A stretch of 64,000 nucleotides of DNA from Epiperipatus broadwayi (Eukaryota > Animalia > Onychophora): contig JAQFVV010000007.1 in the NCBI GenBank assembly GCA_028023455.1, forward strand, positions 5,704,001-5,768,000. Reading direction: 5' to 3'. A model generated the notes under the pieces. That model was given only the letters and a program-made list of their open reading frames with translations, searched no databases and was not told the DNA's origin. The translations under genes were made by a program, and so were the position numbers. Below, one piece after another: positions 1 through 64,000 of the stretch. The stretch's first letter is position 1; each line of letters opens with the position of its first letter.

Positions 1-29
1 ACAACAAATTATGTGCTAGTATAGAGATA

Positions 30-460
30 GTGATCATGTGATGTTTGATGGTTTAACACCAATCCTGCCTAATAGGATAGTGGTGGCTATGGTTGTTTAA
101 GAGCCAAAGACACCAAAATGTATGGGTGCTGAATTGAGTTCAGACCCATATGACTATATAAACTATTGAGCTTAGATTGAAGATATTAACAATGTTTTCA
201 ATTTCATTCTCATAGTTTTGTAGTAAAGTAGAGTTAAAAGGTGGCTGCTGGAGGGTTGAATTAGATCCTAAGATCTAGGTGCAGTGCTCTCAGATCCAAG
301 GCTCCTCACTGATGATGGCCACAAGCCAGAAACTAGTCTGGGGATATTGGATGAGTTGGCACTAGATAGGGATTTTATGCACAAACCTTCTGACATCCAT
401 TGATTACTGTGTTTGGCACAGGGTGGCACTACTGTATGGGGAGTTTTGCCTTTGTTTAAG
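30..460 (+). repeat. Copy of a ~430-500 bp hammerhead-ribozyme-bearing repeat family (Penelope pLTR-like or retrozyme-like)
   Basis: Reverse-complement match to 8330-8745 and partial matches to 2341-2650, 16420-16500 and 61150-61410. Shared blocks include gtgatcatgtgatgttt, agatctaggtgcagtgctctcagatccaaggctcctca and gcactactgtatgg. Confidence 0.85.
303..344 (+). ncRNA. Minimal type I hammerhead ribozyme with intact core
   Basis: TCCTCA-CTGATGA-TGGC(cacaa)GCCA-GAAAC-TA-GTC-TGGGGA. Stem I TCCTCA/TGGGGA (with G-U pairs), 4-bp stem II, core CUGAUGA and GAAA, GUC triplet (cleavage predicted after 338), and a 2-bp stem III in palindromic ACTAGT, typical of metazoan minimal hammerheads. Confidence 0.8.
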
Positions 461-1763
461 AACTTTAAGTAATGAAAGCTACACACCTTTGCATAATCCG
501 AACACTTTATATTCCAGAATCTTCCACTTTATCACTGCACCCAATTATGCAGGGCACAGTTAGTAATCAGAGCGCAAAATTTCTTAATGAATTATAATTT
601 TTAGGGTGCAGACTGTTAGAAAAATTATATATTAGTATACTGCAAAATTAAAGCAATAAATTTATTAAAAAGTAGTTGCTATTTCAAAAATATTGGTACA
701 AAATTTAATGTTATCTTATTAAAAGCAAATTATAACACTTATTATAATCTAAAATTGAGAAATTTCATTTTTTGTGTTGCCTTATGACTGAAACATGAAT
801 TTATTTTAAAAATATGCTGTAAATAATAACAAATCTATTTTTAGGTGCATTAAAAAGAAGAATGCTGACTATTTCTCTTATAATAATTTTATCATTAATG
901 ATTTGATTCAGAGACTGTTATGGCATTTTTTGCTTGAATAAAATAATTGATTGAATTGGAGTGTCATAAGAAATATAGAGATTTAAAGGCAAAAGATTTA
1001 AAAATGATTGGTGGAATGAAATTGCAAGAGAAATATAATCATGATTTTCTTCCTATGGTCATTTCAGATCGTGCCTTTTTGTGCAATTAAAGTAATAAAT
1101 GGATCTAACAATGATATATAATTAAATCTGTGTTTGGTAAATAAATAGAAATATTTTAATCATTTTTTAATATTGATTAAAGAATTGAGATGGTGGCTTT
1201 TAATGATACATCCATTCTTCCTATTCATCTAAATTGAAATGATGGCATACCCATCTTACCTATTCATCTACATTTGGTGAAAAGTTAGCTTTATGAAGGA
1301 AAAATAGCTGTTTATAATCTTAAAAGTGAAAAGACTACAGTCCCAATCAGATATTTAGAAAAAATTACAATATAGTGATATGCTAATTTCAAAAGTTTGC
1401 TTTTATTATTGTTTTGAATTGTAGTAATATGTTGGACTATTTCCACCTTTGATTGTAGTCTTATTTGTTTTTGGAAAAATTCAAATTTCATTCATATTTT
1501 TGCAAGTACATTTAACTATTAATGATATCATAAAAATTATTATTGACCTTTAAGTATATTTGGAAGACTAAATAAAGTTTGAATTTTTCTAATTAAGACT
1601 ATTAACAATTGAACTAGATGATAAGAATAGTTTTAAATGTATAGTAACTACAAAATAAAATATCAAAAATCGTCAGACAAGCATTCTGTTATTTTAATTT
1701 TTCAAAAATAGAGAGAATAAGCACTGCAGTAATTATCGTTGAATTCTGTTGCTTTCTCTACAG

Positions 1764-1878
1764 CAAAAGCATTTTGAAGGATTTTATTAAGCAGATTTCT
1801 ATCTGTCAAAAATGATTAGCTGTTAGAAACTCACTGTAGCTTTGGAGAATCAAGAAGCACTATATTGTTTTTCGTTAG
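1764..1878 (+). other. Candidate non-coding (5' UTR) exon of the neprilysin gene
   Basis: Flanked by a strong acceptor (gctttctctacag) and donor (AG|gtaaat), but all three frames contain stops. No independent support. Confidence 0.25.
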
Positions 1879-2340
1879 GTAAATGCAAGAAAAAATAAAA
1901 AGCAAAGATTCAATGTATTTATTGCATTTGATCAGTAGATGGTTTAAATGAATGATTCTACATTAACTCTTTTCCAATATCATCTTTGCATATATATATA
2001 AACACAAACAAGATGAAACTATATGTCTGCAATGATTTCAAAATTTTCAAATACCTGTGAAGTGTTTGTTAATTACTATCTATAACGAATATTAAATTTA
2101 TTTTTTTATTTATATATTTTATCATTTTTATACTATGGATACATTGTTCATATACATTAACAACTAAATCCTCGGAATAAAAAGATAAAAACTTAATAAA
2201 CATTTGAAGGCTTTTTTCTCTAAAAAAAAAAAAATAATAATAATTAGGATTAAGCTGTCTATATATTTCTTCTAATATATTTAAAGTTGACTACATTTTG
2301 AAGAAAATATATTTTTAATATATATACAATATGATGTTTG

Positions 2341-2650
2341 AACAGGCAAAACTCTCCATACCTTAGTGCCACTTAGTGCAAGCCAGAGTAATCAATGGAT
2401 CCCAGAAGGCTTGGGTATAAAATCCCTATCTAGTACCTACTCATACAATATCCCTAGACTAGTTTCTAGCTTGTAGCTTTCATCAGTGATAAGCCTTGGA
2501 TCTGAGAGCACTGCATCTAGATCTTAGGATATAATGCACTGAACCTTCTGGCATCCATTGGCTAATCTGGCTTGCACTGAGTGGCACTACTGTATGGTGA
2601 GTTTTTGCCTGTTTTAACATCTTGAGCAAGCATAAGAAATGGTGATCATG
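2341..2650. repeat. Hammerhead-family repeat in a head-to-head arrangement: minus copy ~2341-2530 followed by a partial plus copy ~2540-2650
   Basis: aacaggcaaaactctccatac...gcaagccag at 2341 is the inverse of ctggcttgcactgagtggcactactgtatggtgagtttttgcctgtt at ~2567-2612. Homologous to 280-460. Confidence 0.8.
2451..2493 (-). ncRNA. Hammerhead ribozyme core with degenerate stem I
   Basis: The reverse complement reads ttatca-CTGATGA-aagc(tacaa)gcta-GAAAC-TA-GTC-taggga. The core is intact; stem I has mismatches. Confidence 0.6.
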
Positions 2651-3928
2651 TATGTAATAGGATGTTTATAGAATTAATTGTTAAATGTTTTTATAAAAAT
2701 TTAAACTGTATTTAAATTTTTCAAATACATTCAGTTGTTAGTAATAACATACAACTGCATATATAACACAACATTGTGAGTGGTATTATTGTCCTCTCTT
2801 CAGATGATGCTAGCTGATCAAGTCTAAATAATGAAAATAATCCAGCTTAAAATTATAAGTATAATGCTATCTTCACAAATTTGTAGATATGCTGTTGTTT
2901 TTTAATGTTATTTTAATTGTTATTAAAATATCTGAATAAATTTTTAATAAGTTGAAGCATTTTTGTTTTTTGTTTGTTTTTATTTCTAATATACATATGT
3001 ATTGTAAAATATTTTATAAATATGAGTTTCTCTTTATTCAGTTGGGTATTATTTTTTTTTGTTTCCTATAAAAACTTATTGTACTATGTTTAATTAAAAA
3101 TTATTTGGAAAACAATTTTTAAGATTACAACGTTTATATAATCACAGTTTAATTAAGTCTAAAGTTATATTTAAAAAAAAAAAATAGAATTATTTGTCAA
3201 TTAGATATACAAGACAAATACAATGTATTTTTGTGATTATTAAGCATTGCTATCTATGGATTATCTTGTGTTTAAACCTCCAGAAATACCTGGTTGAGCT
3301 TGTGGCTGTGATTCGTAATTGAGAGTTCTTGGATTTTTTTAGGGATGGAATATTCTGGTTTTAGGCAACTGATAAATTGCCCAAGTGTCTTTAATTATTC
3401 TCATAGGGGCTACTATTCAGTCTCTTATCTTAATTTTTTCAATGATCTTGCAGAATGTAGATTAAATGACAGTTATTATTTTTGAAGATTAATTGACATC
3501 ATAACAACATAGTATTAGTTTTCCAAGGCGATTGCTGATCTACATAGAGTAATGTATAAATTAAAATAGCATATTTAACTTCATCCATCATGTTTCAGTA
3601 CACTGATAACTTATGAAAACCTGAAGCCCTAATGCATGAAGTGCTTAATTATTGCTAATAGGCAAATGTGAAAATTAGTGATGATTTACGAAGCTTCACA
3701 CTACTATTAAAATGACATTGTGAGAGATTCTGTAAGAGATTCAATGTAGAATGTATATAGCAACACTTGAAATCAAATGTTCAAATAAGATTCATTAACA
3801 CTCACTGTTGAGCAAATAATTTATGAATATATTAAATAAAATCTATGGCTTACAACACAATCACTGACCCACAATGTATCACATTATTATTGTTAATAAA
3901 TTGAACGAGATATCCAATTCGGATAACA

Positions 3929-4455
3929 ATCCCCACAGCACCCTCCTCTCAGCCCCAACCCACATAGGGACTAGGATTTAGGCACCCAGGGACCTTCCTC
4001 ACAACCAGACACTCTTTCTCAGTCAGCAAATTGAATTTAATCTAAATTTTCCTTCAAAATCGAATTTTCCAATAGACTTCTCTAGAAACTTACTTGTTAA
4101 ATCTAGTGCTAATTTTGATGTTGAGCATTTTAAATAGAATGACATTTTGAGAGATGGGTGAAAATTTGAGGAAACACTTGAAAATGATATTTGAATCCAG
4201 TTAAAAACTAATCATCATTGGGCAAAGTATTCCTTGACTTTGGTAAAATCTCTGGTTTATAACACAAGTAATCAAACCGCCATGAATAATGTTATTCTTG
4301 CTAACAAATGAATGAGCTATTCAATTTTTGTTAATGATCCCCACAGCACCCTTCTCCCAGCTCCGGCCCATAAGAGAACTAGGATTTAGGCCCCAAGGGA
4401 CCCTCCCAACAATCAGACACTCTAATTTAGTCAGCAAAGTTGAATTAAATCAAAA
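3929..4455. repeat. Pair of ~117 bp GC-richer direct repeats (3929-4045 and 4337-4455)
   Basis: atccccacagcaccc...ctaggatttagg...ggacc...cagacactc...agtcagcaaa occurs twice, 408 bp apart. Confidence 0.8.
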
Positions 4456-5519
4456 TATCTTTAACTTAAATATATATTGACAAATAAATTAAAGAATTAT
4501 AAATAAAATATATCTGCATAAAAATATGTGAACTAGTATAAATCATTCGATTTAAAATATACAGATTTTAATAAGTAGATAAAAATTTGATGTATCAAAA
4601 TAATATAAGCATGATGAAATAACTTAGTATGTAAGTGATAGCAAAAATAAATACTCATAAAAATATTAATTACTTACACCAAGTTTGCTGCTAAAAATAA
4701 ATGACATGGGTTTATAATTTTAAAAGAATGTTCACTATTAAAAAATTATAGTTAGAGCATCATGATTAGCAATACTATTATATATTTGATGTAAAGAGAT
4801 TATTTGCTGAATGCCAACAAAATAACAAAAATCATAGACTATAAGTTTAAAAGAAATCATCAAAATAGAAAAATGACAATATATTTATTTACATTAGTAT
4901 ACATAACACATTATATACAATTTAATAACCACACCCACTTTGCTTACTATTCCTGGTTTGCAGGTGCTTGTAAACTGTGTCAGCTTATAGTTTGGAAGAC
5001 TTGGTTGTGACTTCAGTAATTATGATGACTACCAGCAACTGATCAACTGACAATTATCCATGCTCATATCCTTTCCTAAAATTCTGCATTTACTAACATG
5101 ATCAAATAAGTCTTTAAATTGAGGGACTATTTTGCAATAAATGCTAATACTCCCCACAATTAAAAACTAACCACTGTCTTAACTATTCTTAGACCTGAGT
5201 AAATAACTAAAAATTGTTTATACTCATAGTCCGACTCTGCACAGTTCTCATGAAGCTTTATCAAGCATACACAAATAAAAATAAGACTCTGTATGGTCTG
5301 TTAGGTTACCTATTGGCTACTGGCTCATACAGAGGCTTTGTCTCTGGGATGATGTCCTTTATGGCAGAAAAGTCGCTACAACTTTTTCAACAGGGTCTTC
5401 ACTGGGTCCGTTTCTTTTAACATCCCATAATGCAACAATAAGAAGCACCACACACAAAGGGTAAGAAAAAGCCCCTACTCTTTTCAGCATACACTATTTA
5501 TACATTTCCCTGTTTAATA

Positions 5520-5800
5520 TCTAATATTAATTATTATAAAAGGTAATATCTGTTTACATTAGGCTATCCCTCCCAGCAATGCATCTTTTCCCAAATTATC
5601 ATAAAGCTTCTTTTAATTGCATCCATGTACATTCCTTTCACTTGCAATTAGGCTTTTAAATATTGATTATACTAACCCTTCCTCTGTACTATTTTGTTTA
5701 ATTAGTTTAAATAACTTTCTTCTCTAATTAAACAGTACTATTGTTTTCTATACTTAAACCCATCAGACCTTTCCTTCATTATTATTCACATTTTATTTTA
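5520..5800 (-). mobile_element. 3' remnant of a LINE related to the 27600-32000 element
   Basis: Purine-rich minus strand, with similarity to 27700-27950 (tcttttcccaaa...tcataaa block). Confidence 0.35.
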
Positions 5801-6666
5801 TGTTTCATCAATCTTTTTTTCATTTCTTTTAAGTTACAATATCTTTCTATATTTGTTTCTTTTTTCTGGGGTTACAAATCCTAGCTTTATAACTTATATA
5901 AATTACAGTTACTCAAGCAATATTTTTTACCAAAATATAAGTTTTTAAATAACATCTCAGTGATAAATGATTTGCTGTGAAATACACGATTGATTTGCAG
6001 CAATGAAGTGTACTGTAGGTAATTATTTCATTGTAGTTCATGTTTGTATATTTTTGCTATAATTCTTTATAATGTTTATTGGTTTCTCTCAGCATTGAAT
6101 TTTAATCACAATTAGTTTTAGAAATTTTTATTCTTTGAGTTTTAGGGTAATTAGTCATAGTTCTAAGACTTACAACATATTTAAAACATTGAATGTTCAC
6201 AAGCTTTAGACATTATGCTTTAGCTAATTGGGCTTCACCCTGCATGGTTTGGCACTGCATAGCAGTAAAGTGTCTGACTGGATTGAAAGGTTCCAGGGTT
6301 GATTTTGGCACTTGCAAATCTGGTGCTTGAATTTATTATGAACTCCCAAGCAATGAAGCTATTGGCTTTTTTTATTTGTCTTTAATAATCTGATCTCTCT
6401 AAAATTACATAGTCTATATTCTTTTCAGTTTCTTATCTATAACTCTTCACCACCCTCTTTGAGTTTCACCTGGTAAAGAAAAAATGGTATGTTTCATATA
6501 TTTCTATTTTTCAGATGGTGTCAAAAATATTTTGCTATGATGACAATCTGTGCATACATATATGTGTGTGCGTGATGTAAAGAGAGTGATGGCAGAATAG
6601 GTGGATAGATAGATAGATGTCCATTTCATTGTTGTTATACTTAAACTATTGATCTTATTTTTGCAG

Positions 6667-6800
6667 CAGCTCAAGATTTACATTGCAGTCTAAACTAGAA
6701 CGCTTTCTAATTGTTAGTTGCCTTATCTTGTTGGGAGGATGCATCGCATTAGTTGTTTTACTCACATCGCATAATCAACAAAATTTAATTAACTTCAGAG
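6667..6800 (+). CDS. Nep1: Neprilysin-like (M13 peptidase) exon: cytoplasmic tail end and type II transmembrane anchor
   Basis: Acceptor tttttgcag (a NAGNAG alternative lies at 6669) and donor G|gtagga. Translates SSRFTLQSKLERFLIVSCLILLGGCIALVVLLTSHNQQNLINFR, resembling the 'T/S-K-L-E-R + hydrophobic helix' of NEP/ECE proteins, and joins in phase 1 to the downstream exons. The paralog assignment rests on recalled motif similarity only. Confidence 0.75.
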
Positions 6801-7699
6801 GTAGGAGAGATGGTATGATAATTGTTTCGTATACATTTTATTTTGTCTTTTTTTTTTCTTAAATAAGAATTTTAGATTATTTTGCAGATTCCTTCCTAAA
6901 TCAAATTTGCCGATTTTTTTTCGTTCCTTTTTATTTCTGTGTAATTTGTGGGCTGTTTTCCTAACCTAAATTCACAATTTTATTTTGCTTTTTTAATAGT
7001 AAGTATTTATTCATTTATTATTCAATATTTCACAATGATTTTTATACTAAATCATTTTAATATTTAATTGGTCCCTATTTATTTTTTTATTCATATACTG
7101 TAATGTTTATTCAGGTTTTTATAATTGGTATATATACAAAGCATATATGTATGTAATTTATATGTATGTGTGTGGGGAGTTGTATGTAAAAAAGTGATAT
7201 TTATTATTAGTTTGGACAATTTATTATGCAATTTAAATTGTTTTCTGTTTAATAAAAATTTAGACACAAAACTTTATATTTAAAATTCAAATTTATTTTA
7301 TTTGTACATAGGTCAAATTGGTTGCCACAGAAAAGTGAATATTATTGTGTTTACATTCTTAACATATCTGAAAGATGTAAAGATGCATATATATATTAAT
7401 TCTAATATCTCATGATAAATGATGAATTCATAGTATTATTTCTGGGAGCTTCCGTGTAGTAAAAATATAATGGCTAAATAGCTGGCATTTCAATACAATA
7501 AAAGAACTTTTCTCAGAGCTTCTTTATCAAACCATAATAATGTGTGTTGTGAGATTTAAAATCGTTATTTTTTTTCCTTTGTTATTTTTTCCTCATTCTC
7601 AAATTCTATAGGTTGAGAAGTTTTAAAAAACATTTTATCCTTCAGTAGCTTTTTCCAAATATTGTTAATTTTCTTCTATTCACATTTTTCATTTATGCT

Positions 7700-8040
7700 C
7701 TTGGGCCTTTTGAAAAATTGATGTCATGGTTAGTTAATTTAAGGTGTGAATAAATGACTGATGGATTGGATTTTTCTCTAATTGCCAAAATGTGCTCTTC
7801 CTTTCATATGTTTATTCTACAATTGGTCTGTCCAGTGTATGAATGTAAACAAACTCCACATGTAATTTCATATACACCATGGACACTGCAAAGAAATTTT
7901 ATCTTTAGGATGTGGAAATACTTCATTAATTTTTTTAAATGTAGTATAAACTGTGTGGATATTATTTTTTGTTCAAACATTACCAATTTTATCAGCTCCT
8001 CCCTTTATATATCGCAGAACAGTCTTAATTTTTGAAATAT
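7700..8040 (-). mobile_element. Penelope-like element GIY-YIG endonuclease remnant
   Basis: GVYEITCGVCLHSYTGQTNCRINI, then after a frameshift KEEHILAIREKSNPSVIYSHL. Matches the Penelope EN pattern GVVY.I.C..C...YIGQT.R....R..EH. Confidence 0.75.
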
Positions 8041-8329
8041 CAAAATCTTTTTCCTTATTATATGGAAATTAAAAGTCATTGAATGGCTATATTTCTCAAA
8101 GAGTTCATAAGAATTATGAGGACTGTGCTAGAACTGGAATCAACACAAGTACCATAATTATAATCCAGGGTTTGACAGTCCATCATTGCACTAAACCATG
8201 CAAGACATATTTATAAAAGATATTTTGCTTTATAGTTATATAAATAATAATAATAATAATATATATAACAATAAGTTCATAAATTATTTTAATGAAGATA
8301 AAATAATAATGATAATAATATTCTAACAT

Positions 8330-8765
8330 TAAAACAGGTAAAACTCTCCATACATTAGTGCAATTCAGTGCAAGCCAGAATAATGACTGGATGCCAGAAG
8401 GCTATTCATCCAATATCCCCAGAATAGTTTCTGGCTTGTGACCTTCATCAGTGAGGAGCCTTGAATCTGAGAGCATTGCACCTAGATCTTATGATCTAAT
8501 GCAATCCTCACACAGCCCTTTTATCTCTACTTAACTACAAAACAATGAAAATAAAATTGAAAACATAATAATTTCAATCTAAGCTCATTAGTTTACGTAG
8601 TCATATAGGTCTGAAGTCAGTTCAATACCCATACATTTTGGTTCTTTAATAACCATAGCCACCACTATCCTATTAGGCAGGATTGGTATTAAACCACTAA
8701 GCATCATATAATCACCATTTCTGTGCTTTCTCATAACTATTATGGTGATCATGTGATGTTTAGTG
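8330..8765 (-). repeat. Hammerhead-family repeat copy (core at 8416-8457, GTC mutated to TTC), ending in a short inverted junction at ~8692-8767
   Basis: The reverse complement reads tcctca-CTGATGA-aggt(cacaa)gcca-GAAAC-TA-TTC-tgggga. Collinear with 35-460. Confidence 0.8.
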
Positions 8766-9269
8766 GTTTAATACTGTAACATATGTACTTTCCATTGCAT
8801 TATTTGTTATCTTTATTAAGTGTTTAAAAGTAAAAACAATATTATATGACTTCCAAAGATTTTAATATTTGCATATAAATATTGCCTGTTTAATTTTTCC
8901 TTTTATATGATTTTTTTTCCATATGAAGAATTATAACATTACTCAAATTAAAATCAATAGTAAATCTACATGTTCTTTCATAATCTAAGAAAACAGAAGC
9001 AGATCAGATACTAAATCATTATATTTTTTACTTTTCATATGTTTACATAGCAACTAATGATTCTTCAATCTTTTTTCAATATTGCATCCCTGAAAGTCAT
9101 CTAGATTTTGCAATTATACATTACAGTTGTCTTTGAAAATAGTGTTTCAGAATTTCAGGTAATGCTGCAAAAAACTAAAAAGACAAAAGTAATGTTCAAT
9201 AAACTTTTTCAGAAGAAAAAATAAATATTAATAACAATAGATTAGAAAAAATTAACAATTGTATATATC

Positions 9270-9620
9270 TTGGTTAAATGATGAACACAGATGGAAACAT
9301 AATGAATGAAATTAATCATAGAATTAAACTTGAATGGAATGTTTTTAATAAAAGTAGCATAAGCTAAAAGGTAATATCCATTGAAAAAGAAGATTTTTAA
9401 TATATCTTATATCTGGATCTGAGATGTGGACATTTAATGGAAGATTATATGGAGACTTTGGGTTATTTAATAAAATATGGAAAGCTGTATATTGGGAAGA
9501 ACAAGAAGAACCAAAAATAAAATATGAGGGCAAATGAACAAACAGGAATCATTGACATCACTGCATGAACTAAGATACTGAAATGAAATTGGGCTAGTTA
9601 TATTGCTGAAAGAGATGATA
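9270..9620 (+). mobile_element. Decayed RTE LINE 3' fragment
   Basis: acagatggaaacataatgaatgaaattaatcatagaattaaactt...gagatgataat aligns with the reverse complement of 58130-58520. Confidence 0.7.
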
Positions 9621-11691
9621 ATATGTGAATATTAAGGCAAACCCATATCCCAAGAGATTGTAAAATATCTAAAAAGATTCATGTATAAAATTAATGAATG
9701 AATTGATAAAGTTAACTAGTGTAATGGATCAGAGAAACTACATTCAACTTTAGGAGACTTTCACCATGTGATATACAGATAATGTTTGAAAATAGTGATG
9801 AAACAGTATTACAAAGTTTATGGATTGTGGCAAACCAAATACTGTTGTCATCTTAAAAGATGACTATGAAAAAATGATTAAAAAAATAATTGTGGAATTT
9901 ATTAAACACAATTTTATTTGATTTTTTAAAAAAGAAATAATCCATAAGAAAGTTTTTCATGCAACTTATCATCATATAAGAAATATCATAAAGGCCTATT
10001 TAAGAAGAGCATATGATTTGATAGTATAGATAATTAGGCTAAAGGTGGCTGATTTTAATATATCTTTTTAAAATCATTTGGTATTTACCTAGTATTAATT
10101 ATCTCAAAAATATTAAAGAAATAAGATTTCATAAATCTCAGTAATAGTCTGACATTGCATTTATTGACTCAGTGGCTTTCCTATTTGTAATGACAACAAC
10201 AAAGAAAATAGAATGATAGTGTAGCTTTCATCAACAGTTTATGATTTTTATGATTTAAAAAAGACAAAAGATAATATGGCTAAAGATATTTTGTGTATTA
10301 AAGAGATTCTGATAAATAAAATTCAAATTGGTATGCCTAAAAGTTTACTAATAAGTGTAAGAGAATAATTTCCAACTGAATGATACTATTTTTGTACTAA
10401 TTCTTTTGTAATTATGAAAATATCATCTACCTATGTAAACCAGATTAGATATAATTCTATCTAAAGAGATAAGAACATTTGATAACAATAATTTAGCCTT
10501 AAAAGATATATATACACACACATTGCAAATGATGCTATAACTTTAAAAAACCTCGAATTTTTCAAAAACTGATCAAAGGTTTTTTTAATGTAGTTGATAA
10601 CAGAACAGGCTAGATTTTGTGAGATTTAAGATCTGCAGAGACAAAATATAATATCAAAACTATCAAAAATATTTTTACATCTGTTTTAATAATAATAAAG
10701 TCAAATAAGTATTTATGATTTGCATATCCAATGGCCTCATGTAGTTCAATCAGAACATGTAAGAAAAGTGGAGTGTACAGTTTGAAGTTTTTCTGTCAGG
10801 GATGAATTGATATTTTTTGGAAGATATATATATTTGTAATAACAATAATTTGATTATTCATATTTGATATATATAATAATGCCTGAAACATTATTGTACA
10901 TTCAAATAGATGTGATGCAAAATTATGATTGATATATATGTTTGAAGAGTAAAAAAATAACTTATCATGTACCAGAATGATTTATATGCTAAAATATTTG
11001 ATTTATATTCTGCTTCTGATGTTAGAAATTTTAAAAAATAGTTGAATAAGATTAATAAACCCATTCCAAAAAAAAATTATGTTTGTGCAAATTTAATCTA
11101 AAAATATTCAAGGTTACATAATGAAATGAAAATTCTGATTAGTAGATACTCTTTATTATTAAGTAAAGGTCATCTAGTAAAGTATATAGTAATTTTCCAT
11201 CTTTTACTAGAGAAATCTGTTTTGTTCTCAAAACTATATATGAAAATAACTTCCAGTAAGATTTTTAGATTGTATCAATGACCTAAAAACAAAATATATA
11301 TAATCATGTGTATTGGAGATATCTTTTATTAATTGCTTATATAAAGATGGTGAGAAAATTAAGGGCTAGTTTATGTACAATTTTCTAAGACAATTCATAA
11401 TGGTCATTTAAATTTATATAGACTGTAATCCATGGTTAATTTAAATCCAAATAAATTCTTTTCTTTAATTTTAAAATGCAAAGAATATTTAGCAGAATTA
11501 TATATTATTATCCAAAAAAGGAATGTAAAAAGTAGACTTTAATATACTCACTGAACAAGAGAATAAAATGGAAATGAATTACGAGGTAATGTAAATCCAT
11601 CACTGACTAATGGTTTGTTATAAAAGTATATTCAAATAAGAACTTATTTAAAAGATTTTTTTGAGAAAATTTAAATGTGCACTATCTATTC

Positions 11692-12460
11692 CAGGGGTGG
11701 GAATCTCTGGCTCCTGGACCAATTTTAATCTTGGATAGCTCTTGATGCAGCCCTCATACATTTTCAAAACCATATATAAAATTTTTATTTAAACAGTGCA
11801 GGTCAAAATATTTATTTTCTCAATGATATCTTTTTCTTTCTCCAACTTTATAATATAGTTTATTTTATTAGAGGTGCAATATTTCAACAAATTATCCATA
11901 CTGTGTAGTCTGACTACAGTCTTAATCTATGATACAGAGGGCAATTTATTTATACTCAAATGTTATTTTATTATTTTGCATTTTTTTCATTAGAATGACT
12001 ACTCTAAGATAAGAAAAATTGATGCAGAAAATTGCACATTTCAAAAGAAATGAATCAATGCATATTTTTTTACAGAAAGAAATATTAAATCAATTTGGTT
12101 AATATGTCTGCAAAGAATGTCATTTAATAAAGAATACAATATTAAAATGCACTATTTATCGAAACATTCTGGTTACAACAAAATTGTTGGGGAAGAAAAT
12201 AAAACACTTGAAAAGAAGTTTCATCAAATGGCTGACATGTTTCATAAAAAGTACAACAAGTCAAAAAATTCTGTGAGAGAAAGTTACATTATTTAAAAAA
12301 AGCAGAAAATTTAAAACCATTTTCTGAAGGGCAGTTTATAAAAAACTGCATCCTAGCTGTTGTAGAACTATTATTTCCAGAACATAAAAAGAAATTCGAG
12401 AATATAAATATGTCATGAAGAATAGCTAGTTACTAGGTAAATTCAGAAAATTGTCATTAA
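11692..12460 (+). mobile_element. hAT (Charlie/Buster/SPIN, GTF2IRD2-like) DNA transposon 5' remnant
   Basis: TIR-like CAGGGGTGGG preceded by the 8-mer ATCTATTC (central TA, the Buster-type target preference). From ~12005 it reads KIRKIDAENCTFQKK*INAYFFTERNIKSIWLIC...KEYNIKMHYLSKH, the N-terminus of SPIN/Buster transposases. Confidence 0.75.
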
Positions 12461-14014
12461 ATGTGAAACAGTCATTACCACTAATATTATTATTTTATTT
12501 TTAATTCACAAAAAAATTATGACCTGCATTTAAAAAGGGAAACTTGAAATTAGTGTGCTATTTGAAAAAGTTGTCCCGATTAGGACTAAATTAAATAAAC
12601 TTTGATCAAATGTTGTGGGCAAATTTTTAAGTCAATAATTTTGTATATCCAAATGGCCTTTGAAGGAAAAGAGTCCACATCCCTGATCTGTTCGAAGAGT
12701 TTAAATATTTCATACTTAATGTGCTAAAGGACATTAGCAAGATCCAATCATTAATATCAATTAATGTCAAACATTACAAGTTCTATTACATCTTTATTGA
12801 TTGAATATTATCTTCAGATATAAATGACAAGCCTTGAGAATATTTTGACTGGATTAATATTAAATTAGAATATAAGTTTTTGAATGATATCAAACAAATA
12901 CAAAAATGAAGACACATTCTTGATAAATCAGTTGTTCTGAAACTTAGATTGTCAATTTGATAAGCAAATTGAATTACTCTAACTATTGAATAAGTGTATT
13001 AGTTTTAAGCCTTTGTTTAAATTATGTTGCATTGGATAAAAGTTCATGGATACCATGAATTTTAATATATATATATTATTAATAAAGGATGCTACAATTT
13101 GCTCCACTAGAGTGTGCCTCTGAAAAACTACACAAAATTTTTAAATGGCAATAAGACAATACATTGCTAAATCTCTCACATGGTAACGTTTACAACTGAA
13201 AACAAATTGACATTAAGGGTCATGATTTTTTTTATATATAAAATTTTATTTGTACCATTTAATGCATCAACACTCAAATGTGTATAATTTTGTCATTTAG
13301 CACCAAATTGGAAAGTTGTGAAAGGATTTTTGATTTGGCACAATGTTATAAACAATCACAAGAAATGTTTTAATGAATGACTGAAAATGTTATGACAACA
13401 GAAATTATTTTTTGCAAGTGCTCAACTGAGAGCATCATAGAGAAGATGGCAGCCTTCGATGTTCAAGTATGTCCCAAGGCTTTTTTTGATAAAAATTTAA
13501 TTTATGTGGATTAAACTCGTCAATGAATTTTAAAAGCAGCACTTAAAATGTCTTATTCAGAGTAATTATCTATGACAGAAAATTTTGCTACAGTATATAA
13601 AATTGGAAGAGACATGCCAGTATTATCTGAACTAATTTTTTTTTTTAATAGATGGGAAAAAAATGTTTTCATTGTCAATTATTTTATTTATAAAAAGAGA
13701 ATATTGCAGAATAATGATTTTCAGAGAACCTGAAGTAAAACTCTGAAATTCAATGTCATAAACATATTCAAAATAAATGAATATTAAAAAAAAATTTAAT
13801 ATATGAAATGATATTTACATTTAAATAAATATTTATGTTCATTTCTCTACCAAATTCTCTTTACCATATATGGTCAATAATCATTAAAGTAGGTGCAGGT
13901 AATATTACATTTAGAGTATATGTATAATATGCATGTAAAGAAATGTATAGTATAATTTTACAAAAATAAAAAATAAGTTTTAATTCAATAAAAATATTTT
14001 AATATTATAAATAG

Positions 14015-14107
14015 TTATTAATAGAAGTGTAGTGAAAGAAGAAACCTACTACCAATTCCACGAAACTTGTGAAAATGTATGCCTTTCTGAGTATTGTGTA
14101 TTAACAG
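14015..14107 (+). CDS. Nep1: Neprilysin-like exon: stalk with the first conserved cysteines
   Basis: Phase-1 exon VINRSVVKEETYYQFHETCENVCLSEYCVLT(A), matching the NEP 'CL..ECV..A' motif; donor G|gttggt. The acceptor is either aaatag (start 14015) or gtgtag (start 14033); both are in frame. Confidence 0.8.
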
Positions 14108-14869
14108 GTTGGTGTAAAGCTTTGAACATCTTTTTTTTTTACTAAATGCATATAATATTTAGTCTTATGTTTTTTTCTTGGTATAATGCAAATAATATAA
14201 TTAAATATCTAAATAGTATTATTTAATTAATGACTAAAATATTGCATTAATTACAATAATTCTGTTAGCATAAGACTTTTTTACTTTTTTAAATATTTTT
14301 TTAGTTAATTTTTATAGATTATAACATAATTCAGCAAATTTATCACAAAAAAATCATTCACTTTAGAGATGAAAAGGTGGGAAATAAGTTCAAAATTGGA
14401 AAGGTGTTATCTTACTCAAATTATTTATAGAAATTTTCATTCATGTGATCTAGGCAAAAAAAAACATTAGTATTTCAAGAATAAAAGCTGAATTACGTGA
14501 CACGTGCCACTTAACATTGTAACATATATTGAAATGTTGCTATGTGTTTATAGTAAATAAATAAATAATCAAATAGTTGTATTGCTTGAAAATTCATAAG
14601 AAACACAGAAGTAGGTACAACTTATGGGCTTTTAAGGGCAACAATCTGACACTCTATCATGCAGAACAACATTTTAATAAAGGATGTTGAAAAGTTTTAT
14701 TATAATACAGTTAATGGTATTTAATTCTGAATTAATATGATATATGTCTCTATTACAATTGCAATTATTTTGTGTGAGAGAAATATTAATAAATAAAATA
14801 AGAGTGTAAATGTGTTAGCTTATTAAAATAATATTTTTTACTCTTTTACTATTTATTTTAGTGTTGTTT

Positions 14870-15347
14870 AAACGAAAGTCAATTTCCAATAATGTGCTAT
14901 TTCTTAAATATTATAAATTCCACGCACTCACTTGGTGGTAAGGGTTTAAAAAAACTTAAGTGAATCACTTAAGTTTAGAGCATATACCAACTCTTACAGA
15001 CCATGCTTAAATCAGGGCTTGAGTCTATTGTGTGCCTGATGTTATAATCAAATATTCAATTTATAAGTCTATTTAACCCATCAGGAAAAAAAACAGTGTC
15101 TCATTTTTAACCACCTACGATTAGGCAAATATGACATATAAACGTAAATCTATTATTATAAAATGCTGAAAACTTTGAAATTATTCAAACGAAAGTCAAT
15201 CCTCAATAATGTGCTATTTTTTAAATATTATAAATTTCCACGCACTCGACCGCCAGTAAGAATTTTAAAAACTTAAGTGAATCACTAAAGTTTAGGGCAT
15301 ACATTCTATATACACCAACTCTTACAGATAATTCTTAAATCAGGGCT
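14870..15347. repeat. Pair of ~150-160 bp direct repeats (14870-15019 and 15187-15347)
   Basis: aaacgaaagtcaat...ccacgcactc...acttaagtgaatcact...ccaactcttacaga...taaatcagggct occurs twice. Confidence 0.85.
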
Positions 15348-16419
15348 GAAACTTGGATGACAAATTCTTGATATGTCAAGTTATAATTTGAAATAAAACT
15401 GATGTATTCTTGGCTTTGGTTCCAAACTTAATATTTGAAACTTTTAAGCCATTAATTTAAATAACAAAATGTAAATAAAAGTCACCATGACATGAATGAT
15501 TATGAAAACTTAATCAGAAAATCAGTCTTGAATGTCTGTTTATATCACCACCTGATATCCACTATTTAATTTAATGCTTGTTTGTTTGTTTAGGATAAAA
15601 ATATCATAATATCTGAAAACTGATGCAAGCATAGAAGTCACATGATATTTAATTTAGTATAATTCATCTTTTTTGCAGTAATGTCTTAAGTTGTTTTATA
15701 TCAATAAATAATTGCTGAATTATACAGTAAAAGTCTGACCAAACTTTAGAATATTATAACTTTTAAATTATTTAGTTTTAAATGAAAATATAGATTAAGT
15801 GGGACAGGATCTTCCACAACAAAGAAATCATCTAAAATCTAACATGGATCTCCTTGCATTTCTATGCACTGCACATATTTATCAAGAATAAGACAAAAAA
15901 CCATCACTACCATTAAATGAAATGCAAATATATATATATATAAGAAGACATTGACAGTTGCACAGTCAATAATAATGAACACAATCCCTGGGTTTAATAA
16001 AACTTACTTTAGAGACACCATGTTAAGACAAAACATTTTGTAATGAATATAGCATCACATGAAACCAGTTCATACAAAGCTGCTTAGCAGAAATTTTTTT
16101 CTCACCACATTTGTGCTATCTAGTGTAAGAATTAGTACTCAATAAATGCCAGATGGAAATACTTAAGAAATAGATATCCAATGCCATTCTTTCTAATATT
16201 TCCAGATTCATTTTTAGCTTCTTGGATCGGTGCACCTGAATCTTTTACATTTAATTCTCTTTTTCTGTAGCATTAATATTTTACATTTTTATACTTGTTA
16301 CCTTAATTACGAATTTTAATATGTTTTCAATCTGAGGCTAGTAGCTTGATAATAAAACAAAAAAGTAAAAGAGAAATGCTAGAGGGAAAATGTGTTAGGT
16401 AAAAAAAATCAAAGTTCAA

Positions 16420-16500
16420 GACGCTCTGACCTAAGATACAAAGTTCCTCAGTGATGAAAACTGTAAGCTAGAAACTAGCCTGGAAATATTGGTTAGGACA
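16420..16500 (+). repeat. Degenerate hammerhead-family copy
   Basis: ttcctca-gtgatga-aaac(tgtaa)gcta-gaaac-ta-gcc-tggaaatattgg; the core is mutated. Confidence 0.6.
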
Positions 16501-17959
16501 GAACTATGCTCACTGGCATTTATTAATTACTAAAGCTAACAGTAGATGGTGTAAATATGATGAGAAAGAAAGAATTTGCTGAAATACTTATTTTGGAGTT
16601 GATAAGATTATATCTCCTTTTTTGCATTTGTCAGTTAATCAGAGGGTTATACAAATTTAAATTGTTTTTTGTCAAAACCATTGATCTTATGTCTTCAAAT
16701 ATGATATCTTTGACAATACTAGTTTAGATCAAATACTAAGTCATTTTAAAGCACAACCTCAATATATGAAACAAATACATCATATTTGAGTTTGTCAGAG
16801 CCATTGTTATCAATGGAGATAAATTCTCGTTAATGACTACTACATTTATAAGATGCAAATGATTTTAAAATTTTGATGAAGTTAAAAATACAATAAATTA
16901 TGAGTATTAAATCAAAACAATTTTAACTCGGTATATAAAATCAATTCTCTTTTATTGAGTTAATCATACAATATTTAAATAAGGTAAATGTTATACAAAT
17001 ATAATCACTTTAAAAATCTTTATTCTTTTATTGGATGACTAATGTTTTATTGCTTAATTTTTTATGAAATTCTACTTTTAAGGAGTTCTCATTTCATTTA
17101 TTACTTTATATCTCCAAATGTGTTTTTAAGACATTGCTTTTTGACTCTTTTCATCTTTGATATCATTCCGCATTCAATTCATGTTTATCAAAGATAAGTC
17201 TATATAATAGTATATGCCTGAATTTAAAGTCTATTTTGCATTTAGTCTTTGAAATAAAAAAAAGCAATTATAAGCAATATAATTAAAAAATAAAATTGAT
17301 GAACCTAAATAAAGATAACTAACAATGAAAATTAAATTCTTCAGCATCATCCTAAAGTAATAAAATATTTTTCAGAATTTTTTCATGATTTTAATTAATA
17401 ATTACATTAATTTATTTCTACCAAAAAAATTTAAATTAAATATAAAAAATTGTTTTGTTGATCATTCTTTTTGTATTCACTGCCTATTTCTAACATGTTA
17501 TTTAAACCCTTATATACATACATTTATATTGCAATGGTCAGACTAAGTATATTTCAATATTTTACATTTCCCCTATTTATTTATTTATTACATGGGCACC
17601 ACCTGGCTTTAAGCATCAGGACATAAATTAACACGTGTATATTTAAAATAATATTTTATTCAATATAATAATGTGACCATTAAACAACTCCATTTGTAAT
17701 GTCGGTTATTCCTGATGACTGATGATAGAGCATGCAATCTTACATAAACAAAGTATAATAATAGATATACAAAGAATGTATAGAGAAAACTTTCATAAAA
17801 TATATTTTTAAACAGTATGTACTTAGCCACCTTTTGACTATTACAAGTCATAGACATAGCATAAGTATATGTTGTTATTACTAATTTACATAAAATTTAA
17901 ATATGAAAATTAATTTGGAAGAATAAACCATCTCTTAGAGAGAGATACACATGATTCTT

Positions 17960-18240
17960 TTCTATTGATGGTTTTTTTCACCTAAGATATATCATACCTC
18001 TTTAATTTTTTGTATATTCCTGCATGCAATGCATTCTATGTTGACAAATGAAGAGAAATGTTCAAAAAATATTGAGTGTGTTTGCTTTTGTTCTAGCTTT
18101 ATTATATAGGTATGTATGTTGGGATATATGCATAGATAAATTTGTCTGAAATTTCCCATAGTAAACTGAGGGGCCGGTGGGTTCCTGGAATTTGATTTTA
18201 TAAACAACTTGAGAGCAGAGGTTAATTGCTAATCTATCCT
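17960..18240 (-). mobile_element. Second Penelope-like GIY-YIG remnant
   Basis: The reverse complement translates NLCSQVVYKIKFQEPTGPSVYYGKFQTNLSMHISQH (VVYKI...YYG...L..R/H I.QH pattern). It lies inside the insert that is absent from block copy 2. Confidence 0.5.
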
Positions 18241-19097
18241 TTGCATTGTTGAGAACCTGTAGTACATAAAATGACTTGATGAATGATAATAATAATTTTA
18301 GTAATGCACTGGGTCATATTAGATATATAGAGAAGAGACATCCAAGGTTTAGAGTCGTTGGGGGGGGGGGGTAGAAGATGTTGTGTTTTATGATAAAAGT
18401 TTCTGATGGTTTATAAAAGTATATCTACTTTTATAAACCATTTTTATATCTGAAGTTACGCAATTCAGAAATGTATTTGTTGATATTATCCTTCTATTCA
18501 AACTTACATAAATAAAGGTTATGATGTAGGAAGGTTTTAAGACCCACAAGTTTGTGAAAGCATGATATTAGAGAGTCAGGATGAATGAAACCACAAAAGT
18601 GCATTTGTTTAATAACCATTTTGTAATTTAATGTGAGAAAATTTAGTTTGAATTAAAGGTTATAATTTTATAGTTATTAACAAAGCAACAAATGTAATAA
18701 TAATTTATTTACAAGTATACTTATTAATTGATGTACAGTTTATTTTCTTTAATAAAATTAACAAATCACGTAACAGTAATTTATTTACAAAGTATAATTA
18801 AAATTAATTGGCATGCAATTATTTCTTTAACAAAGCCCTTTAATTTTTATACATCATAGTATCAATATATACATAGATAATAGAAAACATTCACTGTATC
18901 ACTAATCTTAAATATAATTCTACACATGTATAAATTTGTAAATATAACATTTTTTGTCTTGTGTATTGCCTGAATTTACACAGATACATGATCTATATAA
19001 GATAGACATCAATGCTATCTTTATCACAATAATAATAAGGAATGGTCTTTTTAGATCCTAATTCTAAATATAACTGTTTACATAATAACTGCAAAGG

Positions 19098-20028
19098 TGT
19101 AGTGTTTTGTAAAAATGGCAGACATGTTTGTGCACTCCAGAAAAACTAGAATGTATTCAAGAGGTTGTTTTTAGATCGCGCGCTGATAACTGTGGAATTT
19201 AATTAAGGCATTGACATAATGGCGATTGACAATTCCAAGAAATATTTGCTGATTGCAAATATTTCTAGATAAGAGACGTTACCTTATTGGATGGTGTATT
19301 GATTGATTGTTGCAGTTATCAGAAAGCGATAAGAAGACTGGGTAACAACTACTCAGAGCAGTATTGGAGTAGCAGACAGTATTGAGTGCATCTACAGTAG
19401 AGTTACTGTTCAATTCCAGTAGGAGACATCTAGCATCAGTGCTTGTGATTAATGTCCAGTGCCCGGTGGAAATGTAGTTCACGGGTATAGCTGAAGGAGA
19501 CCACAGCCTAAGGAAACCATCTGGATAGCAGCTGAATAAAGAGTTGAGTTTGCAGTGGTTTTCAAGTGAAGTAGACTGTTGCAGAGATGGAAGCGATAAG
19601 GAGCTTAAGGTCAGTCACAGTGCTTACTAGAAGAGTTTGTGTGCAGCTAAACTGGACTGGGGCTAAGGTATGTCCATTGTGAACCATTTTTGTAGCAGCT
19701 AGCCTGAAAGAACATCGTGGGAATTGAACTTTAGCAAACTGTAGAAATAGACTCGTTGCAGACCATTCGTTGGAGAGCATCCATTTGCAGACCATTCGTT
19801 GGAGAGCATTCGTTGCAGACCATTCGTTGGAGAGCATTTGTTGCAGAGCATTTCGAGCAGAGCATCCGTTGCAAGAGAACAGCGTGGGAATTGAATGTTA
19901 GAGAACTGTAAAGATAAGAGTATTGCAGACTACATAAAATCTTGTGAGTCTTATTGATAGTTATTTGCTGACTGCACAGTCATACTGGCAGATAAAACAT
20001 TGGCACAGTCAGACTGGCGAATATAACA
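19098..20028. mobile_element. Solo LTR, 931 bp
   Basis: Starts TGT and ends ACA, with an exact 5-bp TSD AAAGG (19093-19097 and 20029-20033). Absent from the paralogous block at ~23610. Retains CpGs and has internal tandem repeats at 19750-19870. Confidence 0.9.
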
Positions 20029-21549
20029 AAAGGAATGGCCTTTTGGTTCTAATCCTAACTGAATAAACTTTCTATACAATAATTATAAAGAATGATCTTT
20101 TGGTCCTAAACCTAATTTAATACAACTACAATTTATACAGGGATGACTCATTCTGAGATTGTTCCCTAACTCATTAAACTAATAGGAATGTATTCTCCCA
20201 TATGGATGTAAACATATGTAAATTATTAAACATTGAACAAACAACTGTCATATATGAATACATCTATATAAAATTCATTATTCAGTAATAAGTTTAGCTA
20301 TGAACAAATGAGACTAATGGAAATAATTACATTGTTACCCATGGTCATTTGAGACTTAAGCAATTTATATGTGTGCATTGCATTTACAATATTATCATTT
20401 TTCTACTTCTTATATAAAATTCATAAGCTTAGCAGATATATATGATATATAATAATTTTTTAAAAATATATATAATTTTAACAAAGAAAAGTTATTGCAA
20501 ATTCATTTCTCTTTTTCTTTTTTTTTTTAACTGACAGTTCCTTTTTTCAAAATAATATCTGGATAACAAACATTATTTACAATTTCAGATTAGTTAAAGT
20601 AATAATAAATTTGTTTCACCAGTACTTCGTAATTAATACAATACACTTCAACGTAGGCGTTTAGCCAGTATTAAGATTCAGAATTTAGTAATTTCACCTT
20701 TATACGTTGACGCTTTACTACTTTTTCACAAATATTAAAACTTCATTTGTGATGATATTATAGTCTTGTAATGTCTAGCTGCCTTTTAATTTAGCCTATT
20801 TTTTCATTTCAGCTAGAGATGTTCAAAATATTATTCAAAATTTTTCCAGGTCAGATCTAATTAACTGTTAGTATTGATCTTTCTTTTTATCCACAAAGCA
20901 TAAGTGGATTGCCATGTGGGATTTGAATGGAGTATTTATCCCAGCCTGCTTAACATAAGTGAAAAACTGATTTTATATCAACGCTTAATCTTCTCTTGAA
21001 CCTCATTTTAGTTTTTTAAAAAAGAAATTTGCATATCATTTTGCTTAGAAGAAAAAAAAATTTTTTTATTGAAATGAATTATTTATTTCAAATTCTCAGA
21101 CTTAAAAATAAATAAAAAATGATTGTACTTATTAAAAGTTATCTTAAAGTCCATTGAGCATTTTACAAGCTGTTATTCACACACTGCCTGGTATATGATT
21201 GTTTAACTATAGTTTGATATTACATTTTATCTGGATGCTTTTCATTTTCTGACAACTGTGGTGAAGCAATTGGTGTGGGAGAAAATTGTATTTTATTGCT
21301 TCCTAGTTGTAAGTAATGTTGACAATCAGTAAAATTCTTGTTGTGCATAACTCTGTAGAAATACAATACATCTGCATAACACATATTTAATGTTTGATTG
21401 ATACCAGTGGATTTCTTTATTCATTAGATTAATTAGTATTAGAAGTGTGTCTTCATTTAGTTTTTGTGTAAATAGTGATTCCATTTCATTTTGGAAATAA
21501 AAAACTTTGTCCTATTTTTATTTGCATTTGTTTATCCAACTGTGAGTTT

Positions 21550-22300
21550 ATGGGTGACACTTAATATAGTACATCATCCATCTAACTTGTGTTGTAAACC
21601 TTTCTGAGTATATCTTGAAGCTATTGGTCATTTGTTTGAAAAAGTTCATGTTCACTTTGTATATTTTTCTCAAGTAATTCTGGGTCTGATTCAATTAAAA
21701 GTTCATTATATATTTTTGGTTCAGTTTCTGATTTTAAAAACAATTGAGTCTGGTCTTTGTCCATAATTTGATTCATTGTTTCTTGAATTTGTACTTGCTC
21801 ATTTTTTGGCTCATCATCTATTTGATTTAAATCATCTACTTTTTGCACTGATTTGGATCGTTTGCAAAACTTATTTATCATTTGAGCCATATATTTATAA
21901 TGCTCATCCATAGTTTGATTTATTTGCTCCATTTACTTTTGATTATTTTCCACAGTTTCATTTATTTGCTTTTGATTATTTTTTTGATTGTTTTTCATAG
22001 TTAGATGTTTCTGCTCCAAGTGTTTTTAATTATGTTTCTCAATTCCATTTGTCTAAATAATGTATTAATCATCTGCATCATGTCTAATTGTGATCATGTT
22101 ACAATATTTTCATGCATTTCTATTTCTTTATTAATGTCTTTATGTTTTACTTGTTGCATGAATCACTATCTGGATGGACATTGTTTATATCCACTGTTTC
22201 TAAGCTATCTTCCTCACAGCTAGTTTCAGAAGTATTTGATTCCAATATTTTCTTCTGCCCTTCATCCTTTTTATTTTTCATTCTCTATTTTAATAACCAT
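21550..22300 (-). mobile_element. Decayed gag-like coiled-coil coding remnant
   Basis: E/Q/K/N-rich reading frame including ORF 21621-21932, with stops upstream. No diagnostic motif seen. Confidence 0.35.
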
Positions 22301-22433
22301 CAAGATTTTAAATGCAATAAACTTATTACATGCAATACAATTATAACTGGATACTCCATTAACAATGCTAATTATCCCCTGGAACACCTCATATACTTGT
22401 ATTTATATATAGAACTATTTCCATCATCTAATA

Positions 22434-22574
22434 TGTATTGAACATCTGAAGAAGAGAGGAGAATAATATCTCTCAAAATGTTGTGCATATACTAACCTGT
22501 GTGCTCTTATACTAACAGTTGAATGTAATTGGAAATTTAAATAAAGTTTCATTTTTCTAAAGACATTCAATACA
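22434..22574 (+). mobile_element. Very short solo LTR candidate, 141 bp
   Basis: TGTATTGAA...TTCAATACA terminal inverted repeat, internal AATAAA, and TAATA on both flanks (22429-22433 and 22575-22579). The TSD is AT-only, so a chance match is possible. Confidence 0.65.
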
Positions 22575-22849
22575 TAATATTAAATGATGAAAATAATTCA
22601 ATATATAAATATAACTAAAACATCATCATCACAAACCTTCAGGAAACATGACATATACTTGTATGTCTTCTTCATAGCACAACTTGCTTTGTTTTTTTTT
22701 TGTTTTACAATATAATTACAATATATAAAGAAAAATAATATTGTCTGATCGATCATATCAATTGGTTACTTGAGGCAAATGGGAATTTACAACAAATACA
22801 TTCATACCCACATCCAGGATGAGCAAAAATGTACAAATACCAGCTGTTA

Positions 22850-24592
22850 CTATGTAATGATCAGACTAAATATATATTAATATTTTACATTTTTTTTATT
22901 TATTTATTTACATCAGCCCCACCTGGACTTAAGTATTAGGATATAAATCAACATATGTATATTTAAAAAAATATTTTATTCAATATAATAATGTATCCAT
23001 TAGACAGTCCTATTTATAATGCCATGCTAAATCACAGAGAATTTTACTCCTCATGAGTGAGGATAGATGCCAATCTTACATAAATAAAGTAACAAATCAT
23101 GATAATAATTTATTTATAAATGTACTTATTAATTGATTTACAATTTATTTTCTTTAATAAAATTAACAAATCATATAATCTCCAAGGCTATGATTATGGA
23201 GTACCGAAACTCTGAAAGCACTCAGCCTAAATAAATTGTTATATGGAATAGTTTCACCTTCAATACATTATTAAATCATATAATAGTAATTTATTTAGAA
23301 AGTATAATCATTAATTGATATGCAATTATTTCTTTAACAAAATCCTTTAATTTTTATACATCATAGTATCAATATATTCATAGATAATGTGACACATTCA
23401 TTGTATGTTTAACCCTGACTTCAATAAACTTAAATATAATTCTACATGTGAATGATAAATATGTTTCTTTGATTTGCATGTCTTCTAGTACTTACATATA
23501 CATATGTTCTATGGGTATAGACATCAATGCTATCTTTATCACAATAATCAAAAGAAATGGTCTTTTTAGATCCTAATCGTAAACATAACTGCTTATATAA
23601 TAATAACTATAAAGGGATGGTCTTTTGGTTCTAATCCTAACTGAAATACCTTCTATACAATAGTTAAAAGGAATGGCCTTGTGGTCCTAAACCTAATTTA
23701 ATACAACTATAACATTTACACAGATGACTCATTCTGAGATTGATCCCTAACTCACTAAACTGATAAAAATATATTCTCCCATATTGATGCAAACATATGT
23801 AAAATATTAAACATTGAACAAAAAAACTGCACATATATAAATCCATTTAGATAAAATCCAATTTTCAGTAATCAAATATAATTTTAACTATGAATAAATG
23901 AGGATTAATGTAAATAATTACATCATTAACCATGGTTGAGACTTAAGCAATTTATATGTGTGTATTACATTTATAATATTATCATTATTTTTCTATCTCT
24001 TCCTCTTATTAATAACTTATATAAAATTCATAAGCTTAGTGTACATATGTGACATATAATAATTATTTTTTTTTTAAATTTTAACAAGTATAGAGAAGTT
24101 ATTACAAATTCATTTCTTTTTTTTTTTTAATGAGTTTTTTTCTTCAAAATAATACCCAGATAACAAACATTATTTACAAATTCAGATTAGTTAAAATGAA
24201 GTATAAATCAGAGATTTTAAATATATGACTCACCAAAACAAAATAATTTTATTTAATTCTTTCTGATAAATATTAAAAGTCAATTTATGGTGATAATATG
24301 GTCTTGTAATTTCTAGCTGCCTTTTAAATAAGCCTATTTCTTCATTTCTGGCAGAGTTATTCAAAATATTCAAAAATGTTCCAGGTCAGGTCTAGCTAAC
24401 TGTTAGTAATGTTCTTTTTATTCACAAAGCATAAGTGAGGTCCTGTGGTATTTCAATGAAATAAGATCCCAATCTGTTCAAAAGAAATGAACAACTGATT
24501 TTATATCAATACTTAGTTTTCTTTTAAGTATCATTTTGGTTCTTTTTTTAAACCAAATTTGCATATCATTTTGCTTAGAAGAAAAAAAAAAT
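22850..24592. repeat. Copy 2 (uninterrupted) of the duplicated block
   Basis: Collinear with 17530-21060 apart from the two insertions; three tandem ~55-60 bp units at ~23555-23720. Confidence 0.85.
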
Positions 24593-24654
24593 CCAAATAA
24601 ATAAGATTGTTCATTTCAGTATATATAAAGCTTAAAGCTAAACTAGTCAATAAA

Positions 24655-25365
24655 ATAATCAAAATTATCCCATATTCACAACTAAACCAGATTAGCCAAA
24701 GAAAATAAACTCTACAACACACCTAATGGTTTCCCTGTTACAAGAAGATTTTTCAAGTGTAAAGGACTAAAAAATAACAAATTTATATTAAATATTACAA
24801 TTCCATTTACATCCCATACACCCTTAATATTAAAAGAACTATTAAACAAGTTAATTCCTTCAGAATCATAAATTTTTAATAATAAAGATCCTTTCATTTT
24901 TTATTTAATGTTTTTCAAAAAAGATAATCTTAAACCTCATCAAAACTAATAGTGTGTCATGTATCTTTTTCATGGATACATGAAGCAGAAATGAATATTT
25001 CTAACCAAATAAATAGCTCAGTTCTACTATATATATATCTATGAAAAAGATACAGACCATTCTATTAGTGTTGATGAGGCTAAGGTTATCTTCTTTGAAA
25101 GAAATGAAATAAAGAATAAAAGAATATTTATTATTAAAAATTTATGACTCTGAAGCAATTAATTTGTTTAAAATGTCTTTTAATATTAAGGCTGTGTGGG
25201 ATGTAAATGGAATTGTGGGTAATATTTATTATAAATTTGTTATTATCTTGTAATCCTTTTCACTTGAGAAGTCTACTTATAGCAGTGAAACCATCAGTTG
25301 TGTTTTAGAATTTATTTTCTTTGGCTAGTCTGCTTGAGTTGTGAATTTGGGATAATTTTGATTAT
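24655..25365. repeat. Diverged fold-back element (~250 bp arms, ~200 bp spacer)
   Basis: ataatcaaaattatcccatattcacaac... at the left end is the reverse complement of ...gttgtgaatttgggataattttgattat at the right end, and the arms are collinear throughout. Confidence 0.85.
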
Positions 25366-25538
25366 ATATATCTCATTAAAATCAGTCAACCCTTAGCAAT
25401 CCTTATATCAATAACAATCAACAATCTAAACCTGTCATGTGTGTGTGTATATATATTATTGATGAAAATATTAATATATCTAATCATAAACTATGTTTTA
25501 ATATGTAAATTAAATAATTGTTCTAATACTTTTTTAAG

Positions 25539-25700
25539 CTGCATCGCTGCTACATGTAATGAATCAAACAGTTGATCCGTGCTCAGATTTTTATGAATAT
25601 GCTTGTGGTAACTGGAATAAACAAAATGAAATTCCTGATGATAAAAGTAGTTATGATACATTTGTGAAGTTAAGAGATGATGTTAGCTTGATTGTCAAAG
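25539..25700 (+). CDS. Nep1: Neprilysin-like exon with the DPC.DFY.YACG.W motif
   Basis: Acceptor ttttttaag, donor G|gtatta. Translates (A)[53 protein letters not shown], the hallmark N-terminal motif of peptidase M13. Confidence 0.95.
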
Positions 25701-27599
25701 GTATTACTCTTTAATTTTTATTTTTAAAAATAAATACTGAATCCTCATTAATTTCTTATGTTTATTTGTTTATTTATTCATTTTATTTTTACTAATTATT
25801 TATTTATGAATGAAAGTTTTCCATAAAGGGAAAAAAATTCAGAAATAGCTTTACATATTATTTGTTTTGAGTTAATTCTACCTTGAGATTATATTTTATT
25901 TTTTTTAATACCATACATTCTTTTCATGCTCTTTTATTTATATTTCTTATAGTTTGAAATTTTAAAGGTTCACATATAATAAAATCATTATTATTAATTT
26001 CTAATCTCTATTTTTTATTTTCCAAACTATGAATAAATATTTTTTCCTAGATTAAAGTTTTGTATAATTATTTAATAAATCATAGTGGAATACCATATGA
26101 AACTATTTAATCAATCTTCTAATCTAATGTCATTGTCAAATGATTTTGGTATAGTTATTGTTGACAATATTATTGGATAAATACTTCTTTCCCAAGTGTC
26201 TCCTGATTTTTTTTCTAATTCATTTTTTCTTATTCTTAACTTTTTCTAATTGTGTACAACAGAAGTGAGTGTGTGATGAATTGTTTTTCTGTCTCCGTTT
26301 AATTTCCTACTCTTGGTGATTGCCTCTATGCACATTTTAACCAAAGAACTTTTCTATAAAGCATATTTAATTACATGTTTTGCTATTAAACCTTTGTTTC
26401 ACAAAAACAGTTGAAGAAAACTTGAACAAAGACAAAAAAACTAAAGTAAAATAAACTATCACAAGCAAACTAACCATCAAGACATTTTAAATAACAAAAT
26501 TAACATCATAAAAAAAAAATAGTTTTGTTATTAATAAAATCATATTGCAGGTGAATTTATATGATATAACAAATGAATTAAAATAAATAACATTACACAA
26601 TGAAGCAAAAAATTGCTCATCTAACATTAGTTGTAATGATTAAAATAAAATTATTAATTATAAGGTAATACATACATGAAATATTCCCAAGTTAATGATA
26701 GAAAAAATGTTAATTTATGCTACATCTGTAATTTGAATCTAAAATATAAAAAATTGGCTAAAATTGTTACATTAATTGTGATTTATAAACATTTATTAAG
26801 CAAAATATTTAAGCCAGCAGTTCTAAATGAAATTTGATAAACCACTAGAAAATTTTATATTGAAAATATGCTATTATGATACTGTTTTCTAAAGTTTTTG
26901 TATAATTAAATGAATGCTGCAAAAGGCTATAGTAACCCATGGAAATCTAATTGGAAAGAAATCTTAGGTTAATTCTTATGTATCTTAAATAAAACAGCCA
27001 CCAAGTGGTAGATTGATTGATCCTAAGATATGTTATTTACCAGACTGCACCCACACTATGTAAAGCCCAGATTTTTTTTAAATTTCTTGCTTTAACAATT
27101 TTTTTTTGAGATTTAATATAAATTAAACAAAAGAATTTAATGATTATATATTAAACATGAGAAATGTAGTTGTAGTGATTTTTTCCAAGCGATTTTTATT
27201 AATTCTTTCATAAACATAATAATACACTAATCAAAACTAGATGTAAATACATTATTATAACATCTGTGTTTTTCTTCTCATTAATCATCACATTTTAAAA
27301 TTTATGTACTGTACTCACATTTTCTTCACGATTTAAATACTATACCTTTGCAGTTAAAAGTGCAGGTTTTTCCAAACAGTTTTTTAATGGCAGAAACTAT
27401 TGTTTTTGTAATAACTGATTGCTTTAACAATTTTTTTTTTAATATTTAATGTGAATTAAATAAAACATTTAAATATGATACAAATAAACTTCTGAATTTT
27501 AAGAAAGCTAAATCAAAATTTACATTTTAAAATATACCTGTTGAGATGTGACATGATGCACTGTGGCTTCTCCTTTCTTGGAGTCAGAAATTTGTCAGC

Positions 27600-30500
27600 C
27601 ACTATGCCCAGTGAAATTTTTAACAACCTTACCTTCTCTTTCCATTCCCTACCCTGTTTTTAGTCACATCCCATTTCCACAACATAATCAACTTAATGAC
27701 CTTTATATCTAAAGACACTATCTTTTCCCAAACCCATCATAAAAACCAATAACCCACTTTCTGTGTAATCACTTTGTTTATATTCTCCCACAACTTCATT
27801 ATTTGTACCCTTTCTGCTTGTAGGTATTAACATTCAATTAACAGATGCCTAATATTTTCTATGCCTTCCTTACATAACTTGAAACTAAATCACCTATATT
27901 TTTACATTTATGTGTATATTCCCTTGTTACTAATGATCCTATTCAAGCCTTAAGCAGTAAACTATCTTCCTTGCTATTATCATAAATTAACTCGCACAAA
28001 ATATTCTGTTTACTTCTCTATATATTTAAACTCTTTTTACTTTCCGTACTAGTTCTCCATCTCTCCAACTTCCTATTTTTTGTTAATGCATCTATTCTTC
28101 TATGCCATTCCTTACTACTATAACACTCAACAATTCTCCTAACACATCCCATATTTTGTATAAGTATACTGACATAAAATTTTTACCCAAATCTTCTGCA
28201 TACAATACTACCTTTCTCACCCATCTTGTTGCCTAACTTTTACTCATAACCCAATTAAATACTATTTTGACTATTCTCTTATCCATAAATTGCAATCTAC
28301 CAAACAATTTTCATTTTGCTTTTTATATTTCATATAAAAACTTGACAATCCCATTTCTCCTTGAATTGCCTCCTTTGCCATCCACATATCTGCATCTAAT
28401 GCATGTCTTTCTACTTCTCTTCATACTTTCTCTAAGATTGGTACTTTTTTTAAGTAATCTAACATCCTTTTACTAACACATAATGCATTATTACCATAAG
28501 TTAACTTAGCTGTTGCCACTCCTTTCCATACAATTCTAGCTATATCATATTTATTATATGAAAACACTGTTAATTTCTTTATCAAATCCTTTCTCTTTTT
28601 TTGCTTCATTTATCATTTTTTTCTCCCATTCATCCAATCAATTTCTTTGATTACTTAAGATGATTCTCAAAATAGTTATACCTATTCACCACACTTTATA
28701 TCCCCCAATAAAAATTCTTTCTTTTCTTTTTCCCCAGCATTATCATCATTACTTTTGATTTTTTTATTCATTAATTTTTAAATTTAATCTCTATTTCTTT
28801 ATCCACCCTTGCACATGCCTTCAGTATAACTTCCATATCTTCCCTACTTTCTATGCACAAAAAGATATCAAGACCTGATTATGTACATACTCTCTTGCCA
28901 ACTATTAATGGTATCTCTATTCCTCTTCCTAGTCTTTATATTGCTCTATCCACTTATCTCAAATATAATAAAAACAAAATAGGTAACATAGGCCATCCTT
29001 ACCATAGTCCCATCCCATTTTTAATTTTAACTGATTCTATATTTCCTAATTGATACATATAATAAATATTTTCATACAATCTCTTAATAAGATCCACTAA
29101 AGCTCCATACATTTCCAGATTTACTAGAATTACCCATAATCTATTTTTATTTGCTCTATCATATGCCTAATCTATATCTAAAACCATATATAACTGTCTA
29201 CTTGCATTCCTACTCATATCTATAAATAATGTGGCTACAAATAAACTACCTCCTATATGCTTATCTGATTGAAAACCTCCTTGCATACTCCCACTATATT
29301 ATTTTCTTCCATCCACTTTGTGGCCCTTCCTGTCACCATATATGCAAAAACTTTATATAACACTTATGTTACCACTATCAATCTATAATCGTTTAACTTT
29401 CTATGATCCTTAGCCTTTCCTGTAAATAGTAGCCTTACTCTTGTATTATTCCAGCTATCTGAAAATTCTCTCTTCTGTGCCACGTTATTAAAACATGATA
29501 ATTGATTTAATTTTACCCTATTTTCTAAATTCATCACCATCTTTGCTGCCCATACATCTAAGCCTCTTGCCTTTCCACTTTTCAATTTCTTCCCTGCCTC
29601 ATTCAATTTATTTTCTGTAAATGTGATATTTTCATTACTTTATGCCTTCATGTTTTTTATTACTTGGCCTTCACATCTAACATCTGTTCTATATCCATTA
29701 CATCCTTATCTAAGATTCTCTCTAGTTCTTCCCCAGAGCTAGATTCTATTCTTACATCATCTAATAATACCATTTTTACCTACCCTACACTCCTTCTTTT
29801 AATATATTTCCAAAATTTTTTACTCCCATCTCTTGTACTTTTATTAATATCCTCCAACAACTTACTCTTTAATTTTATTCTCTATATATAATTATCTATT
29901 TTAGACAACTTCTTTTTTTTAATACTTTTTCCATTTAATATTAACATCTTTTTCACTTTTTTTGTTTTTAATATCTCATATATATTCTCTGTATGTTTTC
30001 CCCCTCCATTTTACACTTTTACTAACTCTCACTTTTCTATTACTTTTATTCTGAATATTCGTACCTAAAATCCTATTTGCCACTTATTCTACTTCACACA
30101 CCAGTCCTTATATTCATCCCCAACAAACTCTTTCATGATTTCTTTGACTTTTATTTTATATTCTTTTAACTTATTCTTATCATTCATTCTCCATCCACAT
30201 CTTTCACTATCCTTTCTACTTTATTACTATTTTCTATCACATTACTAACCATTTCTACTATAAAGAAATTATGATCACTATTACATACTCTCTCTTAATT
30301 ATCAAACACTTTAATTTTTTGTACTTTATTTATTCCCTGTTTCTCTACTAATGCAAAATCTATTGTGTGAAATATATTAATTCTAGACCATGTATATTGT
30401 TCCTCATAAATATTTGATAAATTTCCAATACTGAAATTTGCTCTTTGACAAAAATTCTTTAAAAGCTGTCCATTTTTGTTATTCACATTATCAATTTCTT

Positions 30501-32000
30501 CACTATGCCCATTCATATCCTCTATAACCATTATTTTCTTCTCTTTTTTTTTTGAAACTCTCTAATATCTTTAACTAAGCATTCATATATGCTACTGTTT
30601 CACTCCATTGTAGTTTGACTATCTCCAGTGGCCATATACAATATAGCCACAATCCATTCTTTTCTTCCTAACCTTACTCAAACCATAATGTTCTTGACAA
30701 TAGTATTTAAATATTTTTGACATAACTCCTATACCACCACTCCTTTTTTCTTTTCCATTTATATCCTGCCATATCAAGTGTTCTGGTGTAGGTTTTTCTT
30801 CTTCTCTTAGATGTGTTTCCATTACTGCTAATACTTCAAGCTCTTCATTATTAACTGCTTTGTTTAATTCCAGCCACTTTCCTGGTCTTTTATCATCTTC
30901 CACATTCAAATATACAATTTTAACAGTTTCTTCTTTTCTTACCAGCCTTTTATAAAAAAATTTTGACTCTTTCTTTTCTATTATACTTGAAAGTAACTTG
31001 CTTACCATATCCATTCTCTCTCCCACATCTACATTTATATCTAAATCAACTACACTTTGTTTATTTCTTACATCCCATCCGTTCTTCTTTTTTTTTGATA
31101 ATACTACAATTTAAAACCCTACTTCAATTTATAAGTTTCCCAAACTATATTTTTATAAATCAAACTTCCTAATACTTCATTTCTTTATTTTGCTAAGTGC
31201 AATCCCTCTTTACTATACAACTTCCTTTTACTAATAAATTTTTTTTTCTTTCACTAATTTTTTCAATTTTTCATATATAAAACATGTCCTATATAACATA
31301 TACTTATTGTTGAATCTTGGTAATAATCCAATTATTCCTACTCTTTTTTTAATTTTACTCAAATTACTAATCAATTATGTATACTCATCCATTACTTTCT
31401 CCAATGTCTCTGACAAATTATTTGTCCCTACTAAACATAAACAGCTTTATTCCCTTATTTGTTAATCTTATCTGTAATTTAGTTCTGACTCCAGGCAAAC
31501 ATATTCTTACATTCCTGTTTCTATTTTCCCTTGCAATAACATCTCCACATCCTCTAATTAGTGAGTCTCCTATCAATACTGTCTCATAGTTTACTTTCCC
31601 TACTTTATCCATGACATTCTCTTCCACCTTCTTAATTGTTTTTATTCATTAATTCCTTAATCTGCTCACACTTCATCTCTAACAATTTTAATTTTGCTTC
31701 TACATCCTTTACCTCTTCCTCTATCTTATTTATTCTTTGACTAACCATCTCAATTGTACTACTTACTTTGTCATATATACCTCTTGTCATTCCACTAAAA
31801 CATTCTATTCTATCTTCCTCAACTACATTTTGTTCCATTTTTCCTGACTTTTTCTTCAAACTATCTAAATTTAGAAACCATTTTTACACCACTTTTAACA
31901 CAATTACACATGATCTACATAAACTCACATCTGTTATGTACTTCCTAGTCTTATTTAAACCTTCAAATGATTCTACCCCAACCCACCTACTTTCCTTCTG
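27600..32000 (-). mobile_element. Near full-length decayed LINE with coiled-coil + GDSL/SGNH esterase ORF1 and APE-RT ORF2 (RTEX- or CR1/L2-group-like)
   Basis: ORF1: coiled coil (31632-31859), then VLIGDSLIRG (31418-31627). ORF2: APE fragments LAVMETHL...GGIG and HTIDFALV; RT fragments KARGLD...YRLIVVT, D*AYD, GCPMLPILF and VWKGVATAKLTYG; C-terminal E.I.HLLIEC-like motif near 27850. Many stops and frameshifts. Confidence 0.85.
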
Positions 32001-34299
32001 ACCGTTACATATACATTGTCAGATACAAATGCAATCCATATTCCTTATTTTTCCAAGTCCCCTACTCTATATTTAAATTTATTCTTTTTCTACTACTCTT
32101 CAAACCTCTTCATATAAAGGGGAAAAACCTTTTTTTAATGGCAATCGATAAAAAAGTGCTTCCTAACATTACGTTTTAAATGTTACATTTTTTTTTTTTA
32201 AATAAATCACTCTCTTTCTTAAATTGAAAAAATTTTTAGTAGCAAACCAACAAATCTCATGTATAACTTAGTTGTAAAGCCTCCTTGCAGTAAACACACA
32301 CATAAAAAAATATTTTTTTATATATTTTAAATGGCATAACAAATCACTTTTCAAATACTAGTTATATTTCTCATGATTTTTCCAAATCCAATTAAATCTA
32401 TTTTTCCTCAAATCAATTTTCTTTACACATCCACACTTTAAGCAAAAATTAAATGACAAAATTTTTTCCAGATGATATTAAAAAAATATGAATCTTAACT
32501 TATCTTATGGAATAAATCAGCCACATCAGCACAGCAAGGTGCCCTCTGAATAATTTTTTTCCCAACAGCATCCCAACTAGTAATAATAATTTTTGTAGCT
32601 TTATTAATAGTTACCATTTACTAATGTCAGAATACAAAAATGCCCATCATTTTTGTAATATTTTTTATTAAATATAATATTTGTAATTTTTTTTTATTAG
32701 TTGCTTTAACAATTTTTTTTTAATATTTGATATAAATATGTATTTTTTATTAAACATTGCTAATTTATAAACGTTTGTTTCATTTTAAATTAATGATGAT
32801 AAGTATGTTATTTATCTGAATTATAATAGGGGATTGATAGACCATGAAAATACCATACCATCGAATTATGTAATCGACATTTATGGCTGTTTCTGGAGCT
32901 GGATGGGAACCTTTACCACAAAATATATGCTATATCTCTGTAATTAAAAGCACTCATACTGATTTTTTTTCCCCAGTGTTTTTTATTTATTGGCAGAATT
33001 ACCTCCTTTGTATAAACATATTAGTTGCGATATCATTGGAAAAACATTCATTCACCAATCAGACAACAGAAAAAATACATATTTTATATATGATAGCCTT
33101 AAATTAAACATACTATCCACTCAAATCACCATAGTTGACTCTTCTAATGAGACTCTTTAATCCAGATATATTTATCTTTATTTCTTGAAAATTGATAAGA
33201 TCTATTTACTTCAATAAGTGTGAAATGAGGGAAAACACTAGTATATCTGGTGGCAGAAAATCTCTTTTATACTGTGTAATACATGTTTTAAATATATTTT
33301 AAAAAACAATATATGTAAACAACTAATGAATTACACTCTATTATCTTCATTTGTATTTGTTATCTAGCAAGTTACCTCAGGGTTTTTTTTTTGTAATTTT
33401 ATAAATGAATTTTGATCTTAATTATTCTATCATCTATAATATGATGAAACAAATACAAAAGATTTTACTTGTATTCGTTCATCAGAAGCACTTTGCACTT
33501 TAAATAAAATGTTGTGGTTAAGATAATAGTAAATACCTTTAATGGTTCTAATGTATGACCAACTTTAATTTAATGTATGTCCATTTCTAGGACTTCTACA
33601 ACTTTTTTAGTTTTTTTATTATTATTATGACCTCTGATGATGGGAATAATCAAACTCAATCAAATAACAAAAAAATTACTTTGTTTAGAACAAATAATCT
33701 TCAAAGCTACAATTATTATAATAATGAAATGTGGAAATTGTATATAATGTACTTAGAAGGAAATTCATTGACCTATGCTTGGAATCAAATTCTCTACATT
33801 TTTTTTTGAAAATAATAATAATCAGTGAAGTTGAATTATCATATAGATATTTTACAGCAAGTGATGTTAATGATAAGACAACATAATTCAAGATGATATA
33901 TGATTCTCAGATTCATTTGCTGTTTAATACAGATGAACTATGGAAAACTCAAGAATTATCTTAAATTAAATACATCATCTCCAATAGAAATGTAATGATA
34001 TGTGTGGTGAAACAACACACTTATATCACTAAATTTACCTATCTAACTGTATTCTACTCTCCAAATACATCCATTGGGAATTTTGATATTTACCTCAAGG
34101 ACATATAAATCCAACATATGAAGATAATAAAATAAATAATATAATTATAGAATCCTTAAATAAAATTTGAAAAATATATACTTACTTCAAAGTTCACTCC
34201 AAGAAAATATACAGTCCAATACTCTATCAAAACCAAGATTTAAAACATTATCTATACTACTGTGCTTAACAATATGAACCCATTTTGTGATTCAATCAT

Positions 34300-35300
34300 C
34301 CTTATTCAAGATCTGAATGTAGTTTGAATATTACTCCTAATAAAAAAAAAATTTAATGAGTATAAAGATAATTGAAGAATTGATTACCATTAAGCTGATA
34401 AGATTTATCATGGGTATTAAAGAGCATATCTAAAGTCATCATATTAAAAAAAAACTGGTATTTTTATAATCCTTAATTTATCTTTAAATTTGGTAAGTGT
34501 TCTCTTGCAGAGTTTTAATATTAATCCATTAATGATTAACGATGATAACACTTTTTTTTTGTTTTAATGCAATTTAACTTCAAGAAATTCATCCAACAAA
34601 ATGTAAAATAAATTATTTTATTTATTTTTAAAGATCCAATGTTCTGTTATTCGCCCATCTAATTCCTAATTTCTTATTTGTATTCATTAAATGTAGATTG
34701 TTCTTAATTTGTTGGTTTTAATTGAATTATTTATTCAGAAAATATTCAAATCCTCTTTCTTTTTTTAAAAACAATAAGATTTAGCATTGATAATAATAAT
34801 ACTCGATTTCACATGAAAGAATCAATTTACCAGTAATTCCTGCTCTTTTTTTTTTTTTAAAAAAAAAGCTTTACATGTTTAATAAATTCAGAAGCTTTGG
34901 CATTATTTTATATTCAATATTCATAATAATTTCTCAATTGACTCTACTTTGTGAAGTTATTACATAAGGCATTAACATGTATGGTCCAATAATATTATTT
35001 CACAGGTAAAATTCTGAAAGTCTCAAAATTGAAATTAGGTCTTAGTAATTCACTTTCCTTCCATAAGAGGTTGTTTTATCACCCTTTTTGTCCAATATAT
35101 TCTTCAGAAATAACATGATAAAGAGATCTTGTCAAATGATGGACCTCCTTGACAAATTATTTTAACTTGCCATAGGTTGATAAAGCTGCAAAGCAATGCA
35201 AAAAAATGGCTATTTTAATACTAAACTACTTAGGTTTTGAATATCACTCTGATCAAAAGACAACTATGAAAAAATTCAACATGTGATTTTTTATACAAAC
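34300..35300 (-). mobile_element. Highly decayed LINE RT remnant
   Basis: The reverse complement gives KKGDK....NY.(P)IS-like (~35030-35090) and ICQGGP-like (~35140) segments. Confidence 0.4.
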
Positions 35301-36169
35301 TTTGATTATGTGATATTCAATGTCATCATCACCATTCGTAATACCATTCTTCTTTTTACTAATTCATGTAAAATTATCACTTGCTGTCATAGCAACAATT
35401 CCTTGTTCTTTTTTTTTTTTTGAGAAGTTATGTAATGTCTGACTTTCAGGCAAGGAGCAAAAAGAAATTCTTCCCTTTTTTAACAGGATATATTAATCAT
35501 AATTAAATATTAGAGATCACACTAAAATAAAACACACAACTAGTTATATTCAAGTAGTATAAAATGTTCAACATAATATTCACAGATTTATATAAGTAAA
35601 GCATTAAACATGAGTATCCAAGGTAAATGTAAAATTGACTATTCGATTATGGTGATATATACCATGTTTCCCTGAAAATAAGACTGTCTTATATTAATTT
35701 TTGCTCCAAAAGTCACTATAAAGCTTATTTTCAGGGGATGTCATTTTTTTATGTACAAAAATGTACATTTGTTTAAGTACTTCTCTTTACAAAAGCTGTA
35801 AGATTCTTACTCCAGGAGCTCCTTACAATTTTTTTTGTGCTCACCAGAATAGCTCATTCTGTTTGCACTCATATTATTGGGTGATCAGAATATTCCCTTT
35901 ATATTTACCATTAAATCCAGTTGATTGAAGATTGCAACACAGCAGCAACATCAAAAATGATTACAGGTTAGAATGGTTTGTCCATACAAAAACAACAAAA
36001 AATTCAGAAAAATTTTTTGTATTTTTTTTTTAAAACCTTTTCTTAAGGAGAAAGATTGATTATAAAAATCATTTCCATTATTTATACACTTTTAGGAAAA
36101 AAAAATTGTTTAAGAAATCAAATTAATTTTTCTTTTTATTTGCCTGAAAGTTCGTGATGATGGTATATT

Positions 36170-36331
36170 ATTAGATGCGATATGTTGGACTATTTCCATC
36201 ATCTATCAGTGAATGTTGAATGTACAGAAAATTTTAAACTAAAGTTTAAAATTTTCTGTACATTCAACATTTACTCAAAGTTTAAAATTCACTCATAGAT
36301 GATGGAAATAGTCCAATATATCACATCTAAT
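36170..36331. repeat. Nested palindrome: 37-bp outer arms enclosing a perfect 29-bp stem
   Basis: Outer arms 36170-36206 and 36295-36331. Inner arms 36212-36240 and 36243-36271 are exact reverse complements. Confidence 0.95.
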
Positions 36332-36764
36332 TTTTCTTTTATCTTGAATATTTAAAACCTACCATGATGAAACTCTAAAACTAAATTGAGCATTCTATAT
36401 CTAAGTGTTCAATATAAATAAGTATCTAAAAATATATAAATGAAATTATAAATTGTCTAATATACTGAATTATGTAAGAAATTGTTTTTCTATACAGGTA
36501 GAATTATATTTTCAAAAATGATTGACGAACAATACAAAAAAAAACATATTTATATTATCATTTATCTAAAGCATTAACGTTTAATAATATTGTTTATTTA
36601 TACATCCATTACTTTATAATTCAATACTTTTGATGATTTTAACTAGGACTTAAATTTGAAGTAGGGCTTATATTATAAGCATCCAAAAAATCATGCTAGA
36701 ACTTATATTCTGGTTAGGTCTTATTTTTAGGGAAACACAGTAGTTATTAAAGTAATATTTAAAG

Positions 36765-39085
36765 ATTATCTAATGAGGTTTGCATTTAATGTAATGTATT
36801 TTATGTATAATTCTTTTAATGATTAACTTAGGTGTACATATCGGAGCTTTGACATAAGATGTTGTTTTAACCCCCCCCCCTATTTTTCCTTTGTCTTGTG
36901 TGAAAGTAAATTGTAAACATGTGTATTTTAAATAGGTAAAATCTGCTGAACTTGATTTATATAATATTTTCAGACTAATTTCCCTGACACATTTCACCAG
37001 AATGCATATAAAAACATTTTATCTCCTAATATTGAACTTTTTAAATGCATATCATGCTCATATAAAAATAAACTTATCAAATGTACAAAAAAAAATATTA
37101 TTTCTCTCCACCTATTTCTTCAGATCATGAAAATAAAAAAAATTGTTCTCTATTTTTACTCTCTGTTTTCTCTCTTTTTCTTTTTTTAAATAGATGGACC
37201 TAGAATGTTCATTAATTCATTGAATCCTGTATTGACCATTATTGCATCTCTGACATTGTTATTCACCCATGCTTTACATAATTATCACTATTATCAATTT
37301 CTAACCTACAGTTTGGTTTAATTAATACCATTTATGAATTATTTCATCATACTTAGTCTATAAGTATTTATTCAAAAGACGACATAGGCCTTAAACTATG
37401 CACATTATAAATTTAATGAATGACTTTTATTCTGTGCCTTACTAATCTTTTTACGATAATCCTTTAACATTTTCAATTATTCTTTTTCCTTTATTTTTAT
37501 TATAATTAGAGTGGTAATAAGAAACGAGTCTTTTAAGACTAAGATGAGAATCTTTGTGACTTCTTTAATAATGTTGTGTCTGATGCTCAGACAAAGAAAA
37601 AGCAATAAAAGTCTTTAACTTTACAGCCTGTCCTCTGAAAAACTGTGTACAGCTATCTGTATTTGTAGTATATTTTTCTTGAGAAATGTAATAATGAATA
37701 TCCTGTTGATCCTCCCCCATAAACTGGTCTTGATCAAATGTTTAAAGTCCCCATATGGCTGAGAATTATCAAACTAACTCCCACCAATCTTTGGTAGTGG
37801 CGTATAAGTGATTGCTAGCTTATGCCAATTTTTCTTTCTCCCCAGAATACTTAAGACAAACAACATCTCTAGATTCTGCAAATACTCAGATGAGTTGGCT
37901 AAATACTATCCTCTAAACGTCTTTTCCATCATAAATTTTAGTACTGTAAAGTTCTCAATAGTACTTAATTCAAGGTCTACAATTTACACTATTTGAAGAT
38001 TATTAACTAGTGGTCCATAATCAGTTTTATTCTGATCAGGATTTATTGTATCATATTCTGTCTTTAAAATGGTCCCCACACACATTTCTACCTCTTTCTC
38101 TGTTGATAATTAGAATATATTATACTCTAATTTCTCTCATTATAAATTTGTAGCTCCCCAATTTTCCAATTTATATCCTGTATCTCAATATCAATTTGTA
38201 TCTCATCAGTCAACTCCTTGACAAAACTCTTTTGTTCTACTTTAAAGTTATTTAATTCTTTCACAATTTTCTAATCTTTGTTTAATGACACATTCCAGCC
38301 ACTTTTTATATTTATTACTTATTTCTCTTAATTTTTTTTAAATTTTCTTCTCCATTAAATTTCATACTTGATTTATGAGTTTCTTTCATTTCTGACTTTG
38401 ATTCATCTACAGCTTATTTTCTTTTTAAATTCTTCAAATTTTACTTTACACTGTTTGTATTTTGTCACAAATTTGATGAATCTTTATTTGAACATTCTCC
38501 TGTGAGATCATCAAATCCTTTTCTAAATTAACATGATTATCATTAATTTTTAGCAAATTTTAGATTTAATTCATTTTTAAATTCTTCAAATAAATTTATT
38601 AATTGAGTTTCAATACTATTAATTTTATTATTTGTTATAATTAATTGCTCTGACAATTTATAACTACATCCATCCAACTTGCTCTCCAAACTATTACATC
38701 TATTGTCCATTTCAGTTTTATACATATCTAAACTATCTCTAATGATGTTTGATTTAATGAAATGTATTTTATGTATAATTCTTTTAATGATTAACTTAGG
38801 CCTATGTATATCATGCCTTTTGCTTAGGATGTTAAGTTTTTTTCCCCTCCCCTTTCCCTTTGTCTTGCATGGAAGTGAATTGTAAACATGTCTTTTAAAT
38901 GGGTAAAGTTTGCTGAATTTCATTTGCATAATATTTTTAGACTAATTTATCAAACACATTTTACCAGAATGCATATAAAAAACATTCTATCTTCTAATAT
39001 TCAATCTCTTAAATGCATACCATGCTTATATTGAAATAAACTTATCAAATCTACAAAAAAAAATCTGTATTTCCACCTATTTCTA
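36765..39085. repeat. Pair of ~340 bp direct repeats (36765-37110 and 38733-39085) enclosing a minus-strand coiled-coil/gag-like remnant
   Basis: aatgtattttatgtataattcttttaatgattaacttagg...caccagaatgcatataaaaa...ccacctatttct occurs twice. ORF 38543-38929 has a coiled-coil C-terminal half. Confidence 0.75.
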
Positions 39086-39369
39086 CAGAGAAATAGAAGG
39101 TTATAATATATATATAATTAGTTCAAAAGAAGTATAAATGTGAATAATAATAAAAATTATATTCTTTTATTTGGACCTCGAATATGCTTACAATATCTAT
39201 ATATTGCATTTACTTATACTTATTACTATTGAAATCAGAAACATTTTAAGTGAAAACTTACCATACAAGAATGCAGCTGCATGAAATGGTTGAATTACTT
39301 TTAAAAACAATGTATATAATACATATTAAATTTATGATAATCAAATAATTTATTGCTTAGAAAAGTCAT

Positions 39370-39440
39370 AGCTTGAAATTCAATCCAGGAACATTCAGTT
39401 CTTAAGCCTGTGTTTTACCACTAGACTAAAACAGCATAGT
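39370..39440 (-). repeat. Degenerate tRNA-derived SINE head
   Basis: The reverse complement tagtctagtggtaaaacacaggcttaagaactgaatgttcctggattgaatttc has A-box-like and decayed B-box-like segments at tRNA spacing. Confidence 0.4.
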
Positions 39441-42249
39441 TATGCATTGGAAGATAAAACACTATTAATTTATGGATGTATTAAATATCTACAATATCAA
39501 AAGAAGTATTTCTGAAAATTAATAATTATATCAATGTATTGATATGCAATATGTCTATTGTGCTTAAACAGTCCTATATAATTTGTAAAGGCTTAGCACA
39601 AACTTTATAAAAGTTATTTGGATAGCTTCTAACAAAGATTGATGCTGTGTCTACTATTATTATAAATAAGAGAAGACATCAACTTGACATTAAATCTTCT
39701 ATAGGAAATGTAAAAATTGTTTGCATTTTGATAAACTTTTTTGAAATTGTATTATTGTTACTAACAAGAGGAGGTGATCAAATATAGTAATCATCATGGA
39801 CAGAAAGTAAATAAACTGATGAATGATAATAATTAATTATATGATACAGATGGAATTTCTCTAAACGATAAACTACATTTTGTTCTTTTGGATATTTTAC
39901 GTTTAATTACATAACTTATGAATCTTTGTAAAATAGCTGGACACATCCATACTTTTTTAATCCTACTTATTGTCATAAATTTTACTTCCATTTTGATCTT
40001 TTTATTGAATTATAATATAAAAATATTAATCTAAAGACTATGAGAAACTAATCTTAGTCAAAAAATAATTTTTATTTCATATTTGAGAACAGGTAACAAC
40101 TTAGGTTGGATAATTTTGCTGAATAACTTAAAGTAACATCTTAGAATGGTTTTGTCATAACCAAGCAATGCAATAAATTTTATGAAAACATTTAAAAATA
40201 ACAAAACTATAATCAAAAAAATGTGTTGTTTTTATTTTTTTTTTTTTTTTTGTCAAAAGAGATGAAAATTAACAAAACGTAATATACTTCTACTCACATT
40301 GTTATTCTAGCTAAGAATAAGCTTATCTTTTACGAGCATTAAAGTATTACATTATACTTCTCTTAGAATGAAAAAAATCTAAAATAAATTTCCAATTGTT
40401 TAAATATAAAGGTATGGCTATTCAGAAATGTGATTCTATTTCTTCCATAACTATTTTTGTAAGTTCTTCAAATTATAAAATCATTTGAAAGCTACACTAC
40501 TAACTTCAATAATTAAATTTATTTAAAATTCTTGTTAATGACATATTCCTAATTAAAACTTATTTCTATCAAAGAAAATTGTCACTTATTAGTAAAAAAT
40601 TAAATTAATAAAGTATTTTCTTGCAGAGAGTATTATTATTTTAACATTTATTATTGAACTACAATTGAAAATATGATTATTTAAATTTACTCTCTTGTTA
40701 TTTTAACAGTAAATTATATTGTAGACAAAAGACAATTTGAAATGTTTATATATTTTCATTTTTGCTGTTGTTTTTGTTAATAAATAACAGCTCACCTCAT
40801 GTATTGGTAAACACAAATGTTTGTATATTATATTACAACAATCAATAATCTCAACCTGTAGTCAAGGCAGCCTTCTTCAACAAATAAAGATGATACCATC
40901 TTTATCTATGATTGTTATCATTTATCTTTATGAACATCTAAAAGCCTTGAGCCAATTGGCTTTATTGTTTTAATAAGTATATTATATATAATTTCTGATA
41001 TTTTTATTATATTATATAATTGGTGATATTTTTATTATATTATATTTTATGGATTTCTTACATTTAATTAACTTGTTGGTTTATCAGTGAGAAAATTGAG
41101 ATTTTATAATAATATTGTAGAAGAATGTATTTTCTGTGATGTGTAATGTCTGTATGTATAAAATATTTTGTGAATAAAAATCATATGTGTTTTGTAAATA
41201 CATACAGATTATTTCAATATTAAAATTATTTCCCTTTAAAACTTCTCTAGAAAATCTACAATGGTATTATTATTATTATAAATTAAAGTGAATAAAATGT
41301 GTATGCAAATATAAACATGTTGACAGGAAGATTTTCACAGGTTGCATATATAAAAGACATATTTTGTGAGTTTATTCTCATGTTAAAAAATTTAATATAA
41401 ATATACTGACATTTCCACTTGGTCACACAAATCATCTACTGGGTAATAAAAGGTAGAAAGACAGTTGTAGGGGTGTTCCAGTCACTGATTTGAAAAAAAA
41501 CCGTAAAGTTCCACCAATAGCAAAAATGTTAAATTTAAAATGTTTTTTTAAAAAAATCTTTCCAAATAGGAGAAAGTTTGCATGTATCATCTCGCTTATT
41601 GATACCATCTGGCTTTTTAAGTATCTCAATGGCTTCTCTGATTTTTTTAAATATATAAACATTTATATATAAATTAGAGTTGAAATTAATAAACTCCCAT
41701 GCAGTCAAATGTGGCCAGTGCTGATTGTCAGATAGAAATATTTATTGCTTAAGAATAAATAATTGAAATTTAATTGTGACTGCAGTGAGAAATAGTAGCA
41801 GAATTACACTTAAGAAAATTATAAAATGTGTGTGTGTGTGTGTGTGGTGCAAACACTCAAATGGAACTTTAAAGAGTTTTGTCTGTATATGGAAATAGTT
41901 GTTGTCCAAAAAACATTTAAATTGCTAGATGGTTACTACTAAAAAAACTATACGCATTGGTTATTAATATATATGCATGTATTTCATTAAAGAGATTTTT
42001 GAATTGGAGACAGACATGTAAATTACTTTACTCCTTATGTGTAAAATGTTTATTTCACTGAAGGATAAATTATAGAGACTATTTCAATTAACAACCTATC
42101 AAATTATTGAATTTTGAGATTATTGTTTTTATTGTTAATAAATATTTGTTATATAATTCCTGTTTATATTTGCTACTTATTTTATCACTGCCTGGTTGGT
42201 ATTTAGTTATCCTTAAGACATAGTAGAATGATGCAAATCGAAAGCTGTA

Positions 42250-43770
42250 AAGAATTTGGAAAGAAGCAACAGTAGAATGGACATATGAATAGAGAATGGC
42301 AATATTGAGTAGTACTATTTATGATTTTGACATTAATAATGTTGCTTTATAAAAGAATTATATCAAACATGTAGAATATTACATAAACAAGATAGATGAT
42401 GGGCATCTGAAAGTACCTATGCTTCTATTTTTCATAGGTCAGGATGCCATACAGCTAGTGAATAGACTAACTGAACCTAAAAGCTGGAAAAACTTCCATA
42501 TAAAAATTTTATTGGGAATATCAAAATGTATAGTATGGTTAATGTTGTGAAATAGAAAGCAACAATTTTATAAGAAATATGTTAACTATGACTTAGTATT
42601 AAGAAATTTAGCTAAGGACCATGAGTTTGACCCTCAAATTAATGACATGTTATCAGGGTAATTTTTCTATGGCATGATGGATGAGAATTTTAGCAAAGTG
42701 TTGTTGATTAATATAACCTAAATAACAAAATGGGCCATGAATAAATGTGTCACACAAGAAACTATGCTGAATAATGCATTGAAATATGCATTGTCACAAT
42801 AGTTAGAGAAAATCTCTCTTACAGTGCAAAAAACTAGAAATAATACTCCAGATCCCAATAGAGAGAAAAAATATAAAATGTGTTATTGTTGTGGTAAACT
42901 TGGACATTTGTGAAATAACTGCAAACATAAAAGTAAAACATAGAAGTTGTGCAAAAAATAACATTTAGTATCTGTCTGCTGTTTTAATGAGTGCAGAGTG
43001 GTTAATAAAAAATGTTGGACTACAAATCTACAAGAGGGATAGTTAATAAGAATGTAAATGGAAAAAAGTTTAATTATAATAAAACTGATCATGCATTATT
43101 GAATATGAATATTTGTGGCCAAACAGTAATGACACAAGTGGACAATAGAATGGCTTGTTGTTAATATCTAATAGAGATTAGATAAAAATCAAGAAAAAAT
43201 ATAATTAGAGGTCTATACTTAAAAATACAGACATGGTTGCTATAAATATTAATGGAAGTAAAATAGATATATTTGTGGAAGTTTCTGTATTAATAAAATT
43301 GAATTTGAGAGTAAAATTCATCACATTATATATAATAAATAAAATTTACTCCATTGCTGGAAAGAAACTCAATTTAACCTTTAAAAACATAAATAGTACA
43401 TGGACAGTTGATAAAGGATGCACAACCTATTATTTGTAAACCTCACAAAGTGCCATTCACATTGAGAAAAAAAATAGAGAAAATGTTCAATGAGATAGTT
43501 TCTAAAGGAATGTTAGCATCAACAAAAGATTCATCTTGGGCCATACTAGTGATAACAATAATGAGGTCAGATAAAACCTTGAATTATGTGGTGATTATTG
43601 AGTCATATAGAACAAACATGTTAATAAAGGTTTATGCCTTGCTCCCAGAGTACATGCAGTGTTAGTAGCATTTCAAATATCTACTTATTTCACAAAGATA
43701 GACCTAAATGTGGCATTCCATCTGATTCCAATAACTGAAAAACATCAGAAATGTTGACACTGGCTAACAA
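42250..43770 (+). mobile_element. Decayed Ty3/Gypsy gag-pol remnant
   Basis: CCHC knuckle CYCCGKLGHL*NNC (42881-42922); protease-region INGSKIDIFVE; RT start PIICKPHKVPFTLRKKIE...SSWA; YFTKIDLNVAFHLIP near 43685. Confidence 0.8.
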
Positions 43771-45270
43771 TCAAAAATTGTAAAGTAAAATTTATAAGAT
43801 AAGAAATGGAGAATAAAAGAAGCATAGAACAGGTATTAAAATAAGACTGAGAAGAGAATAAAAGAAGTATAAAACAGATGTTAAAACAAAGTAAAGAAGA
43901 GATATTCAAGAAAATTGATGAAGGCATCAGTGAACAGAATATGAAAGTGAAGCATGATAAGGAAAAGCAGGGTAAAAATGGAGAATATTATATAATCATG
44001 TCAAAGACTAAAGTTGGAAGAAGAAGAAAGACTAGACAAAACAGAAAAGAAGATGGAAGAAAGTATAAATAAGAAGATCAAGAAAATGCCAATAAAAGAT
44101 TGAGGAAAAGGTTCCACAACAATAAGAAAAGAAATTAATAAAAGTTATCAGAGAAATAAAAATAATAGTTATTGAAAATATCTAAGGAAATAAAGAGTTA
44201 ATAAAGAGGATTGGAAGTGTAAAATTGAAAGAAGTAGAAAAGGGAGATATAAAGAAGAATGTTGGGAAAATATTCAAAAAGTAATAATAAAAACCAAATA
44301 GCAAATGCACAAATTTAAATTAAAAAACAAACCTTGACAAATGATGAAAGTGAACAAGATCAGTTTTTAAAAGAATATGAGTTCCCCAATAAAGAGATAT
44401 CAAATCAAATTAAGTGTTTGAAAAAAAAACAGAAGAAAATTAAAAGGAAGCTGTCAAAATAATATATATCAAGAAAGAAATTGAGGTAACAGTAGGAATA
44501 TTTATAAGAAACAAAAAAAAAAGGCACGGAATATTGGTGTCAAGAAAAAAGAAGCTGGAATTTAAAAAAATAAATTGTATGAACAAAACAAAAAATAAGA
44601 AGATCATGTGAAAATAAGCATAAACAGTTTTTTAAGACTAAAATATCTAAGGAATATGCAATTAAAAAATCCAATTGAGCATCTAGATAGAGAATTGTTT
44701 TTTATTCAGTAAATTATAAAAAAAATAAAATAATAACTTTAGCTTAAATCATTTCTAAAAGACATCAAATGAGTAATAAAAATTATTTATTCAAAAATCA
44801 GACGTACGAAAAACCAATATTAAATAATAATAAAAAAATTCAATAAGGTATATACTTCAAGCATGAGTATTATAAAAGATATGTTAAAAAGAATTTGGGG
44901 AAGAAAGGAAAAGGATATAAAAGACAAAGGTTTTATTAATGATCTGAAGAATAGGAATATCTATAAACATACAAGAAAAGACACCAAAGAATAGAATAGA
45001 AAGGCTCGGAAATGGTTTTTTAGTCTGTAGTGTAATATATACATACTTAATATTTTATAAACAAAAAACTGTGGAATTCTACAATATATCAATATGCAAT
45101 AATAAATAATAACTATAGCCAGCTTATGGCATGTGCACTAACTATTCTGATTTAGCATTTAACAATTAAAATTTCTATATATTGGTATATTGAATATTAT
45201 AGAGTATTTTTTACTTAATATTATATATATATAAAACCATTAGAAACCAGATAACACTTAGACAATCCCA

Positions 45271-45302
<32 letters not shown>

Positions 45303-45345
45303 AAAATACAAGCATAATTCATATACTTGGAGTGTAAATGTAAAA

Positions 45346-46159
45346 TAGGGAATTTGAACCCAGACTTTCAAGCTCTCTTCAGCTATCTACTCTATCTCAT
45401 ACAACCAATACACATGTGAAAAAGAGAAATTATCTCTATATATATATTTCATGCTGAACCAGATTATTATCTCCCACACATATATGTAATCAGTGTCCAG
45501 TTTATATTAAGATTGAACAAATCATCAAACTTTAATGAACGGACGTCAATCTATTTCATTCTCCAATTCTTCAGTCATCCATACCATTGAAAATCCGATG
45601 ATGGTTCACCCAAAACCTCATTAGTGTCAATATTATTGCCATGCCCATGTAGCATTAAGTCACTCTAATCCCTCGTGTATAGAATCTTGTCCATTCAAAT
45701 ATATTTAAACTCCAAGTTTATGAATTTATGCTTATATTTCAAAAATATTACATATTCAGCTTGTATCCTGCCCATCCCTCTTCTGTGTATTTGAATGGAC
45801 AAAGTCCTATATATGAAGGGTCAGAGTGACAAGGTTAACATGGACATGGCAATAATATTAGCATTAACAAGGGATTTTGGTGTACCATCATCAGATTTTC
45901 AATGATATGAAGGGTGAAGTAAATTGGAACCTGTTTATTAAAGTTTGATAATTTGCTCAATCTTAATATAAACTGAGCAGTGATTACATATGTGTGGAAG
46001 ATGATTATCTGGACCAACTGATATGTGGTGATTTAGCATGAAATATGTATTTTGGAGAGCATTTATCTTTTACACATTTGTGTGATCATGTGTATTGGTT
46101 ATATGAGATAGAGTAAATAAATAGCTGAAAAAACTTGAAAGTCTGCGTTCAAATCCCTT
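45346..46159. repeat. Diverged fold-back element (~360 bp arms, ~80 bp spacer)
   Basis: agggaatttgaacccagactttcaag versus cttgaaagtctgcgttcaaatccct at the ends; cttgtccattcaaata versus tatttgaatggacaaag at the centre. Confidence 0.85.
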
Positions 46160-46199
46160 ATATATATATATATTATAAATTTTATTAAACGCACATTAT

Positions 46200-46689
46200 T
46201 ATATTAAGTAATATTTACTAAGGCTGTAACCTTAGGAATAAGCGTCTGAAAAATTCGAAGGTAAGGACCTCTACAGATCTTAAACACAAGCTTACGCTAT
46301 GAAGAAAAGAGGGAATCCTTCTTTACTTCAACCTACTTTTATATATGAATAGGTGAAGCTGAAATGGTTAGATCTAAGAATGTGAAGCTATTCAATCTTC
46401 ACTAATTAAGTCCACAATTCTTATAATACATTAATACTCGTGAAATCTTACAATTTACTGTATTATAAGAATTGTGGACTTAATTAGTGAAGATTGAATA
46501 GCTTCACACTCTTAGATCTAACCACTTCAGCTTCACCTATTCATATATAAAAGTAGGTTGAAGTAAAGAAGGATTTCCTCTTTTCTTCATAGAGTAAGCT
46601 TGTGTTTAAGATCTGTAGAGGTCCTTACCTTTGAATTTTTCAGACGCTTATTCCTAAGGTTACAGCCTTAGTAAATATTACTTAATATA
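46200..46689. repeat. Near-perfect palindrome: 231-bp arms, 28-bp loop
   Basis: 46200-46430 is the reverse complement of 46459-46689, with 5 mismatches counted by eye (~98%). Confidence 0.97.
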
Positions 46690-47585
46690 TATATTACAAT
46701 TTTGTGTATAATATGTTCTTTCTTATAGTTATGTTTTATTTTGATCATAAAAAGATATTTCGCATTCACAAAAACAAGTTTTTTTAAGTGTTTGTTTTTT
46801 TTTAAATTATTTTTGAAAAAAAGTTAAATGATTTTGTTTCAGAAGACAATTTTTGGAGAAATATATCAAAATAAAATGCTAAAATTACTGTGTTTACCAA
46901 TAATTGGCATCATAATAGTTAATGGAAATATACTAATTGCTTTTTTATTTCATTGTATACATCAAAAATTTAACTAAATTATCTAATTCACTTCCTCTTT
47001 CAATCTTATATAGTCAAAAATTTTCAATTTATCTATAATCTCATTATTTCCATTATTTCTACTTTTTTAAATTCTCATTCATGATTTTTAACTATTTTTT
47101 TAGAACCCCCTCCCCATTTATCCTATCTCTCATTTTTTCTCCATTGTACAAAGATTCAGTTCTATTGGCTTTACCAGATAATCATTTATTTCTATCTTTT
47201 TATTATATCTATTTTTTAATAACTGTCTAAATTTGTTTTATTTATTAACTATTTAATTTCTATTAATTAGTTTTTTGACAAACTTTTTTATTCTCCATAT
47301 ATTAAATGAAATTACTTTGTTATTTTATTATACTTTATAATTCTATTATATTAAATGCTTTAAATAAATTCTTGATATACATAATTTTACTAATAATAAT
47401 TGATTGCTGAAAACCTTTCTAACTAAGGGAAAGGTTTATTCTATCTCTTTATTTATTAACAGTATCTGATTGCGCTTTTGGCTAGAGAAATCTGACAGAT
47501 TAGAAAAAGAATAACAACTTCGAGTATTTCTTCAAGAAGTATAATAACTACTCTTACTTATTGCATTGCCAAATGTATACCATAT

Positions 47586-47814
47586 AATACTAAATTGTCC
47601 ATGCATTTTACTACTGTTACACAATGCTTTACTTACCACCCTTTTTTACAGTTTACAGTTTCAATTGCCCCAGCAATCTTCTTGAGAACTTTATATCTCT
47701 TAGTGATATAAAGTTCTGAAGAAGATTGTTAGGGCAATAGAAACTAAACTGTAAAAAAAGGTGGTAAATAAAGCATTATGTAACAGTAGTAAAGTGCATG
47801 GACAATTTAGTATT
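47586..47814. repeat. Fold-back hairpin (~110 bp arms, 7-nt loop)
   Basis: aatactaaattgtccatgca...gaactttatatc | gatataaagttc...tgcatggacaatttagtatt. Confidence 0.9.
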
Positions 47815-47938
47815 ATTAACTTTGAGTATTTATAGTAAGTTAATATATTTAGAAAAGATATGTAAAATCTGGGATTATATATAATTTTCTTTTTGAATAA
47901 TTTTAAAAACATCCTTAAAACAAATTATTTCTTTTTAG

Positions 47939-48022
47939 ACATATTGGAACAATCTGTTGGACCTGAAGATAATAATGCTACAACAAAAGCAAAACATTTG
48001 TATTTATCTTGCATTAATGAAG
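47939..48022 (+). CDS. Nep1: Neprilysin-like exon with the KAK.LY.SC.NE motif
   Basis: Acceptor tttctttttag, donor G|gtaagc. Translates (D)ILEQSVGPEDNNATTKAKHLYLSCINE, phase-compatible with the previous exon. Confidence 0.92.
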
Positions 48023-51000
48023 GTAAGCAAATATATTTAAGAATTGTTTGTAAATATGATATTGTCTCTCTAAATATTTAACAATTTTTTATTATAAATG
48101 ACTACCCTTCACTAATGATAGCCAATTAGCTTGAAATCAGCTGATCTGAAGGTGGAGACAATGAAAGAGATATTGAATTCTATCTCTCTCAGCATTTATG
48201 TAAATAAAGCTTGTAAGGAGCTATTGGTAAAGCTCCATCTAGTGATCATAAAATGCAAGCTATAGCAGGTTACGAAATTTATAACTTGTTTTGTTTATCA
48301 TATATATATATATATAAGTACTTCTTACCTTGTAAATTTTTTTCAGACTACTAATGAGTAAAACAAATTCGTGAATTAAAGATTACAAATTTACTACTAA
48401 TTAAAGAAAGTGAAAAAAAAAATATCAGTTTGATTAAGTGAAACTGTTAGTAGATTAAATATTGTTTAAGCACCTAAGTAAAATACCATATGATTAAATT
48501 TAAGAATACATTTTATTTCATTTGCTTAATTTGTACTTCTAAAAATTTATCAAATTTTACATTTTAATAATAGATAACCAATGTTTTCAACATTTATTTC
48601 ATATAGTTTATATATCTGCCTCCAAAGTTATTGCATTTGTGAGTAAAATTGTTACTAATACCTTTATTTCAGTTTAAAAAATTAGATCACTTTTTTTTCT
48701 ATTATCATTAAATGTTTCACTTCTGATAAACTGCTTATTTCCATACATATTCAAACAATTCTTGTTTTTCATATCTGTTTTTTATCTCTCTAATTCATTT
48801 TATTAATGTTGATGATACTCTTCTCTCTCAATCTTTCCTATAAACTATCACAAAATTATTATCCAATTTTTTAGCATATTGTATTAGGTCAACATTAATA
48901 TCCATCTTGCAGCTTGTCCTTTTCTTAAAAACCAAATAAAAACTATTTTAGCTATTCTATTATTACGTATAAACTGCAATGCAAATAATCACCCAATATC
49001 CCATTGAAATGCTTCATTTGCCATCCATGTATCCTTCAGATGAATTAATGTCATTATATGGAATATATATTTTACACTATTTCTAAATATTATACTTTGC
49101 ATCAAACTCTCTTTTATACAGTTCTCACTATATCATATCATATGAAAATTTGAATTTTTTTCATTATGTATTTTTTTATGTCATTTGTCTATTTTATTTC
49201 TAAATCATTCAAATAATCTTCTTGGCTGCTTAAAAAGATTCTCAAATAATTATCTATATCTTTTATATTTATTTTCTTTAAAAATCAATTCTTTCTCTTC
49301 TTTTTTCCTTTTATGATACCGGGTATTATTTTTGACATTTCTTCACCAAACTCAATCCCCATTTTCATGCTTGCTTTATACAAATGGATGTCTTATTTTT
49401 TTGTACACCAAAACATCATCAGTGAAAGAATGATATAGAAAAACAAATCTCTTATTGACCATTAATGGAATATCTTTGGTCTTTCTGATATTCCTATTGC
49501 TATTCCCATACTTTTTAAATAGAGTAAATTACTATTCATGAGAAACAATTTTGCCATAGTTGTTGTCTTCAGAAAATTAGTATTGTAAATAGTAGAATTA
49601 AACAACAGAAAAAAAATTTAAGGAGGTTGCTGATTCTGATAATGTATTAAATTGGATGTCTAATAGGCCTTAGTTAAAGCTGAACATCATCTACTTCCAT
49701 ATACCCAACTCACTAGAAAAATGTAAAGAATAAAAAATCCCTGAAGTAATCTGCCACAAGCCTTGTTTCCAACCATGAAAATTACTGTCCCTAACTTTAT
49801 ATATTTAGCCAGACTTGAAAAATTATTAAAAAAAGTTGATAAACTCATTATGTGTTAGCCTGACTTGGAAAATTATTAGAAAGAAAAAAAATGGATAAAT
49901 TCTTTCTGTATGTTAGCTTGAAAATATTATAGTGCAAAATGGAGAAACTTTGACTGTTTATATTAGCCTGGAATGAAGAAGCCTTCAAGAAGAAAATCTA
50001 TATGGAAAAACTGTAAATTACAACTTCAAATAAGGACTCCAAAGAAAATTAAAACCATGGTTAAAGATATTTGTACACATTATATTTAAATTTATAAAGG
50101 AGTTTTTAAATTAAGTAATAATTGATAATAATTTATTTGATTAGTTTTTTTTTCAATTGAAATATGTTTATTTATTTTTTTTTTTTTTCAAAAATTAGAC
50201 AGATTTTAGATGATTTAAAATTCTATCTTTGCTAGGTAAATTTTTCTTTCATAAATAATACTTAGTCATAATGAATATTTTTTTAAGATAACATTTTCTT
50301 TTAAAATCATATTTTTTATTATTATTTTCCCTTCAAAATTATAAAAAAGCTTTGGTAGTTAATTTAATTTTTATTAAATTATATTTAACTTTTTTTTTAA
50401 ACATTTTTTGCATTCAATTTATTTTTCCTCAAAAATTATACAAAGGATAACTGATTCCAAATTTTCTTATCTCTAATTGTTAAAAATGTTGTTTCCAATT
50501 TTTTTTATTTAAAATGAAATAACTTAAGGAAAACAAAAGTGAATTAATTTAAGGAATAAAATCAGCTGGTTAGTCTTTTTTTAAAATATGAAATTATATT
50601 TTTTGAACAGAATGTATAAATTTAAATTATATTATATTATTTTTTTAAATTATTAATCAGTTTGTTTATTAAATAATTGTTTAAAAATGTTCTAGTGTTA
50701 AAGTCTTTATTTTTCCAGCTATCTGTTCTATGACTGGGTAATGTTTGTGATTTGATTTCACTCCAGCTTAGTATGTTAGGAATTTTCAAATTATACCAGC
50801 AAAATTATTTAAATACAGGACAACAAGCTGTTCTATTCATCTTTCTCTTGTTCACAGTTACAGTTCATAGTCTTATGATCTTGATCTAGCTTTTGAGAGC
50901 ATAATAATGGTCAGTTATGTAGATGTGGGGATTTATGTTGGTATTTGGACATCCAGATAATTCTCTGGATGATGCAAAGATAGTCTCTTTAAAGTCCATT

Positions 51001-54000
51001 CACTATATTTTGCTTGTTTTATTAGAAATTAAGTATATAATTGGAAGTTACACTGATGGTACTATATGGCTAGAACATTGATGGTAATCAGCATGTTTCA
51101 GTATCCCAGAATTATTTTTTATTTATTATGAGTGATGGATTATTACTTAATATAATTCCAAATAGTTGTTTGCATATAATGTTCTAGATAATTAAAACTG
51201 TTTATAACTTATTTCTTTTTCAATCTAGTCACAAGGAAGATGGTTGACTGTCAATTGTTGATGATTTTTTTAATACATGTAATGCTAAGATAGTTTGTTA
51301 TAACTTGTAGTTTATAACTTATTAATAGTAAAACTGATATTTTTATTCCAATGTTGAATCTCATCCTCATTTTTATATTTGTGGTATATGGTCATCATGA
51401 TGATCTCCCTTCTCTCCATATTTATCCCTTTTACTTCCTTCCATTCATCATATATTAAAATATTTTATTGTTGTAGCAGTTCTTAATTATTATATGCATA
51501 AATATCAAATGATAATGTTGAAATCTCCCCATTCCATCATGAAATAAACAATATTTAAAAACTGCTTTTAAATATGACTGCTAAAATGAATATGCCTTCA
51601 AAGTATATATATGGGGCACAGTCCCACACTATACTCTTCGTTTAATATTTTGTTTTTGCCATCACAATATTAATTCCTCCATGTAAATTTGGCTGTGTGC
51701 TCATACCTGATTTGTATTTTAAGTTTTATTTTTACTTTGCTTCAATTCAAAATCAAAATTCAATTCAATTCAAAATCTATAATATATTGATAGACACTTC
51801 TATTTTTAACTATTATATGGATGATGATTTTCTGACTTATTCCTTTGTATATCTATATGTTTAATTAAAATAAATGAATAACAATAATATATAAATAACT
51901 AATTATTACTGAAAAAATGTTCAATATGTACATCATGATAAAAAGTTAGAAAATTTTATATAAAATTTCATTCATCTAATATTTCAAAATTAAAAATTAG
52001 ATATCTAGTAAAACAATAATAATGATATTTGCTTGCAGTCATTAACAAGATGTATCTTAAAATTACTTATATATATATTATTAATTAATGTTGATGCATC
52101 AGCAAAGATAATAAATTTTGAACAACATTGTTATATAAAAATCGAAGTCATGAATTTAGAGACCATATATCACAATAATATTGATTTTTTCCTAGGCATA
52201 AAAATTAATAAACACCAAATGCAAATCTGTAGTTTTAATAATTACATTTCAAAAAATTAAGTTTTTTTAAATACTACAAATATTAGAAATATATTTTAGA
52301 ATTACTATTCTTTTCATCTATTAATCTGTCATTAAAGTAATAAAATTGAAAAGTTTGCCTTGCTCGTTATTATGAATAATGATTATCATTTAGATTAATC
52401 TTTTCTAAACTGAAAAGTACTTTTGAATATTATTAAATCATAAATTGTTCGTTATAAATATTTTTTAGTTTTTAAAATATTAAATTAATTGTAGATTATA
52501 ATATTTACCTAGGTAATATTCTCATTCCAATTATATTATGTGTTTTATTCACAAATTAAATTTATTTATAATTTTTCTAACATGTTACTGCTTTTGAAAG
52601 TTGTGAACAACATTGACTTGTGTTCAAAACCTTACTGGTTTTTTTTTTTAGTTTCATTTGCCACAACATAAATGTATTGATTACAATTTAAAATCCCATG
52701 TCCTCATTGATAAGAAAAAACCCAAAAGGTTTCAGGATGAAGATTAAATAGCACTACCATCTAATAAACTACTGATTACACAAACTGTGCTAAGATTAGT
52801 AGAGAAAGAAGGCTACGTTTGTCTACATTGTGATAAACTGGAAAGTTAAATAATATTGTGTTGTATTTAAAAATAATACTTGCAAAAACACAAATGTGAA
52901 TTTTTTGCACCCCCCCCCCAATTTAATTGAAATATTTTACCTTAAAATATTATCAAATATATATAGTATAGCATTTATATGTTTATAATTTATTTGAAAT
53001 ATATTTTGGAAAACAAATATATATACATTTTATTACGAAGTTAACAAGAAATGACATATTTTAAAAGGAGTGGTAAATTTTTTTCTATTGACCATCCCAA
53101 ATTACCAAGCAAAAGATTTTCATTCTTCAAATAGTATTACAGTAATCAATACGGTTTTCATTGTAGTTATTTTTGGAACCTAAAATAGGTTAAATTAATT
53201 ATGAAAAATCTACACTTTTTAAAATGTTAGCAATCATTAATTTCAAACATTTTTTCTGAATTCGTACATACATAGACTGTCCCTCTTCCGCCTATTCCAC
53301 TTTTTTTTTTAAATTGCTATATAGGCAAATATTTTATATGCCATTGAGACTATTAGCATTATTTACGTTTTTAATTATTATCTTTCAAATATTAAAGTCA
53401 TATTTTTTAAACAGTCTTTATAAATGTGAAAATTATATATTATAAGTTTGCTTATTATAACATTCGTTGTGTACTTAAACAACGTATCATGTACGTAAAG
53501 TAATATGTCATAAATGCATACCAGTGTATTTTTCTGTAAAATAGTACCATGTAATGTCTGTGTATACATGAAATATATATCAATATACACATTATAAATT
53601 TACATACATATATGTAGAGGAATTAAGTATTGCGAAGTGTCACGTGATCACCATTTTATATGCTTACACAGGTATGCACACATATGAAGTATGCAAAATG
53701 GGTGCATATATTCAATATCTTTATATTTAATTGTTGTAAAAGAGAATGATTAAGTGCAAAAAAGTCAAAAATATTTTAATTGCCTACTAGTCTATAAAAT
53801 GAGCTATGGATAGCAAAAGAATGTAAAAGTGTTAGTGGGGACAAGACCTGATCATGCAACCTCTAATTCCATAATAAAAATAGAGATGAGAATGATAGAA
53901 ATCCAGAGTAAGAACTAAGTTGTCTTTATCTGAAGTCATATTCAATAGTCCCAGAGACTTTTTCAACCATAGATGTGAAAGTAGGACTATGTATTTATAT

Positions 54001-54393
54001 GTAAATCACCCTGACTTTAATTTTTATATGCCTTATGGATTTTATTTTTTAAGTAACTATATGAAATACCAATTATAATTATCATTTAAGATATTTGCAC
54101 CCATACTTGCTGTAATATAATAAGCTCATTAGTTCATATGTTATATTTGTATTAACTATAACTATTATGTATATATGTATTTGTACATCTATCATTAAAG
54201 TCTTTGCACTTAATGATCACAATTTTCCTGCTTAGTTACTTTTTTAATAACAATTAATTTGATGTTACCGCAGCTTTTAACTCCATACCAGGTATAAAAA
54301 ATTTTCAGCCCAAAACACACTTTACATATTCTTGCTTGGACATTGATATAGCCTGCCAGTTAAATTTGCATACAGAAAGTAGCAGAATGTCAC

Positions 54394-54983
54394 TGTCATA
54401 TCTGACCTTGCCTTCAGAAGTGGACTATTCCTGATTCCTTGCCTGATTGGCTAGCACCCAGTTGCTATCCAAAGGCAGTAAAACCTTCACTGGAGTTCGC
54501 GCACTGAATCCGCGTGTTTCCAGTAAGGTAGGGGATCTGCCTTTAAATAGTCAGCCTTTTGGAGGCAAGGCAGAGAGCAATTACTTCTGTTAACCTGAAC
54601 AACAGAACATGCTCTCCATTGAACCTTCTGCCATCAGCAAAGATATTTATCTAGTCATTATTGAGACATCCACACAGTGAGGCAAGTCCACCTATGGACT
54701 GGAAACTGCTACATCTGAACTAGAGCCGACTCGAGGCTAGCTTACTACATAGCTGGAAGAGTCTTACCAGAACTCACAATGCAGGCTAATCATTAGCTGG
54801 AAGCGAGTTCCTTACTCCGCATGACTATCTCAGCATTGAAGCATATCAACTGTATTTGTTCATTTGTTTAACTAACGTGTGTATATATTTTGTACTAATA
54901 AAGTATACATATTAATTGCTGAATAGTTGTTTTTTGTATCTGTTGGTTTGGAAACGAACCTGCAAGCCTAACCAAATGCAACA
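54394..54983 (+). repeat. 5' LTR
   Basis: Highly similar to 57153-57696; carries an extra ~47 bp (agttccttactcc...tcaact) and an AATAAA near 54897. Confidence 0.95.
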
Positions 54984-55318
54984 GATTTGGTGCAGTCGAC
55001 ACGCCAGTTAAAACAGATTTGGCACAGCCACACAGAAATTTTTCCCTCATGGCTGGGAAAATTATAGAATAAACAGTGCCAGTTACAACAGATTTGGCGC
55101 AGCCACACAGAACTTTTTCCCTCACGGCTAGAAAAAATTATAAAATAAATTGCGCCAGTTATAACAGATTTGGTGCAGTAACAGAAATTTTTCCCTCACA
55201 GCTGAAAAAATTAGTAATAAACTATGCCAGTTTAAACAGATCTGGTGCAGTAACAGAGAAAATTTTCCCTCACGGCTGGAAAATTATATTATAAAATATG
55301 CCAGTTTCAACAGATCTA
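54980..55318 (+). repeat. PBS (tRNA-Ser-like) followed by a tandem array of ~74 bp units, each repeating the LTR end + PBS
   Basis: TGGTGCAGTCG at 54988. Units start (gccagtt) at 55003, 55078, 55154, 55226 and 55300. The first four carry AACAGAT(T/C)TGG(C/T)(G/A)CAG; the fifth is truncated after AACAGATCT. Confidence 0.9.
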
Positions 55319-55627
55319 AACATATGAAATAAATACGTGAGTGTGTATATGTTTTATTATTTTTTGTTTTGGAAAAAATTTATGTTCCTGTCATTTCATT
55401 ACAGTTGTATTTTTTTTTTTTAGAAAAATAATGTAAAACTGTTGAATAAAATTGACTGCAAACATAAAGGCATGTCAATTTGAAGCTTCAACCAATCATG
55501 AGTGCTTTACTCGCAAGACAGCATAAAAGCTTGCTCTATTGGTTTAAAAGCTTAATTGAGTTAGTTACAATAACGTAACTATAAAAACAAGTAGGAGTGG
55601 TTATTCAGCATAAATAAATAAAAAAAG

Positions 55628-56916
55628 ATGGCTAAAGCAATCGGTTCTATGGAATCTTTTGATCCGGCTCAACCTGAAAGCTGTCCAAATTATAAAGAGC
55701 ATTTGATTTTTTATCTACAGCCTAACAATATAAAAAAGCCTGAGATAAATTTAGTTACACTAATGACCACAATAGATCTGCAAACATACGAAATACTCAA
55801 GTCTCAATCTATGGCTGTAACCCCAGCTGAGCTGGATTTTGATCGAGTATTGACAATTCTCACAAAGTATTTTTCTTTTAAATCCTTGACAATAATGCAG
55901 GGGTACCATTTTAATCTCAGCATACAAGAACAGGGTGAAACAGCTAGAGAATTTGCAACACGAATCCATATATTAGCCTTGAAGTGTGATTTCAAAGACT
56001 TCATGAATGAAGCACTTCATGATCGTTTTATTTGTGCATAAACGATCACAATTTGAGGCTGAAAATGTTAATGATTCCAGACCTAGATTTTGAGACAGTG
56101 GTAGCTCAAACAAGACTAGCAGAAACTATAGCTAGTCAAGCTAACCCATTAAAAAGACTTATAAAGTATGAAGTGCAAAAAATTGAGCATAACACTGGGT
56201 CATGCAAACACTCAGTCAGCTCAAATAATTCAGCATCAAATAGTCTAAGGCATTGTTATAAATGCAATGAGCACATGTATACAGAATGTCCATACCACAA
56301 AGCAACATGCATGTTTTTCAAGCATATTGGACATAAAGACAGTAAAGGCACTTATAAAAAACAGAAGCAAGTTGCTTGTATAAACCATATCAGAGATAAC
56401 AAGTCTGGGTTTATACACACTGTCATAATAAATGATACACCAGTTATTATGGAACTTGACACAGGATCAGCAGTGTCTATAGTTTCAAAAAAGACTTGGA
56501 CAATCATTAATAAAAAGAATAAATATAAGCTGCACCCTTGCAGTAAGTCAATATCAGACTACCAAGGGAATAAAATCAAACTGTTGGGTCAAACAACAGG
56601 AAAAATTACTATGCCTAACAAAACTATATACCTACCACTGGTAGTGGCATTAGGTAACCATAATGAGTTAGTAGATTGTGACTGGTTCAGTCACTTAGGG
56701 TTCAAAGTGACCAAAGTGAACCATCTCACAACATTATCAACATTGAAGACTAATGAATCAGAAGTCTTTAACAAAAAGCTGAAACCTGATGTGAAACTTC
56801 AACTAGAAGATAAAAACAAAATAAAATTCCAAATAGAAACAAAAGTACTGTGTCATATGTACTATGGATCCACAAGATGGAGACCAGCAGTAATGATGCA
56901 AATAAAGGGCCTCTAA
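55628..56916 (+). pseudogene. Gag + aspartic protease fused in frame to an integrase C-terminal tail; one frameshift near 56037
   Basis: Mag-type gag (SFDP...Y...Q..GET...F...LALKCDF....EALHDRFIC), degenerate Zn knuckles, protease ELDTGSAVS, then directly KPDV...VLCHMYYGSTRWRPAVMMQIKG, which resembles the IN C-terminal module. Confidence 0.88.
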
Positions 56917-57152
56917 CTGTTGTGCAAACTGAAGATGGTCATCATAATCATCACCATAACAACCAGTGAAAACTCAACCACACATCTGAAGCTATTAAGT
57001 CAGCAGCAGACAACCAGAAACAAGCTCATCAAGCAAAGAAGATGAAGACAGTAACAGCAATCAACTGGAGAAACCAAGAAAGCAGACAAAACATCATCCA
57101 GTGCATTTCAATGATTATGTCCTCCAGGGATAATTTCAGCCAGGGGGAGGTA

Positions 57153-57696
57153 TGTCATATCTGATCCTGCCTTCAGAAGTGGACTATTCCAGATTTCTTG
57201 CCTGATTGGCTAGCACCCAGTTGCTATCCAAAGGAGTAAAACCTTCACTGGCATTCATGCACTGAATCCACATGTTTCCAGTAAGGTAGGGGATCTGCCT
57301 TTAAATAGTCAGCCTTTTGGAGGCAAGGCAGAGAGCAATTACTTCTGTTAACCTGAATGACAGAATGTGCTCTCCATTAAACCTTCTGCCATCAGCAAAG
57401 GTATTTATCTGGTCATTATTGAGATGTCCACACAGTGAGGCAAGTCCACCTATAGACTGGAAACTGCTACATCTGAACTAGAGCCGACTCGAGGCAAGCT
57501 AACTACATAGCTGGAAGAGTCTTACCAGAACTCACAGCACAGTCTAATCATTAGCTGGAAGCGTATTTGTTCATTTGTTTAACTAACATGTGTATATATT
57601 TTGTACTAATAAAGTATACTTATTAATTGCTGAATAGTTGTTCTGTTTGTATCTGTTGGTTTGGAAACAAAGCTGCAAGCCTAACCAAACACAACA
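57153..57696 (+). repeat. 3' LTR
   Basis: Follows the PPT, ends CAACA and is followed by the TSD GTCAC. Confidence 0.95.
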
Positions 57697-57940
57697 GTCA
57701 CAATTTGACAATTCAAGCCTGTGAGAATAGACAGTTTAACAGTCCAAACTTTTAGATGGAACCAGGAGACTGGCACAATTTGTCAATTCAAATTTATGTA
57801 TAGGAATTATCAAATTAACTTAGAATTTCTGAATAAGAAATGCAATCAGTGTTAATAAGATTGTCAAACAAATTTTATATCAAGAATCCTGTGGACTGGC
57901 CATTGTATTTTACATGTATTTAATTATATATATATATATA

Positions 57941-59087
57941 TCATCATCATCATCATTATCAACCATTATCAATCCACTGCAGGATGAAGGTCTCTCCAAG
58001 TTTAATCCATCTTCTCCGATCTTTAGCTTCTCTTCTCCACATCACCCCTGCACACTTTCTTATTTCATCCATCCATCTCACATGTGGTCTCTTTCTGGGT
58101 CTTTTACAATCTCTTAGAATCCAGTTTAAAATTTCAATTGTCCATCTATTATCATCTCTTCTAGCAATATGTCCAGCCTAACTCCACTTCAATCTTTTAA
58201 TTTTTTCAATGATGCCAGTAACACCTGTTTGTTCTCTTACCCATACATTGCATTTTCGATCTCTTCTTGCTACTCCCAACATACACCTCTCCATACTTCT
58301 TTGAGTGGTCTGAAGTCTCTGTATTGCTCTTCTATTGAGTGTCCAAGTCTCAGATCCATAAGTAAGAACTGGTAAAATACATTTGTTAAAAACCTTCCTT
58401 TTCAAACACATAGGCATATTTCCTTTTAGTATCAAGTTATTTCTACCAAAAGCACTCCAACCAAGTTTAATTCTATGATTAATTTCCTCCATTATGTTTC
58501 CATCTGTATTAATAATCTGACCAAGGTATTTGTAACTGTTAACTTCTTCTAATTCATCATAATCAATCTTTATTTTCATATTTTGAGCAAACCGATTAAA
58601 CATTACTTTAGTCTTTTTAACATTTATCTTTAGTCCTACTTTTCTACTCTCATCTGATAACTCCTGCAACATTTCCTGCAGCTCTGAAGCATTATTTGCA
58701 AAAACAACTACATCATCTGCGAAATCTAAATGACTTAAATAATCTCCATTTACTTTCACTCCTTTAGTTTCCCATTTTAATCCACAAAATACTTCTTGCA
58801 GCACTGCTGTAAAAAGTTTTGGAGATATGGAGTCACCTTGTCTTACACCTTTCTCAATGTTGACTTTCCCAGTATCATTATGTAATCTAATTGTTGCTGT
58901 TGCATTTTTATAAATATTCTTTAAAATATGACAATATCCTGGATCTATTCCTTGATGATCCAATGCTTTAATCACTGAAGAAATGTGTTATAGAATCAAA
59001 TGCCTTTTCATAATCTACAAATCCAAAACATAATGACAACTCATATTCATTTGTCCTTTCTATAACTTCTCTCAATACCTGAATATG
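57941..59087 (-). mobile_element. 5'-truncated RTE-clade LINE (RT C-terminal part + 3' UTR) inserted in (TA)n
   Basis: FVDYEKAFDS, GVRQGDSISPKLF, HLDFADDVV, YKYLGQ, LTYGSETW and AGHIARRDDNRW. The tail is (GAT)n on the element strand, with (TA)n tracts on both sides. Two frameshifts (~58980, ~58180). Confidence 0.95.
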
Positions 59088-61149
59088 ATATATATATATA
59101 TATGACACAAATGATGAAACTTTAAAGACAAACACCTGTTTCACTATGCAGAATGTTATAGAAATAGTGAAAAGATCTGTGACAAATTTGTTAAAACAGT
59201 GAAGAAATGAAATAAATATTTTAACCTGCAACTATCTAAACTTATCATCTATTTCTAAAATAGATCCAAAGTAAATGGAAAAAACTTGGACAATTTAATC
59301 CTATGTTGCCAGACTTTGCAAAATCTTGTGTGCTTCTCTGAAGCAGCTTTACTGGAGCAATTTCTATGGAGAATGTGGGATGATTTGGTTAAGACAACAG
59401 CTTCTGGCTATGGGTTATCTATCATATCATTAAGCTAATTAAATGGGAATAACTCATGAAGTAGTGCAAGAATGTGAAATCAAAATCATTAAAATGTTCA
59501 AACAGCAGCAAACTGGACCTGAATGTAAGACAACCTCTATTGCTATAATAACTTAATGCATTTATTCTAAAAATCAAAATGGAAAGAAGAAGAGTGCCAT
59601 TAATTTAGACATAGCTGAGAATGTGTGCAGACCAAGAAACAATTTGAGGCTTCACAAATCCCTCATCATGAAATCCCAAGCAGTGGCTAAATATAAAAAG
59701 ATAAAACCAAAATCATACTTTTCTTTATTTTGCTGTAATATTCTATAAATACAATTTACCCAAACCATTTTGAATACTTTTTAGCAAAACTCTTTATTTT
59801 TTAAGACCATCAAGGTTTATCCAACAAAAGAAAAAAATAAAAGATTATGGTATTACATAATCTGAAACATAGTAAAAACAAAATTTCTACTGACTAGAAA
59901 AACAGAACAATACACTTGATAAATTGCTAGCCAAAAGATTTATGGTCTACAGGAAATACAAATCAAGATTGTCTAAATTAATCATAATAAAAAAAATAAG
60001 GGACAGGTGAGTTAAAAACAAAATTACTAATACCTGCATAAGCATTTATCAAGGTTAGTAATATAAAAAGAGAAAACACTAAGCATATAAAATATAAACT
60101 TGCAATACACTCTTGGATAAATAAATTTAAAATATAAAATCTTAAAACTAAGACTTCAATATATGTAATAATAATAAAAATACATAATAAAGTAATTAAT
60201 GATATTTAAATAATTATACATCTTATTATAGGTGCAGGTTTCTTTTTAAATTAAGCTGAGACATTAACATAGAGATTTAAGCCCTGGTTATAATATGAAA
60301 TGTTCATTTACCTTGAGGCATAATGTCCTATCTGGTTGATTTCTTCCAGGGGGTAATGCATAGTTTATTTCTACTTAGAGTTCATCTCAAAGGTTTTGAT
60401 TTCCATTTATTTATCTGTTCAGAAGTCTGAAGGCAATTGTTGGGATCAGTTCTGGACTAGGCTTTTAGATCATGTTCTTGAAGGCACAATTATGGAGCAC
60501 CAGGGTTCATTTTGGATTGATTTAATACTGCATATTATTATTAAGGTTTTTTACTCACTTATTTTCTGCATCCTGGATGTATGGTTGCTATTTCCAGTAA
60601 CTTAATATATTTACTTCTGTAAGTGAGTAGCTAAGCAGGTCTTCTTTAGCACAGCAAGCAGCAAATATTATTAGAAGTCCACAGAAATCCAACTTCAAAA
60701 ATTCACATTGAGCAAATAGCAAATATAAAAGTTATAACAGCAATCCAAATAAGAATCACTATAAAAATCTAAATAAGAATAAGAAGCAGAATAATAAGCC
60801 AATCAAAAACCTGGGGCTATTTATGTGAATTGTTATCTCCCCCATTAATCTTTAATTAAAAGTTTTGACCAGTGTAAATCACTATCTCACACTTAATATT
60901 AATTTTTAAAAAAATTCAACCAAGGCTCTTATCTATTTTTAAAATTAATTAAATTTAATTAAATGAAAAAATAAGTCTCAGCTTTCAAAAGTAAAATCAC
61001 AGAATTTTAAAATATAAATGAGTATGTGCGTTATCGCACGTACTCTTAAAACACACAAAAACAATAACATACAAAACTTTTAAATAGTTTTTTTAAAAAA
61101 AACTTTATAAATATAAATGTTAGTTTTAATTTTATGATGGTTGTCTTTG

Positions 61150-61410
61150 AAAAAGATAGAGCATTGCACCTAGATCCTATAATTCAAGATTCTTAGATTC
61201 AAGGCTCCTCACTGATGAAAGCCAAAAGCTGGCAACTACTGTGGGAATATTAGATGAGTAGGCACTAGATGGGAAATTTTCTGCATAAATCTTCTTGCAT
61301 CATTGATTACTCTGGTTTGCAATAAATGGTGCTACTGTATTGAGAATTTATTCCATGTGTAAACAGCTTGGGTAAGCACAAAGAATAGTGATCATGTGAT
61401 GTTTAGTGGT
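61150..61410 (+). repeat. Degenerate hammerhead-family copy
   Basis: ctcctca-ctgatga-aagc(caaaa)gctg-gcaac-ta-ctg-tggga, followed by the family 3' region and then gtgatcatgtgatgtttagtggtt. Confidence 0.7.
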
Positions 61411-61419
61411 TAAATTAAA

Positions 61420-63500
61420 TTTTTGTAAAAATAAACTACACCTAATCAAATAATTGTCTACCAGGTAACACCATTTATAAGCTCTAGACACCTATGGTTG
61501 GTAATGACAATCCCTTACCCAAATGTTTTAATTTACCAAAAGCCCATACAATTACTAGTTTCTCTTTCATTTGCAGTATTATTTCTTTCAGCCATGGTTA
61601 ATGGTTAACTGAGGAAATATAATACTCTGGGTACTTTGTCCAAATTTCTTAAAACACAACTCCCAACCTCACATTACTGCTTTCAATCTTTAAAAAGAAT
61701 GGCTGGTTAAAATCTGGATATGCTAATATTACTTTTCTCAAGAAATTTTGTTTAATCAGTTTAAAGGCATTCTTTTAAGGATCTTGCCATACCCACCTAC
61801 TGTCTTTTTGGAGTAAAACAGTAATACTTCCATATCAATGGAAAAGTTTTTGTAGAAGCTTTGGTAAAAATTACAGATCCCTAAGACTGACTTCACTTGT
61901 TTCTTATTTTGGGATTCTGAAAACCAAGCAATTGACCCAGATACATTATTTCTTCTTGCATCAGCCAATTTTCTTAATGTTTAAATAAAGTTGCTAGATT
62001 TTCCAGGTGCTTTTTCTGGTCTTTCAAGGCTATTACAATATAATCCATATAATAGATGATATCAAGGCAATGGCCAAGTCCTAAACCACCATTTAGCAGC
62101 TCAAATGGAACTCTTTGAAAATATAAGTATATTCTTCATACTGAAGGTATATATATTTTCTGTCTTCAATGCATAACAGCATTTGCCAGTATCTCAAGAT
62201 TAAATAAAAATATGGAAACATTTTCTTTCCTTTAAATTTCATATGTAAATTGAGGATTTGAAGAGGTATGTCATGATCAGATATAATAATTATATTTAAC
62301 TGTGAAACATACCCTCATTGATCCATTCTTGTTTCTTACTATAACTAATGGCTTGATGTATGATGAAGATTGTTTTTTAATAATCCCCTATTCCTCCATT
62401 TGTCATATCTGTTGGTTAATTTCTTCTCTATATTGGATAGAAATAGGGTATGACATACTCTGAAACTGAGTTTGTTTTAATCTAATATTGTGAATATACT
62501 CCTTTATAACTTCTGGCTTTACTGAAAATATTCTGTATAATGTTTCAGTATTTCTCCTATTTTCTGTCCTATAACTGTATTAGACTCATTTATGCTTTGA
62601 ATTTTTTTATGTCTTCCACACATCTCTTTTTGTTATTCAGGTTGCTTTTGTAATTATTTGCTCTTTCTGGTTTTAAAATGGTATTATTTCATCTTTGATC
62701 TATACCAAATTATCTTTATAATTAATTTTACTCTGAGTTCGATGATAAAGTCTGACCTCAATATCACATCTTGTATTAGTTCAGACACTGATAACAAAAT
62801 ATGATGCAAGCCTTGAGATCCAACATGCATCTCCATATATATACTTGCATAGTGTCATGTCTTGCTCCTTTACTATTAACCATGAATAACCTCCGATTTT
62901 TTTACTGAGAGTATTTGCATTTCCTTGTTCTCATTCTCCTTGATTTTCTTTAATATTACTTTTGATAGTATGGAAATTTGACATACCTGAGTCCATCAGA
63001 GCATTTATATATCCTGAATTCTTATAGATACAATTGGACACTCTTGTCTTGCAAGCATTAGATTATTCATCTTTTCTTCTAAGACTATGTTATAGATTTC
63101 ACTTCATTTTTCTTTTTAATAAATTTTCTTTTCTGCCCTATTTTATCTTGGAGTTTTCTCCTCTTGCTTTTCTATTGCCTCTATGTTTATCAGTATTTGC
63201 ACTACCACATCTATTTGTTTACTTATATAACCTATTAGACATATTGTTTTAGGTAAATTATTCCTAATTATTCAAATTATTTGAGGTTCAGTCATATGAT
63301 AATCTATGAAAGTTTTTAACCTAGCCATCTGTCTGACAAAACTGTTTGTAACCTTCCCCTTCTTTCTTTTTGTAAGTTTCACACCTTTTTGTTTTGGCAT
63401 ACTCCAGAATGTACATAAAATATTCATCCTATACTCTTCAAAAGTTTCCAGACTGTGGTATGCTTTCTACCTATCTCATATTATGTCCTCTAAATAGTCA
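61420..63500 (-). mobile_element. Decayed Ty3/Gypsy pol remnant
   Basis: Protease ALMDSG (~62980); RT LDIIY (~62060); KKQVKSVLGICNFYQSFYKNFS (ORF 61756-61968); RNase H ERE.LVIVWA (~61550). Confidence 0.8.
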
Positions 63501-64000
63501 CATCTTTTTATTCCCTGTTAATTTGTAAAACCAAAAACATAAATACTGTCCTTCATACTCTCTCTAAACATTTTAATTTTGATTATATTTTCTATATTCA
63601 AGTTTTTTTTAAATATTGATTTTTTACACCACTATGAATCCTACATAATTCCCAGAACTGATCTACAAATGTCAAAAACTACTCTTTTCTTTCTTCTCTC
63701 AGAATGTTTTATAGTCTAAAGCCCCACATTGGGGGCTATTTTATTATTATTACTTATTTACTATTTGATAATACAAGTTGACAAGTATGAAAAATGCATG
63801 ATCACTAGTGGGTCCCATATTTAGGAAACTGGTCATAATCTATTTTACTAGCAATCATATATGCCACAATAAACTAGTCATTTATATACATGAATACCAA
63901 CCACAAATATAATTGTATTACCTCACTTAAGATATTGCAAAGTTAGTAGATGGATGATGCTGTGTTGTTGTGAAATTTAATAATTTAAATTTATAACAAA

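Follow-up and report, generated by a model that had tools for sequence, protein, structure and literature searches.

Multiplied primer-binding-site-like units in the leader of a non-autonomous LTR retrotransposon family of Epiperipatus broadwayi

The window analysed here, a 64,000-nucleotide stretch of the genome of the onychophoran Epiperipatus broadwayi, contains an old 3.3-kb non-autonomous LTR retrotransposon of a high-copy family, whose leader holds a tandem array of units resembling its own primer-binding site (PBS). A survey of the assembly shows the array to be a trait of the family, hypervariable in the number and order of its units, and comparison of the long units shows them to be diverged copies of the same AACA-GATT-PBS segment. 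The explanation that we favour, with a probability of roughly 0.55, is that a PBS-bearing leader was duplicated long ago and has been reshuffled by out-of-register recombination, and that only the copy adjacent to U5 would prime, the others being masked.

The element and its leader array

The window copy presents the features by which LTR retrotransposons are recognized, namely a TG...CA LTR pair, a target duplication, a tRNA-complementary PBS and a polypurine tract. Its parts are as follows.

54389-54393, + strand: left target-site duplication GTCAC, recurring as the 5 bp after the 3' LTR
54394-54983, + strand: 5' LTR, 590 bp, TGTCA...CAACA, aligning with 57153-57696
54897: AATAAA, inside the 5' LTR
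54980-55011, + strand: short 32-bp unit, S1 form, made up of AACA, GATT, the PBS and a tail ending in GTTAAA
54984-54987, + strand: spacer GATT, 4 nt, between LTR and PBS, recurring ahead of every PBS-like head
54988-55005, + strand: PBS for host tRNA-Ser(AGA/UGA), as compared with host tRNA-Ser 3' ends
55012-55086, + strand: long unit 1, with head TGGCACAGCCACACAG, AU hairpin at about 55036-55063 and tail ACAGTGCCA
55087-55162, + strand: long unit 2, with head TGGCGCAGCCACACAG, AU hairpin at about 55111-55138 and tail ATTGCGCCA
55163-55234, + strand: long unit 3, with head TGGTGCAGTAACAG; the 71-72-bp type, usually next-to-last in the family
55235-55308, + strand: long unit 4, with spacer GATC; the type in last place in most copies
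55309-55317, + strand: truncated stub AACAGATCT, 9 bp; the array stops exactly where a further PBS-like head would begin
55628-56041, + strand: ORF for the gag-like N-terminal part, with no match in Pfam
56032-56916, + strand: ORF with a zinc-knuckle-like CxxC motif and an aspartic protease remnant (LDTGSA)
57142-57150, + strand: polypurine tract AGGGGGAGG, immediately 5' of the 3' LTR and kept in other copies
57153-57696, + strand: 3' LTR, ending ...CAACA, with zero array units attached
57697-57701, + strand: right target-site duplication GTCAC, matching the left 5 bp

The boundary between the LTR and the first unit falls at 54983/54984. The K2P distance between the 5' LTR and the 3' LTR, the latter with a 47-bp deletion, is 0.064, and the insertion of the window copy is therefore old. 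The 2.2-kb interior has gag-like ORFs, a zinc-knuckle-like motif and a protease remnant alone; the ORF at 56032-56916 gives weak Pfam protease matches and weak homologues with protease domains, and the clusters of proteins that it resembles are arthropod retroelement proteases carrying RVP and DUF1758/1759 domains; Ty3/gypsy and BEL/Pao are the candidate superfamilies. No reverse transcriptase, RNase H or integrase was found between the LTRs of this copy, so that the attribution of the leader to a non-autonomous LTR element, made in the earlier note, is borne out by an LTR pair, a target-site duplication and a PBS in an element devoid of reverse transcriptase and integrase. Just downstream of the element, at 58178-59231 on the minus strand, lie ORFs of 265 and 87 amino acids, the larger with a reverse-transcriptase domain (RVT_1, E 3e-19); these belong to a fragment of a different retroelement, one that does not seem related to the array-bearing family.

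The tandem array that had been described behind the LTR was recovered, by Tandem Repeats Finder and by core matches, as a short unit, four units of 72-76 bp (n=4 in the window copy) and a stub. Tandem Repeats Finder reports a single array at 55003-55315 with a period of 74, 4.2 copies and 83% matches, while the 15-nt core ACAGATTTGGCGCAG occurs, with at most two mismatches, at 54981, 55013, 55088, 55164 and 55236, that is five times against 0.01 expected from shuffles. The short unit contains TGGTGCAGTCGACACGCC. Each long unit runs in the order AACA-GAT(T/C), PBS-like head, AU-rich inverted repeat (about AATTTTTCC / GGAAAAATT with a 9-nt loop between), A-rich stretch and a tail of the form ACTGCGCCA-GTTAT, and the AU-rich hairpin is present, as had been stated, in every long unit of the window copy. 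The proposal that the unit consists of an LTR end, spacer, PBS-like head and hairpin holds, with the correction that the LTR end is represented by a shared stretch of only about 4-5 nt (AACA), or loosely of up to about 12 nt. Periodicity of the array running into U5 was considered and rejected, since comparison of a unit profile with 29 LTR ends confined the homology to the last 12-19 nt. The multiplied units may also be candidates for ends recognisable by integrase, the basis for this being the same 4-5 shared nucleotides.

The array across the family and its relation to host tRNA-Ser

A search of the 5.6-Gb assembly with positions 54900-55400 returned 1,707 first-look candidates, and the 40 that were scored yielded 46 matches. 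The array is present in every one of the 30 copies fetched, with 3-9 units each, in numbers whose statistics are biased because these copies were picked by similarity to the window copy. The order of the units differs in most of the 30, and the two 3'-most unit types hold fixed positions in most copies. At all 12 loci that were extended to 10 kb the same 3.3-kb non-autonomous element was found, and LTR-LTR distances across copies range from 0.064 to 0.126. The tree of flanking sequences is star-like with copies lacking the short unit dispersed over it, and the array types do not appear, from these sequences, to be inherited along the tree. An expanded array is seen in L016 (C6207:4638662-4642076), with nine units that include three short PBS units, two of them in tandem mid-array. 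Copies L008 (C10385) and L009 (C128), which differ by about 2%, have identical array order; either the pair stems from a segmental duplication or C10385, only 6.7 kb long, is an unplaced duplicate contig.

tRNA-Ser primes some insect gypsy-like elements. Host tRNA-Ser genes were located with a pattern built on the 5' half, which is conserved among eukaryotic tRNA-Ser, and were assigned by ARAGORN to tRNA-Ser(AGA) and tRNA-Ser(UGA). Their genomic 3' ends, taken from L031-L034 and L038, read ...TCCTGTCGACTGCG, and the reverse complement of this end with CCA added is TGGCGCAGTCGACAGGAT, followed by TCGAACC. The PBS of the window copy matches tRNA-Ser at 14 of 18 nt, comprising 13 of the first 14 and nt 16, and the single mismatch within the first 14 is a C-to-T change at a CpG. 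Because the PBS matches the 3' ends of the host's own tRNA-Ser genes, tRNA-Ser is the primer; the earlier note had named this tRNA correctly, although the insect complement that it gave differs slightly from that of the host. At four further loci of the same genome (L036, L037, L039 and L040) tRNA-Ser breaks off after its first 35-70 nt and unrelated AT-rich sequence takes its place; two of them (L039 and L040), 23 kb apart on one contig, are identical over the stretch displayed. The four loci may be tRNA-Ser pseudogenes that have been truncated, or may belong to a repeat headed by tRNA-Ser.

Short units occur in two forms. In the 14-nt form the first 14 nt are exact in well-kept copies, while in the 18-nt form 16-18 nt are matched and the match ends by nt 18 (L016, L006, L013, L015, L025). 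A PBS is limited to 18 nt because synthesis of plus-strand strong-stop DNA stops at the modified A58 of its primer. In the genome-wide lists the CpG at PBS position 4/5 reads TG at most sites of the 14-nt form and CA at most of those of the 18-nt form, which looks like inherited sub-lineage states and not independent decay; this split argues that the two forms may be partly separate lineages, not only fresh tRNA copies.

The heads of the long units are whole copies of the 18-mer that carry an indel close to nt 12 together with two to three substitutions, in types that end in ...CCGCACAG, ...TCGCAGTG, ...TTGGACAG and ...T--AACAG. Because of this indel the unbroken match to the tRNA is limited to 8-11 nt, and about 14-15 pairs become possible if one bulge is allowed. 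At head position 4/5, counted over 83 long units from 29 copies, C/G is found 55/56 times, T 27 times and A 27 times, so that changes are almost exclusively CpG transitions and the ascription of the head variants to CpG decay is upheld. A likeness by eye of the whole long unit to a tRNA copy was also considered; it ends at the 18-nt head and the 9-nt tail, and the idea was dropped.

Leader folding and the choice of priming site

The long-unit tail ACTGCGCCA has the same sense as the last 9 nt of mature tRNA-Ser, CCA included, and is also the inverted complement of the head of the following unit. This mimic and the next head are predicted to pair over 10 bp in a hairpin whose loop is 11 nt long, and about half of the tails have A for G at their fourth position, which introduces one mismatch. 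The loop contains the 8-nt palindrome GTTATAAC, and in the tail of the next-to-last unit this is replaced by GTTTAAAC, a double change through which the palindrome is kept. In the window copy such hairpins are found at three places.

55147-55182, + strand: best-kept mimic/PBS-like hairpin of the window, predicted at -12.3 kcal/mol, z -4.1
55071-55106, + strand: further mimic/PBS-like hairpin
55219-55254, + strand: further mimic/PBS-like hairpin

In an intact relative (L028:1569-1604) the mimic hairpin folds at -16.5 kcal/mol with a z of -5.9. The AU hairpin gives -6 to -8.6 kcal/mol and a z of about -1.8, all of these energies being predictions on decayed DNA copies. The mimic/head hairpin is thus predicted to be the stronger of the two, and the hairpin that the earlier note saw in each module, although present, is weak. 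Opening a head over its first 10 nt is predicted to cost 4.8 kcal/mol for copies adjacent to U5 (n=27) versus 8.0 kcal/mol for internal ones (n=111), a contrast with a Mann-Whitney p of 6e-6 among sites that are non-independent. A tentative possibility is that the array has become a self-masking set of spare primer sites, in which the mimic hairpins would shut the next PBS copy, only the U5-adjacent copy would bind tRNA-Ser and recombination would keep swapping that copy; if true, the array would amount to a built-in backup or repair of the PBS and perhaps to a shield against silencing by tRNA fragments.

It is more doubtful that the multiplied units are selected cis-signals whose hairpins or kissing palindromes raise packaging or dimerisation into helper particles. 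The element is non-autonomous yet has reached high copy number, folding of the leader as a whole is more stable than in shuffles (z -2.4 for the window copy and -4.2 for L028), the double change keeps the loop palindrome, and the two 3'-most unit types are positionally fixed in most copies, all of which would suit such a role. The AU hairpin is weak, though, an 8-nt palindrome is not rare in AT-rich sequence and its retention represents a single compensating event, and in the 5' part of the array the units differ freely in number and arrangement, pointing to loose constraint. Across the 83 units the two helices pair in 91% of cells compared with about 45% when the partners are slid, a difference that cannot discriminate because the sequences are too alike; covariation of the helices does not exceed that of the shuffles, 72 of 500 of which reach the observed value for these highly alike sequences. 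RNAalifold on the 83 units gave almost no consensus structure, the helices then being named by hand, and no Rfam match was found for the array. Selection on the RNA structure of the array is accordingly unproven.

Which of the sites primes can be read from the 3' LTRs. The standard model has the 3' LTR of each new copy derived from minus-strand strong-stop DNA, so that priming at an internal unit would append the units upstream of it to the U5 of the 3' LTR. In the extended loci 10 of 10 3' LTRs end at AACA and are then followed by unrelated flank, none of the 10 complete copies having array units appended, and the 5-bp target duplication is cleanly readable in at least four copies besides that of the window. 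The suggestion that downstream units serve as alternative priming sites on the same RNA, for which LTRs extended by such priming had been named as the sign to look for, is not supported by this small sample of normal 3' LTRs.

A census of junctions was made with genome-wide patterns at up to one mismatch, and its counts are lower bounds from patterns of unequal permissiveness. Next to the LTR end and GATT there are at least 53 junctions with the perfect 18-nt PBS, at least 38 with the 14-nt form and at least 101 with a long-unit head, while after a unit tail, and hence internally, there are none with the perfect 18-nt PBS and at least five with the 14-nt form. The 14-nt form makes up 43 of 96 short units, and the probability that all five internal sites should be of this form is about 0.016, a figure weakened by two of the five sharing one locus. 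The long-head variant TCAGACAAAAA, which has a shared non-CpG change, was found at least 13 times adjacent to the LTR versus 0-2 times after a tail, and therefore a lineage with a long-type head in first place was propagated. If long heads next to U5 do prime, the standard model expects progeny in which the tRNA-copied 18-mer is fused to the hairpin, a configuration seen in at most one copy, the pattern used being blind to forms that are one base out of register. Dead-end deletion could also have produced the copies that lack the short unit.

Taken with this census, it seems unlikely that tRNA-Ser starts at several downstream units of the same RNA. In favour of such alternative priming, TGGCGCAG is kept in every head and a head with one bulge can still form about 14-15 pairs with tRNA-Ser, long heads are probably usable as a PBS as they stand at so many U5 junctions, and engineered vectors with two PBSs reportedly start at both; against it are the 3' LTRs free of appended units, the confinement of the perfect 18-nt copy to LTR-adjacent positions, and the predicted locking of internal heads in the 10-bp hairpin.

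Proposed origin and known systems

In the reading that we favour, of an old leader duplication with priming from the U5-adjacent copy, the array would have arisen by duplication of a PBS-bearing leader segment, and AACAGAT(T/C)T flanks the array on both sides, which points to a short direct repeat as the substrate. Recombination between units out of register, at their shared 16-nt core AACAGATTTGGCGCAG, would then have reshuffled the array, most likely by template switching during reverse transcription, a process that is frequent at direct repeats in retroviruses generally. The copy abutting U5 alone would prime, and internal copies would be silent because the tRNA-end mimic holds them in a stable hairpin; a long unit moved next to U5 by reshuffling would become the PBS. 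With masking and priming restricted to U5, the extra units would therefore be spare, masked copies of the PBS and not parallel sites. Changes in the array may arise by post-insertion slippage as well as in reverse transcription; the array of the L008/L009 pair is unchanged over its divergence of about 2%.

Host defences that read the PBS include 3' tRNA fragments, which repress LTR elements through it (PMC12853362), and Puf68/pre-tRNA (PMC13537249). That the array is a decoy or sponge for such defences (3' tRNA fragments or pre-tRNA-guided heterochromatin factors), or alternatively a multiplied target for them, is very improbable: each unit does offer a seed-like match of 8-11 nt, and the CpG decay of the copies implies that they were methylated, but complementarity beyond nt 8-11 is broken by indels, and a sponge would be hindered by the predicted pairing of the internal heads. 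That the array is the product of replication slippage after insertion, private to the window copy, is scarcely credible and is refuted by the family survey, for although tandem repeats can expand in this way and the units of the window are about 83% alike, 30 of 30 copies at different loci share its unit types and the same two terminal units, a result that also answers the concern of the earlier note that the array might be unique to this copy.

Comparison with known leaders brings out what is unusual here. Like the canonical PBS of LTR elements and retroviruses, that of the family lies a few nucleotides past the 5' LTR and in its full form is complementary over 18 nt to a host tRNA's 3' end with CCA; unlike the canonical one, it belongs to a tandem array of paralogous copies, and at about half of the junctions of the family the LTR-adjacent copy is a diverged one with 8-11 nt unbroken. 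Retroviral leaders likewise possess stem-loops around the PBS, with U5-IR/PBS stems and a dimerisation hairpin with a palindromic loop, while the stem-loops of the array are tandemly repeated and predicted, with covariation no better than in shuffles.

Tandem repeats of variable number are found in the leaders of insect errantiviruses, where Tirant has 2-6 repeats of 102 bp and ZAM 2.3 repeats of 307 bp (PMC5408687), and are common in plant LTR elements (bioRxiv 10.1101/2021.07.15.452536). As in the present family, the Tirant and ZAM repeats lie just 3' of the 5' LTR and vary in number within the family, but they are regarded as regulatory or chromatin-related with no PBS mentioned (PMC5408687). 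In the array described here, by contrast, LTR end, spacer and PBS recur in each unit, and published leader repeats that each contain a PBS were not found in a limited search of the literature.

Two further systems bear on multiple or self-complementary priming sites. The engineered two-PBS retroviral vectors that Voronin and Pathak are said to have described in J Virol in 2004, as listed among the references of PMC3902901, and which reportedly initiate at both sites, share with this leader the presence of more than one tRNA-complementary site and provide a framework for the effects of internal priming on LTRs; they are artificial with both sites perfect, whereas the array is natural, with 4-9 sites of which a single one is good and the remainder are predicted to be masked. 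In Tf1/Tf2 self-priming the 5' end of the transcript is complementary to the PBS and is cleaved to provide the primer, so that, as here, RNA of the element itself in the primer sense pairs with the PBS. The mimic of the present family differs in lying 11-13 nt upstream of each internal head, from where extension could copy the loop only. Self-priming of the Tf1 type was considered for this family and excluded, an anti-PBS being absent throughout the LTR even at 2-5 mismatches.

LTR elements are taught as having a single PBS. The family offers a natural set of more than 1,000 candidate decayed copies with a multiplied PBS, in which the U5-adjacent copy varies by insertion. As the 3' LTR end of each insertion records the site at which priming occurred, the choice of PBS, the minimum tRNA complementarity and the effects of RNA structure become testable from genome sequence alone. 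The leader is in addition a candidate natural case of a PBS masked by a mimic of a tRNA end, and should the extra units prove inert, it would still be a clear case of recombination in reverse transcription building and reshuffling leader repeats.

Other repeats are present elsewhere in the window. A dispersed 89-bp sequence occurs three times (288-376, 16430-16518 and 61191-61279; 61-82% alike) and is a short interspersed repeat. Between 17588 and 24545 lie several pairs of direct repeats, each 80-190 bp long, 76-91% alike and spaced by 3.5-5.3 kb; they point to a tandem or segmental duplication that has since diverged, or to two adjacent related elements. A direct repeat of about 175 bp at 36922-37096 and 38889-39064 (85-87% alike, spacing 1,967 bp) could represent the LTRs of a small element or a local duplication.
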